NCBI GenBank assembly: GCA_019115885.1 | Contig: DXCQ01000020.1 | Location: forward strand, 5,475 to 69,474 | Direction: 5' to 3' | From: Candidatus Borkfalkia excrementigallinarum | GTDB taxonomy: Bacteria > Bacillota > Clostridia > Christensenellales > Borkfalkiaceae | Length of the DNA: 64,000 bases | In this document: piece after piece, positions 1-64,000 of the stretch | Layout of the letters: each line of letters starts with the position of its first letter | Position numbering within the stretch: position 1 is the first letter of the stretch | Program-made: the position numbers and the translations under genes | Notes under the pieces: generated by a model | What the model saw: only the letters and a program-made list of their open reading frames with translations | What the model was told of the DNA's origin: nothing | Database searches by the model: none

Positions 1-1
1 C

Positions 2-868
2 GCGCTCACGCAGGAAAATATATTCGTCATGAGCGACGAAAGGGCGTTCACGCAGGACATACGTCCGCTGGAGATCGCCATTTTGAACCTCATGCCCACC
101 AAAGTGGAAACGGAAACGCAGTTCATGCGCCTCCTCTCCAATTCGCCCCTGCAGGTCAATATCACGCTGATCTATACCGAGTCGTATAAGAGCAAGAACA
201 CCGCCGCGGCGCACCTTGAAAAGTTCTATAAAAAATTCGACGATATCAAGGATAAACACTTCGACGGCATGATCATCACGGGCGCGCCCGTCGAGGTCAT
301 GCCCTTCGAGGAGGTCGCCTATTGGCAGGAACTGACCAAGATCTTCGATTTTGCGGACAGGAACGTTACGAGCACCATCTATATCTGTTGGGGCGCGCAG
401 GCGGCGCTGTATTATCATTACGGCATCGAAAAGCAGCTGCTGCCCACCAAACTGTTCGGCGTGTTCCCGCATAAAAAGATACTCGAACAGCACGATCCGC
501 TCCTGAAAGGCATCGACGACGTGTTCTATATCCCGCATTCGCGCCACACGACCGTGAATATCGAGGATGTGAAAAAGGTCAGCGACCTGGTGATCTTGAG
601 CGAGTCGGAGTATACGGGGCTGTCCATCGCCAAGTCGAAGGACAACAAAAAAATCTTTCTCACCGGGCATATGGAGTACGACCGCGACACGCTCAAAAAG
701 GAATACGAGCGAGACATAGCAAAGGGCCTGCCCATCGCGCCGCCGTTCAATTATTTCACCGACGACACGCACACGCGCGTCAAAGTTACCTGGACGAGCG
801 CGGCGAATCTGTTCTATACGAATTGGCTGAATTATTACGTCTATCAGGTCACGCCGTTTGTGTTTTAA
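2..868 (+). CDS. metA: Homoserine O-acetyltransferase (MetA/HTS family), 5' end outside the window
   Basis: Frame is open from base 2 ([16 protein letters not shown]...). Motifs [39 protein letters not shown]. Glu in GAPVE is the residue associated with acetyl-CoA specificity. Confidence 0.95.
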
Positions 869-996
869 AACAGCAATGTTATGAAAAGCTAACGTTTGTC
901 TTTTTTGAGAACGGAAAATTTTTGGATGACTTGACAGAAGGGTTTTTCTGTGTTATACTGTGTAACACAATTTAATTGCTGATGATAGGGGGGATA

Positions 997-1481
997 ATGA
1001 AAACAATAATTCAGCATCAAAATTATGGTGAAATAACCTACGAAGAGAGCTTTTGGACGGGAAAAAGAATTTAAGTGTAGGCGGAGAGGCTTTAACAAAA
1101 ATTTCGAAAAAAGAGTTTTTAACGAGCAGCGATGAGCACTGGACACTAAAAGGTAACTACTTGAGCGGTGTTGTGTTGAATACGGGTTCCGAAGAAATTC
1201 GTTTAACACCCGTTTTAAAATGGTACGAAATAGTATTATCTGTTCTGCCTTTTATACTGATTATGGTGTGGGGGAACAGCACTGCTCTATTTCAGATAGT
1301 TCCCGTAGTGGGCGGAGCGATCGGCGGGCTGATCAGTGCTTTATGCTGTGTCGTAAATCTTTTTATTATTAAACCTATTCGTCAAATTTGGTTAAAAATA
1401 ATTATTTCGATAGTTTTTGTCGGAGTGGCTTTTTTGCTCTGCTGGTTGATCGCCGTTGCGATACTCTCGGCGGCCGCTTAA
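997..1481 (+). pseudogene. Membrane protein gene split by a -1 frameshift at about 1059-1067
   Basis: SD AGGGGGGA then ATG at 997 gives MKTIIQHQNYGEITYEESFWTGK followed by a stop at 1072. The -1 frame continues KNLSVGGE... to 1481 with about 3 hydrophobic segments. Confidence 0.7.
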
Positions 1482-1563
1482 ATTGAAATTTACGGCGATG
1501 CAGGCGGAACGCACAACGGGCGTTCCGCCTGCACATGAAAAGCGATTTTTTCATATAGTACAT

Positions 1564-1942
1564 GGGGCAGCACCGGTTTCGATTGCCGGTGCGCGGAAAG
1601 GTAAGCACGCAGAGGAACGAGTGGCCTCTATAAAACATTCGGCCTAAATTTAAATGCAGATAACAATGCAAACTACAACGCTAACGCTCAGTTGGCGTAC
1701 GCTGCTTAATTCACGTTAAGCGGTTCGTTCGCATCTCTTTCCCGTCGGGAGGCTGCGGGCGTCATTTGAGGCGGGGAACGGCCGCTTTGCTTTGAAATCG
1801 GCAGGGCGGCGGAATTTTGATTTCTGCCGGTATGTTCTTTCGGTCGCAGAGGGGCATATCGTAAGATAATTGCGACATAAGCGTGTAGAAAGCCTTTTGG
1901 CAATCCGGTAAGACGCGAGTTCAACTCTCGCCTGCTCCACCA
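1564..1942 (+). ncRNA. ssrA: tmRNA; tag ORF 1656-1709 encodes ADNNANYNANAQLAYAA*
   Basis: 5' GGGGCAG pairs with 3' CTGCTCC-ACCA, including the G3.U pair. T-arm GCGAGTTCAACTCTCGC. Resume codon GCA after TAAAT, and the tag ends in AA*. Confidence 0.95.
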
Positions 1943-1944
1943 GC

Positions 1945-1994
1945 GATCTTAAACTCATTCAAAGATAAAATTGAGTGGGTTTAAGATCTTTTTT
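1945..1994 (+). terminator. Intrinsic terminator after tmRNA
   Basis: GATCTTAAACTCATTCAA / TTGAGTGGGTTTAAGATC stem followed by a T6 tract. Confidence 0.75.
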
Positions 1995-2192
1995 ATGCCT
2001 AAATTTGGCAAATCGGGCTGATTTAAGCATTATATGTGGGTGAATCCTCACTAAAAAGAGCATATTTCTTCTTGCAAATAATTTAAACATCGGAATATGT
2101 ATGTTTATAAATTTAAAACTCAAGAATATGTGAGTTATATTGACAATGTAATATAGTTTTGATAGAATAGTAAAAAGAGAAGGAGCTATTTT

Positions 2193-2777
2193 ATGGGATT
2201 AGAAAAATTTGATGATGCGATTGCAGAATATATAGAAACAAAGCGAAAACATACAATAAAAGCATTGAAAATGGCTCAGCTTTCTGATAGTGAAATTGAT
2301 CAATATTGTGCTGAGATAGAAAAGGAAATCCTTGGTTTTGTTAAATGTAATGAGCCATACGCGCAATTGCTTATGGACTTAGAACACATTCATTCTAAAA
2401 AATACAATTTGTATTCTCTTACAGAGATTGCAAAGAAGAAAAATCATGACAACCCTAGTTATGTTATCCAAAGTTGGCTCAGAGATATAAATACTTTGCA
2501 GTTTTTATATTTGTGGGAGAAAGATAACAATCAATATTTTATCGAAGAAGCCGCAAAAGAATTGATAGAGAAAACAAAGCAACCTTCATTCACAATGACC
2601 GCAAAATTATGGATAAAGAATACCCGGGCAATAGGGATCAGATCAAAACAAGGACATGGAGGAGGTACACTTGTTAGTCAAGAAATAGCGATTGACTTTA
2701 TAACATGGGTGTTTCCGGAAAAGAGATATGAATTGTCAAAACTAATAGTCAACAAAATTATGCAGTTGAAGGATTAG
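2193..2777 (+). CDS. KilA-N (APSES-like) domain DNA-binding protein
   Basis: SLTEIAK...VIQSWLR...TLQFLYLWE...TAKLWI...IRSKQGHGGGT...IAIDFITW pattern; SD GGAG; AT-rich. Confidence 0.8.
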   Translation: MGLEKFDDAIAEYIETKRKHTIKALKMAQLSDSEIDQYCAEIEKEILGFVKCNEPYAQLLMDLEHIHSKKYNLYSLTEIAKKKNHDNPSYVIQSWLRDINTLQFLYLWEKDNNQYFIEEAAKELIEKTKQPSFTMTAKLWIKNTRAIGIRSKQGHGGGTLVSQEIAIDFITWVFPEKRYELSKLIVNKIMQLKD

Positions 2778-2825
2778 ATTTTAACAAAAAAGGGGGAGTG
2801 TATATACGTCATATAGAAGTGATTA

Positions 2826-3123
2826 GATGATTTTACGAAGACAACTAAAGACCTTGTAGCTCAAAGGGGCATATAGATGCTCTTTTAAAAATTGTGGAGT
2901 TGATACTATGGGGTTTCAGTAGGGAGATGCATCAAAATCTAATAACAAGGGAATTGCTTGTCACATTTGTGCAGCTTTGTTTGGTGGGCCAAGATATGAT
3001 CCAAAGAGAGTGGTACCTTAAAATTGTTTTTGGATGTGCCTCACGCATGCAGAACTTATTGATCATGATTTAAATAAATATTCGGTAGAATTATTACGTG
3101 AATAGAAAAAAGAAACTGAAGTA
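2826..3123 (+). pseudogene. Degenerate HNH endonuclease-like gene
   Basis: Conceptual translation with one frameshift and three stops: DDFTKTTKDLVAQR/AYRCSFKNC...G*...KGIACHICAALFGGPRYDP...*NCFWMCLTHAELID...KYSVELLRE*K. Confidence 0.7.
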
Positions 3124-3161
3124 AGAACAGAATCTAATTTAATAAATTATAATTTTTCTAA

Positions 3162-4649
3162 AAGTCAATTAATGAAACATGGGGACAGGAATCTTCAACG
3201 ACAATCAAGCAGGTCAAAATTGTTCTGAAATCAGAAGAAGATACGACGTTCAGGGGGACGTTATCGTTAGATTATGCCTGCACGGAATTCGACGACCGTT
3301 TGCCTACCAATCCGAGTATATATATTGCCGCGGTAAAAAATGTCGTTGAATATTCGCAAGATGCGGAATTTTTAGATCAGGTTTTGCCTTATGCGCGCCG
3401 TGCGATGAATTATCTGCTATATCAGTTACAAGGAGAAGAAGGTTTGATTAGCACGGAAAATTTGGTAGGGCACTATAATAAGGGATTGCATACCAAAGGT
3501 TCGGGCATGGCATCAGGCTATTGGAATGTTCTTGCTATGCCGACAGTAAATATTTATGCCAATATTTATTTTTATGATGCTCTTGTCGCCATGAGTTATT
3601 TGGAAAAGATGGCTGAATTTTATAATGTGGAAAATTTTAGTGAGGTCGTGACAACAGAAGATATAAAAAATGATAAGGTTTACACCTATTCGCAAACGGG
3701 TGAAAGCTTGGATGCGCTTGCGGAGAAGTGTAAGACGAAGATGCAAACGGAGTTTTGGAATGAAGAAACGGGGCGCTTTCATGCCGGTTGCTATGATACT
3801 TCGGCAGGTGGAGTGCAGGACCACGGTTACCTTTTTTTCAATGAACAATTGATTGCCAGCGGTATTGCAACGCAGGAACAGACCGAATCGGTAATGAAAT
3901 GGATAAACGGTGAAAGAGAAATTGCAAGCGACGAAAGTCGTGGAGAGGATATTTATTATTTCGAATTTGCACCGCGATTTAATACGGATGATGTCGAAAC
4001 GGATTTATATTGGGGATACAGTACAACATGGAACGGAAATGTGCAAAATGGCGGGGCAGCGTTGCATCAATCTTATTACGATTTGCTCGCTCAAGCGGCC
4101 GTTAATAAAGATACTTCTTTTACTCGTTTAAAGAATATCCAACAGTGGTATGAAAAAGTGCAGACGGCGGGTGGCGAAGGCCTTGATTTTTATCGGGAGT
4201 ATTATAAGGATATTCCGGATATGCCTTTGCAGGGAAACGATACGCAAGGTATTTTAGGTTTGGATTTCGAATGGTTGGAAGCCGCACTTTTATTTGCGGC
4301 CGTACCGGATGCGTATTTCGGACTTTCCGCCGACTATAATAATACGTTATGTGTTGAACCGTCGCTTCCTACTTCATTAGATTTTTGGAAAATAGAAAAT
4401 CTTACATTTAACGGTTACTATTATGATTTATCGATCGGGCATTATTTTGTTGAGATTAGCGACATTTTAGAGTATAAAGACGGAAGCGGTTCAGAAAATG
4501 CCGAAATTCGAATAGTTTTCGACAAACCGAGTTTTGATTTCAAACTTTATTTGGATGATAAAGAAACATCGGATTATGTAATCAGTGGAGATCAACTGAT
4601 TATTACGATCCCGTTTGAAGATATAAAAGTTGAAATTAAAAAAGTTTAA
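3162..4649 (+). pseudogene. 5'-truncated glycoside hydrolase-like (six-hairpin glycosidase-like) protein
   Basis: Frame is open from 3162 (after TAA at 3159) with no ATG or SD before the TTG at 3300. Helical acidic/aromatic core (FWNEETGRF, DHGYLFFNE) and a beta-rich C-terminus. Confidence 0.55.
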
Positions 4650-4656
4650 CAGTTTG

Positions 4657-4712
4657 AAGCACCTGTTGAAGTCAGGATCCCAAAGGTTCAAATTCAACAG
4701 GTGCTTTGTTTA
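4657..4712 (+). terminator. Hairpin terminator
   Basis: AAGCACCTGTTGAA / TTCAACAGGTGCTT perfect 14-bp arms followed by a T-rich tail. Confidence 0.7.
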
Positions 4713-4963
4713 TTTAAGTCCTGTTTGAAATCCGTAGTTGTTTTTATAAGTTTATCCGTAAACTTGGATTATAAGACTTGAATGCTGTCGTTGGTATTAG
4801 GGTAATAGTCCGAGAATCAAAATCCATCGGCTTATTTTGTGACGTTGGGCTGTTTTTGCAATTGCGATAGTGCATATTCTGCTTTTTGAAAAGAATGCTT
4901 GCGCCATGCCTTTCGGTTATGATATAATAATAAATGAAAAAGAAAGCATGACGGGAGGACGGT

Positions 4964-5851
4964 ATGGAACTTCGGGTACTGCGCTATTTTTTGACGCTTG
5001 CGCGGGAGAACAATATTTCGAGGGCGGCAGAGGCTCTGTTTATCACGCAGCCCACATTGTCGCGCCAGCTCGCAGAATTGGAGGAGGAGCTGGGAGTAAA
5101 ACTGTTCGAGCGGGGCAAACGGAAGATCACTCTCACGGAGGACGGGATGCTCCTGCGCCGCCGCGCCGAAGAGATGATCGAGCTGGAAGATAAAGTTGAG
5201 AGGGAATTCCGGCAGCGCAACGACAATTTGAGCGGCGTGATCTCCATCGGGGCGGCGGAAACAAAGGCTGTGGAAATACTTCCCAAGCTGATCACCTCTT
5301 TCCGTGAAAAATATCCCGCCGTCACCTTCGACATCCAGTCGGATATCGCTACTTCGGTAAAGGAGGGGATCGACCGCGGTGTGTTGGATATCGGGCTGGT
5401 GATCGAGCCGGGCGATATCGATAAGTACAACTTTATTCCGCTCGGTATCGACGATCGCTGCGGGATCTTGATGAGCACGCAGTCGCCGCTCGCGCAAAAG
5501 GAGTACGTTACGGTGAACGATCTCGTCGGCTTGCCCGTGATCGCAAACAAGCGCGCATCGGTGCAGTCCTTTTACCGCAGCGCGCTGGGTGAAACGTATG
5601 ACAAACTGAATGTGATCGCCACGCACAACCTCGTCAACAACGCGGCGCATTTTGCCCGCCAAAATCTCGGCTATGTGTTCACCGTCGAGGGCACGGTCAA
5701 CGGCAACAACAATTACGGCACCTGTTTCCGCCCCTTTTATCCGGAGATACGCCAATCGACCTTTATCGTCTGGAAAAAGTATCAGCCGCTGGCGCGTGCG
5801 GTCAAAAAATTCACGGAAGAGATCGCAATGCTTTTCGGGCATGATGATTGA
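4964..5851 (+). CDS. LysR-family transcriptional regulator
   Basis: MELRVLRYFLTLARENNISRAAEALFITQPTLSRQLAELEEELGVKLFER HTH; SD GGAGG. Confidence 0.95.
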   Translation: MELRVLRYFLTLARENNISRAAEALFITQPTLSRQLAELEEELGVKLFERGKRKITLTEDGMLLRRRAEEMIELEDKVEREFRQRNDNLSGVISIGAAETKAVEILPKLITSFREKYPAVTFDIQSDIATSVKEGIDRGVLDIGLVIEPGDIDKYNFIPLGIDDRCGILMSTQSPLAQKEYVTVNDLVGLPVIANKRASVQSFYRSALGETYDKLNVIATHNLVNNAAHFARQNLGYVFTVEGTVNGNNNYGTCFRPFYPEIRQSTFIVWKKYQPLARAVKKFTEEIAMLFGHDD

Positions 5852-5950
5852 TACGAAACAAGTATTTTACATATGTGCGCGAAACGCTTATAATAGAAGT
5901 GCAAGAGGGAAAGAACCGATTGCGCTTCTATTTTTTTAGCGGAGAAGAAA

Positions 5951-6289
5951 ATGCGGTTTCGGGAACTGTGCACGCGGTGCAGCCTGTGCGAGCGCGAGGT
6001 CGAATATTATAAACAAAAGGGTCTGTTCGGTGCGGATTTTGGTGCGAATACCGAACTCACCTGCTCTCAGCTCAACCTGTGGGGTTCCATCGCCTTTTTT
6101 CGCAAGGCAGGGTTGAGCGAAGAAAAAACGGCGGAATACCTATCCGCCAGCCGCATTCCCGAAAAGCGCGGGGTGTGTATTCGGATATTGCAGGAACTGC
6201 GGTGCGATCTGGCCGATTGTATGCACGAAAAAGGGGAGATGCTCGATAAGGTCGACTATCTCCTGTACGAATTGCGCGCGAAAAATTAG
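5951..6289 (+). CDS. Divergent MerR-like regulator
   Basis: EREVEYYKQKGLF wing-like motif and a C-terminal coiled coil LDKVDYLLYEL; SD GGAG; lies between LysR and CMD genes. Confidence 0.55.
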   Translation: MRFRELCTRCSLCEREVEYYKQKGLFGADFGANTELTCSQLNLWGSIAFFRKAGLSEEKTAEYLSASRIPEKRGVCIRILQELRCDLADCMHEKGEMLDKVDYLLYELRAKN

Positions 6290-6312
6290 GGAGCATAATA
6301 AAGGAGAGTAAA

Positions 6313-6864
6313 ATGGATATTTCAGAATCGGCAAAAAATTATATCGAAAAAATGTTTGCGGGTGCGGCAGTGCCGCCGCTTGCAGAAACCGACCCCGAAT
6401 TTGCGGCGCTGTTTGCCAATTTCGCCTTCGACGAGGTGGTCAAGCAGGACGATTTGGACGATAAAACGCGCTTTATCGCCATTTTGGCGGCGCTCGTCGG
6501 CTGTCAGGGAGTGGATGCGTTCAAGGGGATGCTGCACGCCGCGCTGAATTTCGGCGTAACGGCCGAGGAGGCGCGTGAGATCGTCTATCAGGCGGTCGCC
6601 TATCTCGGAATCGGCAGGGTATTGCCCTTTTTTGCCGCCGCGAACGAGGTGTTTGCCGCAAGCGGCATATCTCTGCCGCTCGATGGCTGTGCTGTCGTTA
6701 CGGCGGAAAACCGTTTGGAGCGTGGCGAGCAGACGCAGGTGGATATCTTCGGGGAGGGGATGCGCGGGTTTTCGAAATCTGGTCCGCAGGAGAGCCGACA
6801 CATCAATCGTTGGCTCTCCGCCAACTGCTTCGGGGATTACGAAGAATACAATAAATTGCCCTAA
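6313..6864 (+). pseudogene. Carboxymuconolactone decarboxylase-family protein, 3'-truncated
   Basis: First CMD domain present (FANFAFDEV...ALVGCQG...EIVYQAVAYLGIGR). The second domain stops right after ANCFGDY, with an unrelated EEYNKLP* tail. Confidence 0.7.
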
Positions 6865-6918
6865 ATTCGCGTGTGGTGCGGCGTTCGGCAGGGACGGCGC
6901 GCCGAAAGCGGATAACGC

Positions 6919-6958
6919 AAGCCGCGGAGAAAGCGATCGCTTTCTCCGCGGCTTTTTT
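6919..6958 (+). terminator. Intrinsic terminator
   Basis: AAGCCGCGGAGAAAGCG / CGCTTTCTCCGCGGCTT followed by a T tract. Confidence 0.85.
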
Positions 6959-7006
6959 AATATATAAGGGTGTTGTGTGGACAAACTATGTAACAAAAAA
7001 ACAGCA

Positions 7007-7222
7007 TCAGCAATTATGTTCGAAGATATCTAAAACGAGGTATACGGGTTCGTTCAGATCGTTGCGCAGTTGGCAGTGATAGTGCGGGTGGTCTTCTAAA
7101 TAAGAATGAAGAGTTTCGAGCAGTTTATCGAAGGTTTCTTCGCTGATATCGGCTTCGAAAGTGGCGCCGCGCTCATCGTTTTCATATTCTTTAAAGTTGC
7201 AAACGGAAACAGTAATGCGCAT
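7007..7222 (-). CDS. Small acidic hypothetical protein (71 aa)
   Basis: MRITVSVCNFKEYENDERG...; purine-rich region upstream of ATG 7222; protein-like composition. Confidence 0.5.
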   Translation of the reverse strand: MRITVSVCNFKEYENDERGATFEADISEETFDKLLETLHSYLEDHPHYHCQLRNDLNEPVYLVLDIFEHNC

Positions 7223-7444
7223 ATCGGGTCCCTGCCTTATCCATATTTTTCGACGGGAGGATGCTCCGTCTCCCGTAAAACTTTGTAATGCTCTATTTTT
7301 GTACGAAAGACAGCTGCTGTTCAAAATTTCTGCTTTATTTTTACAAAAATAGCTTAACTTGCCTATATAATAACATATAATCAAAAATAATACAACAATT
7401 TATTTACAATAATTACAAAATTTGGCAAATTTTTTACAAAATAG

Positions 7445-8167
7445 ACGGAACAGCTTCCCGCCGATCTGTCCGGCTACAAGGCGGCGGGCAATCGTTTCAA
7501 TTCCTCCGTCACCATAACGGAGGTAACGGGGCGCGATAACAATTGGCGCATCACCGAAGACGGCGCCCTCACCATTGCGACGACGGATATCGAATATATG
7601 GCGCGCTTCGGCGGCCTGTATGTCCGCAGCGATGATTTCGTGTACAGCGGAACGATCACGTTCGATAAGACGGGCGTCGATTTCTGGGACGGCGCGCGCT
7701 TCGTGATCGGCTACAATGACCCGACCGAATTTGAAGTGATCGATTTCCAGCGGGGCGGGATCTTCTATACGAAACGCACGAACGACGTTTCCACCGGATG
7801 GCAGCATTATACGAGCGTGCCATATCTGTTTAAGCAGGGCGAGTCGTACGATTTTGCCATCAAAGTCATCGACGGAAAACTGTACGTCGATGTAAACGGC
7901 GATCGTATCATCGACGGTTATGCCATGCCCGCGGACAGGTGCGAAAAGGGCTTCGGCGTGTTCAATTCCAAATCCGCATTTACGATCGAAAATCTCGTGA
8001 TCTCCGAATTGGAAAAGGAGGAGAACAACGGCGGCGGAGGAACGACTACCCAACCAGAGGAACCCGGCTGCGGCGGCTCTTTGGCGGGTTATTCCGCGGC
8101 GGCAGCGGCGGTAGCTTTGGGCTGCGCCTGCGCAGTCGCCTTGATCGTCCGCAAAAAGAACAATTGA
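7445..8167 (+). pseudogene. 5'-truncated cell-surface beta-rich protein with a C-terminal GCGGS-TM-basic tail
   Basis: Frame is open from 7445 after TAG with no start or signal peptide. Ends in a low-complexity linker, then EPGCGGSLAGYSAAAAAVALGCACAVALIVRKKNN*. Confidence 0.65.
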
Positions 8168-8187
8168 TGTAAAGCATAAATGCTTGG

Positions 8188-8220
8188 GCGGCCCGAAAGT
8201 TTACCAAACTTTCGGGCCGC
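8188..8220. terminator. Hairpin terminator
   Basis: GCGGCCCGAAAGTTT / AAACTTTCGGGCCGC perfect arms. Confidence 0.75.
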
Positions 8221-8450
8221 TAAACTTTTGGGGCAAACATTCTGAATGGGGCAATATTATATCAAATAAGGATAGTTTTTTACTCAAACAGTGTCCTTGT
8301 TTAATGTAATAAAATCTGTTATAATAAAAACAAGAGAATTTGAACCGGAAGCGGGCGCGTTCGGCGGAGAGCATCTTGCGCATTGAATGCGGGGAGCGAA
8401 CGCCGTTTCTTCGCCCGAAAAAACAAGAAAAAGAATCGGGAGGAATTTCA

Positions 8451-9701
8451 ATGAACAGATACGAACAGGCAAAGGAAAAATTTGCCAAGTACGGAGTAAA
8501 CACGGATGCGGCGATCGAGGCGCTCGCCAAAATTCCCGTATCCATCCATTGCTGGCAGGGCGACGACGTTATCGGCTTTGACGGCGGCGGCGCTGCGAGC
8601 GGCGGCATTCAAACGACGGGCAACTATCCCGGCCGCGCGCGCACGCCCGAAGAATTGATGGCGGATATCCGCACGGCATTCTCGCTGATGACGGGCAAAA
8701 AGCGCCTGAATTTGCACGCGAGCTATGCTTTTCTCGGCAAAGAGCAGGGCAAGGTAGACCGCGACGCTTACCGCCCCGATCATTTCGCGCCTTGGGTCAA
8801 GTTCGCCAAGGAGATCGGGCTGGACGGCATCGACTTTAACCCCACCTGTTTTTCGCACCCGATGGTCAAAGACGGGCTCACCCTCTCGCATCCCGATGCG
8901 AACGTGCGCAAGTTCTGGATCCGTCATTGCCAGGCGTGCCTGAAAATCGCTGAATATTTTGCGGACGAATTCAATTCGCACTGCCTCGTGAACATTTGGG
9001 TTCCCGACGGGCTGAAAGACGTTCCCGCCGACAGGCTCACGCCCCGCCTGCGCCTGAAAGATTCGTTGGACGAAATCCTCTCCGTGTCCTATGATAAGAA
9101 AAAGGTGCGCGTTGCCGTGGAAAGCAAAGTTTTCGGCATCGGCGTAGAGAGCTACACGGTCGGCAACAACGAATTTTATCAGAACTACGCGGCGACGCGC
9201 GGCATCTGCTGCCTGCTCGACAACGGGCATTATCATCCCACGGAAGTCGTTTCGGATAAAATCCCCGCCCTTCTCGCTTTCTACGATACGGTCGCGCTGC
9301 ATGTCACGCGCGGCGTCCGTTGGGACAGCGACCACGTTGTTCTTCTCGAAGACGAGCTGAAAGAGATCTGCAAGGAGATCGTCCGCAACAATGCGACGGA
9401 AAAGGTGATGATCGGTTTGGACTACTTCGATGCGAGCATCAACCGCATTTCTGCCTGGGTAGTGGGCGAGCGCAACGTGCAAAAGGCGCTGCTGTTCGCG
9501 CTGCTGCAGCCGAACGATACGCTCAAAGCGATGCAGGATGCGGCCAACTTCACCGAGCAGATGGTGTTGCAGGAGGAGATGAAAACGCTCCCTTACGGTG
9601 ACGTTTGGGAGGAGTACATCGCGCGCAACAAGTTCGCCGGCGCCGATTGGTTCGAAACGGTGCGCGAATACGAGTGCAAAGTTCTCAAAGACAGAAAATG
9701 A
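8451..9701 (+). CDS. rhaA: L-rhamnose isomerase
   Basis: VSIHCWQGDDV, TGNYPGRAR, DFNPTCFSHP, ESKVFGIGVESYTVG, LHVTRGVRWDSDHV, GLDYFDASINR; SD GGAGG, ATG 8451. Confidence 0.95.
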   Translation: MNRYEQAKEKFAKYGVNTDAAIEALAKIPVSIHCWQGDDVIGFDGGGAASGGIQTTGNYPGRARTPEELMADIRTAFSLMTGKKRLNLHASYAFLGKEQGKVDRDAYRPDHFAPWVKFAKEIGLDGIDFNPTCFSHPMVKDGLTLSHPDANVRKFWIRHCQACLKIAEYFADEFNSHCLVNIWVPDGLKDVPADRLTPRLRLKDSLDEILSVSYDKKKVRVAVESKVFGIGVESYTVGNNEFYQNYAATRGICCLLDNGHYHPTEVVSDKIPALLAFYDTVALHVTRGVRWDSDHVVLLEDELKEICKEIVRNNATEKVMIGLDYFDASINRISAWVVGERNVQKALLFALLQPNDTLKAMQDAANFTEQMVLQEEMKTLPYGDVWEEYIARNKFAGADWFETVREYECKVLKDRK

Positions 9702-9883
9702 TCATAGCATGACCACGAAGGGCGCCCTTTAAACAGGGCGTCCTTTTATATACCGCGGAACTTCTCAAACAGAGAAAAAGAACGGGAGAACCCGGAATGC
9801 CTATTTTTTCATTGTAAATTCGGCAAGTTTCGGCAAAAAAGGAGAAAATTGGCAAAAGATGGGAACATTTTGTTTTCACTCGT

Positions 9884-9891
9884 CATACAAT
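9884..9891 (+). promoter_or_regulatory. Possible SigE-type -10 element
   Basis: CATACAAT matches the SigE -10 consensus upstream of a YlmC-family sporulation gene; the -35 is not convincing. Confidence 0.4.
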
Positions 9892-9933
9892 GATGGTATG
9901 GCGCGGCATTCCGCCGCAGGAGGAGCGCGTGGT

Positions 9934-10251
9934 ATGGATACTTCTTACAGAGAGTTAAAGTGCAAAGACGTTGTTAATATCGTCGACGGGCGCAATCTCG
10001 GTCGGACATGCGATATCGTTTTCACCTTTCCGGAGGGAAAGGTGTACGGCATCGTTGTGCCCGGCAAGCGCGGGTGCCACTTTTTTAAGAACAACGATCT
10101 GTTTATATCTCTGAAAAACGTGGTCAAGATCGGCGCCGACGTCGTGCTGGTAGATTTAAAGGGGATGCGAGCCGACCGCCCCGGCAAAAAACCGGGCGGG
10201 TTTGCCTGCCCGCCGTCGGAGGATCGGCGCGATTACGGCGAATACGAATAA
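9934..10251 (+). CDS. YlmC/YmxH family sporulation PRC-barrel protein
   Basis: ELKCKDVVNIVDGRNLG...IVVPG...NVVKIGADVVLVD; SD AGGAGGAG. Confidence 0.85.
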   Translation: MDTSYRELKCKDVVNIVDGRNLGRTCDIVFTFPEGKVYGIVVPGKRGCHFFKNNDLFISLKNVVKIGADVVLVDLKGMRADRPGKKPGGFACPPSEDRRDYGEYE

Positions 10252-10353
10252 AAACCGCCGCCAAAATAAGCTCGTCCGCGCTTTGCCGTTTGACTTTTTT
10301 CTTCTTTTGCCGTACAATGCTTATTGTAGTTTTATCTTGCGGAGGAAGAAAGG

Positions 10354-11208
10354 ATGACGGTCGAAACCATCGATTTATATGACTATTTCAAGCTGCCGCG
10401 GAGCGGTGCAAAAAAGGGCATTTTAACCGCGTATCGCCACGGGCAGTTTACCGAATTGCAGGTGAAAAAGCGCCGCGCGGCGATGCTCGTATTACCGGGA
10501 GGGGCATATGCAATGGTATCGCAGCGGGAGGCAGAGCCCGTTGCTCTCCGCTATTTTGCAGAGGGGCTTGACGCTTTCGTGCTCGATTACGACGTTGCGC
10601 CGAAGCATTATCCCACGCAGCTTTTGCAGGCGGGCATGGCGATGCTGTATCTGCGGCGGGAAGCGGGCTCGCTGTACATCGACGATGAGCATATCGCCGC
10701 GATCGGCTTTTCGGCGGGCGGCCATCTGTGCGGCTGCATTTCCCTTTTGTGGGACGATCCCGCGCTCGTGCAGGCGTTCGGGAAAGAGGAATGCGTGCGG
10801 ATACGCCCCGATGCTTCTGTCCTTTCCTATCCTGTCGTCACATTCGGCGAGTGGCACAGTCATGGCGGCTCGTTTGAAAACTTCTGCGGCGACGCGGTAA
10901 AAAAAGAGGATTACTCGCTCGAAAAAAAAGTGCGTTCCTCCGCGTCTCCCTGCTTTATTTGGGCAAACACGACCGACGAGGCGGTCCCGCCCGAAAACGC
11001 CGTGCTGCTGTACAGCGCTCTGCGCAGGGCGGGTGTCCCTGCCGAACTGCACGTTTTCGAGCAGGGTTGGCACGGTATGTCGCTGTGCAACGGCGAGGTG
11101 GAGCAGGAGGAAGTCAATGACGCCGTTCGCGCGCACGTTTCGCATTGGATCGAGCTGTCGGTCGAGTTTTTGCGCGCGCATGGTTTTTCCACGATCACGG
11201 TCCGGTAA
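10354..11208 (+). CDS. Alpha/beta hydrolase (carbohydrate esterase-like)
   Basis: LPGGAY, GFSAGGH nucleophile elbow, SYPVV, D(EAVP), GWHG. Confidence 0.9.
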   Translation: MTVETIDLYDYFKLPRSGAKKGILTAYRHGQFTELQVKKRRAAMLVLPGGAYAMVSQREAEPVALRYFAEGLDAFVLDYDVAPKHYPTQLLQAGMAMLYLRREAGSLYIDDEHIAAIGFSAGGHLCGCISLLWDDPALVQAFGKEECVRIRPDASVLSYPVVTFGEWHSHGGSFENFCGDAVKKEDYSLEKKVRSSASPCFIWANTTDEAVPPENAVLLYSALRRAGVPAELHVFEQGWHGMSLCNGEVEQEEVNDAVRAHVSHWIELSVEFLRAHGFSTITVR

Positions 11209-11291
11209 CGCGGCTTTGCATAATAAAAGGCAGACGCTTTTTCGGCGGCTGCCTTTTATCTTGCAGGGTACTTTTTGGGTGGGATAGGCGG

Positions 11292-12332
11292 CTATATCCC
11301 CGCCGTTTCGCGTATCTTGGCGGCGATGGTGCCGTTTCCCGCGCAAAAGTTCGCCGCGGCGAGGTTTCGGCGCAAGGCTGCATCGGCGGCGAGCGTGCGC
11401 AGCCCCGCGAGCAGGCTTTCGGGCGAAAGATCGGCCTCGCGCAGTACGCGGCACAGCCCGCGCCGTTTGAAGTACAGCGCGTTTTCAACCTGGTCCCCGC
11501 GCGAGCGCTTGTTTTCGAGCGGCACGAGCAGCGCTGGCTTTTTCAGCGCGATCAGTTCAAATACCGTATTCGAGCCCGCGCGGGAGATAACGAAGTCCGC
11601 CGCCGCATAAGCGGAAGCCATGTCGTTTTCATAGGCGAGGGGCAGATATCCGCGCTGTTTTTCCGGCCCCGCGTGATTTCCGCGGATATGCAGAACGTCG
11701 AACGTTTTCAATATCTCCGGCATCGCGCCTTCCGCCGCACGGTTGATCGCCATGCTGCCGCTCCCGCCCCCGAACAGGAGCAAAACGGGCTTTTGCCCCG
11801 AAAATCCGTACCGTTCGAGCGCTTTGCCGCGGTCGCCGCGCAGCAGTTCCGCGCGCACGGGCGAGCCGGAATATTCCCCGTTTTTCAGCTTTTTCGCCGT
11901 TTCGGGAAAACTCGTGAGCACGATTTTGCACCGCTTGGCGATGATGCGGTTCGCCAATCCCGCCGAAAGGTCGGATTCGTGCGACAATACGGGTATGCCC
12001 ATCCGCTTTGCCGCAATAACGACGGGCAGCGCCACATATCCGCCCTTGGAGAACACGATATCCGCCTTTGCGGCGGCGAGCGCGCGTTTCGCCGCAAAAA
12101 CGCTGCGGCAGAACCGATAGGGCAGGCCGATGTTTTTCAGCAGGGAACCGCGCACGAATTTGGCGCATCGCACGGTGTAATAGGGCACGCCGCGCCCCTT
12201 CATCAGTTCCCGTTCGATCCCGTCTGAGCCGATGTATGCGATGTTGAAATCCTCTTTCAGTGCGGGGATGAGCGCGATATTCGGCACAACGTGCCCCGCG
12301 CTGCCCCCGCCCGTCATGATCAGGTTTTTCAT
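11292..12332 (-). CDS. murG: Lipid I N-acetylglucosamine transferase MurG
   Basis: MTGGGSAGHVVP, FSKGGYVALP, HESD, GGGSGS, ISRAGSNT, GDQVENA. Confidence 0.95.
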   Translation of the reverse strand: MKNLIMTGGGSAGHVVPNIALIPALKEDFNIAYIGSDGIERELMKGRGVPYYTVRCAKFVRGSLLKNIGLPYRFCRSVFAAKRALAAAKADIVFSKGGYVALPVVIAAKRMGIPVLSHESDLSAGLANRIIAKRCKIVLTSFPETAKKLKNGEYSGSPVRAELLRGDRGKALERYGFSGQKPVLLLFGGGSGSMAINRAAEGAMPEILKTFDVLHIRGNHAGPEKQRGYLPLAYENDMASAYAAADFVISRAGSNTVFELIALKKPALLVPLENKRSRGDQVENALYFKRRGLCRVLREADLSPESLLAGLRTLAADAALRRNLAAANFCAGNGTIAAKIRETAGI

Positions 12333-12473
12333 GGAAAGCCTCCCGTTTGCACTGTTAGTATATTTGCATTTTGCGCAAAATATTATCGTTGCAGGGAGGA
12401 TTTTTCGTAAAGTGCTTTACAAAAATCAAAAAATAGGGTACAATAATACGCAAATAACGCAGGGGAGGGGCAT

Positions 12474-13373
12474 ATGATATTCAGTTCCTACGACAAAAAA
12501 GAGATCTACGTGCGTGAATGGACAGACGTAGCCGAACCGTGCGGCGTGGTGCAGATCGCGCACGGCATGAACGAATATGCCGCGCGGTACGATGCGTTCG
12601 CGCGCCGGCTGAACGAGATGGGGTATGCGGTAGTGGCAGACGATCACCGCGGCCACGGCGATACCGATGCGGAAACGCTCGGCTATGCCGAAGGGGAAAT
12701 GTTTTCGGATACCGTCAAGGATATGGCGGGTATCGCCAAATATTACCGCGAAAAATTCTCCGGGGTAAAATATATCCTGTTCGGGTTTTCCTACGGCTCC
12801 TTTCTTACGCAGTCGTTCATCGAAAAATATTCCCGCTTTCTGGACGGCGCGATCATCGCCGGCAGTTCGCGGCAGAACGCGCTCGCCGTACACGTCGGCT
12901 CCCTCGCGGCGCGCCTCGGCGGGTTGGCCAAGGGGAAAGACGCACCCGCCAATTTCGTCAACAAAGCGGTGTTCGGCGGCTACGATAAAAAGTTTTCCGA
13001 CCGCGAATTTTTGAGCACGGACGCGGAAAACAATGAAAAATACCACGCCGATCCGTATTGCAATTTCGTATGCAGCAACAATTTTTTTATTGAATTTTTC
13101 AAGGGGCTGAACGGGTTGTATAAAAGATCCAACGCCGCGGGGCTGGATCTCTCCCTCCCGCTCCTCTTGATTTCGGGCGCCGACGACGCCGTGGGCGGCG
13201 AAAAGGGCGTCGGCAGGCTGTATGATTTTTATAAAAAATGCGGCGTAAAGGACGTTACCAAGTACCTCATCCAAGGCTCGCGGCACGAGTTTTTGAACGA
13301 ACGCGAGCACTTCGAGGAGGCGTTCGGGCAGATTTCCGCCTTTATAAAGCGCTTGCCCGTCCGCAAAAAATAA
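12474..13373 (+). CDS. Alpha/beta hydrolase (lysophospholipase-like)
   Basis: QIAHGMNEY, DDHRGHG, GFSYG, GADD, SRHEFLNE. Confidence 0.9.
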   Translation: MIFSSYDKKEIYVREWTDVAEPCGVVQIAHGMNEYAARYDAFARRLNEMGYAVVADDHRGHGDTDAETLGYAEGEMFSDTVKDMAGIAKYYREKFSGVKYILFGFSYGSFLTQSFIEKYSRFLDGAIIAGSSRQNALAVHVGSLAARLGGLAKGKDAPANFVNKAVFGGYDKKFSDREFLSTDAENNEKYHADPYCNFVCSNNFFIEFFKGLNGLYKRSNAAGLDLSLPLLLISGADDAVGGEKGVGRLYDFYKKCGVKDVTKYLIQGSRHEFLNEREHFEEAFGQISAFIKRLPVRKK

Positions 13374-13477
13374 AAAATCTGTAAAAGGGCGAAGGAGGGG
13401 CGCGCAAATTTGTACGCCCCTCCTTCATTCCGTTGTATGCAATATGCGTCAGGTGAGTTTTTGAAGAAAGGGGAAAA

Positions 13478-14347
13478 TTATCGCTTTGCCCTGTCTGCGG
13501 CGGCGATGGCGGACAGCACGGGCCTGATCCAAAGCGGCGCACGGAAAGCGCGCTTTGCGAGGATCCCGATAAAATGCGCCCGCTCTTTGGCGGCAACGCG
13601 CAGCGCCATGTTCTCCGATTTCAAAAATTCATCGAACAGGCGCAGTTCCTCCGTCTTATTTTTTGCGGCGAGTTCCGCGTACGTCCCCGCGATCCTTCGG
13701 CGCGCATAGCGGAAAGCGAACCGATATTTCCGCTCGTCCAACCCCGCCTTTATGTCGTCGAAAAACAGGATAAAGGCGCGCAGCCATTGCTCCGCCTCCA
13801 TCGCGCCGGCACCGTTTTCGCCGGCGTCGCATACATACAGGTCGAGCGAAGCGGTATGTTCGGAAAGGAGCAGCAGCGCGGCGAGCCGTTCGCCCCGCCC
13901 CGCCGCGCGCAGTGCGGGCGGCAGTTTTTCGTAGAGGGAGCGCTTTGCGGCATAAGCGAGCGCACGCGGAGAAAACGCGCCTTCGAGGAGTGCTTCCTCC
14001 GTCAGGGGCTTTTCATTCCGCGCCGCGCGCATGAGCAGCAGTTCGTCGTCGCGCGTTTCCAGCTCGGCGAGCATACGCTCTGCCTCTTCCGCGCGCCAGC
14101 GCCCCTCCGAAAAGAGCACGAATTTTCCGCGCGGCGCTCCGCTGTCGGAAAAGGAGAGTCGAGGGAACGCCTCCGCCGCGCTTTGCACGGCGCCGAATAC
14201 TTCGCTGCCGTCGGGGAGCAGGGGAAACAATGTTTCCGCGTCCGTCCCGCCCTGCACGATAACGGAAAGGGGCGGCAAAATTTCCTCATCAGAAGGCAAT
14301 GCTTCGGGGAGGCTTTTCTTCTTCTTTTTCCAAAACGCAAATTTCAT
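13478..14347 (-). CDS. Hypothetical protein, weak GT2 glycosyltransferase-like pattern without DxD
   Basis: LSVIV and PRGKFVLF followed by SEG where GT2 enzymes have D-x-D; start MKFAFWKKKK at 14347. Confidence 0.55.
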   Translation of the reverse strand: MKFAFWKKKKKSLPEALPSDEEILPPLSVIVQGGTDAETLFPLLPDGSEVFGAVQSAAEAFPRLSFSDSGAPRGKFVLFSEGRWRAEEAERMLAELETRDDELLLMRAARNEKPLTEEALLEGAFSPRALAYAAKRSLYEKLPPALRAAGRGERLAALLLLSEHTASLDLYVCDAGENGAGAMEAEQWLRAFILFFDDIKAGLDERKYRFAFRYARRRIAGTYAELAAKNKTEELRLFDEFLKSENMALRVAAKERAHFIGILAKRAFRAPLWIRPVLSAIAAADRAKR

Positions 14348-14475
14348 GGCAAAACACTCCGCTTTTTCGGCAGAGCCATTGTACCATATTTTGCGCCGAA
14401 GTTCAAGCGCCGCGCGCCGTTTGTGCAAATATGCGGCAAATCCCGCGCAAAATGTACGTCCGCCCGCTCATGCGG

Positions 14476-14504
14476 TTGCTATTTCCGCGCAATCGTGTTA
14501 TAAT
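14476..14504 (+). promoter_or_regulatory. SigA promoter of the HAD gene
   Basis: TTGCTA-17-TATAAT; ATG follows 8 nt later. Confidence 0.65.
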
Positions 14505-14512
14505 GTTGCATT

Positions 14513-15190
14513 ATGGAACAAAAGCGGAATATCCGCGCCGCCGTTTTCGATTTAGACGGCACGCTCATCGACAGTATGGAGATATGGCGCGAGGTGGACG
14601 AAGATTTTTTCGCGCGGCGCGGCATGCCTGTGCCCGAAAACTATCAAGAGCGCATCGCGCATCTCGGCTTTCGCGAGTGTGCGGATTTCACCGTCCGCAA
14701 TTATCTTCCCGTCGAATCGCGGGAGGCGGTCATCGAGGAATGGCGGGAGCTTTCCCTCTCCAAATACTCCGCCGCCGACGGCGCGAAGTATTTCAAGGCG
14801 GGAGCGATCGGCCTTTTGCGCCGTCTGAAAGGGGCGGGGCTGCGTTTGGGCGTAGCCACGGCGTCGTCGCCCGATTTTTATATGCCCATCCTGTGCGCGG
14901 GCGGCGTCGATTCGCTGTTCGATGCGTTCACCACCGTCGACGAGGCGGGCAGAAACAAGAGCTTTCCCGATATATTCCGCATCAGCGCGCAAAAGCTGGG
15001 CGTTCTGCCCAAAGAATGCGCCGTGTTTGAAGACAATCTTACCGCCCTGCGCGCGGCAAAGAGCACGGGTATGTTCGCCGTCGGCGTGTACGACGAGGCG
15101 TCGCGCGCGGCGCACGCCGCAATGGAGCGCGAGGCAGATTTGTTTCTCCGTTCCTTTCTCGATGCGGCCGATTTTTTTGCCCGCGTTTAA
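14513..15190 (+). CDS. HAD-family phosphatase (beta-phosphoglucomutase-like)
   Basis: FDLDGTLIDS, VATAS, NKSFPDIF, VFEDN. Confidence 0.92.
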   Translation: MEQKRNIRAAVFDLDGTLIDSMEIWREVDEDFFARRGMPVPENYQERIAHLGFRECADFTVRNYLPVESREAVIEEWRELSLSKYSAADGAKYFKAGAIGLLRRLKGAGLRLGVATASSPDFYMPILCAGGVDSLFDAFTTVDEAGRNKSFPDIFRISAQKLGVLPKECAVFEDNLTALRAAKSTGMFAVGVYDEASRAAHAAMEREADLFLRSFLDAADFFARV

Positions 15191-15221
15191 CGGCAAATTC
15201 AATTCCTAAGAGGTATATGAT

Positions 15222-16205
15222 ATGTACGCTTCCAAACTCAATTTGATCGAAACGGAGAGGGCGCTCAAAGAGATCAAGCACACCTTTGAACTCGAACTTT
15301 CGCAGGCGCTCAACTTAACGCGCATCAGCGCGCCGCTGTTCGTTTCCAAAAACAGCGGGCTGAACGACGATCTGAACGGCGTCGAGCGCGCCGTTTCTTT
15401 CGATATCAAGGCGACGGGCGAAACGGCAGAAGTGGTGCATTCGCTCGCCAAGTGGAAGCGCTATGCCCTCGCCAAGTATCGGTTCGGCGCCTATTTCGGC
15501 CTGTACACCGATATGAACGCCATCCGTCGCGACGAGGATCTCGATAACCTTCATTCCGTTTACGTCGACCAATGGGATTGGGAGGCGGTCATTCTGCGCA
15601 AGGACAGAACGCTCGATTATCTGAAAAATACCGTCAAAAAGATATACGCTGCGCTCAAAGCGACGGCCGCGCGCCTGTGCCGCGAATATCCCGTCCTCGA
15701 CAATTATTTCAGCGACGATATCGTTTTTGTCACCACGCAGGAGCTGGAAGACAAATATCCCGGCAAAACGCCCAAGGAGCGCGAAACGGCGTTCGTGCGC
15801 GAGCACGGCGCGGCGTTCATCATGCAGATCGGCGGCAGGCTGAGATCGGGGCAGAAACACGACGGCCGCGCGCCCGATTACGACGATTGGTCGCTCAACG
15901 GGGATATCGTGCTCTATTATCCCGTGCTCGACTGCGCGTTTGAAATTTCTTCGATGGGCATCCGGGTAGATGAAAAGAGCCTGGTCTCCCAGTTGGAGGC
16001 GGAAGGGTGCACCGAACGGTTGGAATATCCCTTTCATAAGGCACTTGTATCGGGCGAGTTGCCGCTCACGATGGGCGGCGGCATCGGGCAGTCGCGCCTG
16101 TGTATGTATATCCTCAACAAGAAGCACATCGGGGAAGTGCAGGTTTCCCTGTGGGACGAGAAAACCGAGCGCTACTGCCGCGAAAATAACATCGTTTTAA
16201 TGTGA
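15222..16205 (+). CDS. asnA: Aspartate--ammonia ligase
   Basis: VHSLAKWKR, YTDMNAIRRDE, YVDQWDWE, HDGRAPDYDDW, EISSMGIRV, GGGIGQSR. Confidence 0.97.
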   Translation: MYASKLNLIETERALKEIKHTFELELSQALNLTRISAPLFVSKNSGLNDDLNGVERAVSFDIKATGETAEVVHSLAKWKRYALAKYRFGAYFGLYTDMNAIRRDEDLDNLHSVYVDQWDWEAVILRKDRTLDYLKNTVKKIYAALKATAARLCREYPVLDNYFSDDIVFVTTQELEDKYPGKTPKERETAFVREHGAAFIMQIGGRLRSGQKHDGRAPDYDDWSLNGDIVLYYPVLDCAFEISSMGIRVDEKSLVSQLEAEGCTERLEYPFHKALVSGELPLTMGGGIGQSRLCMYILNKKHIGEVQVSLWDEKTERYCRENNIVLM

Positions 16206-16206
16206 T

Positions 16207-16917
16207 ATGGGTACAATTCGGGTCAAAGACAGAAAGAATACAAAATTCATCGCCCACCGCGGTTTGAGCGGTTTGGAGATCGAAAATACGCTTGCGGCGT
16301 TCGTTGCGGCGGGCAACCGCGATTATTTCGGCGTGGAAACGGATATCCATGTTACGTCGGACGGAAAATTTGCCGTATATCACGACGATTCGACCGGCCG
16401 CCTGTGCGATGCGGATATACCTTTGGAGGGGAGCTCCCTCGCAGCGCTGCGTGCGCTGCGCTTTTCGGGCGAACGTGCGTTCGGGCAATGTATCCCCACG
16501 CTCGAAGAATACCTTCTCGCCCTGCGCCCGTATGGAAAAACGGCGGTCATCGAACTGAAAAATCCGATGCGGGGCGAAAAGATATCTGAGATCGCCGCGA
16601 GGTGTTCGTCGCTGTATCCGGCGGATAAAATTATTTTTATTTCCTTTTTTATGGAAAATTTGGAGAATCTGCGCAGGATCTTACCGCGGCAGAGGGTGCA
16701 GTTTTTAACGGGCGAATATTCCTCCGGGCTCGTTTCGCGTTTGGCGGAGGCGGGCATGGAACTGGATATCGCTTATCCTGAACTGACGGCGGCGCGGGTA
16801 GAGGAATTGCACCGCCGCGGCGTTTGCGTCAACTGTTGGACGTGCGATGATCCCGCCGCGGCGCAGGATTTGATCGATTGGGGCGTGGATATGCTCACGA
16901 CGAATATATTGCAGTAA
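16207..16917 (+). CDS. Glycerophosphodiester phosphodiesterase
   Basis: IAHRG...ENT, VETDIH, HD, IELK, VNCWTCD, MLTTN. Confidence 0.92.
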   Translation: MGTIRVKDRKNTKFIAHRGLSGLEIENTLAAFVAAGNRDYFGVETDIHVTSDGKFAVYHDDSTGRLCDADIPLEGSSLAALRALRFSGERAFGQCIPTLEEYLLALRPYGKTAVIELKNPMRGEKISEIAARCSSLYPADKIIFISFFMENLENLRRILPRQRVQFLTGEYSSGLVSRLAEAGMELDIAYPELTAARVEELHRRGVCVNCWTCDDPAAAQDLIDWGVDMLTTNILQ

Positions 16918-16935
16918 GATCTTATTATGCAATTT

Positions 16936-16972
16936 GGCAAGCAGGCACGGCGATACGCCGTGCCTGCTTGCC
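16936..16972 (+). terminator. Hairpin terminator
   Basis: GGCAAGCAGGCACGGCG / CGCCGTGCCTGCTTGCC perfect 17-bp arms. Confidence 0.75.
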
Positions 16973-17153
16973 GCCTTTGAAAAATTTTTAAGAGAGAATT
17001 TTTTCGGCATACCGCTCATTAAAATCCTTTTCAGCATAAAGGACGGATGTACGGCTGATAGACAAACCTTTTCAGATCAAAGGCTTGGCATACGGTTTAT
17101 TGACCGCTTTTTTTTCGATTCAAAAAATTTTTACGGTTTGCGGCTCTAATTTC

Positions 17154-17215
17154 TTGACGGGCAGCGCTTTTTTATTTTATAATATAGTTGCGAGTGCAAC
17201 AGTTGCGCACGCAAT
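17154..17215 (+). promoter_or_regulatory. Promoter with two tandem palindromic MarR-type operators
   Basis: TTGACG-18-TATAAT, then GTTGC-N4-GCAAC (17187-17200) and GTTGC-N4-GCAAT (17202-17215) directly before marR. Confidence 0.65.
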
Positions 17216-17234
17216 CAAAAAGGAGGGAATAGCG

Positions 17235-17678
17235 ATGCCTGCTTTCATGAAGCATTTGGGGGAGGTGTGGCGCTGCGCCAATCTCTACCGCACGGAAGAA
17301 TTTGAAGAGCTCGGTTTGGGCGGATATCAGGATTCCTATATTTTACAGGTGTGCCGTCAGCCGGGCATCGCGCAGGAAAAGCTGGCGGGGCTTATTTATG
17401 TGCACAAGAGCAACGTGGCGCGGCAGCTCAACTCGCTGGAAGAAAAGGGGTTTATCATGCGCGAGGCCGACCCGAACGACCGGCGCGGCCTGCTCGTATA
17501 TCCCACGGAAAAGGCGTATGCGGCGATCGGACGCATACGCGAGGTACACGGCCGCTGGAACGAATTGGTGCTCGAAGGGCTGAGCGAACGGGAGCGCGAG
17601 GAAGTGGCGCGGTATGCGCAGATCCTCGCGGAAAACGCTAAGCGCATCATCGGACAGGGCGGGGGAGGAAAGGAATGA
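17235..17678 (+). CDS. MarR-family regulator
   Basis: QEKLAGLIYVHKSNVARQLNSLEEKGFIMR..D..DRR; SD AGGAGGG, ATG 17235. Confidence 0.92.
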   Translation: MPAFMKHLGEVWRCANLYRTEEFEELGLGGYQDSYILQVCRQPGIAQEKLAGLIYVHKSNVARQLNSLEEKGFIMREADPNDRRGLLVYPTEKAYAAIGRIREVHGRWNELVLEGLSEREREEVARYAQILAENAKRIIGQGGGGKE

Positions 17679-19417
17679 AGCGCATAGTCGGCTATCTCTC
17701 CGCATATAAGGGGCGCATGGCGGGCGGTTTTTCCCTGAAAGTGGCGGGCACGCTCGCGGAGCTTTTTCTGCCCCTTATCATGGAACATATGATCGACGTC
17801 GTTGCGCCGACGCACAGCGTGCTCGCATTGTCGCTGTGGGGCGTAGGGATGCTCGCCGTCGCGGTGGTTGCATGGGCGGGCAACGTGATTGCCAACCGCA
17901 TGGCGTCGAAAGTCGCGCGCGACACCACCGAGCGCCTGCGCTCCGATCTGTTCGCGAAAACGCTGTCGCTGTCCGCCCGCCAGACGGATGCAGAAACGGT
18001 GCCTTCGCTCGTTTCCCGCCTGTCCACGGATACGTACAACGTGCATACCATGGTCGGCATGATGCAGCGCATCGGCGTGCGCGCGCCCATCCTGCTCATC
18101 GGCGGGGTGGCGCTCACCTTTACCGTCGACGCAATGCTCGCGCTCATACTGCTCGTTACCGTGCCATTCCTCGTGCTCATCTCCGTGTTTGTGGCGATGA
18201 AGGGCATCAAGCTGTACACCCGCCTGCACGCCTCGGTCGACGTGATGGTGCGCAAGGTCCGCGACGATTATACGGGCATCCGCGTCATCAAGGCGCTGTC
18301 CAAAACCGAGCACGAGAGCGCGGCATTCCGCGGCATCAACGAAACCATCGTGCGCAACGAAACCAAGGCGAACGTTACGACGGGCGTCTCCAATCCCATC
18401 ATGAACGTTGTGCTCAACCTCGGCATGACGGCGGTCATCTTTTTCGGCGCCTACCGCATCGCGGGCGGGCAGGCGGAGCCGGGCGCGCTCGTCGCGTTCA
18501 CTTCCTTTTTTACCATCATCCTCAATGCAGTCATTTCCATCGGCCGCGTGTTTGTCGAACTCTCGCGCGGCACCGCCTCGGCAAAGCGCATCGAGGAGGT
18601 TTTAAACCTCCCGCAGGAACTGCTGCCCGAATGCTGCCCGCAGGATAAAAGCGGCGCGCTCATTCGTTTCGAAAATGTTTCCTTTTCCTACGGCGGCGCG
18701 CCCGCCCTGCGGGATATCTCCTTTTCGGTTGGTCGCGGCGAATCGCTCGGCGTTATCGGCGCCACGGGCAGCGGCAAAAGCACCCTCGTCAACCTGCTCC
18801 TGCGCTTTTACGATGCGGAACAGGGCGCCGTGTATATCGACGGCGTGAACGTAAAGAGCTATCCGAAAGAGGAGCTCTGCAAAAAGTTCGGCGTCGTCTT
18901 TCAGAACGATTTTCTGATGGCGGCGAGCATACGCGAAAATATCGACTTCGAGCGCGGCCTCGCGCAGGAAAACGTCGAGGCCGCGGCGGGGTATGCGCGC
19001 GCGGCGGAATTTATCGCGGAGCACGGCGGGTACGAGGGCATGCTCACGGCGCGCGGCGGAAATTTCAGCGGCGGGCAGAAACAGCGTCTGCTCATCGCTC
19101 GTGCGCTCGCGGCAAAGCCCGAAATACTCATCCTCAACGATTCATCGAGCGCGCTCGACTACCGCACCGACGCGAGCCTGCGCCGCGCGCTGCTCGAAAA
19201 TCTGTCCGATACCGCGGTGGTCATGATCGCCCAGCGCATCAGCTCGGTGCGCTTTGCCGATCATATCCTCGTGCTCGACGGCGGAAAAATGGTCGGGTTC
19301 GGCACGGACGAGGAGCTCATGCGCTCCTGCGAAACATACCGGCGCATCTACCGTTCGCAGCACGGGGAGGATAGCGAAAGCGAGGGAGGTGAACAATATG
19401 CCGATGTCCGCGCGTGA
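17675..19417 (+). CDS. ABC exporter TMD+NBD subunit (degenerate ATPase site)
   Basis: TM helices, GATGSGKS, FSGGQKQR, Walker B ILILND; ATGA overlap with marR. Confidence 0.95.
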   Translation: MKRIVGYLSAYKGRMAGGFSLKVAGTLAELFLPLIMEHMIDVVAPTHSVLALSLWGVGMLAVAVVAWAGNVIANRMASKVARDTTERLRSDLFAKTLSLSARQTDAETVPSLVSRLSTDTYNVHTMVGMMQRIGVRAPILLIGGVALTFTVDAMLALILLVTVPFLVLISVFVAMKGIKLYTRLHASVDVMVRKVRDDYTGIRVIKALSKTEHESAAFRGINETIVRNETKANVTTGVSNPIMNVVLNLGMTAVIFFGAYRIAGGQAEPGALVAFTSFFTIILNAVISIGRVFVELSRGTASAKRIEEVLNLPQELLPECCPQDKSGALIRFENVSFSYGGAPALRDISFSVGRGESLGVIGATGSGKSTLVNLLLRFYDAEQGAVYIDGVNVKSYPKEELCKKFGVVFQNDFLMAASIRENIDFERGLAQENVEAAAGYARAAEFIAEHGGYEGMLTARGGNFSGGQKQRLLIARALAAKPEILILNDSSSALDYRTDASLRRALLENLSDTAVVMIAQRISSVRFADHILVLDGGKMVGFGTDEELMRSCETYRRIYRSQHGEDSESEGGEQYADVRA

Positions 19418-21167
19418 CGGGGGCGCCGTCGCCACGAATAAAAAGGCGGCGTTCGTGCGCCTGATACGCTACTATCTGCTCTATAAATGGCACATGTTCG
19501 CCGCATTTGCGCTGATGGTGGGCAGCAACCTGTTCGCCCTGCTCGGCCCGTGGCTATCGGGCGCGGCGATCGACGCGATCGATCTGGAAACGGGCGTGGA
19601 TTTTGCCGCCGTGGGTATGTATTGCCTCTGGATGGCCGTGTTCTACGTCGTTTCCTCCGCGCTCTCCTATATCCTCTCGGTGCTGATGATCCGTTTGAGC
19701 CAAAGGATCGTGCGCGCCATGCGGCAAGACGTGTTCGATAAGATCCTCACCCTCTCCGTGGGGGATTTGGATCGGGTTGCGGCGGGGGATCTCATCAACC
19801 GCATCTCCTACGATATCGCCACCGTCAATGCCTCCCTTTCCAACGATATTTTGCAGGCGGCCACGGGCGTGATCACCGTGGTCGGGGCGTTCATCGGCAT
19901 GGTGCTCACCTCGCCCGCCTTGCTCGGCGTGTTCGCGGTCACCATCCCCATATCCGTGTTTATCACCGTCCGCCGCAGCCGTAAGGTTCGCCCGCTCTTT
20001 CGCAAGCGCTCGGCAAAGCTTGCCGAACTCAACGGCTTTTCGGAGGAGATGCTCTCCGGGTTAAAGACCATCCGCGCCTACGGCAGGGAGGAGGAGATCT
20101 GCGCCAAATTCGACGCGAAGAACACCGACGCGGCAGACGCCTATTACGCCGCCGATTATTACGGCAGCCTCATCGGCCCCTCCGTCAACTTCGTCAACAA
20201 TCTCGGCACGGTGCTCATCAGCACGGCGGGCTCCTTTTTCTACCTGTTTTCGCTCATATCGGTGGGGGAAATTTCCTCCTTTCTGCTCTATTCCCGCCGC
20301 TTTTCGGGGCCGATCAACGAGTACGCGAATATCATGGGCGAAATACAGTCTGCGCTGGCCGCGGCGGAGCGCGTGTTCCGCCTGCTCGATACGCCGCCCG
20401 AAACGCCGGACGTGCCCGATGCCGAAGTGCTGGCAAGTTTGCGGGGCGACGTGCGCTTTGAAAACGTGCGGTTTTCTTACGACGGCGAAAAAACGATTTT
20501 GAGCGGCCTTTCTTTCGAGGCGAAGGCGGGGCAGACGATCGCTATCGTCGGGCCGACGGGCGCGGGGAAAACGACGCTCGTCAATCTTTTGATGCGCTTT
20601 TACGATCCGCAGGGCGGGCGCATCGTTTTAGACGGAAAGGATATCCGCGGCTACACGCGCGCCAGCCTGCGCGCGGCGTTCACCATGGTGTTGCAGGATA
20701 CTTGGCTGTTCGAGGGCACGGTCTTTGAAAATATCGCCTACGGCAAGGAGGGCGCAACGCGCGAAGAGGTAGAACAGGCAGCGCGGGAGGCGAACATTGC
20801 CGATTTTATCGAAGGGCTTCCGCAAAAATACGACACGATGCTCACGGACGGCGGCGTCAATCTCTCCAAGGGGCAAAAACAGCTCGTAACGATCGCGCGC
20901 GCCATGCTTTCGCCCGCAAAACTGCTCATCCTCGACGAAGCTACCAGCAACGTGGATACGCGCACCGAATTGCTCATTCACGACGCGATGACGCGGCTCA
21001 TGCGCGGCAAAACCTGTTTCGTCATCGCCCATCGCCTTACGACCGTCAAGGGCGCCGATCTCATTTTAGTCGTGCGGGAAGGGGACATCGTGGAGAGCGG
21101 CCGCCACGGCGAATTGTTGGAGCGCCGCGGCTTTTATTCGGAAATTTACAACGCGCAGTTTGAATAA
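19398..21167 (+). CDS. ABC exporter TMD+NBD subunit (consensus site)
   Basis: GPTGAGKT, LSKGQKQL, ILDEATS, IAHRL; SD GGAGGTG, ATG 19398. Confidence 0.95.
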   Translation: MPMSARDGGAVATNKKAAFVRLIRYYLLYKWHMFAAFALMVGSNLFALLGPWLSGAAIDAIDLETGVDFAAVGMYCLWMAVFYVVSSALSYILSVLMIRLSQRIVRAMRQDVFDKILTLSVGDLDRVAAGDLINRISYDIATVNASLSNDILQAATGVITVVGAFIGMVLTSPALLGVFAVTIPISVFITVRRSRKVRPLFRKRSAKLAELNGFSEEMLSGLKTIRAYGREEEICAKFDAKNTDAADAYYAADYYGSLIGPSVNFVNNLGTVLISTAGSFFYLFSLISVGEISSFLLYSRRFSGPINEYANIMGEIQSALAAAERVFRLLDTPPETPDVPDAEVLASLRGDVRFENVRFSYDGEKTILSGLSFEAKAGQTIAIVGPTGAGKTTLVNLLMRFYDPQGGRIVLDGKDIRGYTRASLRAAFTMVLQDTWLFEGTVFENIAYGKEGATREEVEQAAREANIADFIEGLPQKYDTMLTDGGVNLSKGQKQLVTIARAMLSPAKLLILDEATSNVDTRTELLIHDAMTRLMRGKTCFVIAHRLTTVKGADLILVVREGDIVESGRHGELLERRGFYSEIYNAQFE

Positions 21168-21189
21168 ATTACGGCCAATTTTAGTGCAC

Positions 21190-21220
21190 GAAAGGCCGCC
21201 CGAAGTTCGGGCGGCCTTTC
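21190..21220 (+). terminator. Intrinsic terminator
   Basis: GAAAGGCCGCCCGAA / TTCGGGCGGCCTTTC. Confidence 0.8.
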
Positions 21221-21403
21221 TAAAAAAACCAAGAAATGTGTGAACGAATTTTGTATATTTATTCTATTATAATTTTTCAATATTGTCAATAAATATTCAC
21301 GTGATTTTCAAAATAATGGGGCAATTTTTTATAAAATTTCTGTCGGGGAACCGTCTTGTATCAAAGACAAGCACAAGCAATAGTTCTAATATTTGAATTT
21401 CTA

Positions 21404-21432
21404 TTGAAAATCTCTAAACAATGTGATATAAT
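21404..21432 (+). promoter_or_regulatory. Strong SigA promoter of the metallophosphoesterase gene
   Basis: TTGAAA-17-TATAAT with extended -10 TG. Confidence 0.7.
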
Positions 21433-21463
21433 TTAGCATAATATTTTGCAGAAAGGTGGGACT

Positions 21464-24457
21464 ATGGCTGACGAACTAACAATTCAAAATTCAGACGTGG
21501 TGAGTTTAGTTAAACGATTGAAAGACAGATCAATCGGATTTTATGATGTGCCTGATGAATACAAAAATCATCCTTTAATTGTAAAAGTAGAAAGAGAATT
21601 AAAGGTTAGAAAGTCGATACTGAAAGGGTATGATATAATACGAAATAATTTTTTTGTTGAAGAAGAAATTAGCGATTCCCGTTCTTTAATGAATAATATA
21701 CAAACGACTTGCTTTAACGATTTTTCTGCATATTATAATTTTTTACAGGGAGATATTTATAAAAATAGTTGTTATTATGGATATTGCTTTTCAGAGGAGG
21801 AAAGAAAAAAATATTCATTATCCTTGAAAAGATTAAATTTTGATGCTTTTATTAGAAATTCGATTGACGATTTTTCCCTTGATTTTTCTATAGAGGAACA
21901 AAAACAATATCAAGAGATAGAATTAAGGAAGAACGGCATTTTAGAAATGCTTGATAAAATCAATGCTTGTACGACTTATACAGAACTTAAAGAACAGGTG
22001 CAAAAAGCTTCAACTAATCCTATTGCTCAGGAATTTTTTCTGTCTTACTATATCGTTCATAATAAGGAAAAAGCATTTAATATTGCCATGGAATATATCA
22101 ATAATACGCACTCGTTTCTCCATGCAGAAAAAATGTGTTTGATATATGAGCCGCAAAAGGTTCTTGAAGCTTATAAATGTACTGGTTATACTCGGCAAAC
22201 AGCAAAAAAATATGAAAAACGTCTCAGACTGTTTGTGAACGCCTTAGAAAATGATACTTTAAAATCAAAATCAGCGGCATATTTTGATGAAAAAACTCAT
22301 TTATTTGTCTTCAGTACTGCTGTGGAATATGAGTTAGATTCAAAGTATAATCATGAAGTAAAGATACAAAGATATTTTAAGACATTTGAAGAATTAGCGG
22401 TATTCCTGGGGAACGATTTATCAGATTGTGATTTATCGCACGCTATTCTGCCAAATTTGGATATATCAAAATATAAAATTTCCGATAGAACAAAATTACC
22501 TGTTCAATTCCAAAATGATCTCCTTTACACATTAATAAAAGCATATGACAAGAAAGAAGATAAATTTATTGTTGAACAGAATTGGACGGATAAAGAAGGG
22601 TTCTCCTTTAAATATTATCACCATTCTTTTAAGTATTTCTTTGATTTTGTACATTTTCTAAAAGGCGATTTGCGTAATGCTGATTTACTGTTTTGCGAAG
22701 GTTTGGAAAATGTTCAAAATTTTTCAGAAATAAATTTACAAAATGCAAATCTTAGAAGTGAGATTTCAGATAACCTGGGTATAAAACATAAGATCTCGCC
22801 TGTTCCCTCTATTGAAATTTCCCCTTTGATTCAACAAAACGAAGAAGAATCGCAAAATGTTCTACTATTTGAACGAGAATCTTACAGTTTTGAAGAAAAT
22901 TTTGAATGCCAAAAAATATATTATATTTCTGACCTGCATTTCGTGCATAGGTTAAATAATGCACATTGCAAAAGCGAGACGGATATTATTTCTGAGATAC
23001 AAAAAGTGATCGATATGCTTTTAAGCAGGTTGAATACATTTAGTATTTTAAACATACATAAATTTGGAAAGAGAATTTTGTTGATTGGAGGAGACACCTC
23101 GTCGGATTTTGCGATTTTTCAGCAGTTCGTCAAGATGTTAAGAAAATCGCTTGATAATAAACAACTTGATTTAAATGTCGTTTTCACGCTTGGGAATCAT
23201 GAATTGTGGGCCTTTCCGCAATGTACACTCGGAGAAATTGTCGCAAAGTATCAGAAAGTGCTCAGTGAAAATGGCATGTTCCTTTTACAAAATAATATAA
23301 TTTATAAGTATAATTGGAATGATATCGGTGAAATAAGCACCGATGCACTGAAATCTATGTCCGCGCAAGAACTTCATCTTCGTCTGAACGAAGCAAGAAT
23401 AATCCTTTTTGGAGGAATAGCGTTTTCCGGATATAATGAAGAGTTTAATGCAAATTTGCTTATTTATAGAGATACGATAAACAGGCAACAGGAAATCGAG
23501 GAAACAAAAAATTTTGAAGCACTATATCGTAAAGTTTGCAATGATTTATCCGATAAAAGAGTAATTGTGTTTACGCATATGCCGCAAAGAGATTGGTGTT
23601 CTGACATAAAACAGCAAAAAGGTTTTGTTTATTTAAACGGTCATACACATAGAAATTATTTTTATGATGATGGAGACTATAGAATATATGCAGACAATCA
23701 AATAGGCTATAAATACAGAAATACGTACCTTAAATATTTTTATTTAGATGATGATTACGATATTTTTACCGATTACAAAGACGGAATATACGAAATAAGC
23801 AGAGAACAATATGTCAAATTTTATCGCGGGAAGAACATTGCAATAACATTTGACAGAGAATTTTATAAACTCTTTATGCTAAAGAAGAATGGATATTATA
23901 TGTTTGTTCTTCAAACTCAAAATGGAAAGTTAAGGATTTTAAACGGCGGAACAATAAAATGCTTAGAACGAAAAGATATAGATTATTATTTTGATAGAAT
24001 GGACGAGATTGTTTCTTATATTAAAAATCCTTTAGATGAATTCAGTACGTATCAAACACAAATTTCTAAAGCGATTAAAGCTTTAGGCGGAAGCGGAACA
24101 ATTCACGGATCAATCGTAGATATAGACTTCTTCAACCATTTATATATAAATCCAATAGATTTTACAATAACACCTTACTATGCGGTTGATATTGTAAGAA
24201 AAATAGTTTTTTCGGATACGCAAGAACTGTTAAAAAGTAATTGTCCTGTCCTTTATAAAAATTATTTAAAACAAACGGAAAATAAATCGCCTGTAATAAG
24301 CTGTTTACTGAAAAAAGGAAGAACAGATTCTAATATGCAACTTTATTTGGATACTGATATATATAAAGCATCGAGAGAAATTAAAAAAATGCAAAAATTA
24401 AAATCAAATATTTTAAGCATATGGATTGAGCCTACTATTAAAAAGCTCAATGAATAA
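21464..24457 (+). CDS. 997-aa calcineurin-like metallophosphoesterase with a repeated N-terminal region
   Basis: All five MPE motifs are present: ISDLH, GGD, GNHE, FTH, GHTH. SD AAAGGTGG, ATG 21464. Markedly AT-rich relative to its flanks. Confidence 0.85.
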   Translation: MADELTIQNSDVVSLVKRLKDRSIGFYDVPDEYKNHPLIVKVERELKVRKSILKGYDIIRNNFFVEEEISDSRSLMNNIQTTCFNDFSAYYNFLQGDIYKNSCYYGYCFSEEERKKYSLSLKRLNFDAFIRNSIDDFSLDFSIEEQKQYQEIELRKNGILEMLDKINACTTYTELKEQVQKASTNPIAQEFFLSYYIVHNKEKAFNIAMEYINNTHSFLHAEKMCLIYEPQKVLEAYKCTGYTRQTAKKYEKRLRLFVNALENDTLKSKSAAYFDEKTHLFVFSTAVEYELDSKYNHEVKIQRYFKTFEELAVFLGNDLSDCDLSHAILPNLDISKYKISDRTKLPVQFQNDLLYTLIKAYDKKEDKFIVEQNWTDKEGFSFKYYHHSFKYFFDFVHFLKGDLRNADLLFCEGLENVQNFSEINLQNANLRSEISDNLGIKHKISPVPSIEISPLIQQNEEESQNVLLFERESYSFEENFECQKIYYISDLHFVHRLNNAHCKSETDIISEIQKVIDMLLSRLNTFSILNIHKFGKRILLIGGDTSSDFAIFQQFVKMLRKSLDNKQLDLNVVFTLGNHELWAFPQCTLGEIVAKYQKVLSENGMFLLQNNIIYKYNWNDIGEISTDALKSMSAQELHLRLNEARIILFGGIAFSGYNEEFNANLLIYRDTINRQQEIEETKNFEALYRKVCNDLSDKRVIVFTHMPQRDWCSDIKQQKGFVYLNGHTHRNYFYDDGDYRIYADNQIGYKYRNTYLKYFYLDDDYDIFTDYKDGIYEISREQYVKFYRGKNIAITFDREFYKLFMLKKNGYYMFVLQTQNGKLRILNGGTIKCLERKDIDYYFDRMDEIVSYIKNPLDEFSTYQTQISKAIKALGGSGTIHGSIVDIDFFNHLYINPIDFTITPYYAVDIVRKIVFSDTQELLKSNCPVLYKNYLKQTENKSPVISCLLKKGRTDSNMQLYLDTDIYKASREIKKMQKLKSNILSIWIEPTIKKLNE

Positions 24458-24469
24458 ACAATGTTTTGA

Positions 24470-24507
24470 AAAAAGAACCTAAATCGAATTCGATTTAGGT
24501 TCTTTTT
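24470..24507. terminator. 38-bp perfect palindrome, bidirectional terminator
   Basis: AAAAAGAACCTAAATCGAA|TTCGATTTAGGTTCTTTTT between a convergent CDS and the tRNA locus. Confidence 0.75.
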
Positions 24508-24508
24508 A

Positions 24509-24527
24509 GCGCAGAGAGCGGGATTTG
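24509..24527 (-). repeat. 19-bp copy of the tRNA-Ser(GGA) 3' end (att-like)
   Basis: GCGCAGAGAGCGGGATTTG is identical to 24812-24830. Confidence 0.85.
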
Positions 24528-24809
24528 TAAGGAGCGGCGGATGCCGCGACGGAACAGCAATCGTTGCGTGGAAAGCCGATCGCGTCACGTTATTTCAATA
24601 ATATAGAGCTATAGAGCAGGTGTGTATGGTATAGCGGCATACGGCCGAAACCCCGTAGGGGTCCCCTCGGCTGAGCGTCGTGGGCGGTGCCCGCTCGCGT
24701 GAACCGACGCGCGTACAGGCAAGGCGGACGATACAAACCTCGTATCGCGCGTGGTTCAACCGTTTCCGCCGCACCAAAAAAGGACTGCCGGTTGGCAGTC
24801 CTTTTTTGG

Positions 24810-24900
24810 TGGCGCAGAGAGCGGGATTTGAACCCGCGGTACCCTTATGAAGTACACACGATTTCCAATCGTGCTCCTTAAGCCGCTCAGACATCTCTGC
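24810..24900 (-). tRNA. tRNA-Ser(GGA)
   Basis: Acceptor GCAGAGA/TCTCTGC-G-CCA; anticodon arm CACGA-TTGGAAA-TCGTG; long variable arm; GGTTCAAATCC. Confidence 0.97.
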
Positions 24901-24932
24901 AAAAAACCCAACTTAAAAAGTTGGGTCAAAAT

Positions 24933-25007
24933 TGGTAGCCCCACGGGGACTCGAACCCCGGTTTTCGCCGTGAGAGGGCGACGTCTTAACCGCTTGACCA
25001 TGAGGCC
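24933..25007 (-). tRNA. tRNA-Glu(CTC)
   Basis: GGCCTCATGGTCAAGCGG...TCGCC-CTCTCAC-GGCGA...GGTTCGAGTCCCCGTGGGGCTACCA. Confidence 0.97.
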
Positions 25008-25100
25008 GTAATCAAAATTGCTAAGTTATTATACCATAAAGTTTTGCATATGGCAAGCTGTTTTTACGCCAAAACAAAACTTTTTTTTGCAAAAAAAGAT

Positions 25101-25278
25101 CCGCCTGTGCCGCAGAACGAAAAAGTGTTAACCCGCTTCTCGCAGGTGGGTGCGCCGCCATGCCGCATCAGACTTTCCGTTCATAAACAGACCTTGCCTA
25201 TCGGCACAGACGATTTGCATAGCGCTCCCGTATTTCAAATGTGGATTAAGATAATTCGAACTCCGAACACCGCAGACC
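25101..25278 (-). ncRNA. ssrS: Probable 6S RNA
   Basis: The minus strand contains GCACCCACCTGCGAGAAGCGGGTTAACAC, resembling the Firmicute 6S 3' motif. The ends partly pair (GTCTGCGG / GCGGCACAGGC), length is about 180 nt, and it has its own promoter and a T tract. Confidence 0.65.
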
Positions 25279-25326
25279 GTATCCATGTCAGTATATGGGG
25301 CGGAACCCGCCCGTTGTCTACTATCT

Positions 25327-25354
25327 ATTATACAACGTTTTTTGAAAATAGCAA
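25327..25354 (-). promoter_or_regulatory. SigA promoter for the 6S RNA
   Basis: TTGCTA-16-TATAAT on the minus strand. Confidence 0.55.
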
Positions 25355-25505
25355 CCGAAAACCGCTAAAAAGCAATGTGAAATTTTTTCCATGCGCCTTT
25401 TGCTCGTTTTTCAAATACCGCGCCCGGTGATGGCAAAAAAGCGTGCGGCAATACCGATTTTACGATAAGGCTCCGCCGAAATTTCGGCGGAGCCTTGAAA
25501 AGCGC

Positions 25506-26360
25506 CTATTTTGCCGCTTTGTCGAGCTCTTTGAGGAAAGCGTACATTTGGCCTTCCGAATTCAGCCCGTAGCGCGCCTCCGTGCCGTCCGCTTTGGTTT
25601 GCTTGATGGAATTTTTAGTAAATTCCGCGGAGATGGCGACGGCCGTATCCGGATCGATGCCTCGCGCGAGCGCGCCGACCAGAGCGCTCACATACACGTC
25701 GCCTGCGCCGTGGAAGGCGCCTTCGATCTTTTCGGTCGAATACCGCTTTGTGTTTCCGCTCTTATCCGTATAATATACGGAGCAGACCGTCCGCTTTCCT
25801 TCCGCCGTTTCAACCGTTTCGTCGCAGCCGGTCACGGAAGGGCAGGGGCAGAGCTGTTTCAGTTTATCTAAAATTTTGCCGTAGCTGTGCTCGTCGGCGG
25901 AAGAATAATCGGTGCCCGTCAGATAGCACGCCTCCGTCAGGTTGGGCACGATGATGTCCGCCACGCGGCATAGGCCCTTCATCTGTTCGACGAAGTGCCC
26001 GTCGAAGTGCGCGTACAGCTTTCCGTTGTCGCCCATGACGGGATCGACGATCATCACGCCGCCCTCTTTGAGAAAATCGCGCTTGATGCTCTTGACCATA
26101 TCGATCTGCTCGATGCTGCCGAGGTATCCGCTCACGATAAAGTCGTATTTCAGGTTCAGGCTCTTCCAATGCGCGAGCATGGCGGGGATATCCTCGCTCA
26201 GGTCGCGGAAGGTATAGCCCGTAAACCCGCCCGTATGGGTGGAGAGGATTGCTGTGGGCAAAATATCGCAGGTAACGCCGGATGCCGAAATGATGGGCAG
26301 GGCGACCGTTAGAGAGCATTTTCCCACGCAGGAAATGTCGTTGACGGCCAAAACACGCAT
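25506..26360 (-). CDS. pdxK: Pyridoxal/pyridoxamine kinase (PfkB family)
   Basis: NDISCVGKCS, LSTHTGGF, SGYLGS, VDPVMGDNG, PNLTEA, HGAGD. Confidence 0.92.
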   Translation of the reverse strand: MRVLAVNDISCVGKCSLTVALPIISASGVTCDILPTAILSTHTGGFTGYTFRDLSEDIPAMLAHWKSLNLKYDFIVSGYLGSIEQIDMVKSIKRDFLKEGGVMIVDPVMGDNGKLYAHFDGHFVEQMKGLCRVADIIVPNLTEACYLTGTDYSSADEHSYGKILDKLKQLCPCPSVTGCDETVETAEGKRTVCSVYYTDKSGNTKRYSTEKIEGAFHGAGDVYVSALVGALARGIDPDTAVAISAEFTKNSIKQTKADGTEARYGLNSEGQMYAFLKELDKAAK

Positions 26361-26539
26361 GGAAGTTTCCTCCGAAAGTGATTATTCATAGATTATAGAC
26401 TTAAAAGTATTTTTTGTCAAACAGAATGAACAATGCGCGGGGAAAACGCGGCGGAAAATCTTTTTTATCCGAACGCTGCGGCGACGTGCGCGCCGAAACT
26501 TTACATTGCCGCGCGATTATGGTACAATAATACGTAACT

Positions 26540-27343
26540 ATGGCAGAACAGAAAAAGGGTATCACGCTGATCAGCGGGGCGACGGGCGGGCTCGGCCGCG
26601 CCTTTGTTATTGAATGCGCCAAGGAGGGCGTTCCTCTGTTTTTGACGGGGCGGAGCGAAGAAAAGCTCGCCGCCCTGCGCGCGGAGCTTTCCGAAAAATT
26701 CCCTGCGGTGCGCGCCGATTCTTTCGCCTGCGACCTCGCGGACGAAGGCAGCCGCGCGGCGCTGTTTTCCTATATCGTGCAAAAGGGGTATATCGTATCC
26801 CGCCTGTGCAACGTTGCGGGCGCGGATATTCAAAAGGCGTTCGAAAGATATACGCAGGAAAAAATTGTGTTTCAGTGCCGCGTCAATTTCGAGGCGGCGG
26901 TGTCGCTCGCGAAATTCGCCCTCGATAACCGCGCGGAAGGATTGGAGATCGTCACGGTTTCGAGCATATCGGGGGTGTACCCCATGCCGTACTTCGCGCT
27001 GTACAGCGCGACCAAAAAGGCGGCGACGCAGTTCTTTTCGGCTCTCCGCGAGGAGTGGCGGGGCAGGAACGTGCGGATAACGTCGGTCGAGCCGGGCGGC
27101 ATTTACACGCGCCCCGATATCGTGCAGAGCATCGAAGGGCAGGGATTGTGGGGCAAACTTTCCGCCAAATCGCCCGAATATGTGGCAAAAAAGAGCCTTT
27201 CCGCGGTCAGGCGGGGCAAGCGCCTGCTGCGCCCCGGCTTTTGGAATAAATTCATCGCGGTCGTGCCCAAAATTTTTCCGCTCGGCGTGCGCATGCGCTT
27301 TATCGCGCGGCGGTGGGGCAAGCTGGAAAAGGACGCGTTTTAA
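26540..27343 (+). CDS. Short-chain dehydrogenase/reductase
   Basis: SGATGGLG, NVAG, VSS, YSATK. Confidence 0.9.
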   Translation: MAEQKKGITLISGATGGLGRAFVIECAKEGVPLFLTGRSEEKLAALRAELSEKFPAVRADSFACDLADEGSRAALFSYIVQKGYIVSRLCNVAGADIQKAFERYTQEKIVFQCRVNFEAAVSLAKFALDNRAEGLEIVTVSSISGVYPMPYFALYSATKKAATQFFSALREEWRGRNVRITSVEPGGIYTRPDIVQSIEGQGLWGKLSAKSPEYVAKKSLSAVRRGKRLLRPGFWNKFIAVVPKIFPLGVRMRFIARRWGKLEKDAF

Positions 27344-27400
27344 GTTTTATGTTTAAAGGCGTGCGGCGTGCCGCGGCAAAAGATCGATACGGGAGGAAAT

Positions 27401-28888
27401 ATGAATAAATATATCGCAGCGATGGACCAGGGCACGACGAGCTCGCGCACCATCGTATTTGATGAGGACGGGAGCGTTGTCGCGAGCGCGCAGCAGGAAT
27501 TTAAACAGCAGTACCCCAAACCGGGTTGGGTGGAGCACGATTGCAGGGATATCCTTTCTTCGCAGCTGTACTCTTTCCGCGAGGCGCTGCGGCGCGGCGG
27601 TATACGCCCGGAGGAGATCGCTGCGCTGGGCATTGCCAACCAGCGGGAAACGGTCGTCGTATGGGATAAATTTACGGGCAAGCCGGTGTACAACGCCATC
27701 GTATGGCAGTGCCGCCGCACTTCTGAGTTCTGCGAGCACCTCAAATCCCGCCACGGTCGGGAGATATACGACAAAACAGGCCTAAATGTCGATGCGTATT
27801 TTTCGGCGTCGAAAATAAAATGGATTTTAGACAGCGTTCCGTTCGCGCGGCGGCGGGCGGAAAAGGGGGAGCTGCTGTTCGGCACGGTCGATTGTTATCT
27901 CATTTGGACGCTGACGGGCGGCAAGGTGCACGCCACCGATTACACGAACGCCTCGCGCACCATGCTCTTCAATATCCACACCCTGCGATGGGACGAAGAG
28001 CTGTGCTCGCTGTTTGGCGTTCCGATGTGTATGCTCCCCGAAGTAAAACCTTCGGGCGCGGATTACGGCGTGACAGACAGAGCGGTGCTCGGTGCGGAGA
28101 TCCCCGTCTGTGCGGCGGTGGGGGATCAGCAGGGCGCACTGTTCGGGCAGCTGTGCACGGAAGCGGGCGAGGTGAAAAACACCTACGGCACCGGCTGTTT
28201 CCTCCTGATGAATACGGGCAGGGAGGCGGTGCGCTCACAAAACGGGCTCATCACCACCCTTTCCGCGTCGCTCGGTCGTCCCGATTATGTATTGGAGGGG
28301 AGCGTGTTCGTCGGCGGTGCGGTCGTACAGTGGCTGCGCGACGGGCTGGGGCTTGTCGGCACGGCGGCGGAAACGGAGGCTTTGGCGCTGTCCGTACCCG
28401 ATACGGGCGGCGTGTGTTTCGTTCCCGCGTTCGTGGGGCTCGGCGCTCCGCATTGGGATTCGCAGTGCCGCGGCATGCTCTACGGCATCACGCGCGGCAC
28501 CACGCGCGCGCATATCGTCCGCGCCGCGCTCGAATCCATCGCCTTGCAGACCTTCGACGTTGTGCACGCGATGGAGCAGGATATGCGCGCCACGGTGGCG
28601 CGGCTGTGCGTGGACGGCGGCGCGAGCGCGAACGGATTTCTGATGCAGTTTCAGGCGGATATGCTGGGCGCGGAAGTCTGCCGCCCCGCCGTGATGGAAA
28701 CGACGGCGCTGGGCGCGGCGTACCTTGCGGGGCTGTATGCGGGCGTGTACGGCAGCATCGGGGAACTGCGCGAGCGGCGCGCGGGCATGACTTCGTTCCT
28801 CCCGCAGATGGACGATGCCGCGCGCGCGGAAAAACTTCTCGCGTGGGAGGAGGCGCTCGGCCGCGATATGTACAGGCCCCGCCCGTAA
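27401..28888 (+). CDS. glpK: Glycerol kinase
   Basis: DQGTTSSR, NQRET, VWQCRRT, DAYFSASK, TDYTNASRT, GDQQGALFG, KNTYGTGCF; SD GGAGG, ATG 27401. Confidence 0.96.
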   Translation: MNKYIAAMDQGTTSSRTIVFDEDGSVVASAQQEFKQQYPKPGWVEHDCRDILSSQLYSFREALRRGGIRPEEIAALGIANQRETVVVWDKFTGKPVYNAIVWQCRRTSEFCEHLKSRHGREIYDKTGLNVDAYFSASKIKWILDSVPFARRRAEKGELLFGTVDCYLIWTLTGGKVHATDYTNASRTMLFNIHTLRWDEELCSLFGVPMCMLPEVKPSGADYGVTDRAVLGAEIPVCAAVGDQQGALFGQLCTEAGEVKNTYGTGCFLLMNTGREAVRSQNGLITTLSASLGRPDYVLEGSVFVGGAVVQWLRDGLGLVGTAAETEALALSVPDTGGVCFVPAFVGLGAPHWDSQCRGMLYGITRGTTRAHIVRAALESIALQTFDVVHAMEQDMRATVARLCVDGGASANGFLMQFQADMLGAEVCRPAVMETTALGAAYLAGLYAGVYGSIGELRERRAGMTSFLPQMDDAARAEKLLAWEEALGRDMYRPRP

Positions 28889-28942
28889 AGTTCGGGCATA
28901 AAAAAATACGGCCCCTCGGCGGGCAAAAAGGAGAATTTAAAA

Positions 28943-29773
28943 ATGAGCAGAGCGGACGAAATTTTTATAGCAAATTGCCGCGACATTTTGGAGAACGGCG
29001 TTTGGGATACGGACAGGGAAGTGCGCCCCCGCTGGGAGGACGGCACGCCCGCGCACACCATCAAAAAATTCGGGCAGGTATCGCGGTACGATCTGCGCGA
29101 GGAGTTTCCCATCCTCACCATCCGCCGCACGTACTTGAAATCGGCAATCGACGAGATCCTTTGGATCTGGCAGAAAAAGAGCAATAACATTCACGATCTG
29201 TCCTCGCACATCTGGGACAGCTGGGCGGATGAAAACGGCTCCATCGGCAAGGCGTACGGCTATCAGCTGGGGCTGAAATATCAGTTTCCGGAAGGGGAGT
29301 TTGACCAGGTCGACAAGGTGCTGTTTGATTTGAAAAACAACCCCGCCAGCCGCCGCATCATCGCGCACATGTACAACGTCGCCGACCTCAAGGACATGCA
29401 TCTGTACCCCTGCGCCTATTCGATGACCTTCAACGTGACGGGCAACACCCTAAACGGCATTCTCAACCAGCGCAGCCAGGATATGCTCGCGGCGAGCAAC
29501 TGGAACGTCGTGCAGTACAGCATCCTTTTGATGATGTTCGCGCGCGCCTGCGGATTGGAAGCGGGGGAGCTGGTGCACGTCGTTGCGGACGCGCACATCT
29601 ACGACCGGCACGTCCCCATCGTCGAGCGCATTCTGCAGAACCCGCAATACCCTGCGCCGCGCCTCATTATGGACGATTCGGTCGCCGATTTTTATAAATT
29701 CACGAAGGACAGTTTCCGCCTCGAAAACTATCAATACACCGATTTAGACGTAAAAATACCCGTAGCGATCTGA
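28943..29773 (+). CDS. thyA: Thymidylate synthase
   Basis: IDEILWIW, IWDSWA, PASRR, LYPC, QRSQD, DAHIYDRH. Confidence 0.97.
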   Translation: MSRADEIFIANCRDILENGVWDTDREVRPRWEDGTPAHTIKKFGQVSRYDLREEFPILTIRRTYLKSAIDEILWIWQKKSNNIHDLSSHIWDSWADENGSIGKAYGYQLGLKYQFPEGEFDQVDKVLFDLKNNPASRRIIAHMYNVADLKDMHLYPCAYSMTFNVTGNTLNGILNQRSQDMLAASNWNVVQYSILLMMFARACGLEAGELVHVVADAHIYDRHVPIVERILQNPQYPAPRLIMDDSVADFYKFTKDSFRLENYQYTDLDVKIPVAI

Positions 29774-29830
29774 AAAAACGGATAAAATATAGTACTATGT
29801 CACACATAAACAGGTAAAAAGGAGAAAATT

Positions 29831-30337
29831 ATGCGCGCAATCGTAGCAGTAGACGAACGTTGGGGCATCGGCAAGAACAATGACCTGCTCTTTAAAATTC
29901 CCGCCGACATGAAGCATTTCCGCGAAACGACGGAGGGCAAAACCGTGGTGATGGGGAGCAATACGCTGCTCTCTTTCCCCGGCGGAAAGCCGCTCAAAAA
30001 CAGGACGAATATCGTGCTGTGGCCGGGCGGGGAAAAGCGCGAAGGCTGCACCGTGGTCGGCTCTTTGGAGGAACTGTTCGGAGAGGTCGAAAAGTATCCT
30101 GAGGACGATGTGTTCGTCATAGGCGGCGCGATGCTGTACCGCACCCTTCTGCCGTATTGTTCGGAGGCGATCGTAACCAAAGTGGAGGCGGACGGCGGCG
30201 CGGAGGTGTTCTTTGAAGATCTCGACGCGCTCAAAAATTGGAGCTTGGTTTCCGCAAGCGAGCCGCTCGAAACAAACGGCTACACGATCCGCTTTACTGT
30301 GTACCGCAACGGCGATATCCTCCCGATGCGGCGGTGA
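29831..30337 (+). CDS. folA: Dihydrofolate reductase
   Basis: AIVAVDERWGIG, DMKHFR, VVMG, PLKNRTN, VIGGA. Confidence 0.95.
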   Translation: MRAIVAVDERWGIGKNNDLLFKIPADMKHFRETTEGKTVVMGSNTLLSFPGGKPLKNRTNIVLWPGGEKREGCTVVGSLEELFGEVEKYPEDDVFVIGGAMLYRTLLPYCSEAIVTKVEADGGAEVFFEDLDALKNWSLVSASEPLETNGYTIRFTVYRNGDILPMRR

Positions 30338-30340
30338 GAG

Positions 30341-30556
30341 ATGAAGACGATCGCCATCGTCGAGGACGACGAATATATCGGGAACATGCTCGCGGAACTG
30401 CTCGGCGCGAGCGGGTATAAAACGGTGCGCGCCTATTCGGGCAGCGAGGCGCTCCTTCTCTTGGAGCGGGAAAAGCCGGACTTGATCCTGCTCGACTTGA
30501 TGCTCCCCGGAGTGAGCGGGGAGGCGGTTCTCGAACGGGTGGCGGGCGTGAACTAA
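30341..30556 (+). pseudogene. OmpR-type response regulator, receiver domain truncated by an insertion at 30551
   Basis: IVEDD and DLILLDLMLPG are present; stops mid-receiver before the conserved Lys and wHTH, where composition turns AT-rich. Confidence 0.85.
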
Positions 30557-30601
30557 AGCCCAGTAGAATCAATAGAAGGATATCAATGTGAGTTGGAGCG
30601 T

Positions 30602-31672
30602 TTATAACAAGATGCGAATTAAGAATTCACGTTTTGCCCATTTCTTATATGTATAGTATTCTGAAGATGTTAGATTAGTGGTGAGGAATTCAGTTATAAG
30701 AAAACCCCGATCGGAATTATCGGTTCCGTCGGGGTTGTTATCATTATGCGGGGGAGTGGTATGCGGTTCTCCATGATATTTTAAGAATATCTCTATTTTA
30801 TCCATGTAAACGATTATTTTCTCGACTAAAAGTTCTACAAGGTTTCGAGGTGTTTTTTGAATGGCGTACTTTAAGTATTTCTTAATTTCATCCGTCGTCG
30901 GGACTGAGCGCTCTTTGTTTTTTTCTATCAATAATTTTTCAGTCAATGCCTTCTTTTGCGTCTCAAGTTCATCCAAACGGGTTTTCGTAGTATCACTGAA
31001 AATTCCGTTTTCGATTGCTTTTAGCAAATTGGATAATGACTTGTTGGTTTGAGCTAAAGCCTTTTCAAGTGTTTTTAAGGTTTGCGCTTCGGCTGTATCT
31101 TGCTGTAATTTTATTAAAAGACGTTCAGTCAGAAAGTTTAGATTTTTCTCAGTTGTGACTTGGTCAACAAGTGCGGAAACTACGAGGTTTTCCAAAATGT
31201 CTTTTCGGAATGTTTTATCTTTACAGCCCTTTACTCGTCTGGCGGAAAAACAACGATAGTATCTGTATTGTTTCTTACCCCGTGATTTTCCTCCGGCTGA
31301 ACGCATAGGATTACCGCATTCGCAGAATAATTTTCCTTTTAAGATGTATTCAACGCCGGGGACATGTTTGCCGTGACGGTTCGCTTCAAGTCGCTTTTGT
31401 ACTTGTTGAAATATTTCTTCGGGGATGATGCGAGGAAAAATGTTGTCGTATAATATTCCGTTAACGGTATATCTTCCCGCATACCGCTCCAAATGTAACA
31501 TATAGTACATGGATTCAGGCGAAAATGGAACGCCTTTTTTATTTACGATGCCGTCGGCTTTTAATTCTTCTGCAAGGGTGAGCAATCTTTTTCCGTTTGC
31601 GTATTCGGTAAAGATTCTTTGTGCAATTTTCGCCTCGGTTTCATTGATAACGACTTTTCTGTCAATGACATC
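30602..31672 (-). mobile_element. C-terminal fragment of a large serine recombinase (recombinase + zinc ribbon + coiled coil)
   Basis: VINETEAKIAQRIFTEY, ERYAG, PRII, GKLFCECG, YYRC...C. The N-terminal catalytic domain is absent, and the AT-rich segment ends abruptly at 31672. Confidence 0.85.
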
Positions 31673-32557
31673 ATGACGATCGCTCTCGGCTGTGCGGCGG
31701 CGGTGCTCGCCGCCGCGGTGCTCATCCTCGCGCTGAAAGTATGCGCGCTGAAAAGTTCCCTGCGGGAACTCGCCGTACAGGCGGAGGAAAAATACCGCGA
31801 AAGCTCCAACGCGCCGCTCTCCCCGCAGTCTGCGGATAAGGGCGTGCGGCGGCTGGCGGGGGAACTCACGGCGCAGCTCGACGAAGTTATCGCCGCGCGG
31901 CGGCAGTATGCGGAGGGCAACGGCGAATTGCTGCGCGCCGTTACCAACGTTTCGCACGACCTGCGTACGCCGCTCACGTCCATTGCGGGGTATTTGGGTT
32001 TGCTCCGTTCGAGCGGGTTAAACGACAAACAAATCGAATTTGTCGATATTATCGGCGGGCGCGTCGCGGCGATGAAAAAGCTGACGGAGGAGCTGCTCGT
32101 CTATTCGGTCGCCGCGTCGGGCGAGGAGGAAATGCCCGCCGGGCGCGTCTGCCTCAACGATTGTCTGGAAGATTCTCTCACGCAGTTCTATGTATCCTTT
32201 GCGGAGCGCGGCATCGAACCGAAGATCGATATCTGCGCCGCGCGCGTGGAGCGCTCGTACAACAAGGACGCGCTCTCCCGCATATTCGGCAATATCCTCT
32301 CCAATGCCGTGCGGTATTCGGACGGCGATCTGTGCGTGCGTTTGGAGGAAACGGGGCGCATCGAATTTGAAAATTCCGCCTCGCGGTTAGACGGGGTGAG
32401 CGCGGGCAAGCTGTTCGACCGCTTTTTTACCGTGGAGAATGCGCGCGGTTCCGCGGGGCTGGGGCTCTCCATCGCCAAACTCCTCACCGAAAAGTCGGGC
32501 GGAAAGATCGCCGCGTCGTGGCGGGCGGGGCGGCTGAAAATCGTTTTGTGCCTGTAA
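31673..32557 (+). CDS. Sensor histidine kinase, RBS apparently lost
   Basis: N-terminal TM, NVSHDLRTPL H-box, NILSNAVRY, LFDRFF, GLGLSIAK; ATG abuts the recombinase fragment. Confidence 0.85.
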   Translation: MTIALGCAAAVLAAAVLILALKVCALKSSLRELAVQAEEKYRESSNAPLSPQSADKGVRRLAGELTAQLDEVIAARRQYAEGNGELLRAVTNVSHDLRTPLTSIAGYLGLLRSSGLNDKQIEFVDIIGGRVAAMKKLTEELLVYSVAASGEEEMPAGRVCLNDCLEDSLTQFYVSFAERGIEPKIDICAARVERSYNKDALSRIFGNILSNAVRYSDGDLCVRLEETGRIEFENSASRLDGVSAGKLFDRFFTVENARGSAGLGLSIAKLLTEKSGGKIAASWRAGRLKIVLCL

Positions 32558-32766
32558 ACGCGCGCCGTTTGTTTGCGCGGATAGAGAGCGGCGCGGCCTG
32601 TCGGGCGTTCGCGGGGTAAAAGTATGGGCAATAAAAGTGATATAGGGCGCAAAAGCGGCGGCAGTTTCGGAGCCGCCGTTTTTGCGCGAAAAATTTCTCC
32701 CGCTTGTATTTTTCCCGCGCCTGTGTTATAATAAAAGCAGAAAATAAAACGAGGAGGGGATTTCCT

Positions 32767-33918
32767 ATGGCAAGAATGATTCTCAACGAAACAAGTTACT
32801 TCGGCGCGGGCTGCCGCAGAGAAGTTGTGGGCGAGCTTAACCGCCGCAATATGAAAAAGGCGTTTATCGTTTCGGATAAAGACCTCGTAAAATTCGGCGT
32901 CGCGAAAAAAGTGACCGACGTGCTCGACGGGGCGGGCATCGCCTATGAATTGTTTGACGACGTTAAGGCGAACCCGACCATCGCCAACGTGCAGAGCGGG
33001 CTCGCCGCCTTCCGCAGAGCCAAGGCGGACGTGATCATCGCGATCGGCGGCGGCTCGGTCATGGATACGGCAAAGGCGATCGGCATCATCGTCGAAAATC
33101 CTGAGTTTGCGGATGTAAAGTCGCTCGAAGGCACGGCGGAGACCAAGCACAAGAGTTTCCCCGTCATCGCGTTCGCGACCACATCGGGCACCGCCGCGGA
33201 AGTTACCATCAACTACGTCATTACCGACGAGGAGGCGGGCAGAAAGCTCGTCTGCGTCGATCCCAACGATATCCCGGTCATCGCGTTCAACGATGCGGAG
33301 ATGCTGATGAGCATGCCCAAGGGCCTCACGGCGGCGACGGGTATGGACGCGCTCACGCACGCGATCGAGGCGTATATCACCCCCGGCGCCACGCCCATTT
33401 CCGATTTGATGACGTGGAACAGCATCAAGTTCATCGCGGAGAATTTGGAGGCGGCCGTCAGCGACGGAACGAACGCCGCGGCGCGCGAGGGCATGGCGTA
33501 CGGTTCGTATGTGGCGGGCATGGCGTTCTCCAACGTCGGGCTGGGCATCGTTCATTCGATGGCGCACCCGCTCGGCGCGCGCTACGATATCGCGCACGGC
33601 GTCGCCAACGCGCTGCTGCTCCCTTTCGTCATGGAATACAATAAACCGGCCGCCGTCAAAAAGTTCGGGGATATCGCGCGCGCGATGGGCGTCGATACCA
33701 AGGGCATGAGCGAGGAGCAGGCCGCCGATGCCGCCATTGAGGCGGTGCGCAGGCTCTCCAAGGCGATCGGCATCCCTCAGCGGCTGCGCGATATCGGCAT
33801 CAAAGAGGAACAGCTCGCCCAACTCGCGGAGGATGCGTTCATCGATCCCTGCACGGGCGGCAACCCGCGCAAAACCTCTGTGGCGGAGATCCTCGAAATC
33901 TATAAAAAAGCGCTGTAA
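32767..33918 (+). CDS. fucO: Lactaldehyde reductase (iron-dependent alcohol dehydrogenase)
   Basis: RMILNETSYFGAG, IGGGSVMD, TTSGTAAE, GMDALTHAIE, GLGIVHSMAH, AHGVANA. Confidence 0.9.
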   Translation: MARMILNETSYFGAGCRREVVGELNRRNMKKAFIVSDKDLVKFGVAKKVTDVLDGAGIAYELFDDVKANPTIANVQSGLAAFRRAKADVIIAIGGGSVMDTAKAIGIIVENPEFADVKSLEGTAETKHKSFPVIAFATTSGTAAEVTINYVITDEEAGRKLVCVDPNDIPVIAFNDAEMLMSMPKGLTAATGMDALTHAIEAYITPGATPISDLMTWNSIKFIAENLEAAVSDGTNAAAREGMAYGSYVAGMAFSNVGLGIVHSMAHPLGARYDIAHGVANALLLPFVMEYNKPAAVKKFGDIARAMGVDTKGMSEEQAADAAIEAVRRLSKAIGIPQRLRDIGIKEEQLAQLAEDAFIDPCTGGNPRKTSVAEILEIYKKAL

Positions 33919-34154
33919 AAAAGTTTCGTAAATTTTCGTTGCGCGGGCGGCGCCGTATCTGCAGAGGCGGCGTGTTTTCCGCTTTCGGGCGGGTGCGGCG
34001 GAGGCTTGCGGCGGAGTATGGGCGGGGCAAAACGGCTCCGCCCTTTTTTTGTCGCATTTTTTGCGATAGTTTTCCGACCCGCGCCGCATTCGCTTGCATT
34101 TTCGGGCGCAAAATATTAAAATAGAGAGCGAAACTATTTGACAGAGGTTAACGT

Positions 34155-35486
34155 ATGGAAAAGATAGACGGCAATATTGTGAGCGGCTGCGTCGGGTATA
34201 AAGAGTTTCCCGAACATGTGAACGAGATCGTTTCGATGAAGGGGATGATCCACCGCATCCGCGAGATGACGGGTTTTGCGTTCGTCATCATCCGCACCGC
34301 GCGCGACGTGGTGCAGTGCGTGTACTCGCCCGATTTTTCCGACTACCGCATGGATGAAACGGTGGTCGAGGGCTGCGCCGTCAAAATAACGGGCAAGATC
34401 GTCAAAGACGAAACGCGCGAGGGGCGCTACGAATTGCAAATACACAACATCGAGGTCCTTTCCACCCCCGCCGAAATGATGCCTATCGTCATCAACAAAA
34501 AACAGCTGGACAATATCCCGCTCGATCTCAACCTGAACATGCGCCCCGTGACTCTCCGCAACCCCAAGGAGCGCGCCGTGTTCAAAATTCAGGAGGGCAT
34601 TGCCCGCGGGTTCCGCGAGTTCCTGTTCTCGCAGAATTTCACCGAGATCCGCACCCCCAAGATCAACGCGCAGGGCGCCGAGGGCGGCGCGAATATCTTC
34701 AAGCTCGACTACTTCGGCAAACAGGTGTTCCTCGCGCAGAGCCCGCAGTTCTATAAACAGATGCTCGTGCCCGTCTACGAGCGCGTGTTCGAGGTCGGGC
34801 CGGTATTCCGCGCCGAGCATCACGATACTTCCCGCCATCTCAACGAGTATATCAGCATGGATTTCGAGATGGGCTTTATCGACAGTTTTTACGATATCAT
34901 GAACATGGAAACGGGTGCGCTCAAATACATCATGGCGCTGCTCAAAAAGGACTACGCGGAAGAAATTGCCCTGTTGAACGTCAATTTGCCTGAAATTGTC
35001 GATATTCCTTTCGTCAAATTCATGGACGCGAAGGAGATCATCACCAAAAAATATAAAAAGAAGATCACCGACTACCGCGACTTCGAGCCGGAGGAGGAGC
35101 AGATCCTCGGCAAGTGGGCAAAGCAGGAGTTTAATTCCGACTTCCTGTTCGTTACCCATTACCCGTCCGAAAAGCGCCCGTTCTATGCGATGGACGATCC
35201 CGCCGATCCGAACTATACGCTGAGTTTCGACCTCTTGTTCCGCGGCATCGAGATCACGACGGGCGGCCAGCGCATCCACGACTACAACGAGCAGGTCGCC
35301 AAGATGCGCGCGCGCGGCATGAATCCCGACGATTTCGAGGGGTACCTGATGGCGCATAAATACGGTATGCCCCCGCACGGCGGTTTAGGCCTCGGCTTGG
35401 AGCGCATCACCATGCACCTTTTGGGCTTTAAGAACGTGCGCAACGCCTCCATGTTCCCGCGCGACATCAACCGCGTAACCCCGTAA
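34155..35486 (+). CDS. aspS: Short archaeal/eukaryal-type aspartyl-tRNA synthetase (possibly non-discriminating)
   Basis: 443 aa with no bacterial GAD insertion; LAQSPQFYKQ, FRAE, RHLNEY, EITTGGQRIH, PPHGGLGLGLER. Confidence 0.92.
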   Translation: MEKIDGNIVSGCVGYKEFPEHVNEIVSMKGMIHRIREMTGFAFVIIRTARDVVQCVYSPDFSDYRMDETVVEGCAVKITGKIVKDETREGRYELQIHNIEVLSTPAEMMPIVINKKQLDNIPLDLNLNMRPVTLRNPKERAVFKIQEGIARGFREFLFSQNFTEIRTPKINAQGAEGGANIFKLDYFGKQVFLAQSPQFYKQMLVPVYERVFEVGPVFRAEHHDTSRHLNEYISMDFEMGFIDSFYDIMNMETGALKYIMALLKKDYAEEIALLNVNLPEIVDIPFVKFMDAKEIITKKYKKKITDYRDFEPEEEQILGKWAKQEFNSDFLFVTHYPSEKRPFYAMDDPADPNYTLSFDLLFRGIEITTGGQRIHDYNEQVAKMRARGMNPDDFEGYLMAHKYGMPPHGGLGLGLERITMHLLGFKNVRNASMFPRDINRVTP

Positions 35487-35550
35487 CCGCAACGTTCGGC
35501 GGTCGGCCGTTTGGCTTTGCGGCAAGTGCGCTTTATCATAGGAAATCCGT

Positions 35551-35607
35551 AAATTGTCAACCGTGTATTAAAATGCGGTTGACAATTTTTTTGTTTTGTG
35601 CTACAAT
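35551..35607 (+). promoter_or_regulatory. BirA operator overlapping the birA-bioY promoter
   Basis: 13-bp perfect inverted repeat with a TGTCAAC-N16-GTTGACA core. The right arm is the -35 of TTGACA-17-TACAAT. Confidence 0.85.
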
Positions 35608-35613
35608 CGCGGC

Positions 35614-36582
35614 ATGAAACTGAAAGAGCAGATCTATAGAAAGTTAGACGGCGCGCGCGGGCGCAGCTTTTCGGGCGAGGAGCTGGCGGAAGAGTTCGGC
35701 GTCAGCCGCAACGCCGTGTGGAAAGCGATCAAAAGTTTACAGGCGGAAGGATTTCTGATCACGGCAGCGACCAACCGCGGCTATTCGCTTTCGCCGGAAA
35801 ACGATAAGCTCACCGCGGCGGGCGTGGAAAAGTATCTGAAAGGGGAGGGCGGGTACTCCGTTTCCGTCGTCGGGTCGACGGGTTCCGTCCTCGACGACCT
35901 GAAAGGGCAGGCCGCGGCGGGCGCCCCCGCGTGGAGCGTTCTCATCGCGGAGGAGCAGACGGCGGGGCGGGGCAGGTTCGGCAGGCCCTTCTATTCCCCC
36001 CGCGGCGCGGGGCTGTACATCGGCATTCTTCTGCGTCCCAAACTTTCGGCGGCGGAAACGCTGTTCATCACCACGAGCGCGGCGGTCGCCGTGTGCGAGG
36101 CGATCGAGAGTGTGTCCGGCGAATCCGCCTCCGTCAAATGGGTGAACGACGTGTTTCTACGCGGCAAAAAGGCGTGCGGCATTTTGACGGAGGCGTCCTT
36201 CAACGTGGAGAGCGGCGGCTTGGATCACGCCGTTGTGGGTATCGGCATAAACGTCAAAGACGAGGCATTTCCTCTCGAATTGCAGCCGATCGCAACGTCC
36301 GTCTTTCAGGGCAGGGAATGCCCTGCCGAAACGCGCGCAAAACTCGCCGCCGAGCTGTTGGAGAGGTTCCGTTTTTATTGCGAGGGGATACCGCAGCGAA
36401 CCTTCTTTCCGCAGTATAAACAGCGCTCCTTTGTGATCGGCAGGCGCGTCGCCGTTCGGTCGGGGAACTTAAATTCTTCCGCCGAAGTATTGGATATCGA
36501 TGAAAATTGTTTTTTGATCGTGCGCTTTGATGATGGCACGATACACCGCCTTTCGGGCGGCGAGATCAGCATAAAACTGTAA
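35614..36582 (+). CDS. birA: Bifunctional biotin ligase/repressor
   Basis: N-terminal HTH SGEELAEEFGVSRNAVWKAI, EEQTAGRGRFGR, KWVND, KKACGIL, GIGIN. Confidence 0.96.
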   Translation: MKLKEQIYRKLDGARGRSFSGEELAEEFGVSRNAVWKAIKSLQAEGFLITAATNRGYSLSPENDKLTAAGVEKYLKGEGGYSVSVVGSTGSVLDDLKGQAAAGAPAWSVLIAEEQTAGRGRFGRPFYSPRGAGLYIGILLRPKLSAAETLFITTSAAVAVCEAIESVSGESASVKWVNDVFLRGKKACGILTEASFNVESGGLDHAVVGIGINVKDEAFPLELQPIATSVFQGRECPAETRAKLAAELLERFRFYCEGIPQRTFFPQYKQRSFVIGRRVAVRSGNLNSSAEVLDIDENCFLIVRFDDGTIHRLSGGEISIKL

Positions 36583-36612
36583 TAAATCAAGTACTATGCG
36601 AGGCATAACGGC

Positions 36613-37248
36613 GTGAAAATAGAGAAAAACGAACAAACACCGCAGCAGAACACAGAAAAATCCGAGCAGATAGCGGCGCCGGATATCGGGGCAAAACGGA
36701 GAGGAAGGCGCATCGCGGCGGAGCTTGCCAAGTGCGCGGTCTTTGTGGTACTGATGGTTGTCGCGGCGAAAATTTCCATACCCTTTTATCCCGTCGCGCT
36801 CACCTTTCAAACGGTCGTGGCTGTGCTGGCGGGGCTTCTGCTGGGGCCGAAGTACGGCTCCGCGGCGATGGCGGTGTACGTCTTTATCGGGCTCGTCGGC
36901 CTGCCCGTTTTTACGAGCGGCGGAGGTTTTGCCTATGTGGTGCAAGTTACCTTCGGCTATACGATCGGGTTCATTGCGGCGGCGTTTGCGGCGGGCTTGG
37001 CCGCCGGCAAGGGCACGCTTTCCCTCCGCCGCGCGGTCATCGCCGGGTTGGTCGGGTTCTTCGTAAATTACCTGGTCGGTATTCCGTACTTTGCCTGCAT
37101 CTGGGCGTTCTATCTGCACAACGGCGGGCTGTGGCAGATCATCGTTACGGGCAATCTGCTGTATATGCCGAAAGATCTCGTTCTCTGCATTCTGGCGGCG
37201 TTTCTTGCATGGCGCGTCCGCCCGCTGCTCGGCAGGCTGTCGGCATAG
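36613..37248 (+). CDS. bioY: Biotin ECF S-component
   Basis: VALTFQT, GLVGLPVF..GGG, TFGYTIGF, YLVG..Y; adjacent to birA. Confidence 0.92.
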   Translation: MKIEKNEQTPQQNTEKSEQIAAPDIGAKRRGRRIAAELAKCAVFVVLMVVAAKISIPFYPVALTFQTVVAVLAGLLLGPKYGSAAMAVYVFIGLVGLPVFTSGGGFAYVVQVTFGYTIGFIAAAFAAGLAAGKGTLSLRRAVIAGLVGFFVNYLVGIPYFACIWAFYLHNGGLWQIIVTGNLLYMPKDLVLCILAAFLAWRVRPLLGRLSA

Positions 37249-37448
37249 CTCAACGGCGTTGCTATACATAAGGCATTCCTTTTGCCGCAGAGGATCGCGG
37301 TTTTTCAAAATAGAAAACGCGGCAAAATAAATATCGCGGCGCACTGTACTTGCGGGCAAGGCGGTGCGCTTTTTTAATTTACAATTTAAGCCGTTTGTTA
37401 TATAATGAATGGTAAGAAAACAGCGATTTTACGGAAGGGCGATCTGCA

Positions 37449-37763
37449 ATGAAAAAAGTGAAGATCACAGTGATGAAAACGGCGCGCTACACAGACTTGA
37501 TCGAGAAATACGAAAAGCCGATTTCGCACGCCTGCGATATGCGGGAAGGGCAAATTTTTATCGCGAACGGCTGGAAAAGGCCGTCGGATTTTTGCGAAAG
37601 CGCTTGGGAAAGCATCTCCGCTTTTGTGATGGCGCTTGCCCACGGCGGCGAAGATTTGTATGACGGTTGGATGAAGAATAAAAGGTCGGCAATGATCTCC
37701 TGCAACGACGGGTTCCGGCCCGTAAGTTTTCTGCTTGAAACGATGGATGCAGACGCCGAATGA
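37449..37763 (+). CDS. TIGR04076-like small Cys-containing protein
   Basis: KVKITV, HACDM.EGQ.F, FCESAW, ISCNDGFRPVSFLLE. Confidence 0.8.
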   Translation: MKKVKITVMKTARYTDLIEKYEKPISHACDMREGQIFIANGWKRPSDFCESAWESISAFVMALAHGGEDLYDGWMKNKRSAMISCNDGFRPVSFLLETMDADAE

Positions 37764-37882
37764 AAATGCGCCGCGCGGACGTTAAAAAGAGGGTTCGGTT
37801 TTGCGGCGGCATGGCCGAACATACAAGACATATGGGAAGAGGACTTTTTGACCGCAGAGCCAATGCGGCGGGAGAATAAAAA

Positions 37883-39055
37883 GTGTATACATTTTTGCTT
37901 TGCCTTATCTATATTGCGTTTATCAGCCTCGGCCTGCCCGATTCGCTCCTCGGTTCGGGGTGGCCGGTCATTCATGAAGACCTGAATGTCCCCGTATCCT
38001 TTATGGGGATCATATCCATGATCATATCGGGCGGAACGATCGTATCGAGCCTGTTTTCCCATGCGCTGACAAAAAAGCTGGGAACGCGTATCGTAACGGT
38101 TATCAGTGTATTCCTGACGGCGGTCGCCCTGCTGGGCTTTTCCTTTTCCGATCGGTTTTGGATGCTCATTGTATTTGCCATCCCTTACGGTCTCGGCGCG
38201 GGTGCGATCGATGCCGCTTTGAACAATTACGTCGCGCTCCATTATTCATCCAAGCATATGAGCTGGCTGCACTGCTTTTGGGGCGTCGGAACGATCGTGA
38301 GTCCGTTTATCATGAGCTATGCTTTGGCAAATTCCGATTGGAACAACGGCTACCGCATCGTCGGATTGATCCAAATCGGCATCGGGGTGCTCCTTTTGGC
38401 CACGCTGCCCGTCTGGAAAGTCAACAAAAAAGCGCAAACGGAAGAACAAAAGAGCATCGGGCTGCTCGGCGCTTTGAAAATCAAGGGGGTCCCGTTTCTT
38501 CTGATCGGTTTTTTTGCCTATTGCGCGGCGGAGGCGACGGCGATGTATTGGGCGAGCACCTATTTTGTCGAAGCAAAGGGGATATCTGCCGAACAGGCGG
38601 CCCTGTTCGCATCCCTGTTTTATATAGGAATAACCGTAGGAAGGTTTATCAGCGGATTCGTTGCAGATAAACTCGGCGACAGGAAGATGATCGTCATAGG
38701 CACCTGCGTCTTGGCTTGCGGGATCCTTGCCTTGCTGATCCCTGCGCCGACGGCTCTTTCGCTCGCCGCGTTCATTGTGATCGGGTTCGGCTGCGCGCCG
38801 ATCTATCCCTGCATCATTCATTCCACGCCGCACAATTTCGGGGCGGAAAATTCGGGCGCGATCATCGGGATCCAGATGGCGAGCGCCTATATCGGCTCCA
38901 CGTTCATCCCGCCGCTGTTCGGCTTGCTCGGCAATTTGGTCGGCTTTTCGGTCATGCCCGTGTATCTGCTGCTATTCGTCGTTCTGATGATAAGCATGAC
39001 GGAGCTTACGTTCCGGATAACTAAAAAGGATCATTTATCGGAGGGAACGCTGTGA
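37883..39055 (+). CDS. MFS transporter
   Basis: About 12 TM; FISLGLPDSLLGSGWP, GLGAGAIDAALN, LHCFWGVG. Confidence 0.92.
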   Translation: MYTFLLCLIYIAFISLGLPDSLLGSGWPVIHEDLNVPVSFMGIISMIISGGTIVSSLFSHALTKKLGTRIVTVISVFLTAVALLGFSFSDRFWMLIVFAIPYGLGAGAIDAALNNYVALHYSSKHMSWLHCFWGVGTIVSPFIMSYALANSDWNNGYRIVGLIQIGIGVLLLATLPVWKVNKKAQTEEQKSIGLLGALKIKGVPFLLIGFFAYCAAEATAMYWASTYFVEAKGISAEQAALFASLFYIGITVGRFISGFVADKLGDRKMIVIGTCVLACGILALLIPAPTALSLAAFIVIGFGCAPIYPCIIHSTPHNFGAENSGAIIGIQMASAYIGSTFIPPLFGLLGNLVGFSVMPVYLLLFVVLMISMTELTFRITKKDHLSEGTL

Positions 39056-40005
39056 TACTCAACACGGGCGCGCGCACGGATACCGCGCAGTATTTTTCAA
39101 AGTGGCTGTTAAAGCGGTTCGAGGAGGGGTACGTCTATACGCGCAACCCGCTCTTCCCGAACAAGGTAACGCGCTACGAGCTTTCGCCGGATAAGATCGA
39201 CGCCGTGCTGTTCTGTTCCAAAAACTATGCGCCCATTCTGCCGCGTTTGCGGGAAATAACGGATCAATACCGCACTTACTTTCATTATACGATAACGGCC
39301 TACGGCAGGGATATCGAGCCGGGCGTGCCTTCCGTCGAGGAGAGTATCCGAACGCTTATCGAGCTGGAAAAGATCGTCGGCAGGGGAAGGATCGCCTGGC
39401 GCTACGATCCCGTGTTGCTGACCGATACATATACCGTGGAGCGCCATTTGGAAACGTTTGCCTATATGGCGGAGCAGTTGGCTCCGCATATAGACAGGTG
39501 CATTTTCAGCTTTGTGGAAATGTACAAAAAATTGGAAACGAATATGCCCGAACTCGTTCCGCTGACCGAAGACGACAAGCAGCACCTTGCCGAAGGGTTG
39601 GGCGCAACGGCCGCAAAGTACGGTATGCGTATTCAAACGTGCGGCACCAACGGCGATTACAGCCGTTACGGTATCCGCTCGTCGGGGTGCGCCACGCTGG
39701 AAATTCTCGGCCGCGCCAACGGGTGCGAATTCAGGGATATCAAGCATAAAGGAATGCGCGAAGGCTGTCATTGCATCGAAAGCCGCGATATAGGGGCCTA
39801 CGATACCTGCCTGAACGGATGCAAATACTGTTATGCAAACAAGAGTCCGCAGAAAGCGCGGGAAAATTACAAATTGCACGATCCCGCGTCGCCGCTGCTG
39901 ATAGGGCATCTCGAAAAGGACGATGTGGTCATACAGGGGAATCAAAAGAGTTTTCTGCTTTCCGATGTTCGGAGGTATTCTCTCTTTGACGATGAAAATG
40001 TATAA
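39052..40005 (+). CDS. DUF1848-like protein with a C-terminal CxxxCxxC motif
   Basis: RTDTAQYFSKW, FCSKN, WRYDP, DIGAYDTCLNGCKYCYA. Confidence 0.85.
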   Translation: MILNTGARTDTAQYFSKWLLKRFEEGYVYTRNPLFPNKVTRYELSPDKIDAVLFCSKNYAPILPRLREITDQYRTYFHYTITAYGRDIEPGVPSVEESIRTLIELEKIVGRGRIAWRYDPVLLTDTYTVERHLETFAYMAEQLAPHIDRCIFSFVEMYKKLETNMPELVPLTEDDKQHLAEGLGATAAKYGMRIQTCGTNGDYSRYGIRSSGCATLEILGRANGCEFRDIKHKGMREGCHCIESRDIGAYDTCLNGCKYCYANKSPQKARENYKLHDPASPLLIGHLEKDDVVIQGNQKSFLLSDVRRYSLFDDENV

Positions 40006-40119
40006 GCAAAAAGGCTCCGGGTGTTCGGAGCCTTTTACCTGCGGCAAACGTTATTTCGGAGATCCCTCGCCTGCGAGCGGCAGGCAAAAGGCACGGCTGT
40101 TTTAGCCGCGCCTTTGCTT

Positions 40120-40207
40120 TGGCGGAAGGTGAGGGATTCGAACCCCCGGACCCTTGCAGGTCTTCAGTTTTCAAGACTGACGCCATCGACCACTCTGCCA
40201 ACCTTCC
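40120..40207 (-). tRNA. tRNA-Ser(TGA)
   Basis: GGAAGGT/ACCTTCC-G-CCA; TCAGT-CTTGAAA-ACTGA; long variable arm; GGTTCGAATCC. Confidence 0.97.
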
Positions 40208-40255
40208 TTATGAAAAATCTGTCGAGGCTCAATTATTGTGCAAATACTATTTAAG

Positions 40256-40284
40256 AGTATATCAAATCGGGCATTTTTTGTCAA
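40256..40284 (-). promoter_or_regulatory. tRNA-Ser(TGA) promoter
   Basis: TTGACA-17-TATACT on the minus strand. Confidence 0.75.
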
Positions 40285-40341
40285 CTGTTTCCAGAAAAGT
40301 GACTATATAAGTTCATAAATCGCAGTATAACTTGTTTATCC

Positions 40342-40370
40342 TTGACTTTTTTTTCAATTTGACGTATACT
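40342..40370 (+). promoter_or_regulatory. SigA promoter about 180 nt upstream of tyrA
   Basis: TTGACT-17-TATACT. Confidence 0.65.
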
Positions 40371-40492
40371 AATACATATATAAAGCTGAGGGAGTGGAAA
40401 TTTTTTGTCGGCTCAAATGTTATCTCGGAGCAGGTTTTGCGGGCGACAAGGATATACCGTTTCCTTTTGCTTTTTATAACTTGCAATTCGTT

Positions 40493-40527
40493 ACGGTTTT
40501 GCCGGCGGCAGAACCGTTTTATTTTTT
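40493..40527 (+). terminator. Terminator inside the tyrA leader
   Basis: ACGGTTTTGCC / GGCAGAACCGT stem followed by TTTATTTTTT. Confidence 0.65.
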
Positions 40528-40550
40528 ATAGAACGGAGGAGAAGTTCCGT

Positions 40551-41375
40551 ATGAAAATTATGGTTGCGGGGCTCGGTTTGATCGGTGGCTCGATGGCAAA
40601 ATCTTTGAACCGTGCGGGTTATGCGGTGGACGGATTGGACAGGCCGTCCGTGCAGAAACGCGCGAAAGAGCTGGGCGTGATAGCGGATATAGCAGAGCAG
40701 ACTTCCGCATACGACGTCGTGTTCGTGGCGTTGCCCCCGGATGCGGCAATGGCTTTTATGGAAAACAACGCATATAAGGAAGGGGCGATCGTTGCGGATA
40801 TCTGCGGCGTTAAAGAATCGATCGAGCGTGCGATACTCGCTTCGCCGCGTTCGTTTCGCTATGTGGGGTGTCATCCGATGGCGGGGAAAGAAGTATCGGG
40901 CTTGGAAAATTCGGCGGAAACGCTGTTTGACGGGGCGAGTATGATCATCACCGAAAACGAACAGACGGATGCGGGCGCCGTGCGCACGCTCGAACAACTG
41001 TTTCGCGAGATGGGGTTTGAATGCATCAAACATTGCAGCGCCGCCTATCACGATACGAAGATCGCTTATACGTCGCAGCTTGCGCATATTGTGAGCAATG
41101 CTTATGTCAAAAGTCCCGCCGCCGACGGCTTTCCCGGATTTACGGGCGGCAGCTTTCAGGACATGACGCGCATTGCGGGGGTGGACGAGGAAATTTGGAC
41201 ACGCTTGTATATGCTGAATATCGACAAGGTGGAAGCGGAACTTTCGCTTCTCATTGAAAATCTCAGAAAATATTTGGCCGCGTTGCGTTCCGGCGACGAA
41301 ACTTTGCTGAAAGAACTTTTAAAGGAAGGGCGTTTGCGCAAAGAACAGTTGGATGCGGAACGTAAAATTCTTTGA
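40551..41375 (+). CDS. tyrA: Prephenate dehydrogenase
   Basis: GLGLIGGS, DICGVK, HPMAGKE, HD..IAYTSQLAH, FQDMTRIA; SD GGAGG. Confidence 0.92.
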   Translation: MKIMVAGLGLIGGSMAKSLNRAGYAVDGLDRPSVQKRAKELGVIADIAEQTSAYDVVFVALPPDAAMAFMENNAYKEGAIVADICGVKESIERAILASPRSFRYVGCHPMAGKEVSGLENSAETLFDGASMIITENEQTDAGAVRTLEQLFREMGFECIKHCSAAYHDTKIAYTSQLAHIVSNAYVKSPAADGFPGFTGGSFQDMTRIAGVDEEIWTRLYMLNIDKVEAELSLLIENLRKYLAALRSGDETLLKELLKEGRLRKEQLDAERKIL

Positions 41376-41483
41376 TTTTTGCAATTCCGTACGGCGTTGT
41401 TTTACAACTGATTGCGAATATGGTATAATAAACGAGAGTAAATGCGCACTGTGTGCGGTTTACCGCCGAGTCGGATAAAAAAT

Positions 41484-41876
41484 ATGAAAAAAACAAAGAT
41501 ATATCTTTCCGTTCATGGCGGCGGCGAAGAGCAAAAGTTTATAACCGAGGGGGAAGTATCGGAGCGGAGCGGCCGGACGGAATATCGTTTTCGTGCGGAC
41601 GGAGCGCAATTTACGATAACATTTTCGGAAAATGTAGTCATCGAGCGGAAGGGCAATATCGCGTATCGCATCGAATTGAACGAGACCGCGCTTACGCAGA
41701 CGATGATTTGTACAGAATTCGGGTTCCTGCCTGCCGAGGTCAAAACGATCCGGTCGGAAAAATCTTTGGAGCACGGGTTGGAATATAAGGGGGAATATGA
41801 AATGCGATTTGAAGAATTTTCTCAGCGGCACACGGTAAAGTTCCGGGCGTGCGACACAGGGAGGGCAGACGAATGA
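41484..41876 (+). CDS. Beta-rich hypothetical protein (DUF1934-like)
   Basis: Alternating beta-strand pattern, VIERKG, TEFG. Confidence 0.55.
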   Translation: MKKTKIYLSVHGGGEEQKFITEGEVSERSGRTEYRFRADGAQFTITFSENVVIERKGNIAYRIELNETALTQTMICTEFGFLPAEVKTIRSEKSLEHGLEYKGEYEMRFEEFSQRHTVKFRACDTGRADE

Positions 41877-42517
41877 AAATCAAATATTTCGGGCATTCCT
41901 GTTTTTTGATGGAAACGCGGCGTGGAACGTGTATTTTGACCGACCCGTACAACGGGATCGGCTATCCTTTGCCGCAGGTGCGGGCGGATTGCGTTTGCTG
42001 TACGCATCAGCATTTCGATCATAACTATGTCGGCGGCGTGGATGGTGTGCGTCAAACGATTTCCGATGCGGGAGAATATGTCTTTGAGGATGTGAAAATA
42101 ACGGGCATTCCCGCATTTCACGACGAAGTGAATGGCGCTAAACGCGGCCGCAATATCGTATACAAATTCGAGGCGGACGGGGTGTGCGTCTGTCATATGG
42201 GCGATATCGGGCAGTCGCCGTCTGAGCAGCTGCTCGGAAAGATCGGCCGTCCGGACATTTTGCTCATTCCCGTGGGCGGCACCTATACGGTCGACGCTGC
42301 GGGGGCTTTGGAGTATATCGGCAAAATCCGTCCGCGTGTTGTTGTGCCTATGCATTATAAAACGGAGGATTGTACGATCGACATTGCTCCCGCCGACGGT
42401 TTTATACGGCTGTGCGGTGAACAGAATTGCGAGAAACTCGACTGTATCGACTGTACGGATTTAAGCGTGTACGAAAGAAAAATAATTTTACTGCGGAGGC
42501 GGAACGATGGAAGATAA
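41873..42517 (+). CDS. Metallo-beta-lactamase-fold hydrolase
   Basis: YFGHSCF, TDPY, THQHFDHN, CHMGD, PVGG, PMHY. Confidence 0.9.
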   Translation: MKIKYFGHSCFLMETRRGTCILTDPYNGIGYPLPQVRADCVCCTHQHFDHNYVGGVDGVRQTISDAGEYVFEDVKITGIPAFHDEVNGAKRGRNIVYKFEADGVCVCHMGDIGQSPSEQLLGKIGRPDILLIPVGGTYTVDAAGALEYIGKIRPRVVVPMHYKTEDCTIDIAPADGFIRLCGEQNCEKLDCIDCTDLSVYERKIILLRRRNDGR

Positions 42518-43967
42518 CGAACTTCTGCGCGTATATAAAAAGGTATACGACTATTTAAACAACTGCAATATTTACGAGGTTCGTAATTTAGCCCGTGCAT
42601 TCGGTGTGAATGCACCCACAACGGATAAAAAGAAAGATTTGATACTTCGTCTTATCCGCATCGGCGCGGGGATTTCCGATCCCGGCCCGCGCAGCAACAA
42701 GGGCGCGCGGGTAAAAGCGAGCGACGCATCGGAAGAACGGGTTGCTGCGGTGCGCTCGTTGATCGTCGATTGCAACGAAGCGCTAACGTACGGCGGCTCG
42801 GAACAGCCGCCCGCGGAATACCGATTCCGCGATGCCGAATCGGGTGCGGAAGAATTCGGTTACGGCGATGAGTGCGCAACCGGGATATTGGAAGTCGGAA
42901 AGCAGGGGCACGGGTATTTGCGCGGATATTCTTTTATGGCGGAAGAAGGCGATGCGATTGTTTCGGACAAGCTGATCCATCAATATCGTCTGCGCGAGGG
43001 CGACGTGATCAGCGCCTATATCGTCCAAAACGGTTCGGCCGCAGAAGCGGTGCAGGTGGCGGCGGTCAACGGCGGTGCACCCGTGTTCATCGAGCGGAAA
43101 AAATTTGACGATCTTCCCGCCGTGTATCCGAGCGAACGCTATGCGCTTGGCAGAAAAGATTGCGCCTTTCTCCGGGCGGCCGATATCGTTTGCCCGCTGT
43201 GTAAGGGGCAGCGCGGGCTTGTTTTTGCGCCGAGCAATGCGGGACGCACGATTTTTTTTCGCGAGGCGGCACGGTCGATTTCGCTCGCTTATCCGAAGTC
43301 AAAATTGATTTTTGTTTCGCTCGACCAGCGCCCGGAAGAACTTACGGAAACGGCGGGTCTGTTTCCCGACGCGGCTGTGGTCGCTGCGTCGTTTGAAGAT
43401 TCTCCCGTCCGCGCGATGCAGGCGGCGCGGCTCGCTTTGGAATATGCGAAGCGTATCGCGGAGAGCGGGGGAGATGCGGTGTTGCTTCTCGATTCGCTCA
43501 CTGCGCTCGTACGGGTAGTTGCTTACGGCACCGTTCCGTCCGGCAGGGAAACGGCGGGCGGTATCGATTTGGCTGCTCTCGGAGCGGCGAAAAAATATTT
43601 CGCCGCAGCGCGTAAACTCAAAGGTGCGGGCTCGCTCACTATGTTGGCGGCGGCGCTCACGGGGCGCGGCGTCGCTTCGGATGCGGATGTGTGCGAAGAA
43701 CTCGGCGGCGCGGCGAATATGTTTGTCCGTTTTTCGCGCGAAATAGCCGCGCGCGGCGTTATTCCCGCAATTGATTTTTCATGTTCCTACACAAAGTGGT
43801 GCGAAAATTTCCAATCGGAACGGGAGCGCCGCTGTGCGGAAGCATTGAAGGAGATGGCCCGCGGCAGATTCGGCGCCGAGCACATAGGCGAACTTTTTTC
43901 CAAAACGGAAACAAACGAAGAATTTATTGAGCGTGAGGAGCTTTGGGCTTCCGCGCGGAGGGGATGA
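42507..43967 (+). CDS. rho: Divergent transcription termination factor Rho homologue with a degenerate ATPase site
   Basis: Rho_N helix, OB-fold GILE..QGHGYLR, KGQRGLVFAP, RPEE, LLDSLT, AARK...GSLT, PAID; catalytic positions substituted (see findings). Confidence 0.85.
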   Translation: MEDNELLRVYKKVYDYLNNCNIYEVRNLARAFGVNAPTTDKKKDLILRLIRIGAGISDPGPRSNKGARVKASDASEERVAAVRSLIVDCNEALTYGGSEQPPAEYRFRDAESGAEEFGYGDECATGILEVGKQGHGYLRGYSFMAEEGDAIVSDKLIHQYRLREGDVISAYIVQNGSAAEAVQVAAVNGGAPVFIERKKFDDLPAVYPSERYALGRKDCAFLRAADIVCPLCKGQRGLVFAPSNAGRTIFFREAARSISLAYPKSKLIFVSLDQRPEELTETAGLFPDAAVVAASFEDSPVRAMQAARLALEYAKRIAESGGDAVLLLDSLTALVRVVAYGTVPSGRETAGGIDLAALGAAKKYFAAARKLKGAGSLTMLAAALTGRGVASDADVCEELGGAANMFVRFSREIAARGVIPAIDFSCSYTKWCENFQSERERRCAEALKEMARGRFGAEHIGELFSKTETNEEFIEREELWASARRG

Positions 43968-43972
43968 CGATT

Positions 43973-44917
43973 ATGAAATATTATATCGGAATGGATTTCG
44001 GCGGTATGAGCGCCAAGGCCGGGCTGTTTTCCGCGGACGGAAAGCTCGTCTGCAAAGACAGCGTAAAGACATCGAAGGAAGACGGCTATTCGCTGACCGT
44101 CGATAAACTCGCGGAATTGGCGCAGGTGCTTATCCGACGTTCGGGCAAGCGCGCCGAATGTTTGGGTATCGGCTCGCCGGGCGTGATCGACGGCTCTGCG
44201 GGCGTTGTCGTGCGGTGGGGCAATTTCGATTGGAAAGACGCGCCCCTCGCTGCAGACCTCGCAAAGCGTACGGGCCTTCCCGTCAAGCTCGCCAACGACG
44301 CGAATGTGGCGGCTTTGGGCGAAGCAAAGTTCGGCGCGGGGAAAAAGTACGGCGACAGCGTGCTTTTAACGCTGGGTACGGGCATCGGCAGCGGCATTAT
44401 TTTGGGCGGAAAAATATTTGAAGGGTTCTGCGGCGGCGGGGCCGAGGCGGGGCATATGGTCATCGAAGCGGGCGGCATTCCCTGTTCCTGCGGCAGGCGC
44501 GGCTGTTTTGAGCAGTACGCCTCCGCGACTGCGCTCATCCGCGATACCAAGCGCGCCATGTTCGAGTATAAAGACAGCCTGCTTTGGTCTTTGGCGGGGG
44601 AACCCGAAAACGTATCGGGAAAAACCGCCTTTGAAGCCGCGCGAGGCGGGGATGCGGCGGCGCAGAAAGTTGTTAAAAACTACATAATGTACCTTGGGGA
44701 GGGAATACTCAATCTCGTGAACATTTTCCGCCCTGAGGCGATCATGATCGGCGGAGGCATCTCCAACGAGGGTGAATATTTATTGCAGCCTCTGCGCAAG
44801 TATGTGAGCGAACGGCTGTACGTCGATTGCGAGCGGATCCCGCTCGTGATCGTGCGCGCCACGCTCGGCAGCGATGCGGGCATGGTCGGCGCACTCGCGC
44901 TCGCCGCGGACAAATAG
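43973..44917 (+). CDS. ROK-family sugar kinase (glucokinase)
   Basis: DFGG, NDANVAALGE, TLGTGIGSG, EAGH, CSCGRRGCFE. Confidence 0.93.
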   Translation: MKYYIGMDFGGMSAKAGLFSADGKLVCKDSVKTSKEDGYSLTVDKLAELAQVLIRRSGKRAECLGIGSPGVIDGSAGVVVRWGNFDWKDAPLAADLAKRTGLPVKLANDANVAALGEAKFGAGKKYGDSVLLTLGTGIGSGIILGGKIFEGFCGGGAEAGHMVIEAGGIPCSCGRRGCFEQYASATALIRDTKRAMFEYKDSLLWSLAGEPENVSGKTAFEAARGGDAAAQKVVKNYIMYLGEGILNLVNIFRPEAIMIGGGISNEGEYLLQPLRKYVSERLYVDCERIPLVIVRATLGSDAGMVGALALAADK

Positions 44918-44948
44918 CGCTCGGCGTATCCGCCGCAAAGGAGAACTT

Positions 44949-45731
44949 TTGAAAAATATATTTGCAAAAAAGCGCCCGAAGCTCGGCCTTGCGCTCGGCA
45001 GCGGCGGCGCAAAGGGAATGGCGCATCTCGGCGCTCTGCGCGCGTTTTGGGAGGCCGGCCTGCGGTTTGACGTTTACAGCGGCACTTCGGCCGGTTCCAT
45101 CGTAGGCGCGCTCTGCGCGCGCGGCTATACGCCCGACGACATCGGGGAACTGCTCGCCTCGGCAGATTTCAAGAGCGTCGTTCTCTCCGTTTTGGCGTCC
45201 GGAAGCACCTTGCCCGTACTGCGCCTGCTCGACGGCGCGTTGGGCGAATACGAATTTTCCGAGCTTTCCAAGCCGTTTGCGGCGGTCGCGACCGACGCTT
45301 CCACCGGCGAACGGGTAATTCTGCGCGAGGGAAACGTGGCGCAGGCTGTTCTCGCTTCGTCCGCCGTACCGCCGCTGTTTCGGGGCGTTTCCGTAGGCGG
45401 CCGCACGCTTATAGACGGCGCTTTTTCCGACGCGATCCCCGCCGATGTGGCGAAAGATCTGGGCGCCGATTTCGTGATCGCCGTTGCGCTCTCTCCCGCG
45501 CAAAACTATGCCGAAACGCGGTTTACGACCTCCGCGGGCGAGGAGATGGCGGTGCGGCAGAAAGGCTTTCTCTCTGCCGATATCCTGCTCGAACCCGACC
45601 TTGCGGAGTTTTCGGCGGCGGATATAGCGGGCGGCGCGCGTATGTACGATATCGGCTATGAATGTGCGGCGGAGCGCCTGCCTTCGGTTTTGCAAGCGCT
45701 GCAAAGTCGGGGTTATCTCGTCCGCGGCTGA
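44949..45731 (+). CDS. Patatin-like phospholipase
   Basis: GSGGAKG, GTSAG, DGA; TTG start after SD AAGGAG. Confidence 0.88.
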   Translation: MKNIFAKKRPKLGLALGSGGAKGMAHLGALRAFWEAGLRFDVYSGTSAGSIVGALCARGYTPDDIGELLASADFKSVVLSVLASGSTLPVLRLLDGALGEYEFSELSKPFAAVATDASTGERVILREGNVAQAVLASSAVPPLFRGVSVGGRTLIDGAFSDAIPADVAKDLGADFVIAVALSPAQNYAETRFTTSAGEEMAVRQKGFLSADILLEPDLAEFSAADIAGGARMYDIGYECAAERLPSVLQALQSRGYLVRG

Positions 45732-45788
45732 AAGGGAAAGTGCGGCGTCTTTGTGTTTCGCCGCCGATCGCACGGTGAGGGATTACAA

Positions 45789-46856
45789 ATGAAAAGAGAC
45801 ACCGAACGCGCGGTGCGGGCCGCACTCGGCGGGAGGAAGAAAAATAAATTGCTGTTGCGGCGGTATCTGCCCGCGCTTGTATTGGCGGCGGCTTTTTTCG
45901 CGCTGGTATGTTTCGACCTGTTCGTCTTTCCCCTTGAATACCTTTGGGCATTCGCCTATTCGCCCAACCTGCCGCCGCGCGGCGAAGGGGAGCTCCGCGT
46001 TCATTTTATCGACGTAGGGCAGGGCGATTGCACCGTGCTCGAATTTCCCGACGGCAAGACGATGATCGTCGACGGCGGCGACGGGAGGGCAGAAACGCAT
46101 ATGCGCGTGCTCGGCTATTGCCGCGGATTGGGTATCGATACGTTCGATTGGGCGCTGCTCACCCATGCCGATTCCGATCATGCGGGCGGGCTGGACGATG
46201 CTCTGAATTATTTCGGTGCGGATACGGTGTTTCTTCCTGCCGCGGGAACGGAAGGGGAGGGGTATCGCGAAGTGCGTTTGGCGGCGGAGCGTGCGGGCGC
46301 GCGGCTACGAACGGCGCAGATGTTTGAATCGGGCATATCTTCGCAGAGGGAGCGTTTCTATTATTGGATGCTCCTTTCGCCCTTTTCGCAGTCGGTCGTC
46401 CCTCCCGCGCAAGGGGAAGAAACGAACGATTCTTCCGCCGTTTTGTATCTGGAGTATGCGGGGCGAACGTTCCTTTTGACGGGCGATGCGCCTTCCGCCG
46501 TGGAAGACAGGCTGGCAGAAGCGTATACGGAAACGGCGGGCGCGGTGTTCGAGCGCCCGGTGCAGGCGGCTTGGGGAAAGATCACCCTTTCGCCCGCGCT
46601 GGAAAAGTTGGATTTCCTCAAAGCGGGGCATCACGGGAGCGCCTCTTCCACGGGCGAAATGCTTGCCTCGCTCTGCGCGCCGAACGCGCTGTTTATCAGC
46701 TGCGGCGCGGGCAATACATACGGGCATCCGAATCTTTCCTGCATGAAAAACGTGCTCGCGGCATCGCCCGATGCGGAGATATACCGCACCGATGAATTGG
46801 GCAACATCATGCTCACCGTGCGCGACGGAGGGGAGTATTCCGTCCGTTTCGGTTAA
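45789..46856 (+). CDS. ComEC/Rec2-like beta-lactamase-fold nuclease with an N-terminal membrane anchor
   Basis: HFIDVGQGD, LTHADSDHAGGL, LLTGD, KAGHHGS, YGHP, YRTD. Confidence 0.88.
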   Translation: MKRDTERAVRAALGGRKKNKLLLRRYLPALVLAAAFFALVCFDLFVFPLEYLWAFAYSPNLPPRGEGELRVHFIDVGQGDCTVLEFPDGKTMIVDGGDGRAETHMRVLGYCRGLGIDTFDWALLTHADSDHAGGLDDALNYFGADTVFLPAAGTEGEGYREVRLAAERAGARLRTAQMFESGISSQRERFYYWMLLSPFSQSVVPPAQGEETNDSSAVLYLEYAGRTFLLTGDAPSAVEDRLAEAYTETAGAVFERPVQAAWGKITLSPALEKLDFLKAGHHGSASSTGEMLASLCAPNALFISCGAGNTYGHPNLSCMKNVLAASPDAEIYRTDELGNIMLTVRDGGEYSVRFG

Positions 46857-46892
46857 AAACAAAGTTAAAAATTTCCTTAGGGAGTTCATGAT

Positions 46893-48023
46893 ATGATCAA
46901 ATTAACGACCAGCGGCGAATCGCACGGCAGGGCGCTCACCGCGATCATCGAGGGTCTGCCTTCCAATCTTCCCGTCGACGCAGCGGAGATAGACCGCTAC
47001 CTTGCCCTGCGGCAGGGCGGGTACGGGCGCGGTGCGCGGCAGAAGATCGAAACGGACCGCGTTCAGATCCTTTCGGGCGTGCGCAATAAACTCACGCTCG
47101 GCAGCCCCGTCTGCCTGATGGTGGAAAACAAGGACTATTCGAATTGGGAAGAATATATGTCGCCCTACGGGGCAGATGTATCCGCGCGGCGTTTGACGCG
47201 CGTACGTCCGGGGCATGCCGATCTTGCCGGCGTACTCAAATACGACCAAACGGACGCGCGCAATATTTTGGAGCGCGCCTCCGCGCGCGAAACGGCGGTG
47301 CGCGTAGCGGCGGGCACGATCGCGCGTATGTTCCTGCGCGAGCTCGGAATCGAAGTGTGCGGGTACGTCCGCTCCGTTGCGGGTATCACCGACGATAGGG
47401 AATACACCTTCGAGCAGCTCGCAAACGTAAAGGAGTCTGAACTGTTCATGCCCGATGCGGCGCTGTGCGAGCGCGCGAAAGCGGAGATCGATGCGGTAAA
47501 GGAAGCCAAGGACACGGCGGGCGGCATCGTCGAGATCCGCGTCAAAGGCATCAAGAGCGGGTTCGGCAGCTGTATGTCCTACGGCGAAAAATTGGACGGT
47601 CACCTCGCGGGCGCCGTGATGGGAATACAGGCGATCAAGGGCGTGGAGATCGGGCTCGGCTTCGAGGCGGCGCGCCGCCGCGGCAGCGCCGTGCACGATG
47701 AGATCTTTAACGAGGGCGGAAAATTCGTCCGCAAAACGAACAATGCGGGCGGCATCGAAGGGGGTATGACCAACGGCGGGGAGATCATTCTTCGCGCCGC
47801 GATGAAACCGATCCCCACCCTGATGCGCGGGCTGAATACCGTCAATTTCGATACGGGGGAGGCGTGCCGCGCAGCCACCGAACGCAGCGACGTTTGCTCG
47901 ATCTGCGCCTGCGAAATTATAGTGGAGAGTACCGTCTGCTTTGCTCTCGCGCAAAAGGTGCAGGAGCGTTTGGGCGGAGACAATATGCGCGAGATCAAGG
48001 CGAGATACGCGCTTTTACCGTAG
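46893..48023 (+). CDS. aroC: Chorismate synthase
   Basis: TTSGESHG, RQGGYGRG.R, RPGHAD, ERASARETA, GGIEGGMTNG, MKPIPT. Confidence 0.97.
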   Translation: MIKLTTSGESHGRALTAIIEGLPSNLPVDAAEIDRYLALRQGGYGRGARQKIETDRVQILSGVRNKLTLGSPVCLMVENKDYSNWEEYMSPYGADVSARRLTRVRPGHADLAGVLKYDQTDARNILERASARETAVRVAAGTIARMFLRELGIEVCGYVRSVAGITDDREYTFEQLANVKESELFMPDAALCERAKAEIDAVKEAKDTAGGIVEIRVKGIKSGFGSCMSYGEKLDGHLAGAVMGIQAIKGVEIGLGFEAARRRGSAVHDEIFNEGGKFVRKTNNAGGIEGGMTNGGEIILRAAMKPIPTLMRGLNTVNFDTGEACRAATERSDVCSICACEIIVESTVCFALAQKVQERLGGDNMREIKARYALLP

Positions 48024-48043
48024 TTTATGTGAGGCATAGTACC

Positions 48044-49096
48044 ATGCAGACCATTCAATTGAACACCAAATCGCGGCCAAGTACCGTCATTTGCGGTTCC
48101 GGCGCTTTGGAAGAGGCGGCAAAGTATTTGCAGGAAAAGGACGTGTTCGTCGTTACCGACGGCAACGTGTACCGCCTGTATAGAGAGTTGATCGCCGAAA
48201 AATTTAAGGGAGGGATATGCGTCGTCCCCGCGGGCGAGCGGCATAAGACCCGTACTTCCCTTTTCAAAATATTGGATAGTATGCTCGATGCGCGCCTGCA
48301 TCGGAGCAGCGCAGTTGTGGCGCTCGGCGGCGGTGTCGTCGGAGACATGGCGGGGTTCGCCGCCGCGCTGTATATGCGCGGCACCCGCCTTGTGCAGATA
48401 CCCACAACGCTCTTGGCGCAAGTGGACAGCTCCGTCGGCGGCAAGACCGCCATCGATTACCGCGGCGTCAAAAACGTGCTCGGCGCGTTCTATCAGCCGG
48501 AGCGCGTGTTCTGCGATCCGCTCTTTTTCAAAACGTTGCCGCCGCGCGAGATCAGGTGCGGTCTGGGTGAGATCATCAAGACGGGCGTGCTCGACGCGCA
48601 GATCGGAGATACGCTCCTCGCGCATGCGGATAAATTGCACGACCTCGGTTTTTTGCAGGAGCTTGCGGCGGATTGCGTGCGGTTCAAGGCGCGCGTGGTC
48701 GAGGCGGACGAAACGGAGAGCACGGGCGTGCGCAAGTGCCTGAACATGGGGCACACCACGGGGCACGCGCTCGAACTCAAATACGGCCGCCGCTCGCACG
48801 GGGAGTATGTTCTCATCGGCATGTGGCTGGAAAGTTTTATTGCCGAGAGGGAAGGGATTTGTTCCCCCGCATACGCGCAGGAAGTGCGCCGCCTCATCTC
48901 GCTCGCCGAGCCGCGCATACCGCGCTTTGCCTCGCCCGAAGATTGCATTCCGTTCGCCCTGCTCGATAAAAAGAACGAGGGGAAAGACCTCGTTTCCTTC
49001 ATCCTGCCCAAGGCGCGCGGAGAATATGCCGAATGCTCTCTCACGGCGGCGCGCTACGGCGAATATCTCAAACTTTTGCAGGGAGGAAACGCATGA
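48044..49096 (+). CDS. aroB: 3-dehydroquinate synthase
   Basis: LGGGVVGDMAGF, PTTLLAQVDSSVGGKT, GLGEIIK, LNMGHT.GH, DKK. Confidence 0.96.
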   Translation: MQTIQLNTKSRPSTVICGSGALEEAAKYLQEKDVFVVTDGNVYRLYRELIAEKFKGGICVVPAGERHKTRTSLFKILDSMLDARLHRSSAVVALGGGVVGDMAGFAAALYMRGTRLVQIPTTLLAQVDSSVGGKTAIDYRGVKNVLGAFYQPERVFCDPLFFKTLPPREIRCGLGEIIKTGVLDAQIGDTLLAHADKLHDLGFLQELAADCVRFKARVVEADETESTGVRKCLNMGHTTGHALELKYGRRSHGEYVLIGMWLESFIAEREGICSPAYAQEVRRLISLAEPRIPRFASPEDCIPFALLDKKNEGKDLVSFILPKARGEYAECSLTAARYGEYLKLLQGGNA

Positions 49097-50346
49097 AGAT
49101 ACAGCCTTGCACTTCTTTTTCGGGCGAGTTTGAAATTCCCGGCGATAAATCGATCACCCACCGCGCGGTCATGTTCAATGCGGCGGCGCGGGGCGAGGCG
49201 ATCGTTACCAACGCGCTCATGGGGGAAGACTGCCTTTCCACCGTCTCCTGTATGCGCGCGCTGGGCGCCGATGTGCGCACGGAAGACAACAAGATCTGTG
49301 TGCGCGGAACGCTGAAATTCAAGGATGCCGACCTGTACTGCGGGAACAGCGGCACGACCATGCGCCTTTTGATGGGGCTCATCGCGGGCAGGAGCGTCCA
49401 TGCCCGCCTGACGGGCGATCCTTCCCTGTCTCGCCGGCCGATGGAGCGCGTCGCGGCGCCGCTGCGGCTGTTGGGCGCCGATATCCGCACGTCAGACGGG
49501 ACCGCCCCGGTAGAGATCTCCGCCGCGCCGCTCGTGGGGGCTGCGGTGGATACGAAGGTAGCGAGCGCGCAGGTCAAGAGCGCCGTTTTGTTGGCAGCGC
49601 TCGGCGCCCGCGGGAAAACGATTGTACGCGAACCCTTGAAAACGCGCGACCATACCGAGCGGATGCTCGCGGCGATGGGTGCCGACGTGCGCGTGAACGG
49701 GGCGGAGATAATCGTGGGGGAAAGCGAGCTTTCCTGCACCGATGTAGACGTTCCCGCCGATATTTCGAGCGCGGCGTATTTTATGGCATTGGGCGCGCTG
49801 CGCGGCGAAACGCTGTGCAAAAACGTGGGCGTCAATCCCACGCGCACGGGCATTTTGGAGGCGTTCTCGCGCATGAACGTGCGCTTTGTCCTTGAAAACG
49901 AGCGCACCGTCTGCGGCGAACCCGTGGCGGATATCCGCGTGTACAGATCGGAGCTGAAAGCGATCGAGCTCACGCGCGAGATCATGCCGTCGCTCATCGA
50001 CGAACTTCCGCTCATCGCGTTGCTGTGCGCGTTTGCGGAGGGCGAAAGCCGTATTTCGGGCGCGGAGGAACTGAAAGTAAAGGAGAGCGACCGCATCCGC
50101 ACCACGGCGGCGATGATCGGCGCGCTGGGCGGCGACTGTACGCCGACGGACGACGGCTTTATCATCCGCGGCAGGGAGAGCCTGCGCGGCGGCACCGTGG
50201 AATCGGCGGGGGACCACCGCATCGCGATGAGCGGGGCTGTCGGGCTTGCGGCGAGCGATCGCGGCGGCGAAATTTTCGGCGCGGAGTGCGCGGATATCTC
50301 TTTCCCGAATTTTTATAAGATGTTAAGTTCTCACTTTTTCTTTTGA
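49093..50346 (+). CDS. aroA: EPSP synthase
   Basis: PGDKSITHR, GNSGTTMR, SLSRRPM, ASAQVKS, RDHTE, KESDR, DHRIAM. Confidence 0.97.
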   Translation: MKIQPCTSFSGEFEIPGDKSITHRAVMFNAAARGEAIVTNALMGEDCLSTVSCMRALGADVRTEDNKICVRGTLKFKDADLYCGNSGTTMRLLMGLIAGRSVHARLTGDPSLSRRPMERVAAPLRLLGADIRTSDGTAPVEISAAPLVGAAVDTKVASAQVKSAVLLAALGARGKTIVREPLKTRDHTERMLAAMGADVRVNGAEIIVGESELSCTDVDVPADISSAAYFMALGALRGETLCKNVGVNPTRTGILEAFSRMNVRFVLENERTVCGEPVADIRVYRSELKAIELTREIMPSLIDELPLIALLCAFAEGESRISGAEELKVKESDRIRTTAAMIGALGGDCTPTDDGFIIRGRESLRGGTVESAGDHRIAMSGAVGLAASDRGGEIFGAECADISFPNFYKMLSSHFFF

Positions 50347-50359
50347 GCAGACAAAAGAA

Positions 50360-50627
50360 AAAGTCGAGATTTGAAGGGAAACCCGAACGGCTTTCCCCTT
50401 GTTGCGGCATATTTAAGGGCACACATATTATTGTAATGCCGCAACTTCACCCCTTCCGTAAGCCGAGGTATCGGCAAATGAGGGTGCGCTGCGCAAAAGT
50501 GTGATTTTGCTTGCGCGAGCAATAATTTTATTATGCCAAATAAGCGGGTGAGGCTTGCAAATAAGCAAAAGATAAAAGCCCCTAAAATTTGCAAGCCGAG
50601 GGCGGCAGCCCTGAAAATCTCGACTTT
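50360..50627. mobile_element. Candidate MITE/REPIN-like non-coding element
   Basis: Terminal inverted repeats AAAGTCGAGATTTGAAGGG / CCCTGAAAATCTCGACTTT (17/19), internal hairpins, no ORF. Confidence 0.5.
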
Positions 50628-50675
50628 CCGCACCGCCCTCGCACGAGAAAAGTGAGAGGAAAAAAGGAGTATTTT

Positions 50676-51482
50676 ATGAGTAAAGTTTATAAAATGTGCG
50701 TCATCGGCAAAGACGTTTCCAAGTCAGACAGCGCGAAGATGCACACCTTCGATTTCCGCGGGTTGGGCAGCGAATGCACGTTCGACCTGCTCTCCGTCGC
50801 CAAAGAGGAGTTCGACGCATACGCGAAAAAGCTGATCGGCGAATACGACGCATTCTGCGTTACGATACCGTACAAATTGGATATCATTCCCTATCTCGAC
50901 CGCATCGAGGGGGACGCGCAGACGTTCGGCGCCGTCAACGTGGTCAAGGATAAAGTCGGCTACAATACCGACGGCGTTGGCTTTATGCTGATGTTGGAAA
51001 ACAACGGCATTGATCCCGCGGGAAAAAAGATACTCGTTCTCGGCGCGGGCGGCGCGGGCAGGAGCGTCATCAAAAAGCTGGCGGATGCGGGCGCGGACGT
51101 GTACGCCTATGACCTGCGCACGGAAAACCTCGACGAAGTGTATAAAGATTTCGGCTGTTTCACGCCTCTCAAAGCGCTCGGACCCGCCGATTACGACGTC
51201 ATCATCAACGGAACGGGCGTCGGCATGCACAAAACGGAGGGGATATCCCCCGTGGGCAAAGACATTTTGTCGCGCACGAAAGCGGCGGTCGATCTCATCT
51301 ATTACCCGCGCAAGAGCGAGTTTTTGCGCCTTGCGGAAGAACTAGGCAAGCCCATCGTCAACGGCGAGGGGATGCTCTTTTATCAGGCGTATTACTGCGA
51401 CTGCATCGTGTTGGGCAAAGAGCCGAACGCGGCGGAAGCAAAGCGCCTGTTCGAGGAATACAAACGGATATATAAGGACTGA
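50676..51482 (+). CDS. aroE: Shikimate dehydrogenase
   Basis: VTIPYK, GAVN, NTDG.G, LGAGGAG, INGT.VG, DLIY.P, G.GML.YQA. Confidence 0.95.
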   Translation: MSKVYKMCVIGKDVSKSDSAKMHTFDFRGLGSECTFDLLSVAKEEFDAYAKKLIGEYDAFCVTIPYKLDIIPYLDRIEGDAQTFGAVNVVKDKVGYNTDGVGFMLMLENNGIDPAGKKILVLGAGGAGRSVIKKLADAGADVYAYDLRTENLDEVYKDFGCFTPLKALGPADYDVIINGTGVGMHKTEGISPVGKDILSRTKAAVDLIYYPRKSEFLRLAEELGKPIVNGEGMLFYQAYYCDCIVLGKEPNAAEAKRLFEEYKRIYKD

Positions 51483-51556
51483 AAGGCGTTCCGCATCAGC
51501 GGCGGCGCTTGCAAATTTCGTCAAATAGCAGCGACAAAAAAGCGAGGAGGCGTTTT

Positions 51557-51973
51557 ATGAAAATTCTGTTTCTCAACGGCGTCAATCTGAACATGACGGG
51601 CCGGCGCGAAAAGGGCGTATACGGCACCGAAACGCTGGACGGCATCAACGCGCAGATCGAGGCGTTCTGCAAAGAGCGCGGCGCGGAATGCGAGTTTTTC
51701 CAGAGCAATCTCGAAGGGGAGCTGTGCACGAAGATCCAGGAATCGGATGCGGACGGCATCGTTCTGAACGCGGGCGCGTTCACCCATTACAGCTACGCCC
51801 TGCGCGATGCGATCGCCTCGGTGCAGACGCCCGTGGTCGAAGTGCATATGTCCAACGTGCACGCGCGCGAGGAGTTCCGCCACAAGTCGGTCATTTCCGA
51901 AGTGTGCCGCGGCACAATCCTCGGATTTGGCAAAAACAGCTATATCCTTGCGGCGGAGAGTTTTCTGTTATGA
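51557..51973 (+). CDS. aroQ: Type II 3-dehydroquinate dehydratase
   Basis: LNGVNLN, RE..VYG, FQSN.EG, NAGAFTHYS, EVHMSN. Confidence 0.96.
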   Translation: MKILFLNGVNLNMTGRREKGVYGTETLDGINAQIEAFCKERGAECEFFQSNLEGELCTKIQESDADGIVLNAGAFTHYSYALRDAIASVQTPVVEVHMSNVHAREEFRHKSVISEVCRGTILGFGKNSYILAAESFLL

Positions 51974-52491
51974 ATATCGTGCTTTGCGGAATGATGGGTG
52001 CCGGCAAAACGACGGTCGGCATCAAAATATCCGATCTCACGGGCATGCGTTGGTACGACACCGACGATCTGATCACCGATAAATACGGCAAAATTTCGAG
52101 CATCTTCGAGTTTTACGGCGAGGCGCGTTTCCGCGAGATCGAATCGGAGATCGTGCGCCGCGTCGCCGCGGAGGATAACTGCGTCATCTCCACGGGCGGC
52201 GGCTGCGTGTTAAAGCCGGAAAACAGCGTCGCCTTCAAGGAGAACGGCGGCAAGATCGTCTTTCTGAAAGTGGATATCGGGGTTTTGTTCGAGCGCACGG
52301 GGCACACCGGCGACGACAGGCCGCTGCTCAAAAACACCACGTTCGAAAAGATGAAAGCGCTGCTCGATTACCGTACGCCTATCTACGAAGGCTGCGCCGA
52401 TTATACGGTAGACACAAACGGCAAAAGCGTCGATGAAGTTGCGCGCGAGATCGTTTCCGTGTTCGGCCTTCCGCTCATGGAGGAAAAATGA
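51970..52491 (+). CDS. aroK: Shikimate kinase
   Basis: GMMGAGKTT, DTD, FREIE, STGGG, RPLL. Confidence 0.95.
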   Translation: MNIVLCGMMGAGKTTVGIKISDLTGMRWYDTDDLITDKYGKISSIFEFYGEARFREIESEIVRRVAAEDNCVISTGGGCVLKPENSVAFKENGGKIVFLKVDIGVLFERTGHTGDDRPLLKNTTFEKMKALLDYRTPIYEGCADYTVDTNGKSVDEVAREIVSVFGLPLMEEK

Positions 52492-53201
52492 GCACGGCGC
52501 TCGTTACGGGCGGTTCGCGCGGCATCGGCAGGGCGATCTGCCTCGAATTTGCGCGCGCCGGGTACGACGTCGCTTTCTGTTGGTCGAAAGACGAGGCCGG
52601 AGCGAAAGAAACGGCGCGGCTGATAAGCGAAGCGGGCGTTGGTGCGCTCTCTTTTTGTTGCGACGTGTCCGACGAGGCGCAGGTGCAGGCGATGTTCGGG
52701 CAGATATTCGGCCTGTCTGTGCTCGTCAACAACGCCGGCGTCGCGCTGTATAAGCAGGTGCAGGATACTTCGTTCGCGGAGTGGAAACAAGTTTTTTCCG
52801 TCAATGCGGACGGCGCGTTTTTATGCACGCGCGCCGCGTTGCCCAAGTTTTTGCAGCGGGGCGGCGGCAGCATCGTCAATATCGCTTCCGTGTGGGGCGA
52901 AGCGGGCGGCTCGTGCGAGGCGGCGTATTCGGCGAGCAAAGCGGCGCTCATCGGCTTTACCAAGGCGTGCGCCAAGGAATTTGCCCCGTCCGGCATCCGC
53001 GTCAACTGTCTCTCCTGCGGGTTTATCGAAACGGAAATGAACGCCCGCCTTTCGAGCGCGGAGCGGGAGGCGTTTTTTGCCGATGTTCCTCTCGGCCGCG
53101 CGGGCACGCCCGAAGAGGCGGCCGCGGCGGTGCGCTTTCTCGCGGAAAGCCGCTACATCACGGGCGAAGTTCTGCGCGTAAACGGCGGAATGCATCTGTA
53201 A
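52488..53201 (+). CDS. FabG/YmfI-like SDR
   Basis: TGGSRGIG, NNAG, YSASK, GIRVN. Confidence 0.9.
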   Translation: MSTALVTGGSRGIGRAICLEFARAGYDVAFCWSKDEAGAKETARLISEAGVGALSFCCDVSDEAQVQAMFGQIFGLSVLVNNAGVALYKQVQDTSFAEWKQVFSVNADGAFLCTRAALPKFLQRGGGSIVNIASVWGEAGGSCEAAYSASKAALIGFTKACAKEFAPSGIRVNCLSCGFIETEMNARLSSAEREAFFADVPLGRAGTPEEAAAAVRFLAESRYITGEVLRVNGGMHL

Positions 53202-53363
53202 CGGCAAGGGCGGCGCTCTTTTTCGCGGAAAAGCGCCGAAACAAAAAATTTTTAACAATAAAAAAAGGTTTTTTCCCTTTTTCGTCGAATTTATTAAATA
53301 GCGGAAGTATTAAAAAATACGGCGGTGCGCTGCGGCATACCGCTCCCGCAAAGGGGAGATCCG

Positions 53364-54401
53364 ATGAATAAAGGCGACGTAAAGCAACGGACGTATGCGA
53401 AGGAACGGGCATTTTTGTCTGAATACGCGTGCCTGTCCGAACATACGCGCGGGAGGGAACGCCCCGAAAAGGCGTGCGATATGCGCACCGATTTTCAGCG
53501 AGACAGAGACCGCATTATTTACAGCAAGGCATTCCTGCGTCTGAAAAATAAGACGCAGGTGTTCTTTTCGCCGGAGGGAGATCATTTCCGCACCCGCATG
53601 ACGCACACCATCGACGTTTCGCAGATCGCCCGCTCCATCGCCCGTTCGCTCGCGCTCAATGAAGATCTGGCGGAGGCGATCGCTTTGGGGCACGACTTGG
53701 GGCATACCCCTTTCGGCCATGCGGGGGAGCGCGTTTTAGACAGCCTTTCTCCGAACGGCTTTGCGCATAATGAGCAGTCTTTGCGCGTGGTCGACGTTTT
53801 GGAAAAGGAGGGGCGCGGCCTCAACCTTACCTTTGAGGTGCGCGACGGGATCCTCAACCATAAAAAGAGCGGCAATCCCGCCACGTTGGAGGGGAAAGCA
53901 GTATCCCTTGCCGACCGCATCGCCTATGTCAATCACGACATCGAAGACGCGATCCGCGCGGGTCTTCTGCGGGAGGAGGAGCTGCCCAAGGCGGACGTAA
54001 AGATACTCGGAAGTTCCTCGCGAGACCGCATCAACACGATGATCACCTCCATCTTCGAAAACAGCATCGGCCAGCCGCAGGTTAAGATGGGGGAACGGGA
54101 GGCAAGCGCCCTCGAACATCTGCGTTCGTTCATGTTCGAAAGGGTCTACATAACGCCCCTTTCCATGAAAGAGGAGGAGCGCGCCAAGCGTATGCTCTCC
54201 GCCATGTACGATTATTTTTTGAAGAATAAGGACAAGCTGCCCGCATTCTATTTGAGTCTGTCCGAACGGTACCCGCTCGAACAGGTCGTATGCGACTATC
54301 TCTCGTCCATGACGGATAAGTTTGCGGTAGCGGTATTCAACAACATCTTCGTTCCGCGCAGCTGGGCGCTGACGGAAAAGGATATCGAAGAATTGGAGTA
54401 A
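53364..54401 (+). CDS. dgt: dNTP triphosphohydrolase (dGTPase, HD domain)
   Basis: FQRDRDRI, KTQVF, RTRMTH, GHDLGHTPFGHAGE, DRIAY..HD. Confidence 0.93.
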   Translation: MNKGDVKQRTYAKERAFLSEYACLSEHTRGRERPEKACDMRTDFQRDRDRIIYSKAFLRLKNKTQVFFSPEGDHFRTRMTHTIDVSQIARSIARSLALNEDLAEAIALGHDLGHTPFGHAGERVLDSLSPNGFAHNEQSLRVVDVLEKEGRGLNLTFEVRDGILNHKKSGNPATLEGKAVSLADRIAYVNHDIEDAIRAGLLREEELPKADVKILGSSSRDRINTMITSIFENSIGQPQVKMGEREASALEHLRSFMFERVYITPLSMKEEERAKRMLSAMYDYFLKNKDKLPAFYLSLSERYPLEQVVCDYLSSMTDKFAVAVFNNIFVPRSWALTEKDIEELE

Positions 54402-54429
54402 AAATGCCCGCGCGGCGGGTAGGAGAAGT

Positions 54430-56205
54430 ATGGCAAAGGGGCTCGATCCGGAATTTTTGCAACAACTGAAAAACAAAAACGATCTCGTCGAGGTAGTGAG
54501 CGCCTATGTCCCGCTCGAACGCAAGGGCGGCAATTGGTGGGGCAGGTGCCCCTTCCATCACGAAAAAACGCCCTCGTTCACCGTCAACGCCGAAAATCAG
54601 TTTTATCACTGTTTCGGCTGCGGCGTCAGCGGCGACGTGATCTCCTTTATCCGCGAGATCGAGTCGGTCGACTTCATGGACGCGGTCAAGATCCTCGCGG
54701 AGCGCGCCAAACTGCCCGTTCCTGAGATGAATTTTGACACCGAAAAGACGGCGGAGCAAAAGCGCAAGCGCGACGCGGTTTTAAAAATTTTGCGCGCGAG
54801 CGCGCACTTTTATCTGGACAACCTCAATTCGGGGCGCGCCGACGCGCATGTGCAATATATTCTGGACAGGAAACTCTCCTCCTCCGTCGTGCGCAAATTC
54901 GGTTTGGGCGCCTCGCTCGATTTCAAGAGCCTGCCGCAGTTCTTGTTGGACAAGGGGTTCCGCCGCGACGATATCCTCGACAGCGGCGCCGTCATCGAGT
55001 CGGAAAAGAACAAGCGTTTGACCGACGCGCAGGCGGGGCGGCTGATCTTTCCCATCATCAACGCGATGGGCGATGTGATCGCGTTCGGCGGCCGCGTGCT
55101 CGAAAAAACCGACTTTGCAAAGTACAAGAACACGCGCGAAACGCTCGTATTCAACAAGAGCAAAACGCTGTACAATATCAACCAGGTAAAAAAGCTCAAA
55201 CAGGCGGAAGGCATCAAATCGCTCATTATGGTGGAGGGGTATATGGATACCATCTCCCTCTTCCAGGCGGGTTTTCACAATGTTGTGGCGAGCATGGGCA
55301 CGGCGCTCACAAAGGACCAGGCGCGCCTTGCCAAGCGGTATGCCGACAGCGTGTATATCAGTTACGACGGCGACTTCGCGGGGCAAAAGGGCGCTATCCG
55401 CGGCCTGGAAATTCTGCGCGACGAGCAGGTGAACGTGCGCGTTGTGCCCCTTCCCGAAGGGTTGGACCCCGACGACGTGATCAAGCGGCAGGGAAACGAG
55501 GGGTACCAAAACTGCCTCGATTCTGCCATGCCGCTCATCGATTTTAAATTGGAAGTTCTGCGGCGGCAGTACGACCTCACGAAAACGGAGGATAAGCGCA
55601 GCTATATTTCCGAGGCGCTCAAAGTGATCGGCGAGGCGGAGAGCGAAAGCGTGAAAGAAGATCTGCTCAAACAGGTGCGCGAGCGGACGGGCGTCACTTA
55701 CGAATCGCTCAAACGCGACCTCGAAAACCAGCCCGCCGTGCCGAAAACCGTGATCGTTGAGCCGCCCGTGCGCGAAGACGGGGCGGACAGAAAGGTCAAA
55801 GCCTGCCGTTTTATCCTCGCGTCTGTGCTGTTCGGCGCGAAATATGCAAAAAATTTCGATATTTCATGTGTCACATTCGACAATTCCGTGCATAATACTA
55901 TCGCGGATTATATCAAAGCGTGTAAAAACAGGGGCGAACCGGTGCGGGCGAGCGCTCTGTTTGAAATTTTTGACGAAAACACGCCCGAACTTTCGGAGAT
56001 ACTCGATTTAAGTTTGGGCGAAAGTTTGGAGGGAGAGGGCGCGGCTCGCTATTTCAGCGATTGCGTCCGCACCTTGGAGCGCGCGCGCATCGAGGCGGAG
56101 CTCGAAAAATTCAGCGCCCTGTGCGACGCGGAAACGGACCTTTCTAAAAAGAAAGAGATCACGCGCCGAGTTTTGGAACTTACCATTCAACTGAAAAACT
56201 TTTAA
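54430..56205 (+). CDS. dnaG: DNA primase
   Basis: [40 protein letters not shown]. Confidence 0.97.
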
Positions 56206-56230
56206 TTCAACGGAGGATAACACATTTTTC

Positions 56231-57286
56231 ATGAGCGTATCCGAGCAAAAACTCAACGAAATACTCAAACAGATCATTTCGGAATACCGCCAAAAGGGGA
56301 GCATCTCCACCAACACGCTGTGCGATATTTTGGAAAAGATCGACACCAGCCCCGACCAGATCGACTACATCTATAAATCCATCGGGGAGGCGGGCATTCA
56401 GATCGTCGACGAAGACGAGCGCGACCGCGAACTGTTCGAGCAGGCCCTGCGCGATATCGGGCTGGACGATCCCGTCAAAATGTATCTGAAAGACATCGGC
56501 CGCGTGCCCCTGCTTTCGGTGGACGAGGAGATAGAGCTCGCGCGCAAGATGCAGGACGGCGACGAAGCGGCGAAAAAGCGCCTTTCCGAGGCGAACCTGC
56601 GCCTCGTCGTTTCCATCGCAAAGCGCTATGTGGGCAGGGGAATGCTCTTCCTCGACCTCATACAGGAGGGGAACCTCGGCCTCATGAAGGCGGTGGAAAA
56701 ATTCGATTATCAGAAAGGATTCAAGTTTTCCACCTATGCCACTTGGTGGATACGGCAGGCGATCACGCGCGCCATCGCAGACCAGGCCCGCACCATCCGC
56801 ATCCCCGTGCACATGGTGGAAACCATCAACCGCCTCACGCGCGCCTCGCGCATATTGCTGCAACAGCTCGGCCGCGAGCCCACGCCCGACGAGATCGCCA
56901 AGGAACTGAACATGCCCGTCGACCGCGTGCGCGAGATCCAGAAGATCGCGCAGGATCCCGTTTCGCTGGAAACGCCGATCGGCGAGGAGGAAGATTCGCA
57001 CTTGGGCGACTTCATCGAGGACGACCACACCACAACGCCCTCCGATTCCGTCGCCGCGACCATGCTCAAAGAGCAGCTCATGGGCGTTTTGGATACGCTC
57101 ACCCCGCGCGAAGAAAAGGTTTTGCGTCTGCGTTACGGCATCGACGACGGCAAGCCGCGCACCCTCGAAGAAGTGGGCAAGGAGTTCAACGTAACGAGGG
57201 AGCGCATCCGCCAGATCGAGGCGAAGGCGCTGCGCAAACTGCGCCATCCCTCGCGCAGCAAAAAGCTGAAAGATTTTCTCGACTGA
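56231..57286 (+). CDS. rpoD: Primary sigma factor SigA
   Basis: [45 protein letters not shown]. Confidence 0.98.
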
Positions 57287-57295
57287 TTTTTTGCG

Positions 57296-57970
57296 ATGAA
57301 AAGGACAAAACGCATACGCGCGCTGTGCGCCGAACTCGCTCCCTGCGTAACGTTTGCCGACGTGGGGTGCGACCACGGCTATTGCACGCAGTATATGCTG
57401 GAAGGGAACCTGTGCCGCAGCGCCGTTGCCTCCGACATCAGCGCGGGCAGCCTTTCCAAGGCGGAAACATTGCTTTCAGCCTACATAGCCGGGGGGCGGG
57501 TCACGCCCGTGTGCTGCGCGGGGCTGGATAAGATCCCGCAGGATACCGAACAGGTGCTCATCGCGGGTATGGGCGGGGAAGAGATCATGACCATCTTGCG
57601 GGAAGGATTTCTGCCCCCCGCGCTCGTGTTGCAGCCCATGCGCCATACCCCGAAAGTGCGGGCGTTCCTGCTCGAACGGGGCTATGCGATCGTGCGCGAC
57701 TTCACCTTTCGCGATGGAAAGTTTTACGATGTGCTTCGCGCGGAATTTCCGTGGTACAGGGGTGCGCAACCGCGCGGATATACGGAGCGGGATCTGGAAT
57801 TCGGGTACGACAATCTCCGTTCCCCGTCTCCCGATTTTTTGGAACTGTTGCAGGAGGAAATGCGCAAGTGCCGCGCGCGTCTCGCGGCGGCGCAAACGAG
57901 CGTCCCCGCCGTGGAGGCGCGGCTGAACAGGATAACGGAGGTATACGATGACCTTACGCGAAGTGTATGA
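57296..57970 (+). CDS. trmK: tRNA (adenine22-N1)-methyltransferase
   Basis: ADVGCDHGY, IAGMGG, LQP; conserved position after rpoD. Confidence 0.9.
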   Translation: MKRTKRIRALCAELAPCVTFADVGCDHGYCTQYMLEGNLCRSAVASDISAGSLSKAETLLSAYIAGGRVTPVCCAGLDKIPQDTEQVLIAGMGGEEIMTILREGFLPPALVLQPMRHTPKVRAFLLERGYAIVRDFTFRDGKFYDVLRAEFPWYRGAQPRGYTERDLEFGYDNLRSPSPDFLELLQEEMRKCRARLAAAQTSVPAVEARLNRITEVYDDLTRSV

Positions 57971-58733
57971 GCGCATCGACGCGCTGTATCCCAAGAGGAT
58001 GAGCGACGACTATGTAAAAACGTACGGCGGGCACGACAACAGCGGCATTCTGCTCGATCCGGGCAAAGAGATCGCGGGCGCCCTGTTTTCGCTCGATCTG
58101 TCGCTTGCGGCGATCGCGGCGGCGAAAGCGGCGGGCAAAAATCTCATCGTAACGCATCATCCCGCCATCTTTTTCCCCGTAGCGGATATCCGGTACGACG
58201 ATCCGCTCGGCGCGCGCATCGTCGCCTGTTTGGAGAGCGGCATCGGCGTCATCTCCATGCATCTCAATCTCGACTGTGCGTGCGGCGGCATCGACGAAAG
58301 CCTCGCCCGCGCGTTGGGCGGCGAGGGGGAACTCGAACCGCAGGAAAAGATCGAGGGCGGCGGATACGGCAGGATATTTTCCGTCAAAGAGCAGGCACTC
58401 TCCGCTTTTGCGGAGGGAGCAAAGCGGGAGCTCGGCACGTCGCGCGCCTTTGTTTACGGCGACGGCGAGCGGAAAATAAACCGCGCGGCGTCCTTTTGCG
58501 GCGCAGGCGTAGACGGCGGAGCGATCGCACGCGCCAAAGCGCAGGGCGCGCAGGCCATCGTTTCGGCAGATATCAAGCACAACTATATCTGCGATGCTTT
58601 GGAATCGGGGCTGTGCGTCGTACAGCTCACCCATTACGCGAGCGAAAATTACGGATTTAAGAAAATATATCAGGTCCTCAGAGAGAAACTCTGTATTCCC
58701 TGCGAATACCATCAGGACGAAATTCTGCTTTGA
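57948..58733 (+). CDS. Nif3-like dinuclear metal-centre protein
   Basis: DNSG, THHPAIF, MHLNLD, H YASE motif. Confidence 0.9.
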   Translation: MTLREVYERIDALYPKRMSDDYVKTYGGHDNSGILLDPGKEIAGALFSLDLSLAAIAAAKAAGKNLIVTHHPAIFFPVADIRYDDPLGARIVACLESGIGVISMHLNLDCACGGIDESLARALGGEGELEPQEKIEGGGYGRIFSVKEQALSAFAEGAKRELGTSRAFVYGDGERKINRAASFCGAGVDGGAIARAKAQGAQAIVSADIKHNYICDALESGLCVVQLTHYASENYGFKKIYQVLREKLCIPCEYHQDEILL

Positions 58734-58750
58734 GGAGGGGAGGTTAATTT

Positions 58751-59452
58751 ATGATAGACGAACTTTTGAAATACCAGGAGGCGGACGGAAAACTGCGCGC
58801 CATCGAACAGGAAATTTCTGCGACCGACGAGCGCAAAAAGTATATGACCGCGCGCAAATTTTTAGAAAAGGCGCCCGAAAAGTTGGAGGCGTTAGACGCA
58901 AAAGCCGCAGAATTGAAGCACGTTTTCGAGCTCTTGGAAAAGAAATACTCCGAAATTGCCGATACCATCAAGGATTACGAAAATCTCGACGAGATGGTCG
59001 ACGAGCAGGGCGGAGAGATTTCTTTTTATAAAAAGAACGCCTCGCAGATCGCAGACAACCTGCGCGCGCTGAAAGGGGAGATCAACAAGCTCGTATCGCA
59101 GATCGAGGCGGCGTCCGCCGAGTACGCCGCGGCAAAAAAGCAGACCATCGCCATGCAAAAGCAGTATAAGGAATACAAGGTCAAGTACGGCGAGATCAAG
59201 GATGCCCACGCCGAGCAGATCAAAGAGGTAGAGGCGGAACTCGCGGCGCTCGCGAAAAAAGTGCCCGAAGCCACGCTCGCAAAATACAAGGCCAAGCGCA
59301 AGGAAAAAGTGTACCCCGTCGTGTGCGAAGTGGCGGGCAATCGCTGTCCGCAGTGCGGCATGGAGCTTTCCATCGCGGAACTTTCCAAATTGAGCGAAGG
59401 CACATTCATCGAGTGCGACAGCTGCCGGCGCATTCTGTTCAAAAAAAAGTAA
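58751..59452 (+). CDS. Coiled-coil C4 zinc-ribbon protein (DUF164-like)
   Basis: Long coiled coil, then CPQCGM...CDSCRRIL. Confidence 0.85.
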   Translation: MIDELLKYQEADGKLRAIEQEISATDERKKYMTARKFLEKAPEKLEALDAKAAELKHVFELLEKKYSEIADTIKDYENLDEMVDEQGGEISFYKKNASQIADNLRALKGEINKLVSQIEAASAEYAAAKKQTIAMQKQYKEYKVKYGEIKDAHAEQIKEVEAELAALAKKVPEATLAKYKAKRKEKVYPVVCEVAGNRCPQCGMELSIAELSKLSEGTFIECDSCRRILFKKK

Positions 59453-59471
59453 AACCCGTGCATAAAAAAAG

Positions 59472-59497
59472 AGCCCCGCGCCGTTCGGCGCGGGGCT
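59472..59497. terminator. Hairpin terminator between convergent genes
   Basis: AGCCCCGCGCCG / CGGCGCGGGGCT preceded by an A7 run. Confidence 0.75.
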
Positions 59498-59537
59498 TCG
59501 TGCATTATTCGACAATTTGTACCGGAACGGTACGGCT

Positions 59538-60485
59538 TTACATGGAGCCGAGGATATCGACGTAAGAATCGAGGTCGGTCGGCAGCGTTACCGTTCCGCT
59601 GAACGTATCGACGGAAACAGCCCCCGTGAGATCCGTTTGGACCTTTTCGCTCGAATCGGCCGAAACGGGTGCATCAAAGATGACGCCCAGGTTCACGGTC
59701 GCCTTTTTGAACGCGCCGTTCTCGTCCAACTGCAAATAGATCTGCAGCACGCTCTTTTCGACCGTAACGGCAGAAATTTCCGCTTGTCCGCTGATCTGCA
59801 AAATGAGGCTTTCCATCGCTTCGTCGTTCAGGCTGAGGCGCAGTTTCGTCCCGACGGAGAAGTCCGCTTCCAAAACAAAGGGGAGCTGCTCGAACATGGT
59901 TTTAAGCTGTTCGCCTGTAAGTCCCTGCGCGGGCGCAGTCGTATCGCTCGTCGCAAAGGGAAGGCCTCCCATAATCATCGAAAGCAGCTGCATATAATCG
60001 ATCTTCATCTTGGCGGGCATATCCGATTCGCTGTCGCTTTCGCCGCTGTTTATGTAAAAGTATTGGGCGTCGTTGTAAATTTCTCCCTGCATACTGTCGG
60101 GCAACGATGTATCGGTGTTGCTTTCAGATGCAGACATTGCAAAATCAAAGCTCCCCGCGCCTTTCACGTCGGGGCCGTTTTCGCCCGCCGCGAGGCTTAG
60201 GTCATACTCCGCGCTTGCGTCGATGGAATTTTTTTCATCGCCGATCGTCTGCGAATAGCCGAATTGCCCGTTCAGGCTGATGCCGAATTTCCAGTCTTCT
60301 TTTGACATATCCCCGAAAATAGCGTTTACATCCAGCGCTTTGGCCACTTTGTCCCAATCTTCCGCGCTCGTCACTTCGCTGTAATTCCCGCGGATGGTGG
60401 CGGAAGGCGTGTTGTCGCAGCCTGCGAACATCGTCAAACCGAATGCCAACATCAGTGCGAGTACAGCACAAATCAGTTTCTTCAC
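59538..60485 (-). CDS. Hypothetical lipoprotein
   Basis: GTG start with SD AGGAG; signal KKLICAVLALMLAFGLTMFAGC (lipobox); acidic beta-rich body. Confidence 0.8.
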   Translation of the reverse strand: MKKLICAVLALMLAFGLTMFAGCDNTPSATIRGNYSEVTSAEDWDKVAKALDVNAIFGDMSKEDWKFGISLNGQFGYSQTIGDEKNSIDASAEYDLSLAAGENGPDVKGAGSFDFAMSASESNTDTSLPDSMQGEIYNDAQYFYINSGESDSESDMPAKMKIDYMQLLSMIMGGLPFATSDTTAPAQGLTGEQLKTMFEQLPFVLEADFSVGTKLRLSLNDEAMESLILQISGQAEISAVTVEKSVLQIYLQLDENGAFKKATVNLGVIFDAPVSADSSEKVQTDLTGAVSVDTFSGTVTLPTDLDSYVDILGSM

Positions 60486-60674
60486 TTTTTCTCTCCTTTT
60501 GCGGAAAATATCCCGCGTGTATTTGTTCATATTATAATCAAAAAAATGTCATTTGTCAATACAAATTGAAGATAAGCCGCATTTTCTCTGCTGTTTCGCT
60601 GTATTCGGCCATCGGCAAAAATCCTGCAAAGAGGCACAAAAAACCCCTCCCTTGGGAAAGGGAGGGGAAACGTA

Positions 60675-61436
60675 TTATTTGATCTCGGCAAGCACGTCGG
60701 TCATATCGTAGCGGCCGGCGGGTTTTCCGTACATGAATTTTGCCGCTTTCACGGCGCCCGCTGCGAAAACGTGCTTGCTCCGCGCGCTGTGCGCGATGGT
60801 CACGATCTCGTCTTCGCCCGCGAACATAACTTCATGTTCCCCGACGATGGTTCCGCCGCGCACCGCGTGGATGCCGACTTCCGATTTTTTGCGCGCGCCG
60901 ACCATTCCTTCGCGCCCGTAAACATATTCTTTGGTTCCGCCGAACGCCTCGTTCACGCTCTCGGCGAGCATGAATGCCGTGCCGGAGGGCGCGTCTTTTT
61001 TGAGATTGTGATGTCGCTCGATGATCTCCACGTCAAATTGTTCTCCGAGCGTTTCCGCCGCCTCTTTCACGAGCTTTTGCAGGAGATTGATCCCGACGGA
61101 GAGGTTTGCCGTCTTAAAGAGGGGGATCTCCTTTGCCGCCTCTTCGATGTGCGCAAGCTGCTCTTCGGTGTAACCCGTCGCCGCGAGGATGACCGCCGCG
61201 CCCGTCTTTTTCGCATAGGCAAGCACGTTTTCGAGGTTGGCCGCGCTGGAAAAATCGATCACCGCGTCCGCCGGTTCTTTCACCGAGGCGAAAGAATCGT
61301 ACACGGGCACGCCGCACAGCTCGCCGCTTTTCAGATCCACGCCGCAAACGCACTCCGTATCTTTATCCTCGCGCACGAGTTCCAAAACATTTCTGCCCAT
61401 GTGCCCGCAGATCCCGCTTATTAAAATTTTTATCAT
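60675..61436 (-). CDS. dapB: 4-hydroxy-tetrahydrodipicolinate reductase
   Basis: G.CGHMG, IDFS, ATG, N.SVG, IERHH..KKDAPSGTA, RGG. Confidence 0.96.
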   Translation of the reverse strand: MIKILISGICGHMGRNVLELVREDKDTECVCGVDLKSGELCGVPVYDSFASVKEPADAVIDFSSAANLENVLAYAKKTGAAVILAATGYTEEQLAHIEEAAKEIPLFKTANLSVGINLLQKLVKEAAETLGEQFDVEIIERHHNLKKDAPSGTAFMLAESVNEAFGGTKEYVYGREGMVGARKKSEVGIHAVRGGTIVGEHEVMFAGEDEIVTIAHSARSKHVFAAGAVKAAKFMYGKPAGRYDMTDVLAEIK

Positions 61437-61547
61437 ATTGCTCCTTTCGCCGCGTATTGCGGCGGACATACTGTCGGTTATGCGCCGTTTTTGGCGCATA
61501 TTTTTGTAAAGAGCCGAGCGAAAGCGCCCGACTCTCTGTCGTTTCTT

Positions 61548-62441
61548 TTATGCTTTGATTTTCAGCCCGAACGCGGTGAGTACCTGCTTTAATTGCTCTT
61601 TATGCACGGGCTCCAATTCTGTCAGCGGCGGGCGGGGGATGCCGCCGTCCAAGCCGATCATATCCGCCGCGGCCTTGGCGGGGATGGGGTTTACTTCCAT
61701 GAACATCGCGTCGATGAGCGGCAGCATTTTGTCCTGAATTTCATTTGCGGCGGCAAGGTTTCCTTCCTTCACAAAATCGTACAGCGCTTTTGTCTCTTTC
61801 GGGATGATATTGGACGCAACGGAAATGAGTCCCGCGCCGCCGATGGCGAGGATGGGCAGGTTCAGGTTGTCGTCACCCGAATACAGGTCGCACTTTCCGC
61901 GGATGCGCCGCGCCGTTTCGCAAATTTGCTCCATGTTGCCGCAGGCCTCTTTGATGCCCGCTATATTGGGGAGAGAGGCGATGCGTTCCATGGTCGCGGG
62001 CAGGATATTCACGCCCGTGCGCGGGGGGACGTTGTAGCAGATGATGGGGATATGCACGGCGTCTGAAACGGCTTTGTAATATTCGTAAATGCCGTTCTGC
62101 GTGCATTTATTGTAATAGGGGGTAACGACGAGCAGTCCGTCCGCGCCGAACGATTCCGCCTTTTTGCTCGCTTCCACGGCGTGCGCGGTGCTGTTGGAAC
62201 CGCTGCCGAACACGATCTTTGCACGCCCGGCGATCTTTTCGACGGAAAAGCGCATCACCGCTTCCTTTTCCTCCTCGGTCATCGTGGCGGGTTCGCCCGT
62301 CGTACCCAAAATGACGAGCGCGTCCGTGCCGTTTTCGATCTGGTATTCGATCATGCGCCCGAAAGCGTCGAAATTCACCTTTCCGTCCTTGCCGAACGGC
62401 GTGATCATCGCCGTCGCCGTACCGTTGAAGAAGTTCAGCAT
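61548..62441 (-). CDS. dapA: 4-hydroxy-tetrahydrodipicolinate synthase
   Basis: TPF, GTTGE, TPYYNK, YNVPPRTG, GIKEA, NPIP.K. Confidence 0.97.
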   Translation of the reverse strand: MLNFFNGTATAMITPFGKDGKVNFDAFGRMIEYQIENGTDALVILGTTGEPATMTEEEKEAVMRFSVEKIAGRAKIVFGSGSNSTAHAVEASKKAESFGADGLLVVTPYYNKCTQNGIYEYYKAVSDAVHIPIICYNVPPRTGVNILPATMERIASLPNIAGIKEACGNMEQICETARRIRGKCDLYSGDDNLNLPILAIGGAGLISVASNIIPKETKALYDFVKEGNLAAANEIQDKMLPLIDAMFMEVNPIPAKAAADMIGLDGGIPRPPLTELEPVHKEQLKQVLTAFGLKIKA

Positions 62442-62473
62442 TTCAAATCTCCCTTAAAAAAACGATGTAGTGT

Positions 62474-63553
62474 TCAGCCGAAGTATCCCTTTGCCGCGAG
62501 CAGTTCGGCCATGAGTACCGCGCCGCCCGCCGCGCCGCGCAGGGTATTGTGCGAGAGGCAAACGAACTTGTAATCGAATACGATATCCTCGCGCAGGCGT
62601 CCCACTGAAACGGCCATGCCGTTTTCCAGCATGCGGTCGAGTTTTGCCTGCGGGCGGTTATCCTCTTCGAAGTAATGTAAAAACTGTTTGGGCGCAGAGG
62701 GCAGGCCGAGTTTTTGCGGCTCGCCCGAAAATTCCGCCCACGCCTGCAAAATTTCTTCTTTCGAGGGCTTTTTGTCGAAGGAAACGAACACCGCCGCCGT
62801 ATGCCCGTCGGATACGGGTACGCGCAGGCATTGCGCCGTGATCTTCGGCTCGTTCGCCGTAACGATCTCGCCGCCCTCGATATTTCCCCAAATTTTGAGC
62901 GGTTCGCGTTCAGATTTTTCCTCCTCGCCGCCGATAAAGGGGATGATGTTGTCCAAAATTTCGGGCATGCGGTCGAATGTCTTGCCCGCGCCGCTGATGG
63001 CCTGATAGGTGGAAACCGCCACTTTGGAAATGCCGTACTTGCGCAGCGGGTGCAGGGCGGGCACATAGCTTTGCAGCGAGCAGTTGCTCTTTACCGCGAT
63101 GAAACCGCGTTTGGTGCCCAACCGCTTGCGCTGCGCGGCGATGATCTCCGCGTGCTGCGGGTTGATTTCGGGGATGATCATGGGCACGTCGGGCGTAAAG
63201 CGGTGCGCCGAATTGTTGGAAATGACGGGCACCTCCGCCTTGGCGTACTTCTCTTCGAGGGCCTTGATCTCTTCCTTTTTCATATTGACGGCGCAGAACA
63301 CGAAATCGACCGTGCCGGCGATCGTATCGATGTCCTTTTCCGCGTCCAGAACGACCATATCCGCAAATTTTTCGGGAATGGGGGAAGTCATCGCCCAGCG
63401 TCCCGCCACGGCGTCGCGATAGGTTTTTCCCGCCGAAGAAGGGGAGGCTGCGAGCGCCTTAACGCGGAACCAAGGATGGTTTTCGAGCAGGAGGCAGAAC
63501 CGCTGCCCGACCATGCCCGTAGCGCCGATGACGGCGACGTTGTACTCTTTCAT
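62474..63553 (-). CDS. asd: Aspartate-semialdehyde dehydrogenase
   Basis: GATGMVGQ, SNNSA.R, SNCS, YQAISGAG, EEEK, RVPV.DGH, HNTLRGAAG. Confidence 0.97.
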   Translation of the reverse strand: MKEYNVAVIGATGMVGQRFCLLLENHPWFRVKALAASPSSAGKTYRDAVAGRWAMTSPIPEKFADMVVLDAEKDIDTIAGTVDFVFCAVNMKKEEIKALEEKYAKAEVPVISNNSAHRFTPDVPMIIPEINPQHAEIIAAQRKRLGTKRGFIAVKSNCSLQSYVPALHPLRKYGISKVAVSTYQAISGAGKTFDRMPEILDNIIPFIGGEEEKSEREPLKIWGNIEGGEIVTANEPKITAQCLRVPVSDGHTAAVFVSFDKKPSKEEILQAWAEFSGEPQKLGLPSAPKQFLHYFEEDNRPQAKLDRMLENGMAVSVGRLREDIVFDYKFVCLSHNTLRGAAGGAVLMAELLAAKGYFG

Positions 63554-63698
63554 ATCAGATTCTCCTATATATGTTAAAAAATTTATCCTAATGATAACAA
63601 AAATACGGCGCCGAACGGGCACCGTAACCGAGAAAGCCGAAATCGCCGCACAAGCGGTTTGGTTCCGCCGCATTGCGGCGGGCGGATCGTTTCGGCTG

Positions 63699-63864
63699 CA
63701 ATAGTTCTCCACGTTGCGGTGACAGTCGCGCGGGTATTCTCCCTCGCGCCCGGCGGCAGCGCTGCGGCGGTGCGCTGTGCCTCGGCGGGGATGCCCTTTT
63801 TTTCCGCCGGAGATGCCGCTCCCCGATGCGGCGGAAATACTCTTGCTCGCCCGCTCCTCTATTC
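63699..63864 (-). ncRNA. Lysine riboswitch upstream of asd-dapA-dapB
   Basis: Minus strand: AGAGGAGC...GAGTA...AAAGG...CGCCGA...GGG...AATA...GACTGTC...GTGGAG..CTAT; GC hairpins downstream. Confidence 0.9.
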
Positions 63865-64000
63865 AGCATATGAATTTTATCACAGAAAAGCACAAATGTC
63901 AAAGAATTTTTTTATTCGGACGGGATATTTTAATTGAAATATTTTCCTCTTTGTAGTAAAATAGAGTATAGCTATCCAAAGCGGCTCGCATGCCGTATGC

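What the first reader, a model, noticed from the sequence alone, without database searches (positions are those of the whole stretch)
21404..24507. Self-contained AT-rich cassette encoding a 997-aa metallophosphoesterase: candidate single-gene defence system
Seen: a consensus extended -10 promoter, one large ORF with a complete calcineurin-like active site (DLH, GD, GNHE, TH, GHTH) flanked by about 480-aa and 270-aa unassigned regions, and a perfect palindromic terminator. It is far more AT-rich than its neighbours and abuts a tRNA 3'-end duplicate. Known: phosphoesterase domains act as effectors in several antiphage and conflict systems, and tRNA sites collect such cargo. Inference: a horizontally acquired sensor-effector protein whose architecture I cannot match to a named system.
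Basis: partly seen in the sequence, partly recalled or inferred. Interest (0 to 1): 0.65.

Follow-up and report, generated by a model that had tools for sequence, protein, structure and literature searches.

The report
Mobile phosphoesterase gene, candidate phage defence
A chicken-gut bacterium carries a foreign-looking, actively transcribed single gene for a 997-residue phosphoesterase that some strains of the same species lack. It belongs to a large unstudied family that gut Firmicutes exchange and often keep beside anti-phage genes, so it is a credible but untested immune gene.

Summary
An intact 997-aa ORF (21464-24457) has all five calcineurin-type metal motifs, a near-consensus extended -10 promoter, a perfect 19+19 palindrome and 30% GC in a 58% GC genome.

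- A metatranscriptome contig covers only the gene, so it is transcribed as a single-gene message.
- Other strains of the same species (99% identical left flank) lack the gene. In them, 110 nt replace window 21359-24636.
- The protein is not an orphan. It belongs to a family of at least 1,378 clusters in gut Bacillota. These genes stay near 30% GC whatever the host, move between genera and classes, and have no fixed partner gene. They often lie near defence or mobile-element genes.
- The layout is three homologous N-terminal beta-beta-beta-alpha repeats, the phosphoesterase, and a C-terminal domain with no PDB fold match.
- That C-terminal domain is also found fused to a PDC-S61-type nuclease-like domain.

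The cassette does abut a tRNA-Ser 3'-end duplicate, but it lies outside the repeat pair. Across the family there is no tRNA association.

A defence role is plausible (about 0.5) and untested. No named system matches: PADLOC gives no hit, and the protein lacks the NACHT domain of DS-8.

The parts
21221..21358 (.). Resident AT-rich intergenic DNA (GC 0.25). It is not part of the mobile segment.
   Evidence: Present at 99% identity in the cassette-free contigs L095 and L096 and in runs X31 and X34.
21359..24508 (+). Strain-specific AT-rich cassette: promoter, one gene and terminator (GC 0.30).
   Evidence: Zero depth across 21408-24455 in runs X31, X32 and X34, which hold the left flank. L095 and L096 join 21358 to 24637 through 110 nt. 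The 97.7%-identical contig L001 spans 21370-24503.
21404..21432 (+). Sigma-70-type promoter with extended -10 (TTGAAA-17-TGaTATAAT).
   Evidence: 11/12 plus TG. The metatranscriptome contig starts at 21456 and there is no RNA coverage at 21228-21384.
21464..24457 (+). CDS of 997 aa. RBS AAAGGTGG at 21452-21459.
   Evidence: Full-length homologues. dN/dS 0.25 against L001. RNA contig 21456-24422 at depth 127.
21593..21799 (+). N-terminal repeat module 1 (aa 44-112): beta-beta-beta-alpha followed by a GDI/GDL turn.
   Evidence: AF2 secondary structure. hhalign against modules 2 and 3 gives probability 91.5% and 95.2%.
22247..22471 (+). Repeat module 2 (aa 262-336) with a pentapeptide-like DLSDCDLS turn.
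   Evidence: module 2 against 3: probability 96.5%, E 8e-10. The Pfam Pentapeptide and DUF5377 hits are below threshold.
22508..22735 (+). Repeat module 3 (aa 349-424).
   Evidence: The DNA-level repeat D1 links it to module 1.
22907..23743 (+). Calcineurin-like metallophosphoesterase domain (aa 482-760) with a complete di-metal site.
   Evidence: Nearest folds are CD73 and Rv0805 and viral MPEs. It has the lowest dN/dS of the three regions, 0.12.
23765..24454 (+). C-terminal domain (aa 768-997). It has no PDB fold match and carries the conserved motif HGxIxD-x5-H-x-Y-x2-P-x-D.
   Evidence: AF2 pLDDT 86.4. No PDB sequence or fold match. Homologous to the C-terminus of PDC-S61 fusion proteins. 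Invariant residues are listed. It is the most conserved region, with mean pairwise identity 0.57.
24470..24507 (.). Perfect 38-nt palindrome with an A-run and a T-run; a likely bidirectional terminator.
   Evidence: I8. RNA depth falls here. De Bruijn contigs break inside it.
24509..24527 (-). Exact duplicate of the 3' 19 nt of tRNA-Ser(GGA).
   Evidence: It abuts the cassette, but its partner repeat at 24812-24830 lies on the far side of 284 non-coding bases.
24810..24900 (-). tRNA-Ser(GGA). tRNA-Glu and 6S RNA lie further along.

Best explanation
Shown:
- Window 21359-24508 is a horizontally acquired accessory cassette with its own promoter and terminator, transcribed on its own in vivo.
- It encodes a cytoplasmic 997-aa protein made of three homologous N-terminal beta-beta-beta-alpha repeats (with a variable helical insert), a catalytically intact calcineurin-type metallophosphoesterase, and a conserved C-terminal domain with no PDB fold match.
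- It is one member of a large family in gut Bacillota. The family is patchily distributed, moves between genera and classes, has no obligate partner gene, and is often found among defence and mobile-element genes.

Inferred:
- It is a one-protein conflict (anti-phage or anti-mobile-element) system.
- The phosphoesterase would be the effector, cutting a phosphoester in nucleic acid or in a nucleotide pool. A nuclease-type action is favoured because, in sister proteins, the same C-terminal domain follows a PD-(D/E)xK-type domain in its place.
- The conserved C-terminal domain, with its His/Asp/His/Asp site, would be the common regulatory or ligand-binding partner of the effector.
- The more variable N-terminal repeats would set what is recognised.
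For: Foreign origin and mobility:
- GC3 is 0.257 against 0.77-0.79 in host genes.
- The gene is absent from other strains with 99% identical left flanks.
- Gene GC is 0.30 +/- 0.05 against flank GC 0.41 +/- 0.10, and lower than the flank in 61 of 64 species.
- Proteins are 92-96% identical across genera, and across Erysipelotrichaceae and Lachnospiraceae.
- Genomic contexts differ between genomes.

Functional gene:
- Single-gene RNA contig 21456-24422 at depth 127, with no RNA in either intergenic region.
- dN/dS 0.25 overall and 0.12 in the phosphoesterase domain.
- The catalytic residues are invariant.

Conflict context:
- Immediate neighbours in about 60 non-redundant loci include HEC-05/GmrSD, JetD, AbiLi, PDC-S01/S03/S04/S41, MADS genes, NERD, a Schlafen-type helicase, TnpV, TrbL and VirD4.
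- Genes 6.5-10 kb away include a type I restriction enzyme, Cas1, DRT, ThsB and a type IV restriction enzyme.
- One locus has a TIR-PP2C gene next door and another an Mrr gene two ORFs upstream.

Modular build:
- The C-terminal domain is shared with PDC-S61-type fusions.
- Short forms with only phosphoesterase plus C-terminal domain exist.
- The N-terminal region is the most variable.
- One MAG carries two copies that are 39% identical.

Precedent: phosphoesterase catalysis is essential in the validated systems DS-8 and DS-9 (PMC13092281).
Against: - No member has been tested.
- PADLOC, NCBIfam and PHROGs give no defence-family hit for the protein.
- In this window, and in several other genomes, the immediate neighbours are housekeeping genes.
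- I could not score the defence-gene tally against a proper genome-wide background.
- PDC-S61 is only a candidate and was dispensable in SthRAP-9 and SthRAP-12.
- No sensor or NTPase domain of a known type is present.
- The substrate is unknown. The nearest solved folds are nucleotide-acting enzymes, at weak scores.
Confidence: 0.5

Rival explanations
1. The gene serves mobile elements, not the host. It would be an anti-defence, entry-exclusion or inter-element competition enzyme (for example, one that destroys immune signalling nucleotides) that was left behind or captured in the chromosome.
For: Some homologues sit beside TnpV, TrbL and VirD4-type genes. One subgroup has a nearly identical XRE-HTH gene directly upstream in several genera, which looks like part of a transferable element. 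Phage phosphoesterases that evade immunity are known (PMC12287305, abstract seen). The nearest folds act on nucleotides.
Against: No homologue was found in 50,697 phage records. On plasmids, only the C-terminal domain was found, in a different fusion. Here and in many genomes the gene sits alone in the chromosome with its own promoter and is expressed constitutively. Its size of about 1000 aa and its variable N-terminal repeats look more like a sensor-effector than an anti-defence enzyme.
Confidence: 0.15
2. The gene is an accessory enzyme unconnected to genetic conflict, for example nucleotide or phosphoester scavenging or turnover of a signalling nucleotide. It would spread because it is useful in the gut.
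For: The metallophosphoesterase superfamily is mostly metabolic. The neighbours in this window are housekeeping genes. The gene is expressed at or above the level of its neighbours. It is present in most sampled chicken-gut populations.
Against: There is no signal peptide or membrane segment. There is no conserved operon partner or metabolic neighbourhood. The gene stays at foreign composition in 61 of 64 hosts. The shared C-terminal domain is fused to a nuclease-type defence-candidate domain. Defence and mobile-element genes recur nearby.
Confidence: 0.2
3. The gene is a DNA-repair nuclease of the Mre11/SbcD kind.
For: It has the same motif set. The only PDB sequence hit of the family profile is T. 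maritima SbcD/Mre11.
Against: That hit has E 0.82 and covers only motifs I-III. No SbcC/Rad50 partner is conserved next to the gene. The distribution is patchy and horizontally transferred, and the flanking domains are different.
Confidence: 0.05
4. The cassette is the cargo of an integrase-driven island that targeted the tRNA-Ser 3' end (the route the first reader proposed).
For: An exact 19-nt duplicate of the tRNA 3' end abuts the cassette. A second genome (L009/L010) also has a family member next to a tRNA-Ser and the same GC-rich element.
Against: The cassette lies outside the repeat pair. No third copy sits at its left end: the best local alignment scores 14, against a shuffle mean of 14.3. 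There is no integrase in or beside it. Cassette-free strains already carry the duplicate and the GC-rich units. Across the family a tRNA lies within 1 kb in 3 of 38 loci, about background. Homology-anchored recombination through the conserved tRNA and GC-rich unit is a simpler route, though it too is only inferred.
Confidence: 0.1

Closest known systems
DS-8 (DefensePredictor; Science 2026, PMC13092281)
   Same: It is a one-gene system in which a calcineurin-type metallophosphatase is essential for anti-phage defence. Both are large multidomain cytoplasmic proteins.
   Different: DS-8 pairs the phosphatase with a NACHT P-loop NTPase. This protein has no Walker A motif and no NTPase hit in Pfam or NCBIfam. 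Its phosphoesterase domain is central, not terminal, and is flanked by two domains without known relatives. It is found in Bacillota and is untested.
PDC-S61-type fusion proteins (e.g. the 569-aa protein WP_302500205.1 on L. reuteri plasmid pLr03, NZ_CP130283.1)
   Same: They have a homologous C-terminal domain (28% identity, E 1e-20; shared HGxIxD...H...P.D and TDIYxAS motifs). In both, this domain follows directly after an enzymatic domain.
   Different: The enzymatic domain is the PADLOC candidate PDC-S61 (E 9e-82, PD-(D/E)xK-like), not a phosphoesterase. There are no N-terminal repeats. PDC-S61 alone is only a candidate and was dispensable in S. thermophilus SthRAP-9 and SthRAP-12.
Mre11/SbcD nucleases
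   Same: They share the five phosphoesterase motifs and belong to the same superfamily.
   Different: The profile match is not significant (E 0.82). There is no capping domain and no Rad50/SbcC partner. The genomic behaviour is different.
PUA-Calcineurin-CE-HAD module and DS-9 (phosphoesterase plus HAD)
   Same: In both, a calcineurin-type phosphoesterase acts in defence together with other modules (abstract).
   Different: No PUA or HAD domain and no partner gene is present here.
CD73 5'-nucleotidase and Rv0805 cyclic-nucleotide phosphodiesterase
   Same: They are the nearest solved folds for the catalytic domain (Foldseek E 0.013-0.09).
   Different: The scores are weak, sequence identity is 10-14%, and the match covers only the catalytic core.

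Membership tests
Calcineurin-like metallophosphoesterase superfamily (PF00149) | Pfam model matched above the gathering score | tested here: met
   32.8 bits against a cut-off of 21.5, residues 484-730. PHROG 1649 also matches, E 1.6e-8.
Calcineurin-like metallophosphoesterase superfamily (PF00149) | Five metal-binding and catalytic motifs: DxH, GD, GNH[ED], H, GHxH | tested here: met
   D490/H492, D544, N578/H579, H705 and H727/H729 are present and invariant in 94 sequences.
DS-8 (metallophosphatase plus NACHT one-gene defence system) | NACHT/STAND P-loop NTPase domain | tested here: not met
   No [AG]xxxxGK[ST] motif. No NTPase family in Pfam or NCBIfam at E <= 1.
DS-8 (metallophosphatase plus NACHT one-gene defence system) | SMPDL3A-like phosphatase fold | tested here: inconclusive
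   The top Foldseek PDB hits are CD73 and Rv0805. SMPDL3A is not among the first 50, and all scores are weak.
DS-8 (metallophosphatase plus NACHT one-gene defence system) | Protection against phage that depends on the catalytic residues | not testable with these tools
   This needs an experiment.
PADLOC PDC-S61 | Match to the PDC-S61 model | tested here: not met
   The whole protein and its three pieces give no hit. Only the non-PDC-S61 half of the fusion proteins is homologous.
Any system in PADLOC-DB v2.0.0 | HMM match at E <= 1 | tested here: not met
   Later DefenseFinder and PADLOC releases could not be checked.
Mre11/SbcD | Significant sequence or profile similarity beyond the shared motifs, and a Rad50/SbcC partner | tested here: not met
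   E 0.82 against 2q8u. No conserved neighbouring gene.
Pentapeptide-repeat proteins (PF00805) | Pfam model above the gathering score, with tandem repeats forming a beta-helix | tested here: not met
   11-14 bits against a cut-off of 20.2. Only single DLSxxDLS turns follow each module.
tRNA-targeting integrative island | Direct att repeats that bracket the cargo | tested here: not met
   The repeats at 24509-27 and 24812-30 enclose 284 non-coding bases. There is no copy at the left end.
tRNA-targeting integrative island | An integrase at one end | tested here: not met
   No such ORF lies in 21200-25000. The nearest recombinase fragment is at 30602-31957.
Defence-island gene (guilt by association) | Enrichment of known defence genes nearby, compared with a genome background | tested here: inconclusive
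   About 7-9 of 88 adjacent genes and 8-9 of 69 genes at 6.5-10 kb have strong PADLOC hits. No matched background could be run. In this window the neighbours are housekeeping genes.

The most novel reading that the evidence does not exclude
The conserved C-terminal domain (aa 768-997) has no PDB fold match and carries a His/Asp/His/Asp site. It could be a new regulatory or ligand-sensing module that gates interchangeable effectors (metallophosphoesterase or PD-(D/E)xK nuclease). The triple beta-beta-beta-alpha array would be a new recognition module. Together they would define a previously unnamed, widespread class of one-protein immune systems in gut Firmicutes, spread as promoter-gene-terminator cassettes without a recombinase of their own.
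Probability: 0.3. Interest if true: 0.7.

Novelty: new variant of a known kind. Interest (0 to 1): 0.5.

Why it matters
Gut Firmicutes are poorly covered by defence-system catalogues, which were built mostly in E. coli and Bacillus.

This family has more than a thousand 50%-identity clusters. It is expressed in vivo, varies between strains, and contains two domains without known relatives. It is therefore a concrete, cloneable candidate for a new immune mechanism based on a phosphoesterase.

The domain swap (phosphoesterase against PD-(D/E)xK nuclease on the same C-terminal module) gives a direct experimental handle on which part senses and which part kills.

The with/without alleles in chicken-gut metagenomes give a natural comparison for phage load.

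If no defence phenotype is found, the family remains an abundant, mobile enzyme of unknown purpose.

Tried and rejected
- PADLOC, NCBIfam and PHROGs on the whole protein and on its three parts gave nothing beyond generic phosphoesterase hits.
- The PDB sequence search with family profiles gave only an insignificant SbcD hit for the full length, and nothing for the C-terminal domain.
- Foldseek gave weak catalytic-core hits only for the full model, nothing for the C-terminal domain alone, and only phosphoesterases in the viral library.
- tblastn against phages found no match. On plasmids it found only the C-terminal domain.
- No gene recurs in every locus, so there is no universal partner gene.
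- A family-wide tRNA association was rejected: 3 of 38 loci, which is background.
- No decayed att copy was found at the left boundary.
- Many homologues sit on contigs of only about 3.1-3.5 kb, which suggested a free or circular element. For the one such contig examined (L001) this is an assembly effect, because contigs end inside the 38-nt palindrome.
- An Rfam search of 20000-26000 found only the two tRNAs and 6S RNA, and nothing for the GC-rich element.
Copy number in the genome and a matched background for the defence-gene tally could therefore not be obtained.
Full report
**1. The observation**

The window has one long ORF at 21446/21464-24457 on the + strand. The ATG at 21464 follows AAAGGTGG by 4 nt and gives 997 aa.

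Pfam finds only Metallophos, at residues 484-730 with 32.8 bits against a cut-off of 21.5. They are invariant in an alignment of 94 homologues.

The promoter TTGAAA-17-TGaTATAAT at 21404-21432 is the best-scoring site in the region. The scan also shows that promoter-like hexamers in this AT-rich DNA are no more frequent than chance, so position and RNA data carry the argument, not the motif alone.

A perfect 19+19 palindrome lies at 24470-24507.

GC is 0.28-0.35 inside the gene against 0.58-0.62 outside. Third-codon-position GC is 0.257 against 0.77-0.79 in host genes.

An exact 19-nt copy of the tRNA-Ser(GGA) 3' end lies at 24509-24527, directly after the palindrome. The tRNA's own copy is at 24812-24830.

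**2. The gene is expressed as a unit**

A chicken-gut metatranscriptome (X23) holds a 2,967-nt contig that matches 21456-24422 without a mismatch, at depth 127. There is no coverage at 21228-21384 or at 24525-24681.

The upstream ABC-transporter gene has depth 29-91 and the nearby 6S RNA about 6,500. Two further RNA runs hold pieces of the gene.

DNA carry-over would not leave both intergenic regions empty. I therefore read this as a single-gene transcript running from the predicted promoter to the palindrome. Contig depth is a rough measure, so only presence and boundaries are claimed.

**3. The gene is accessory within its own species**

- Seven DNA runs from chicken gut join the ABC-transporter flank to the cassette (X1, X7, X11, X17, X2, X10, X30).
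- Three others (X31, X32, X34) hold the left flank up to 21358 at depth 12-52, but have no depth at all across 21408-24455. They continue with a different sequence.
- Searching that sequence in public metagenome contigs gave two contigs, L095 and L096.
- These contigs match the window at 99% up to 21358. After 110 unrelated bases they resume at window 24637, at 95-97% identity.

So 21359-24636 is replaced by 110 nt in other strains. The AT-rich 21221-21358 is resident DNA, and the cassette proper is 21359-24508.

A close variant (97.7% identity, L001) gives dN/dS 0.25 overall and 0.12 in the catalytic domain. This indicates purifying selection.

**4. The tRNA link**

- The two 19-nt repeats enclose 284 non-coding, GC-rich, strongly folding bases (z about -6), not the cassette.
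- No third copy exists at the cassette's left end, and no integrase lies nearby.
- Cassette-free strains already have the duplicate and one or two copies of the GC-rich unit.
- Across the family, a tRNA lies within 1 kb in 3 of 38 loci with enough flank. That matches the tRNA density of those loci.

One coincidence remains. In another chicken-gut genome (L009/L010) a 45%-identical family member also lies next to a homologous GC-rich unit and a tRNA-Ser(GCT). A conserved unit of this kind could serve as a homology anchor for recombination. That is inference only.

**5. The family**

- A word-indexed search found 681 relatives, nearly all about 1,000 aa and aligned end to end.
- An exhaustive HMMER search of 1.84 billion cluster representatives found 1,378 at E <= 1e-3 and 775 at E <= 1e-30.
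- A pattern scan found 262 of 185,579 species genomes with a copy. Nearly all are gut Bacillota: Lachnospiraceae, Oscillospiraceae, Christensenellales, Clostridiaceae, Erysipelotrichaceae and Bacilli.
- Gene GC is 0.30 +/- 0.05 whatever the host (flank GC 0.25-0.62) and is lower than the flank in 61 of 64 species.
- Proteins are 94-96% identical between Eisenbergiella, Blautia and another Lachnospiraceae MAG. They are 92.6% identical between a Faecalicoccus (Erysipelotrichaceae) MAG and a Lachnospiraceae isolate.
- One MAG has two copies that are 39% identical, with the caveat that binning can mislead.
- No homologue was found in 50,697 phage records.

**6. Neighbourhoods**

No gene accompanies the family everywhere.

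One subgroup has an XRE-type HTH gene ending 1-7 nt before the start codon. That gene is nearly identical across genera, as expected for a shared mobile element.

Among 88 immediately adjacent genes from about 60 non-redundant loci, strong PADLOC or Pfam hits include:
- defence genes: HEC-05/GmrSD, JetD, AbiLi, PDC-S01/S03/S04/S41, MADS genes, NERD, a Schlafen-type helicase;
- mobile-element genes: TnpV (twice), TrbL, VirD4.

Among 69 genes 6.5-10 kb away there are a type I restriction enzyme, Cas1, a DRT reverse transcriptase, ThsB, PDC-S66, mad3 and a type IV restriction enzyme. One locus has a TIR-PP2C gene next door and another an Mrr-type gene two ORFs upstream.

That is roughly one strong defence hit per ten genes. 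From general knowledge, defence genes make up about 1-2% of a genome. I could not run a matched background, so I rate the enrichment as suggestive.

Many loci, including this window (MarR and two ABC exporters on one side; tRNAs, 6S RNA, a kinase and a dehydrogenase on the other), have only housekeeping neighbours.

**7. Anatomy of the protein**

AlphaFold2 with the 94-sequence alignment gives pLDDT 88.6 and pTM 0.81.

*N-terminal region.* It contains three beta-beta-beta-alpha modules (aa 44-112, 262-336, 349-424), each ending in a GDL/DLSxxDLS turn. Profile-profile comparison shows they are homologous (probability 91-96%, E 1e-6 to 8e-10). A helical insert (113-261) separates modules 1 and 2.

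*Catalytic domain.* Its nearest solved folds are CD73 and Rv0805, at weak scores. In the viral library only phosphoesterases match.

*C-terminal domain (768-997).*
- Modelled alone it reaches pLDDT 86.4.
- It has no PDB match by sequence profile or by Foldseek; the best hit has E 0.77 and probability 0.09.
- It is the most conserved part of the protein: mean pairwise identity 0.57, against 0.535 for the catalytic domain and 0.33-0.48 for the N-terminal parts.

There is no Walker A motif and no signal peptide or membrane segment.

**8. A domain swap**

The only plasmid hits are to a 569-aa L. reuteri protein that aligns with residues 768-997 (28% identity, E 1e-20). Its N-terminal 254 residues are the PADLOC candidate PDC-S61 (E 9e-82), with similarity to a PD-(D/E)xK domain of DRT systems.

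A search seeded with that C-terminal half found two classes of protein in which the domain directly follows an enzymatic domain:
- PDC-S61-type plus C-terminal domain, 514-785 aa;
- phosphoesterase plus C-terminal domain, including minimal forms of 579-702 aa without the N-terminal repeats.

Residues conserved across both classes form a His/Asp-rich site. They include D773, G774, Y783, K807, H881, G882, D886, H892, P897, D899, Y905, Y967 and S970.

PDC-S61 is only a candidate: in S. thermophilus it was dispensable for the SthRAP-9 and SthRAP-12 systems.

**9. Mechanism**

Shown:
- the gene is mobile, strain-variable, expressed and selectively constrained;
- the di-metal site is intact;
- the build is modular.

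Inferred (about 0.5):
- it is a one-protein conflict system;
- the phosphoesterase is the effector. A nuclease-like action is somewhat favoured because a PD-(D/E)xK domain can take its place, but depletion of nucleotides or cleavage of a signal is not excluded;
- the conserved C-terminal domain regulates or co-operates with the effector through its His/Asp site;
- the variable N-terminal repeats determine what is recognised.

Rivals:
- a mobile-element-serving or anti-defence enzyme (0.15);
- a non-conflict accessory enzyme (0.2);
- an SbcD-like repair nuclease (0.05).

Separately, I give the tRNA-integrase island route of arrival 0.1.

**10. Comparison with known systems**

The closest validated system in kind is DS-8, a metallophosphatase-NACHT single-gene system in which both domains are essential. 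DS-9 is a phosphatase plus HAD pair (PMC13092281).

This protein fails the defining NACHT feature and matches no PADLOC or NCBIfam model. It may work like DS-8 in using a phosphoesterase effector, but it is not a member.

I found no paper on this family. NCBI records call its members 'metallophosphoesterase' or 'hypothetical protein'.

Earlier notes of this scan on three other genomes reached the same 'credible but untested' verdict for the same family. That is not independent support, and it lowers the marginal novelty of this window.

**11. Verdict**

This is a real, well-bounded, expressed, strain-variable accessory gene. I class it as a new variant of a known kind: a phosphoesterase-based single-protein conflict system. 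Two of its domains have no known relatives, and its function is untested. Interest is 0.5.

Noticed in passing
window 24528-24810; L009:11160-11284; L096: A GC-rich, strongly folding unit (z about -6) lies between tRNA-Ser and its 19-nt duplicate. It ends in ...GCCGCACCA before a bidirectional terminator and follows a promoter-like spacer. L096 has two tandem copies. A homologue lies next to tRNA-Ser(GCT) in another genome. In metagenomes there is an alternative form in which 115 nt replace 24597-24809, and 24520-24560 has much higher depth than the rest. No Rfam match, and little or no RNA in X23.
   Followed up: partly
L095 and L096 (cassette-free allele), minus strand across window position 21358: The cassette-free allele encodes a 31-aa ORF (MENSIDIAENYQKLLAAFAEARQ[D/N]GSPTEIL) with a GGAG ribosome-binding site. 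The cassette junction falls inside it, so the window keeps only its last 9 codons. Whether it is a real gene is unknown.
   Followed up: no
window 2000-5000: A second AT-rich island (GC 0.33-0.39) lies directly after the tmRNA gene (1564-1942). ORF 2193-2777 is a KilA-N protein that matches PADLOC candidate PDC-S22 (E 2e-30). ORF 3300-4649 (449 aa) has no family.
   Followed up: partly
window 30602-31957 (-): A 451-aa ORF with Recombinase and Zn_ribbon_recom domains but no resolvase catalytic-domain hit lies partly within a lower-GC patch (30500-31500). It is probably a remnant of a serine-recombinase element.
   Followed up: no
window 25094-25281 (-): A 6S RNA gene (Rfam 50 bits) lies next to tRNA-Glu and tRNA-Ser. 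It is very abundant in the metatranscriptomes (depth about 6,500).
   Followed up: no
L026, L027, L028, L030, L037, L064: A 271-aa XRE-type HTH protein is encoded 1-7 nt upstream of the phosphoesterase gene. It is nearly identical across Eisenbergiella, Roseburia, Blautia and Porcipelethomonas, which suggests a shared transferable element carrying a regulator-plus-enzyme pair.
   Followed up: partly
P0055, P0058, P0063; L002:7773-9686: Some family members carry an N-terminal DUF4379 treble-clef zinc-ribbon extension (about 1,120 aa). In L002 a separate 637-aa DUF4379/NUMOD (homing-endonuclease-like) gene sits upstream and a TIR-PP2C gene downstream.
   Followed up: no
window 21261-21289 (-): A near-consensus promoter-like site (TTGACA-17-TAGAAT) points away from the cassette, within the resident AT-rich spacer. 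It has no obvious target.
   Followed up: no

Follow-up and report, generated by a model that had tools for sequence, protein, structure and literature searches.

Gene order, reading frame and transcription at the locus

On the forward strand of the analysed stretch of DNA (64,000 nucleotides, hereafter the window), an ORF encoding a divergent Rho homologue, designated pseudo-Rho, is located between a gene for an MBL-fold hydrolase and a ROK-family gene. The features of the locus are as follows.

41401-41429, + strand: promoter-like site, TTTACA-17-TATAAT with TG, upstream of the DUF1934 gene (consensus match only)
41873-42517, + strand: MBL-fold hydrolase gene (PF13483; TM0207-like), the upstream neighbour, with the HxHxDH motif kept as HQHFDH
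42495-42499, + strand: Shine-Dalgarno sequence GGAGG, 7 nt before the pseudo-Rho ATG, within the 3' end of the MBL gene (sequence read)
42507-43967, + strand: pseudo-Rho ORF, 486 aa, ATG start, uninterrupted (ORF reading, Pfam, PDB matches, MAFFT/BLASTP)
43943-44917, + strand: ROK-family glucokinase-like gene, the downstream neighbour, with a 25-nt overlap with the pseudo-Rho stop

The preliminary description of an intact Rho homologue of 486 codons was confirmed by the uninterrupted ORF and by Rho matches in Pfam and the PDB, as was its overlap with the upstream MBL gene, which amounts to 11 nt (MBL stop TAA at 42515-42517). The placement of GGAGG in the terminal part of the MBL gene points to translational coupling of the MBL gene and pseudo-Rho. 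A protein identical in sequence to that of the window was present on 10 other metagenome contigs.

Metatranscriptome contigs from four runs covered the pseudo-Rho gene, although carry-over of DNA into these runs is possible. Such contigs started at positions 41534 and 41574 and continued through the operon genes, and a single contig of 5.2 kb extended from DUF1934 through the ComEC-like gene, with pseudo-Rho included. The runs used for read depth were metagenome-sized, with 0.66-2.0 million contigs each. In run X24, the read depth was uneven (9-49 in the PDH gene versus 87-144 in the operon), a pattern that speaks against pure carry-over of DNA. The promoter-like site at 41401-41429 is a candidate start of the DUF1934-MBL-pseudo-Rho-ROK-... 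transcript, and neither a T-box nor any other known leader was detected by Rfam ahead of the PDH gene.

The sense-strand purine content was about 52%, a value between 54%, as reported for B. subtilis, a species with active Rho, and zero bias. The use of purine bias to gauge active Rho pressure follows an idea in PMC13323073; since the value is intermediate, it does not demonstrate an absence of such pressure.

Fold and residue substitutions of pseudo-Rho

Pseudo-Rho was compared with E. coli Rho (reference sequence from NC_000913) using MAFFT and BLASTP, and the identity was 34% over 383 residues (BLASTP). Pfam domains Rho_RNA_bind (PF07497) and ATP-synt_ab (PF00006) were found at residues 125-191 and 223-428, respectively, and the best matches in a PDB sequence search were Rho proteins (T. 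maritima 3l0o, 5.9e-56). The AlphaFold2 monomer model had a pLDDT of 86; the top Foldseek matches to this model were all Rho, with an rmsd of 2.2-2.9 Å over approximately 350-370 columns. Alignment to canonical Clostridial Rho by hhalign covered residues 13-475 (E = 2e-86). The scores of pseudo-Rho fell below the cutoffs of both curated Rho HMMs (TIGR00767 and NF006886; 251.6 versus 315 and 232.4 versus 509.45), as well as below that of the paralog_Rho2 model NF041509 (237.5 versus 628). Matches to the FliI/T3SS and F1/V1 ATPase models were weak and confined to the ATPase domain (E of 7e-12 or worse); they fell far under the cutoffs and were all weaker than those of the Rho models. The sequence comparisons and the predicted model thus indicate that the Rho architecture, namely, an N-terminal bundle, an OB-fold and a RecA-type ATPase domain, is retained. 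The features of the encoded protein are given below, with numbering of substituted residues according to E. coli Rho.

42507-42668, + strand: N-terminal helix bundle, residues 1-54, a Rho_N homologue with the clade-invariant ARAFG motif (hhalign, AlphaFold2)
42669-42731, + strand: basic linker, residues 55-75, with RSNKGARVKA (clade identity, dN/dS)
42732-42866, + strand: insertion region, residues 76-120 (alignment, AlphaFold2)
42867-43076, + strand: OB-fold RNA-binding domain, residues 121-190, with primary-site residues degraded (Pfam PF07497, alignment)
43173-43796, + strand: RecA-type ATPase domain, residues 223-430, fold kept (Pfam PF00006, Foldseek)
43227-43250, + strand: degenerate Walker A, APSNAGRT, with K181N and K184R, T185 kept (alignment)
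43245-43247, + strand: codon of K184R (alignment)
43326-43328, + strand: codon of Q274, the position of the catalytic glutamate, E211Q (alignment)
43329-43331, + strand: arginine valve R212, retained as R275 (alignment)
43491-43505, + strand: Walker B aspartate kept (D329 = D265) and arginine switch lost (A333 = R269A) (alignment)
43533-43568, + strand: Q-loop equivalent VPSGRETAGGID, present in the window protein (alignment)
43662-43721, + strand: R-loop remnant and next motif, GRGVAS (K326A) and EELGGAANM (K336G) (alignment)
43794-43796, + strand: codon of K430, the position of the arginine finger, R366K (alignment)

The N-terminus had no match to Pfam Rho_N, a small correction to the earlier statement that Rho_N is kept; the domain itself was recovered by hhalign and AlphaFold2 as a helix bundle, so that its absence, considered on the basis of the Pfam result, was rejected. 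The predicted helices span residues 3-9, 11-18, 22-31 and 42-53, and the hhalign alignment begins at residue 13. The insertion region comprises a confident helix at residues 76-94, in which C89 is invariant, and a low-confidence loop at residues 95-113 (AlphaFold2). The OB-fold and Walker B were also described as kept, which agrees with the PF07497 match and with D329 corresponding to D265.

All the substitutions listed previously were reproduced by MAFFT and BLASTP against E. coli Rho, and the alignment restored no catalytic residue. One assignment had to be corrected: R269, previously named the arginine valve, is the arginine switch, whereas the valve is R212, which is retained. The roles of K181, T185, E211, R212, D265, R269 and R366 were taken from PMC11718236 and bioRxiv 10.1101/069559. 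Besides the changes given with the features above, the alignment showed K352R/R353G and, in the primary RNA-binding site, F62H, F64Y and Y80I, with E108-R109-Y110 replaced by a gap, S and A; the OB-fold motifs GFGFLR and DIYVS became GHGYLR and DAIVS. Residues T185, R212, D265 and R272 and the GQRGL, RPEE and GSLT motifs were retained. It should be noted that the substitutions of the window protein are conservative in chemical terms (K to R, E to Q, R to K); together with the kept Q-loop, R212, D265 and T185, they suggest that nucleotide binding may persist in this member. Judged from the residues, ATP hydrolysis and RNA translocation would not be expected of pseudo-Rho.

The pseudo-Rho clade, its genomic slot and its selection

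The residue table was built from a MAFFT alignment of the best 150 representatives from 1.84 billion proteins, 137 of which lay outside the pseudo-Rho clade. About 127 of these 137 were canonical at K181, K184, T185, D210, E211, R212, D265, R272, K336, R353 and R366, with only R or K at positions 269 and 326; the remaining 10 were scattered degenerate Rho-like proteins. Given this near-invariance, the substitutions in pseudo-Rho are far beyond chance. Gut metagenomes of chicken and human contributed at least 13 representative lineages to the clade (41-68% identical), and the set studied consisted of the 13 representatives and nine metagenome loci. E211, R269, K181, K326, K336 and R353 were missing in every member. 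The residue at position 184 was K in 7 of the 13 representatives, R in two (the window protein and P0001) and V or A in four, and the position of the catalytic glutamate was occupied by Q, L, Y, W, C, G or F. The Q-loop was deleted in approximately 13 of the 21 tabulated lineages; in about half of the clade, the Walker A lysine was lost or the Q-loop deleted. In several relatives, the P-loop was destroyed (GADAA, GGEALA, GxGVT); nucleotide binding is thus not shared throughout the clade, which weakens the idea of an ATP-binding scaffold. Apart from the ancestral RPEE glutamates, the clade alignment contained no new invariant acidic residue near the active site. In the NJ tree, the clade was monophyletic and long-branched, with root-to-tip distances approximately double those of canonical Rho, and was flanked by the partly degenerate sequences P0015 (E211G) and P0020 (K184A, R366N), each encoded after an MBL gene.

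The gene order PDH-DUF1934-MBL-pseudo-Rho-ROK-...-aroC was conserved in every clade locus of sufficient length. Fully canonical Rho proteins were found in the same setting, namely, P0039 (locus L042) in MBL-Rho-ROK and P0023 (locus L043) in MBL-Rho, and the MBL(PF13483)-rho(-ROK) junctions were tight or overlapping with canonical Clostridial Rho too. Adjacency to the MBL gene is thus ancestral and not specific to the dead form, which speaks against the proposal that the new role of pseudo-Rho lies in a partnership with the MBL hydrolase. A second context of canonical Clostridial Rho was ychF-argS-...-rho; in the NJ tree, canonical sequences of both contexts were interleaved, with P0014 grouping with P0023. 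None of the genes of that alternative neighbourhood (ychF, argS, HI0933-like, RadA, Obg) occurred in the window, and tblastn with E. coli Rho, run on the 64-kb window and on approximately 356 kb of related loci, detected no further Rho-like gene. Because of the shared MBL-rho-ROK slot, pseudo-Rho is most likely the positional orthologue of canonical Clostridial rho, that is, the lineage's own rho, and not an added paralogue.

Between pseudo-Rho and its 68%-identical orthologue (L002, the single true orthologue among the matches listed in a scan of genome contigs), dN/dS was approximately 0.17, which was lower than for the neighbouring MBL, ROK, ComEC-like and DUF1934 genes; in close pairs within the clade, it was 0.05-0.27, and in the linker (residues 55-75), 0.02 with pS of 0.56, synonymous sites being near saturation in these comparisons. 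The window's own 90% cluster differed by only three synonymous and two non-synonymous changes. Lineages as distant as about 40% identity still had the ORF at full length, and all 91 of the 91 cluster members of at least 430 aa kept the residue pattern of their lineage. Split copies were found on two low-coverage contigs (L020, 2.1x, and L033), and a frameshifted copy, P0002, on one Logan contig. These data support purifying selection on pseudo-Rho, which does not appear to be a decaying pseudogene; together with the metatranscriptome contigs, they bear out the earlier view of a retained, predicted ATPase-dead Rho that is not in neutral decay. The mean pairwise identity within the clade was 0.51 in the N-terminal bundle, 0.61 in the linker and 0.40 in the ATPase domain, whereas in canonical Clostridial Rho, it was 0.24 in the N-terminus and 0.63 in the ATPase domain. 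The RSNKGARVKA linker, with residues G66, A67, V69 and K70 invariant, was the most conserved segment of the clade. Constraint in the clade has thus shifted away from the ATPase domain and towards the N-terminal bundle and the basic RSNKGARVKA linker.

Origin of pseudo-Rho and comparison with known systems

Several marks of a pseudoenzyme are found together in pseudo-Rho: the catalytic residues are missing, and the gene is intact, under purifying selection, conserved and transcribed. The lineage's own rho has probably turned into an ATPase-dead and translocation-dead pseudoenzyme that is kept by purifying selection. On this account, Rho-dependent termination would have become dispensable in the lineage, as in many Bacillota, and the dead Rho would then have survived through a motor-independent function. 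The residues lost comprise those for ATP hydrolysis (the catalytic Glu, the Walker A Lys, the arginine switch, the arginine finger and K181), those of the RNA grip of the ring (K326 and, in relatives, the whole Q-loop) and, in the primary cleft for pyrimidine binding, Y80 and E108-R109-Y110. Approximately 30% of sampled Bacillota are without functional Rho (PMC11347177), and loss of Rho function is thus tolerated in the phylum. A further-reaching proposal, which we regard as tentative, is that this lineage of gut Clostridia is without a motor-competent Rho, its sole rho orthologue being an ATP-independent factor in which the conserved N-terminal bundle and the basic RSNKGARVKA linker, carried on a Rho-like ring, would bind RNA or the transcription complex.

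It is rather unlikely that pseudo-Rho is instead a paralogue acting beside a canonical Rho encoded elsewhere, which it would modulate through mixed hexamers, as a dominant negative or by competition for RNA or NusG. Dead subunits are able to poison ring ATPases, canonical Clostridial Rho also occurs in the ychF-argS-...-rho context, and second rho copies were recorded in 116 of 2730 genomes (PMC11347177); however, pseudo-Rho occupies the exact MBL-rho-ROK slot of canonical Rho in relatives, the interleaving of the two contexts in the tree (P0014 with P0023) is unlike that of two ancient paralogues, and the window and related loci held no second Rho-like gene. The loss of the Q-loop and P-loop in many clade members also fits a working mixed ring poorly. 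The dominant-negative modulator suggested previously, which requires a second rho, is accordingly a less likely role, the slot shared with canonical rho weighing against it. That the gene is a functionless relic drifting toward loss, with stop codons yet to come, is improbable: many Bacillota can dispense with Rho and have lost it (PMC11347177), the ATPase domain has a higher rate of evolution than that of canonical Rho and a few contigs carry split or frameshifted copies, but the contigs with such disrupted copies are single or of low coverage, and the low dN/dS overall and in the linker, with synonymous sites near saturation, the full-length frames, conservation exceeding that of four neighbour genes, translational coupling kept on both sides and transcription all oppose decay. 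Least credible is a still working ATP-dependent terminator that relies on compensating residues or an altered mechanism. The retained R212, D265, T185, RPEE, Q-loop and Rho fold and the conservative nature of the substitutions would suit it, and catalytic residues turned out to be relocated in some pseudoenzymes (PMC10211241). Against this, K184, E211 and R366 are invariant and position 269 is restricted to R/K in about 127 of the 137 other representatives, the variety of residues at the catalytic glutamate position implies no conserved chemistry, no replacement acidic residue has become invariant near the site, and K326 and the primary-site residues are lost as well.

Compared with canonical Rho (E. 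coli; T. maritima 3l0o), pseudo-Rho has the same three-part architecture and fold and keeps D265, R212 and R272, whereas K181, K184, E211, R269, K326, K336, R353, R366, Y80, E108, R109 and Y110 are missing. Its closest canonical relatives in the NJ tree were the Clostridial Rho proteins with an N-terminal insertion (P0039, P0023 and P0014), which share full-length homology including the N-terminal bundle, the P..S.[KR]G..K linker and the MBL-rho-ROK neighbourhood; these proteins, however, retain the full set of catalytic and RNA-site residues and are most conserved in the ATPase domain, with a variable N-terminus. The α subunit of F1-ATPase, a RecA-fold protein related to Rho, has Gln at the position of the catalytic Glu, binds nucleotide without hydrolysis and plays a structural role in a hetero-hexamer with catalytic β subunits, with its P-loop intact. 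Its glutamine parallels E211Q of pseudo-Rho, for which, in contrast, no catalytic partner is evident and several clade members are without a P-loop. Group B, or short second, Rho copies (NF041509; PMC11347177) are likewise divergent from the E. coli pattern, but they usually have no N-terminal domain and keep the catalytic residues (PMC11347177), whereas in pseudo-Rho the N-terminal domain is present and best conserved and the catalytic residues are gone. Mycobacterium tuberculosis Rho is naturally weak, with poor NTPase and helicase activity, and non-motor termination was once proposed for it (PMC4499133, PMC8828861); it keeps all the catalytic residues that pseudo-Rho is without and was shown to depend on ATP-driven motor activity (PMC4499133).

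Rho is regarded as a strictly conserved ATP-driven RNA translocase. The largest recent survey (PMC11347177) reported a highly conserved ATPase domain among functional Rho proteins and second copies that keep the catalytic residues, and our literature search brought up no account of a Rho lineage that is catalytically dead. In this clade of gut Clostridia, Rho has apparently taken on a new task in which the motor would play no part. Surveys that infer the presence of Rho solely from domain matches, for instance in work on termination or purine bias, would misassign these gut Clostridia as having a working Rho. The clade would provide a natural set of separation-of-function alleles, suited to the question of how the Rho scaffold and N-terminal domain act when the motor is gone, and it bears on the debate between the 'stand-by' and 'catch-up' models (reviewed in PMC12360218). 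Should the further-reaching proposal above be true, the Rho scaffold would turn out to have an activity that needs no motor and is related to the debated 'stand-by' state bound to RNAP. Within one genomic slot, an evolutionary series is seen that starts with canonical Rho (P0039), passes through partly degenerate forms (P0015, P0020) and ends in fully degenerate Rho, which is useful for studying how a motor of the essential type becomes a pseudoenzyme.

The pseudo-Rho gene and its catalytic residues

The gene of the Rho homologue (pseudo-Rho) and its two Pfam domains were located as follows.

42507–43967, forward strand: pseudo-Rho ORF, 486 codons, uninterrupted
Residues 125–191 of pseudo-Rho: Rho RNA-binding OB domain
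Residues 223–428 of pseudo-Rho: ATP-synthase alpha/beta-type nucleotide-binding domain

A GGAGG motif, read from the sequence, precedes the ATG by 7 nt; the ORF shares its first 11 nt with the end of the preceding metallo-beta-lactamase-fold (MBL) gene, stop codon included, and the pseudo-Rho stop is overlapped by 25 nt by the next gene. The best NCBIfam matches were two Rho equivalog models, with scores well below both curated cutoffs (251.6 vs. 315 and 232.4 vs. 509.45, respectively). The closest solved structures by sequence were the Rho proteins of T. maritima, T. thermophilus, and E. coli (E-values 1e-52 to 6e-56). The AlphaFold2 model of the window protein, obtained with the clade alignment as input, was confident (mean pLDDT 86), and its top Foldseek matches were Rho chains only (rmsd 2.2–2.9 Å, about 350–370 columns).

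Residues were compared with E. coli Rho (rho from NC_000913) in MAFFT and BLASTP alignments, in which the window protein had an identity of 34% over 383 residues. All of the substitutions that the preliminary description had listed from an alignment by eye were reproduced, and both of its codon coordinates (43245 and 43326) were exact.

Substitutions in the window protein (E. coli Rho numbering)
K181 to N: gamma-phosphate contact
K184 to R: codon 43245
E211 to Q: codon 43326, catalytic glutamate
R269 to A: arginine switch
K326 to A: R-loop
K336 to G
R353 to G
F355 to I: adenine-stacking residue
G364 to Y
R366 to K: arginine finger

In the primary RNA site, F62 was replaced by H, F64 by Y, and Y80 by I, and the E108-R109-Y110 motif was gone (gap, S, and A in the alignment), while T185, D210, R212, D265, R272, and the RPEE motif were kept. 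In published accounts of Rho, E211 serves as the catalytic glutamate and is positioned by R269, termed the "arginine switch"; R366 acts as the arginine finger and R212 as the arginine valve, K181 touches the gamma-phosphate, and Mg is coordinated by T185 (PMC11718236; bioRxiv 10.1101/069559). Consequently, the earlier designation of R269 as the arginine valve was a mislabelling, since the valve is R212, which the window protein retains. Pseudo-Rho is a Rho homologue, probably the orthologue, that fails the defining catalytic features of the family.

The clade of altered Rho homologues

An exhaustive phmmer search of 1.84 billion protein representatives yielded 4918 matches, the best 150 of which were aligned with E. 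coli Rho and tabulated at 26 functional positions. The matches P0001, P0003–P0013, and P0022 were 41–68% identical to the window protein (264–744 bits, 439–493 aa), whereas all remaining matches were 33–38% identical, so that these sequences form a group apart. In the NJ tree, the clade was one monophyletic group with a root-to-tip length of 1.3–1.6, roughly double that of canonical Rho (0.7–0.8). E211 was absent from every clade member, its position being occupied by Q, L, Y, W, C, or G according to the sequences and the alignment, and R269, K181, K326, K336, and R353 were likewise absent from every member. The Walker A lysine was present in 7 of the 13 clade representatives, replaced by R in the window protein and P0001, and replaced by V or A in four representatives, with P-loops cut to "GADAA", "GGEALA", or "GxGVT". 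A profile of the clade, run against metagenomes, recovered 23 additional loci from the gut of chickens and humans; nine further full-length metagenome lineages had the same residue losses. The Q-loop was deleted in about 13 of 21 clade lineages, and the R-loop region was often shortened. Every one of the 91 members of at least 430 aa in the 90%-identity clusters kept the pattern of its own lineage, with no reversions.

Of the best 150 of 4918 matches, 137 fell outside the clade, and about 127 of these were diverse canonical Rho proteins (420–1100 aa) with the canonical residue at K181, G183, K184, T185, D210, E211, R212, D265, R272, K336, R353, and R366, and with only R or K at R269 and K326. 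Since the canonical residues are near-universal in other Rho proteins of this table, the pattern of the window protein is not noise. It should be noted that about 10 of the 137 (P0015, P0020, P0031, P0047, P0105, P0112, P0115, P0120, P0145, and P0146) had inactivating-looking changes, such as K181G, K184G, D210G, and E211G in P0115 or E211V, R212N, and R366K in P0120; thus, degenerate Rho homologues may have originated repeatedly.

A 2024 survey of 2730 genomes found the ATPase domain highly conserved among functional Rho factors, second Rho copies keeping the catalytic residues, and about 30% of Bacillota without a functional Rho; it described no catalytically dead full-length Rho, in a RefSeq sample that excluded uncultured gut Clostridia (PMC11347177). 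A full-text literature search for an inactive, pseudo- or degenerate Rho returned nothing relevant. The cyanobacterial "Rho-like" protein consists of the N-terminal domain only (PMC13613805), unlike the full-length pseudo-Rho. The clade is previously undescribed; it would surprise Rho specialists and provides a natural means of studying what Rho does independently of its motor.

Selection, gene neighbourhood, and putative function

The dN/dS of pseudo-Rho was 0.17 relative to the orthologue of locus L002 (68% identical; a chicken MAG of an "uncultured Clostridia bacterium"), with synonymous sites near saturation, and 0.05–0.27 in close pairs from other sub-lineages. Relative to L002, higher values were found for the neighbouring MBL (0.20), ROK (0.26), ComEC-like (0.19), and DUF1934 (0.44) genes, and lower ones for aroC (0.04) and the prephenate dehydrogenase (PDH) gene (0.08). 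The tightest constraint fell on residues 55–75 (dN/dS 0.02, pS 0.56). Overall divergence was alike in the clade and in canonical Clostridial Rho (0.39 vs. 0.42), whereas conservation by domain was reversed.

Mean pairwise identity by domain (pseudo-Rho clade; canonical Clostridial Rho)
N-terminal bundle: 0.51; 0.24
Linker: 0.61; 0.23
ATPase domain: 0.40; 0.63

The clade-specific invariant motifs (ARAFG, RS.KGARVKA, C89, F.D, and YGYGD) all lay in the N-terminal third, and profile–profile alignment revealed that the clade N-terminus is homologous to the canonical Clostridial Rho bundle and its "P..S.RG.P.K" linker. Up to 89% of the pseudo-Rho k-mers were present in chicken-gut metatranscriptome runs, and a single 5209-nt contig covered 41534–46742. 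In run X24, the depth was 9–49 in the PDH region vs. 87–144 in the operon, a difference that speaks for RNA and against carried-over DNA.

The gene order PDH–DUF1934–MBL (PF13483)–pseudo-Rho–ROK–(patatin)–ComEC-like MBL–aroC was the same in every clade locus of sufficient length, and this uniformity indicates a vertically inherited core gene. The upstream MBL protein (214 aa; TM0207-like, PF13483; PDB 1vjn, E-value 3e-50) has an intact HQHFDH motif. Genes of this type were found directly 5′ of rho in loci L042, L043, L013, and L017 and in the window (41873–44917). The stop and start codons frequently overlap or abut, and a ROK kinase is often encoded downstream; a group of Clostridia conserves this pair with canonical and with dead Rho alike. 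P0039, with all catalytic residues intact, occupies the MBL–Rho–ROK slot (20-nt overlap with the MBL gene), and canonical P0023 lies directly 3′ of a same-family MBL. The partly degenerate P0015 (E211G and R269A, otherwise largely intact) and P0020 (K184A and R366N) also follow an MBL gene, and in the NJ tree both branch in an intermediate position, with canonical Rho on one side and the clade on the other. Because canonical Rho has the same neighbour, the pairing is ancestral and does not explain the dead form.

The preliminary description had proposed a retained ATPase-dead Rho with a new role; its observation was confirmed, and its interpretation was supported in part: the ORF is intact, selected, and expressed, and the catalytic residues are lost in the alignment. 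Less likely readings are a paralogue that modulates a canonical Rho, a still-active enzyme, and a neutral relic, against which selection and expression speak. Three disrupted copies were found (split ORFs in L020, at 2.1× coverage, and L033, and one frameshifted Logan contig). The two partner roles suggested earlier fared less well: pseudo-Rho is probably not a new partner of the MBL protein, whose gene also adjoins canonical rho. Nor is it probably a dominant-negative paralogue modulating a canonical Rho, since it sits in the canonical gene's own slot. Canonical Clostridial rho genes do occur in another context (ychF–argS–…–rho, P0014 and P0065); however, P0014 grouped with the MBL-context P0023 and not with P0065, so that rearrangement of a single gene fits better than two ancient paralogues. 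No second rho was found within the 64-kb window or about 356 kb of related loci, and the most likely reading is that pseudo-Rho is the rho of this lineage itself.

The window protein itself might bind nucleotide without hydrolysis, because it has conservative substitutions (K to R, E to Q, and R to K) and keeps its Q-loop; binding is not the conserved function of the clade, since the P-loop of several relatives is destroyed. Across the clade, the alignments showed degradation of the machinery for hydrolysis, of the RNA contacts in the ring pore, and of the primary site specific for pyrimidines. Pseudo-Rho would thus be unable to translocate with ATP as its fuel; it has probably been kept as a factor that binds RNA or the transcription complex independently of motor activity, and it would do so through its N-terminal bundle and linker, carried on a Rho-like scaffold that is probably oligomeric.

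Other features of the window

Upstream of the operon and at the window ends, the following features were identified.

1564–1942, forward strand: tmRNA gene, tag ADNNANYNANAQLAYAA
2193–2777: KilA-N domain protein, in a low-GC block
3300–4649: 449-aa protein without a Pfam match, in the same block
30602–31957, reverse strand: large serine recombinase-type ORF (Recombinase and Zn_ribbon_recom), GC 0.44, below its surroundings
40342–40553, forward strand: PDH leader, promoter-like site at 40342–40370
63694–63869, reverse strand: lysine riboswitch, 71 bits

The low-GC block (2000–4700; GC 0.33–0.40 vs. about 0.55 elsewhere) directly follows the tmRNA gene and resembles a genomic island, or what is left of a phage, integrated at ssrA. 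A 1003-aa ORF in 21446–25007 (GC 0.30), whose only domain is a calcineurin-like phosphoesterase, adjoins tRNA-Ser(GGA) and tRNA-Glu(CTC) (24810–25007, reverse strand) and is probably foreign DNA inserted beside tRNA genes; the serine recombinase ORF may mark a mobile element. The riboswitch lies upstream of a reverse-strand operon whose first gene encodes aspartate-semialdehyde dehydrogenase (62474–63712). A strong terminator-like hairpin in the PDH leader (40493–40517; 11-bp stem and T-run), shortly upstream of the coding start (about 40554), suggests a putative attenuator; Rfam revealed neither a T-box nor any other known element in this leader. The interval between tRNA-Ser(TGA) and PDH showed strain-level structural variation: a metatranscriptome contig of run X25 skips 567 nt (40207–40775), and locus L010, from a 99.6% identical strain, carries an extra MazE-like and ABC transporter cassette in the DUF1848–PDH gap (L010 5720–7444).
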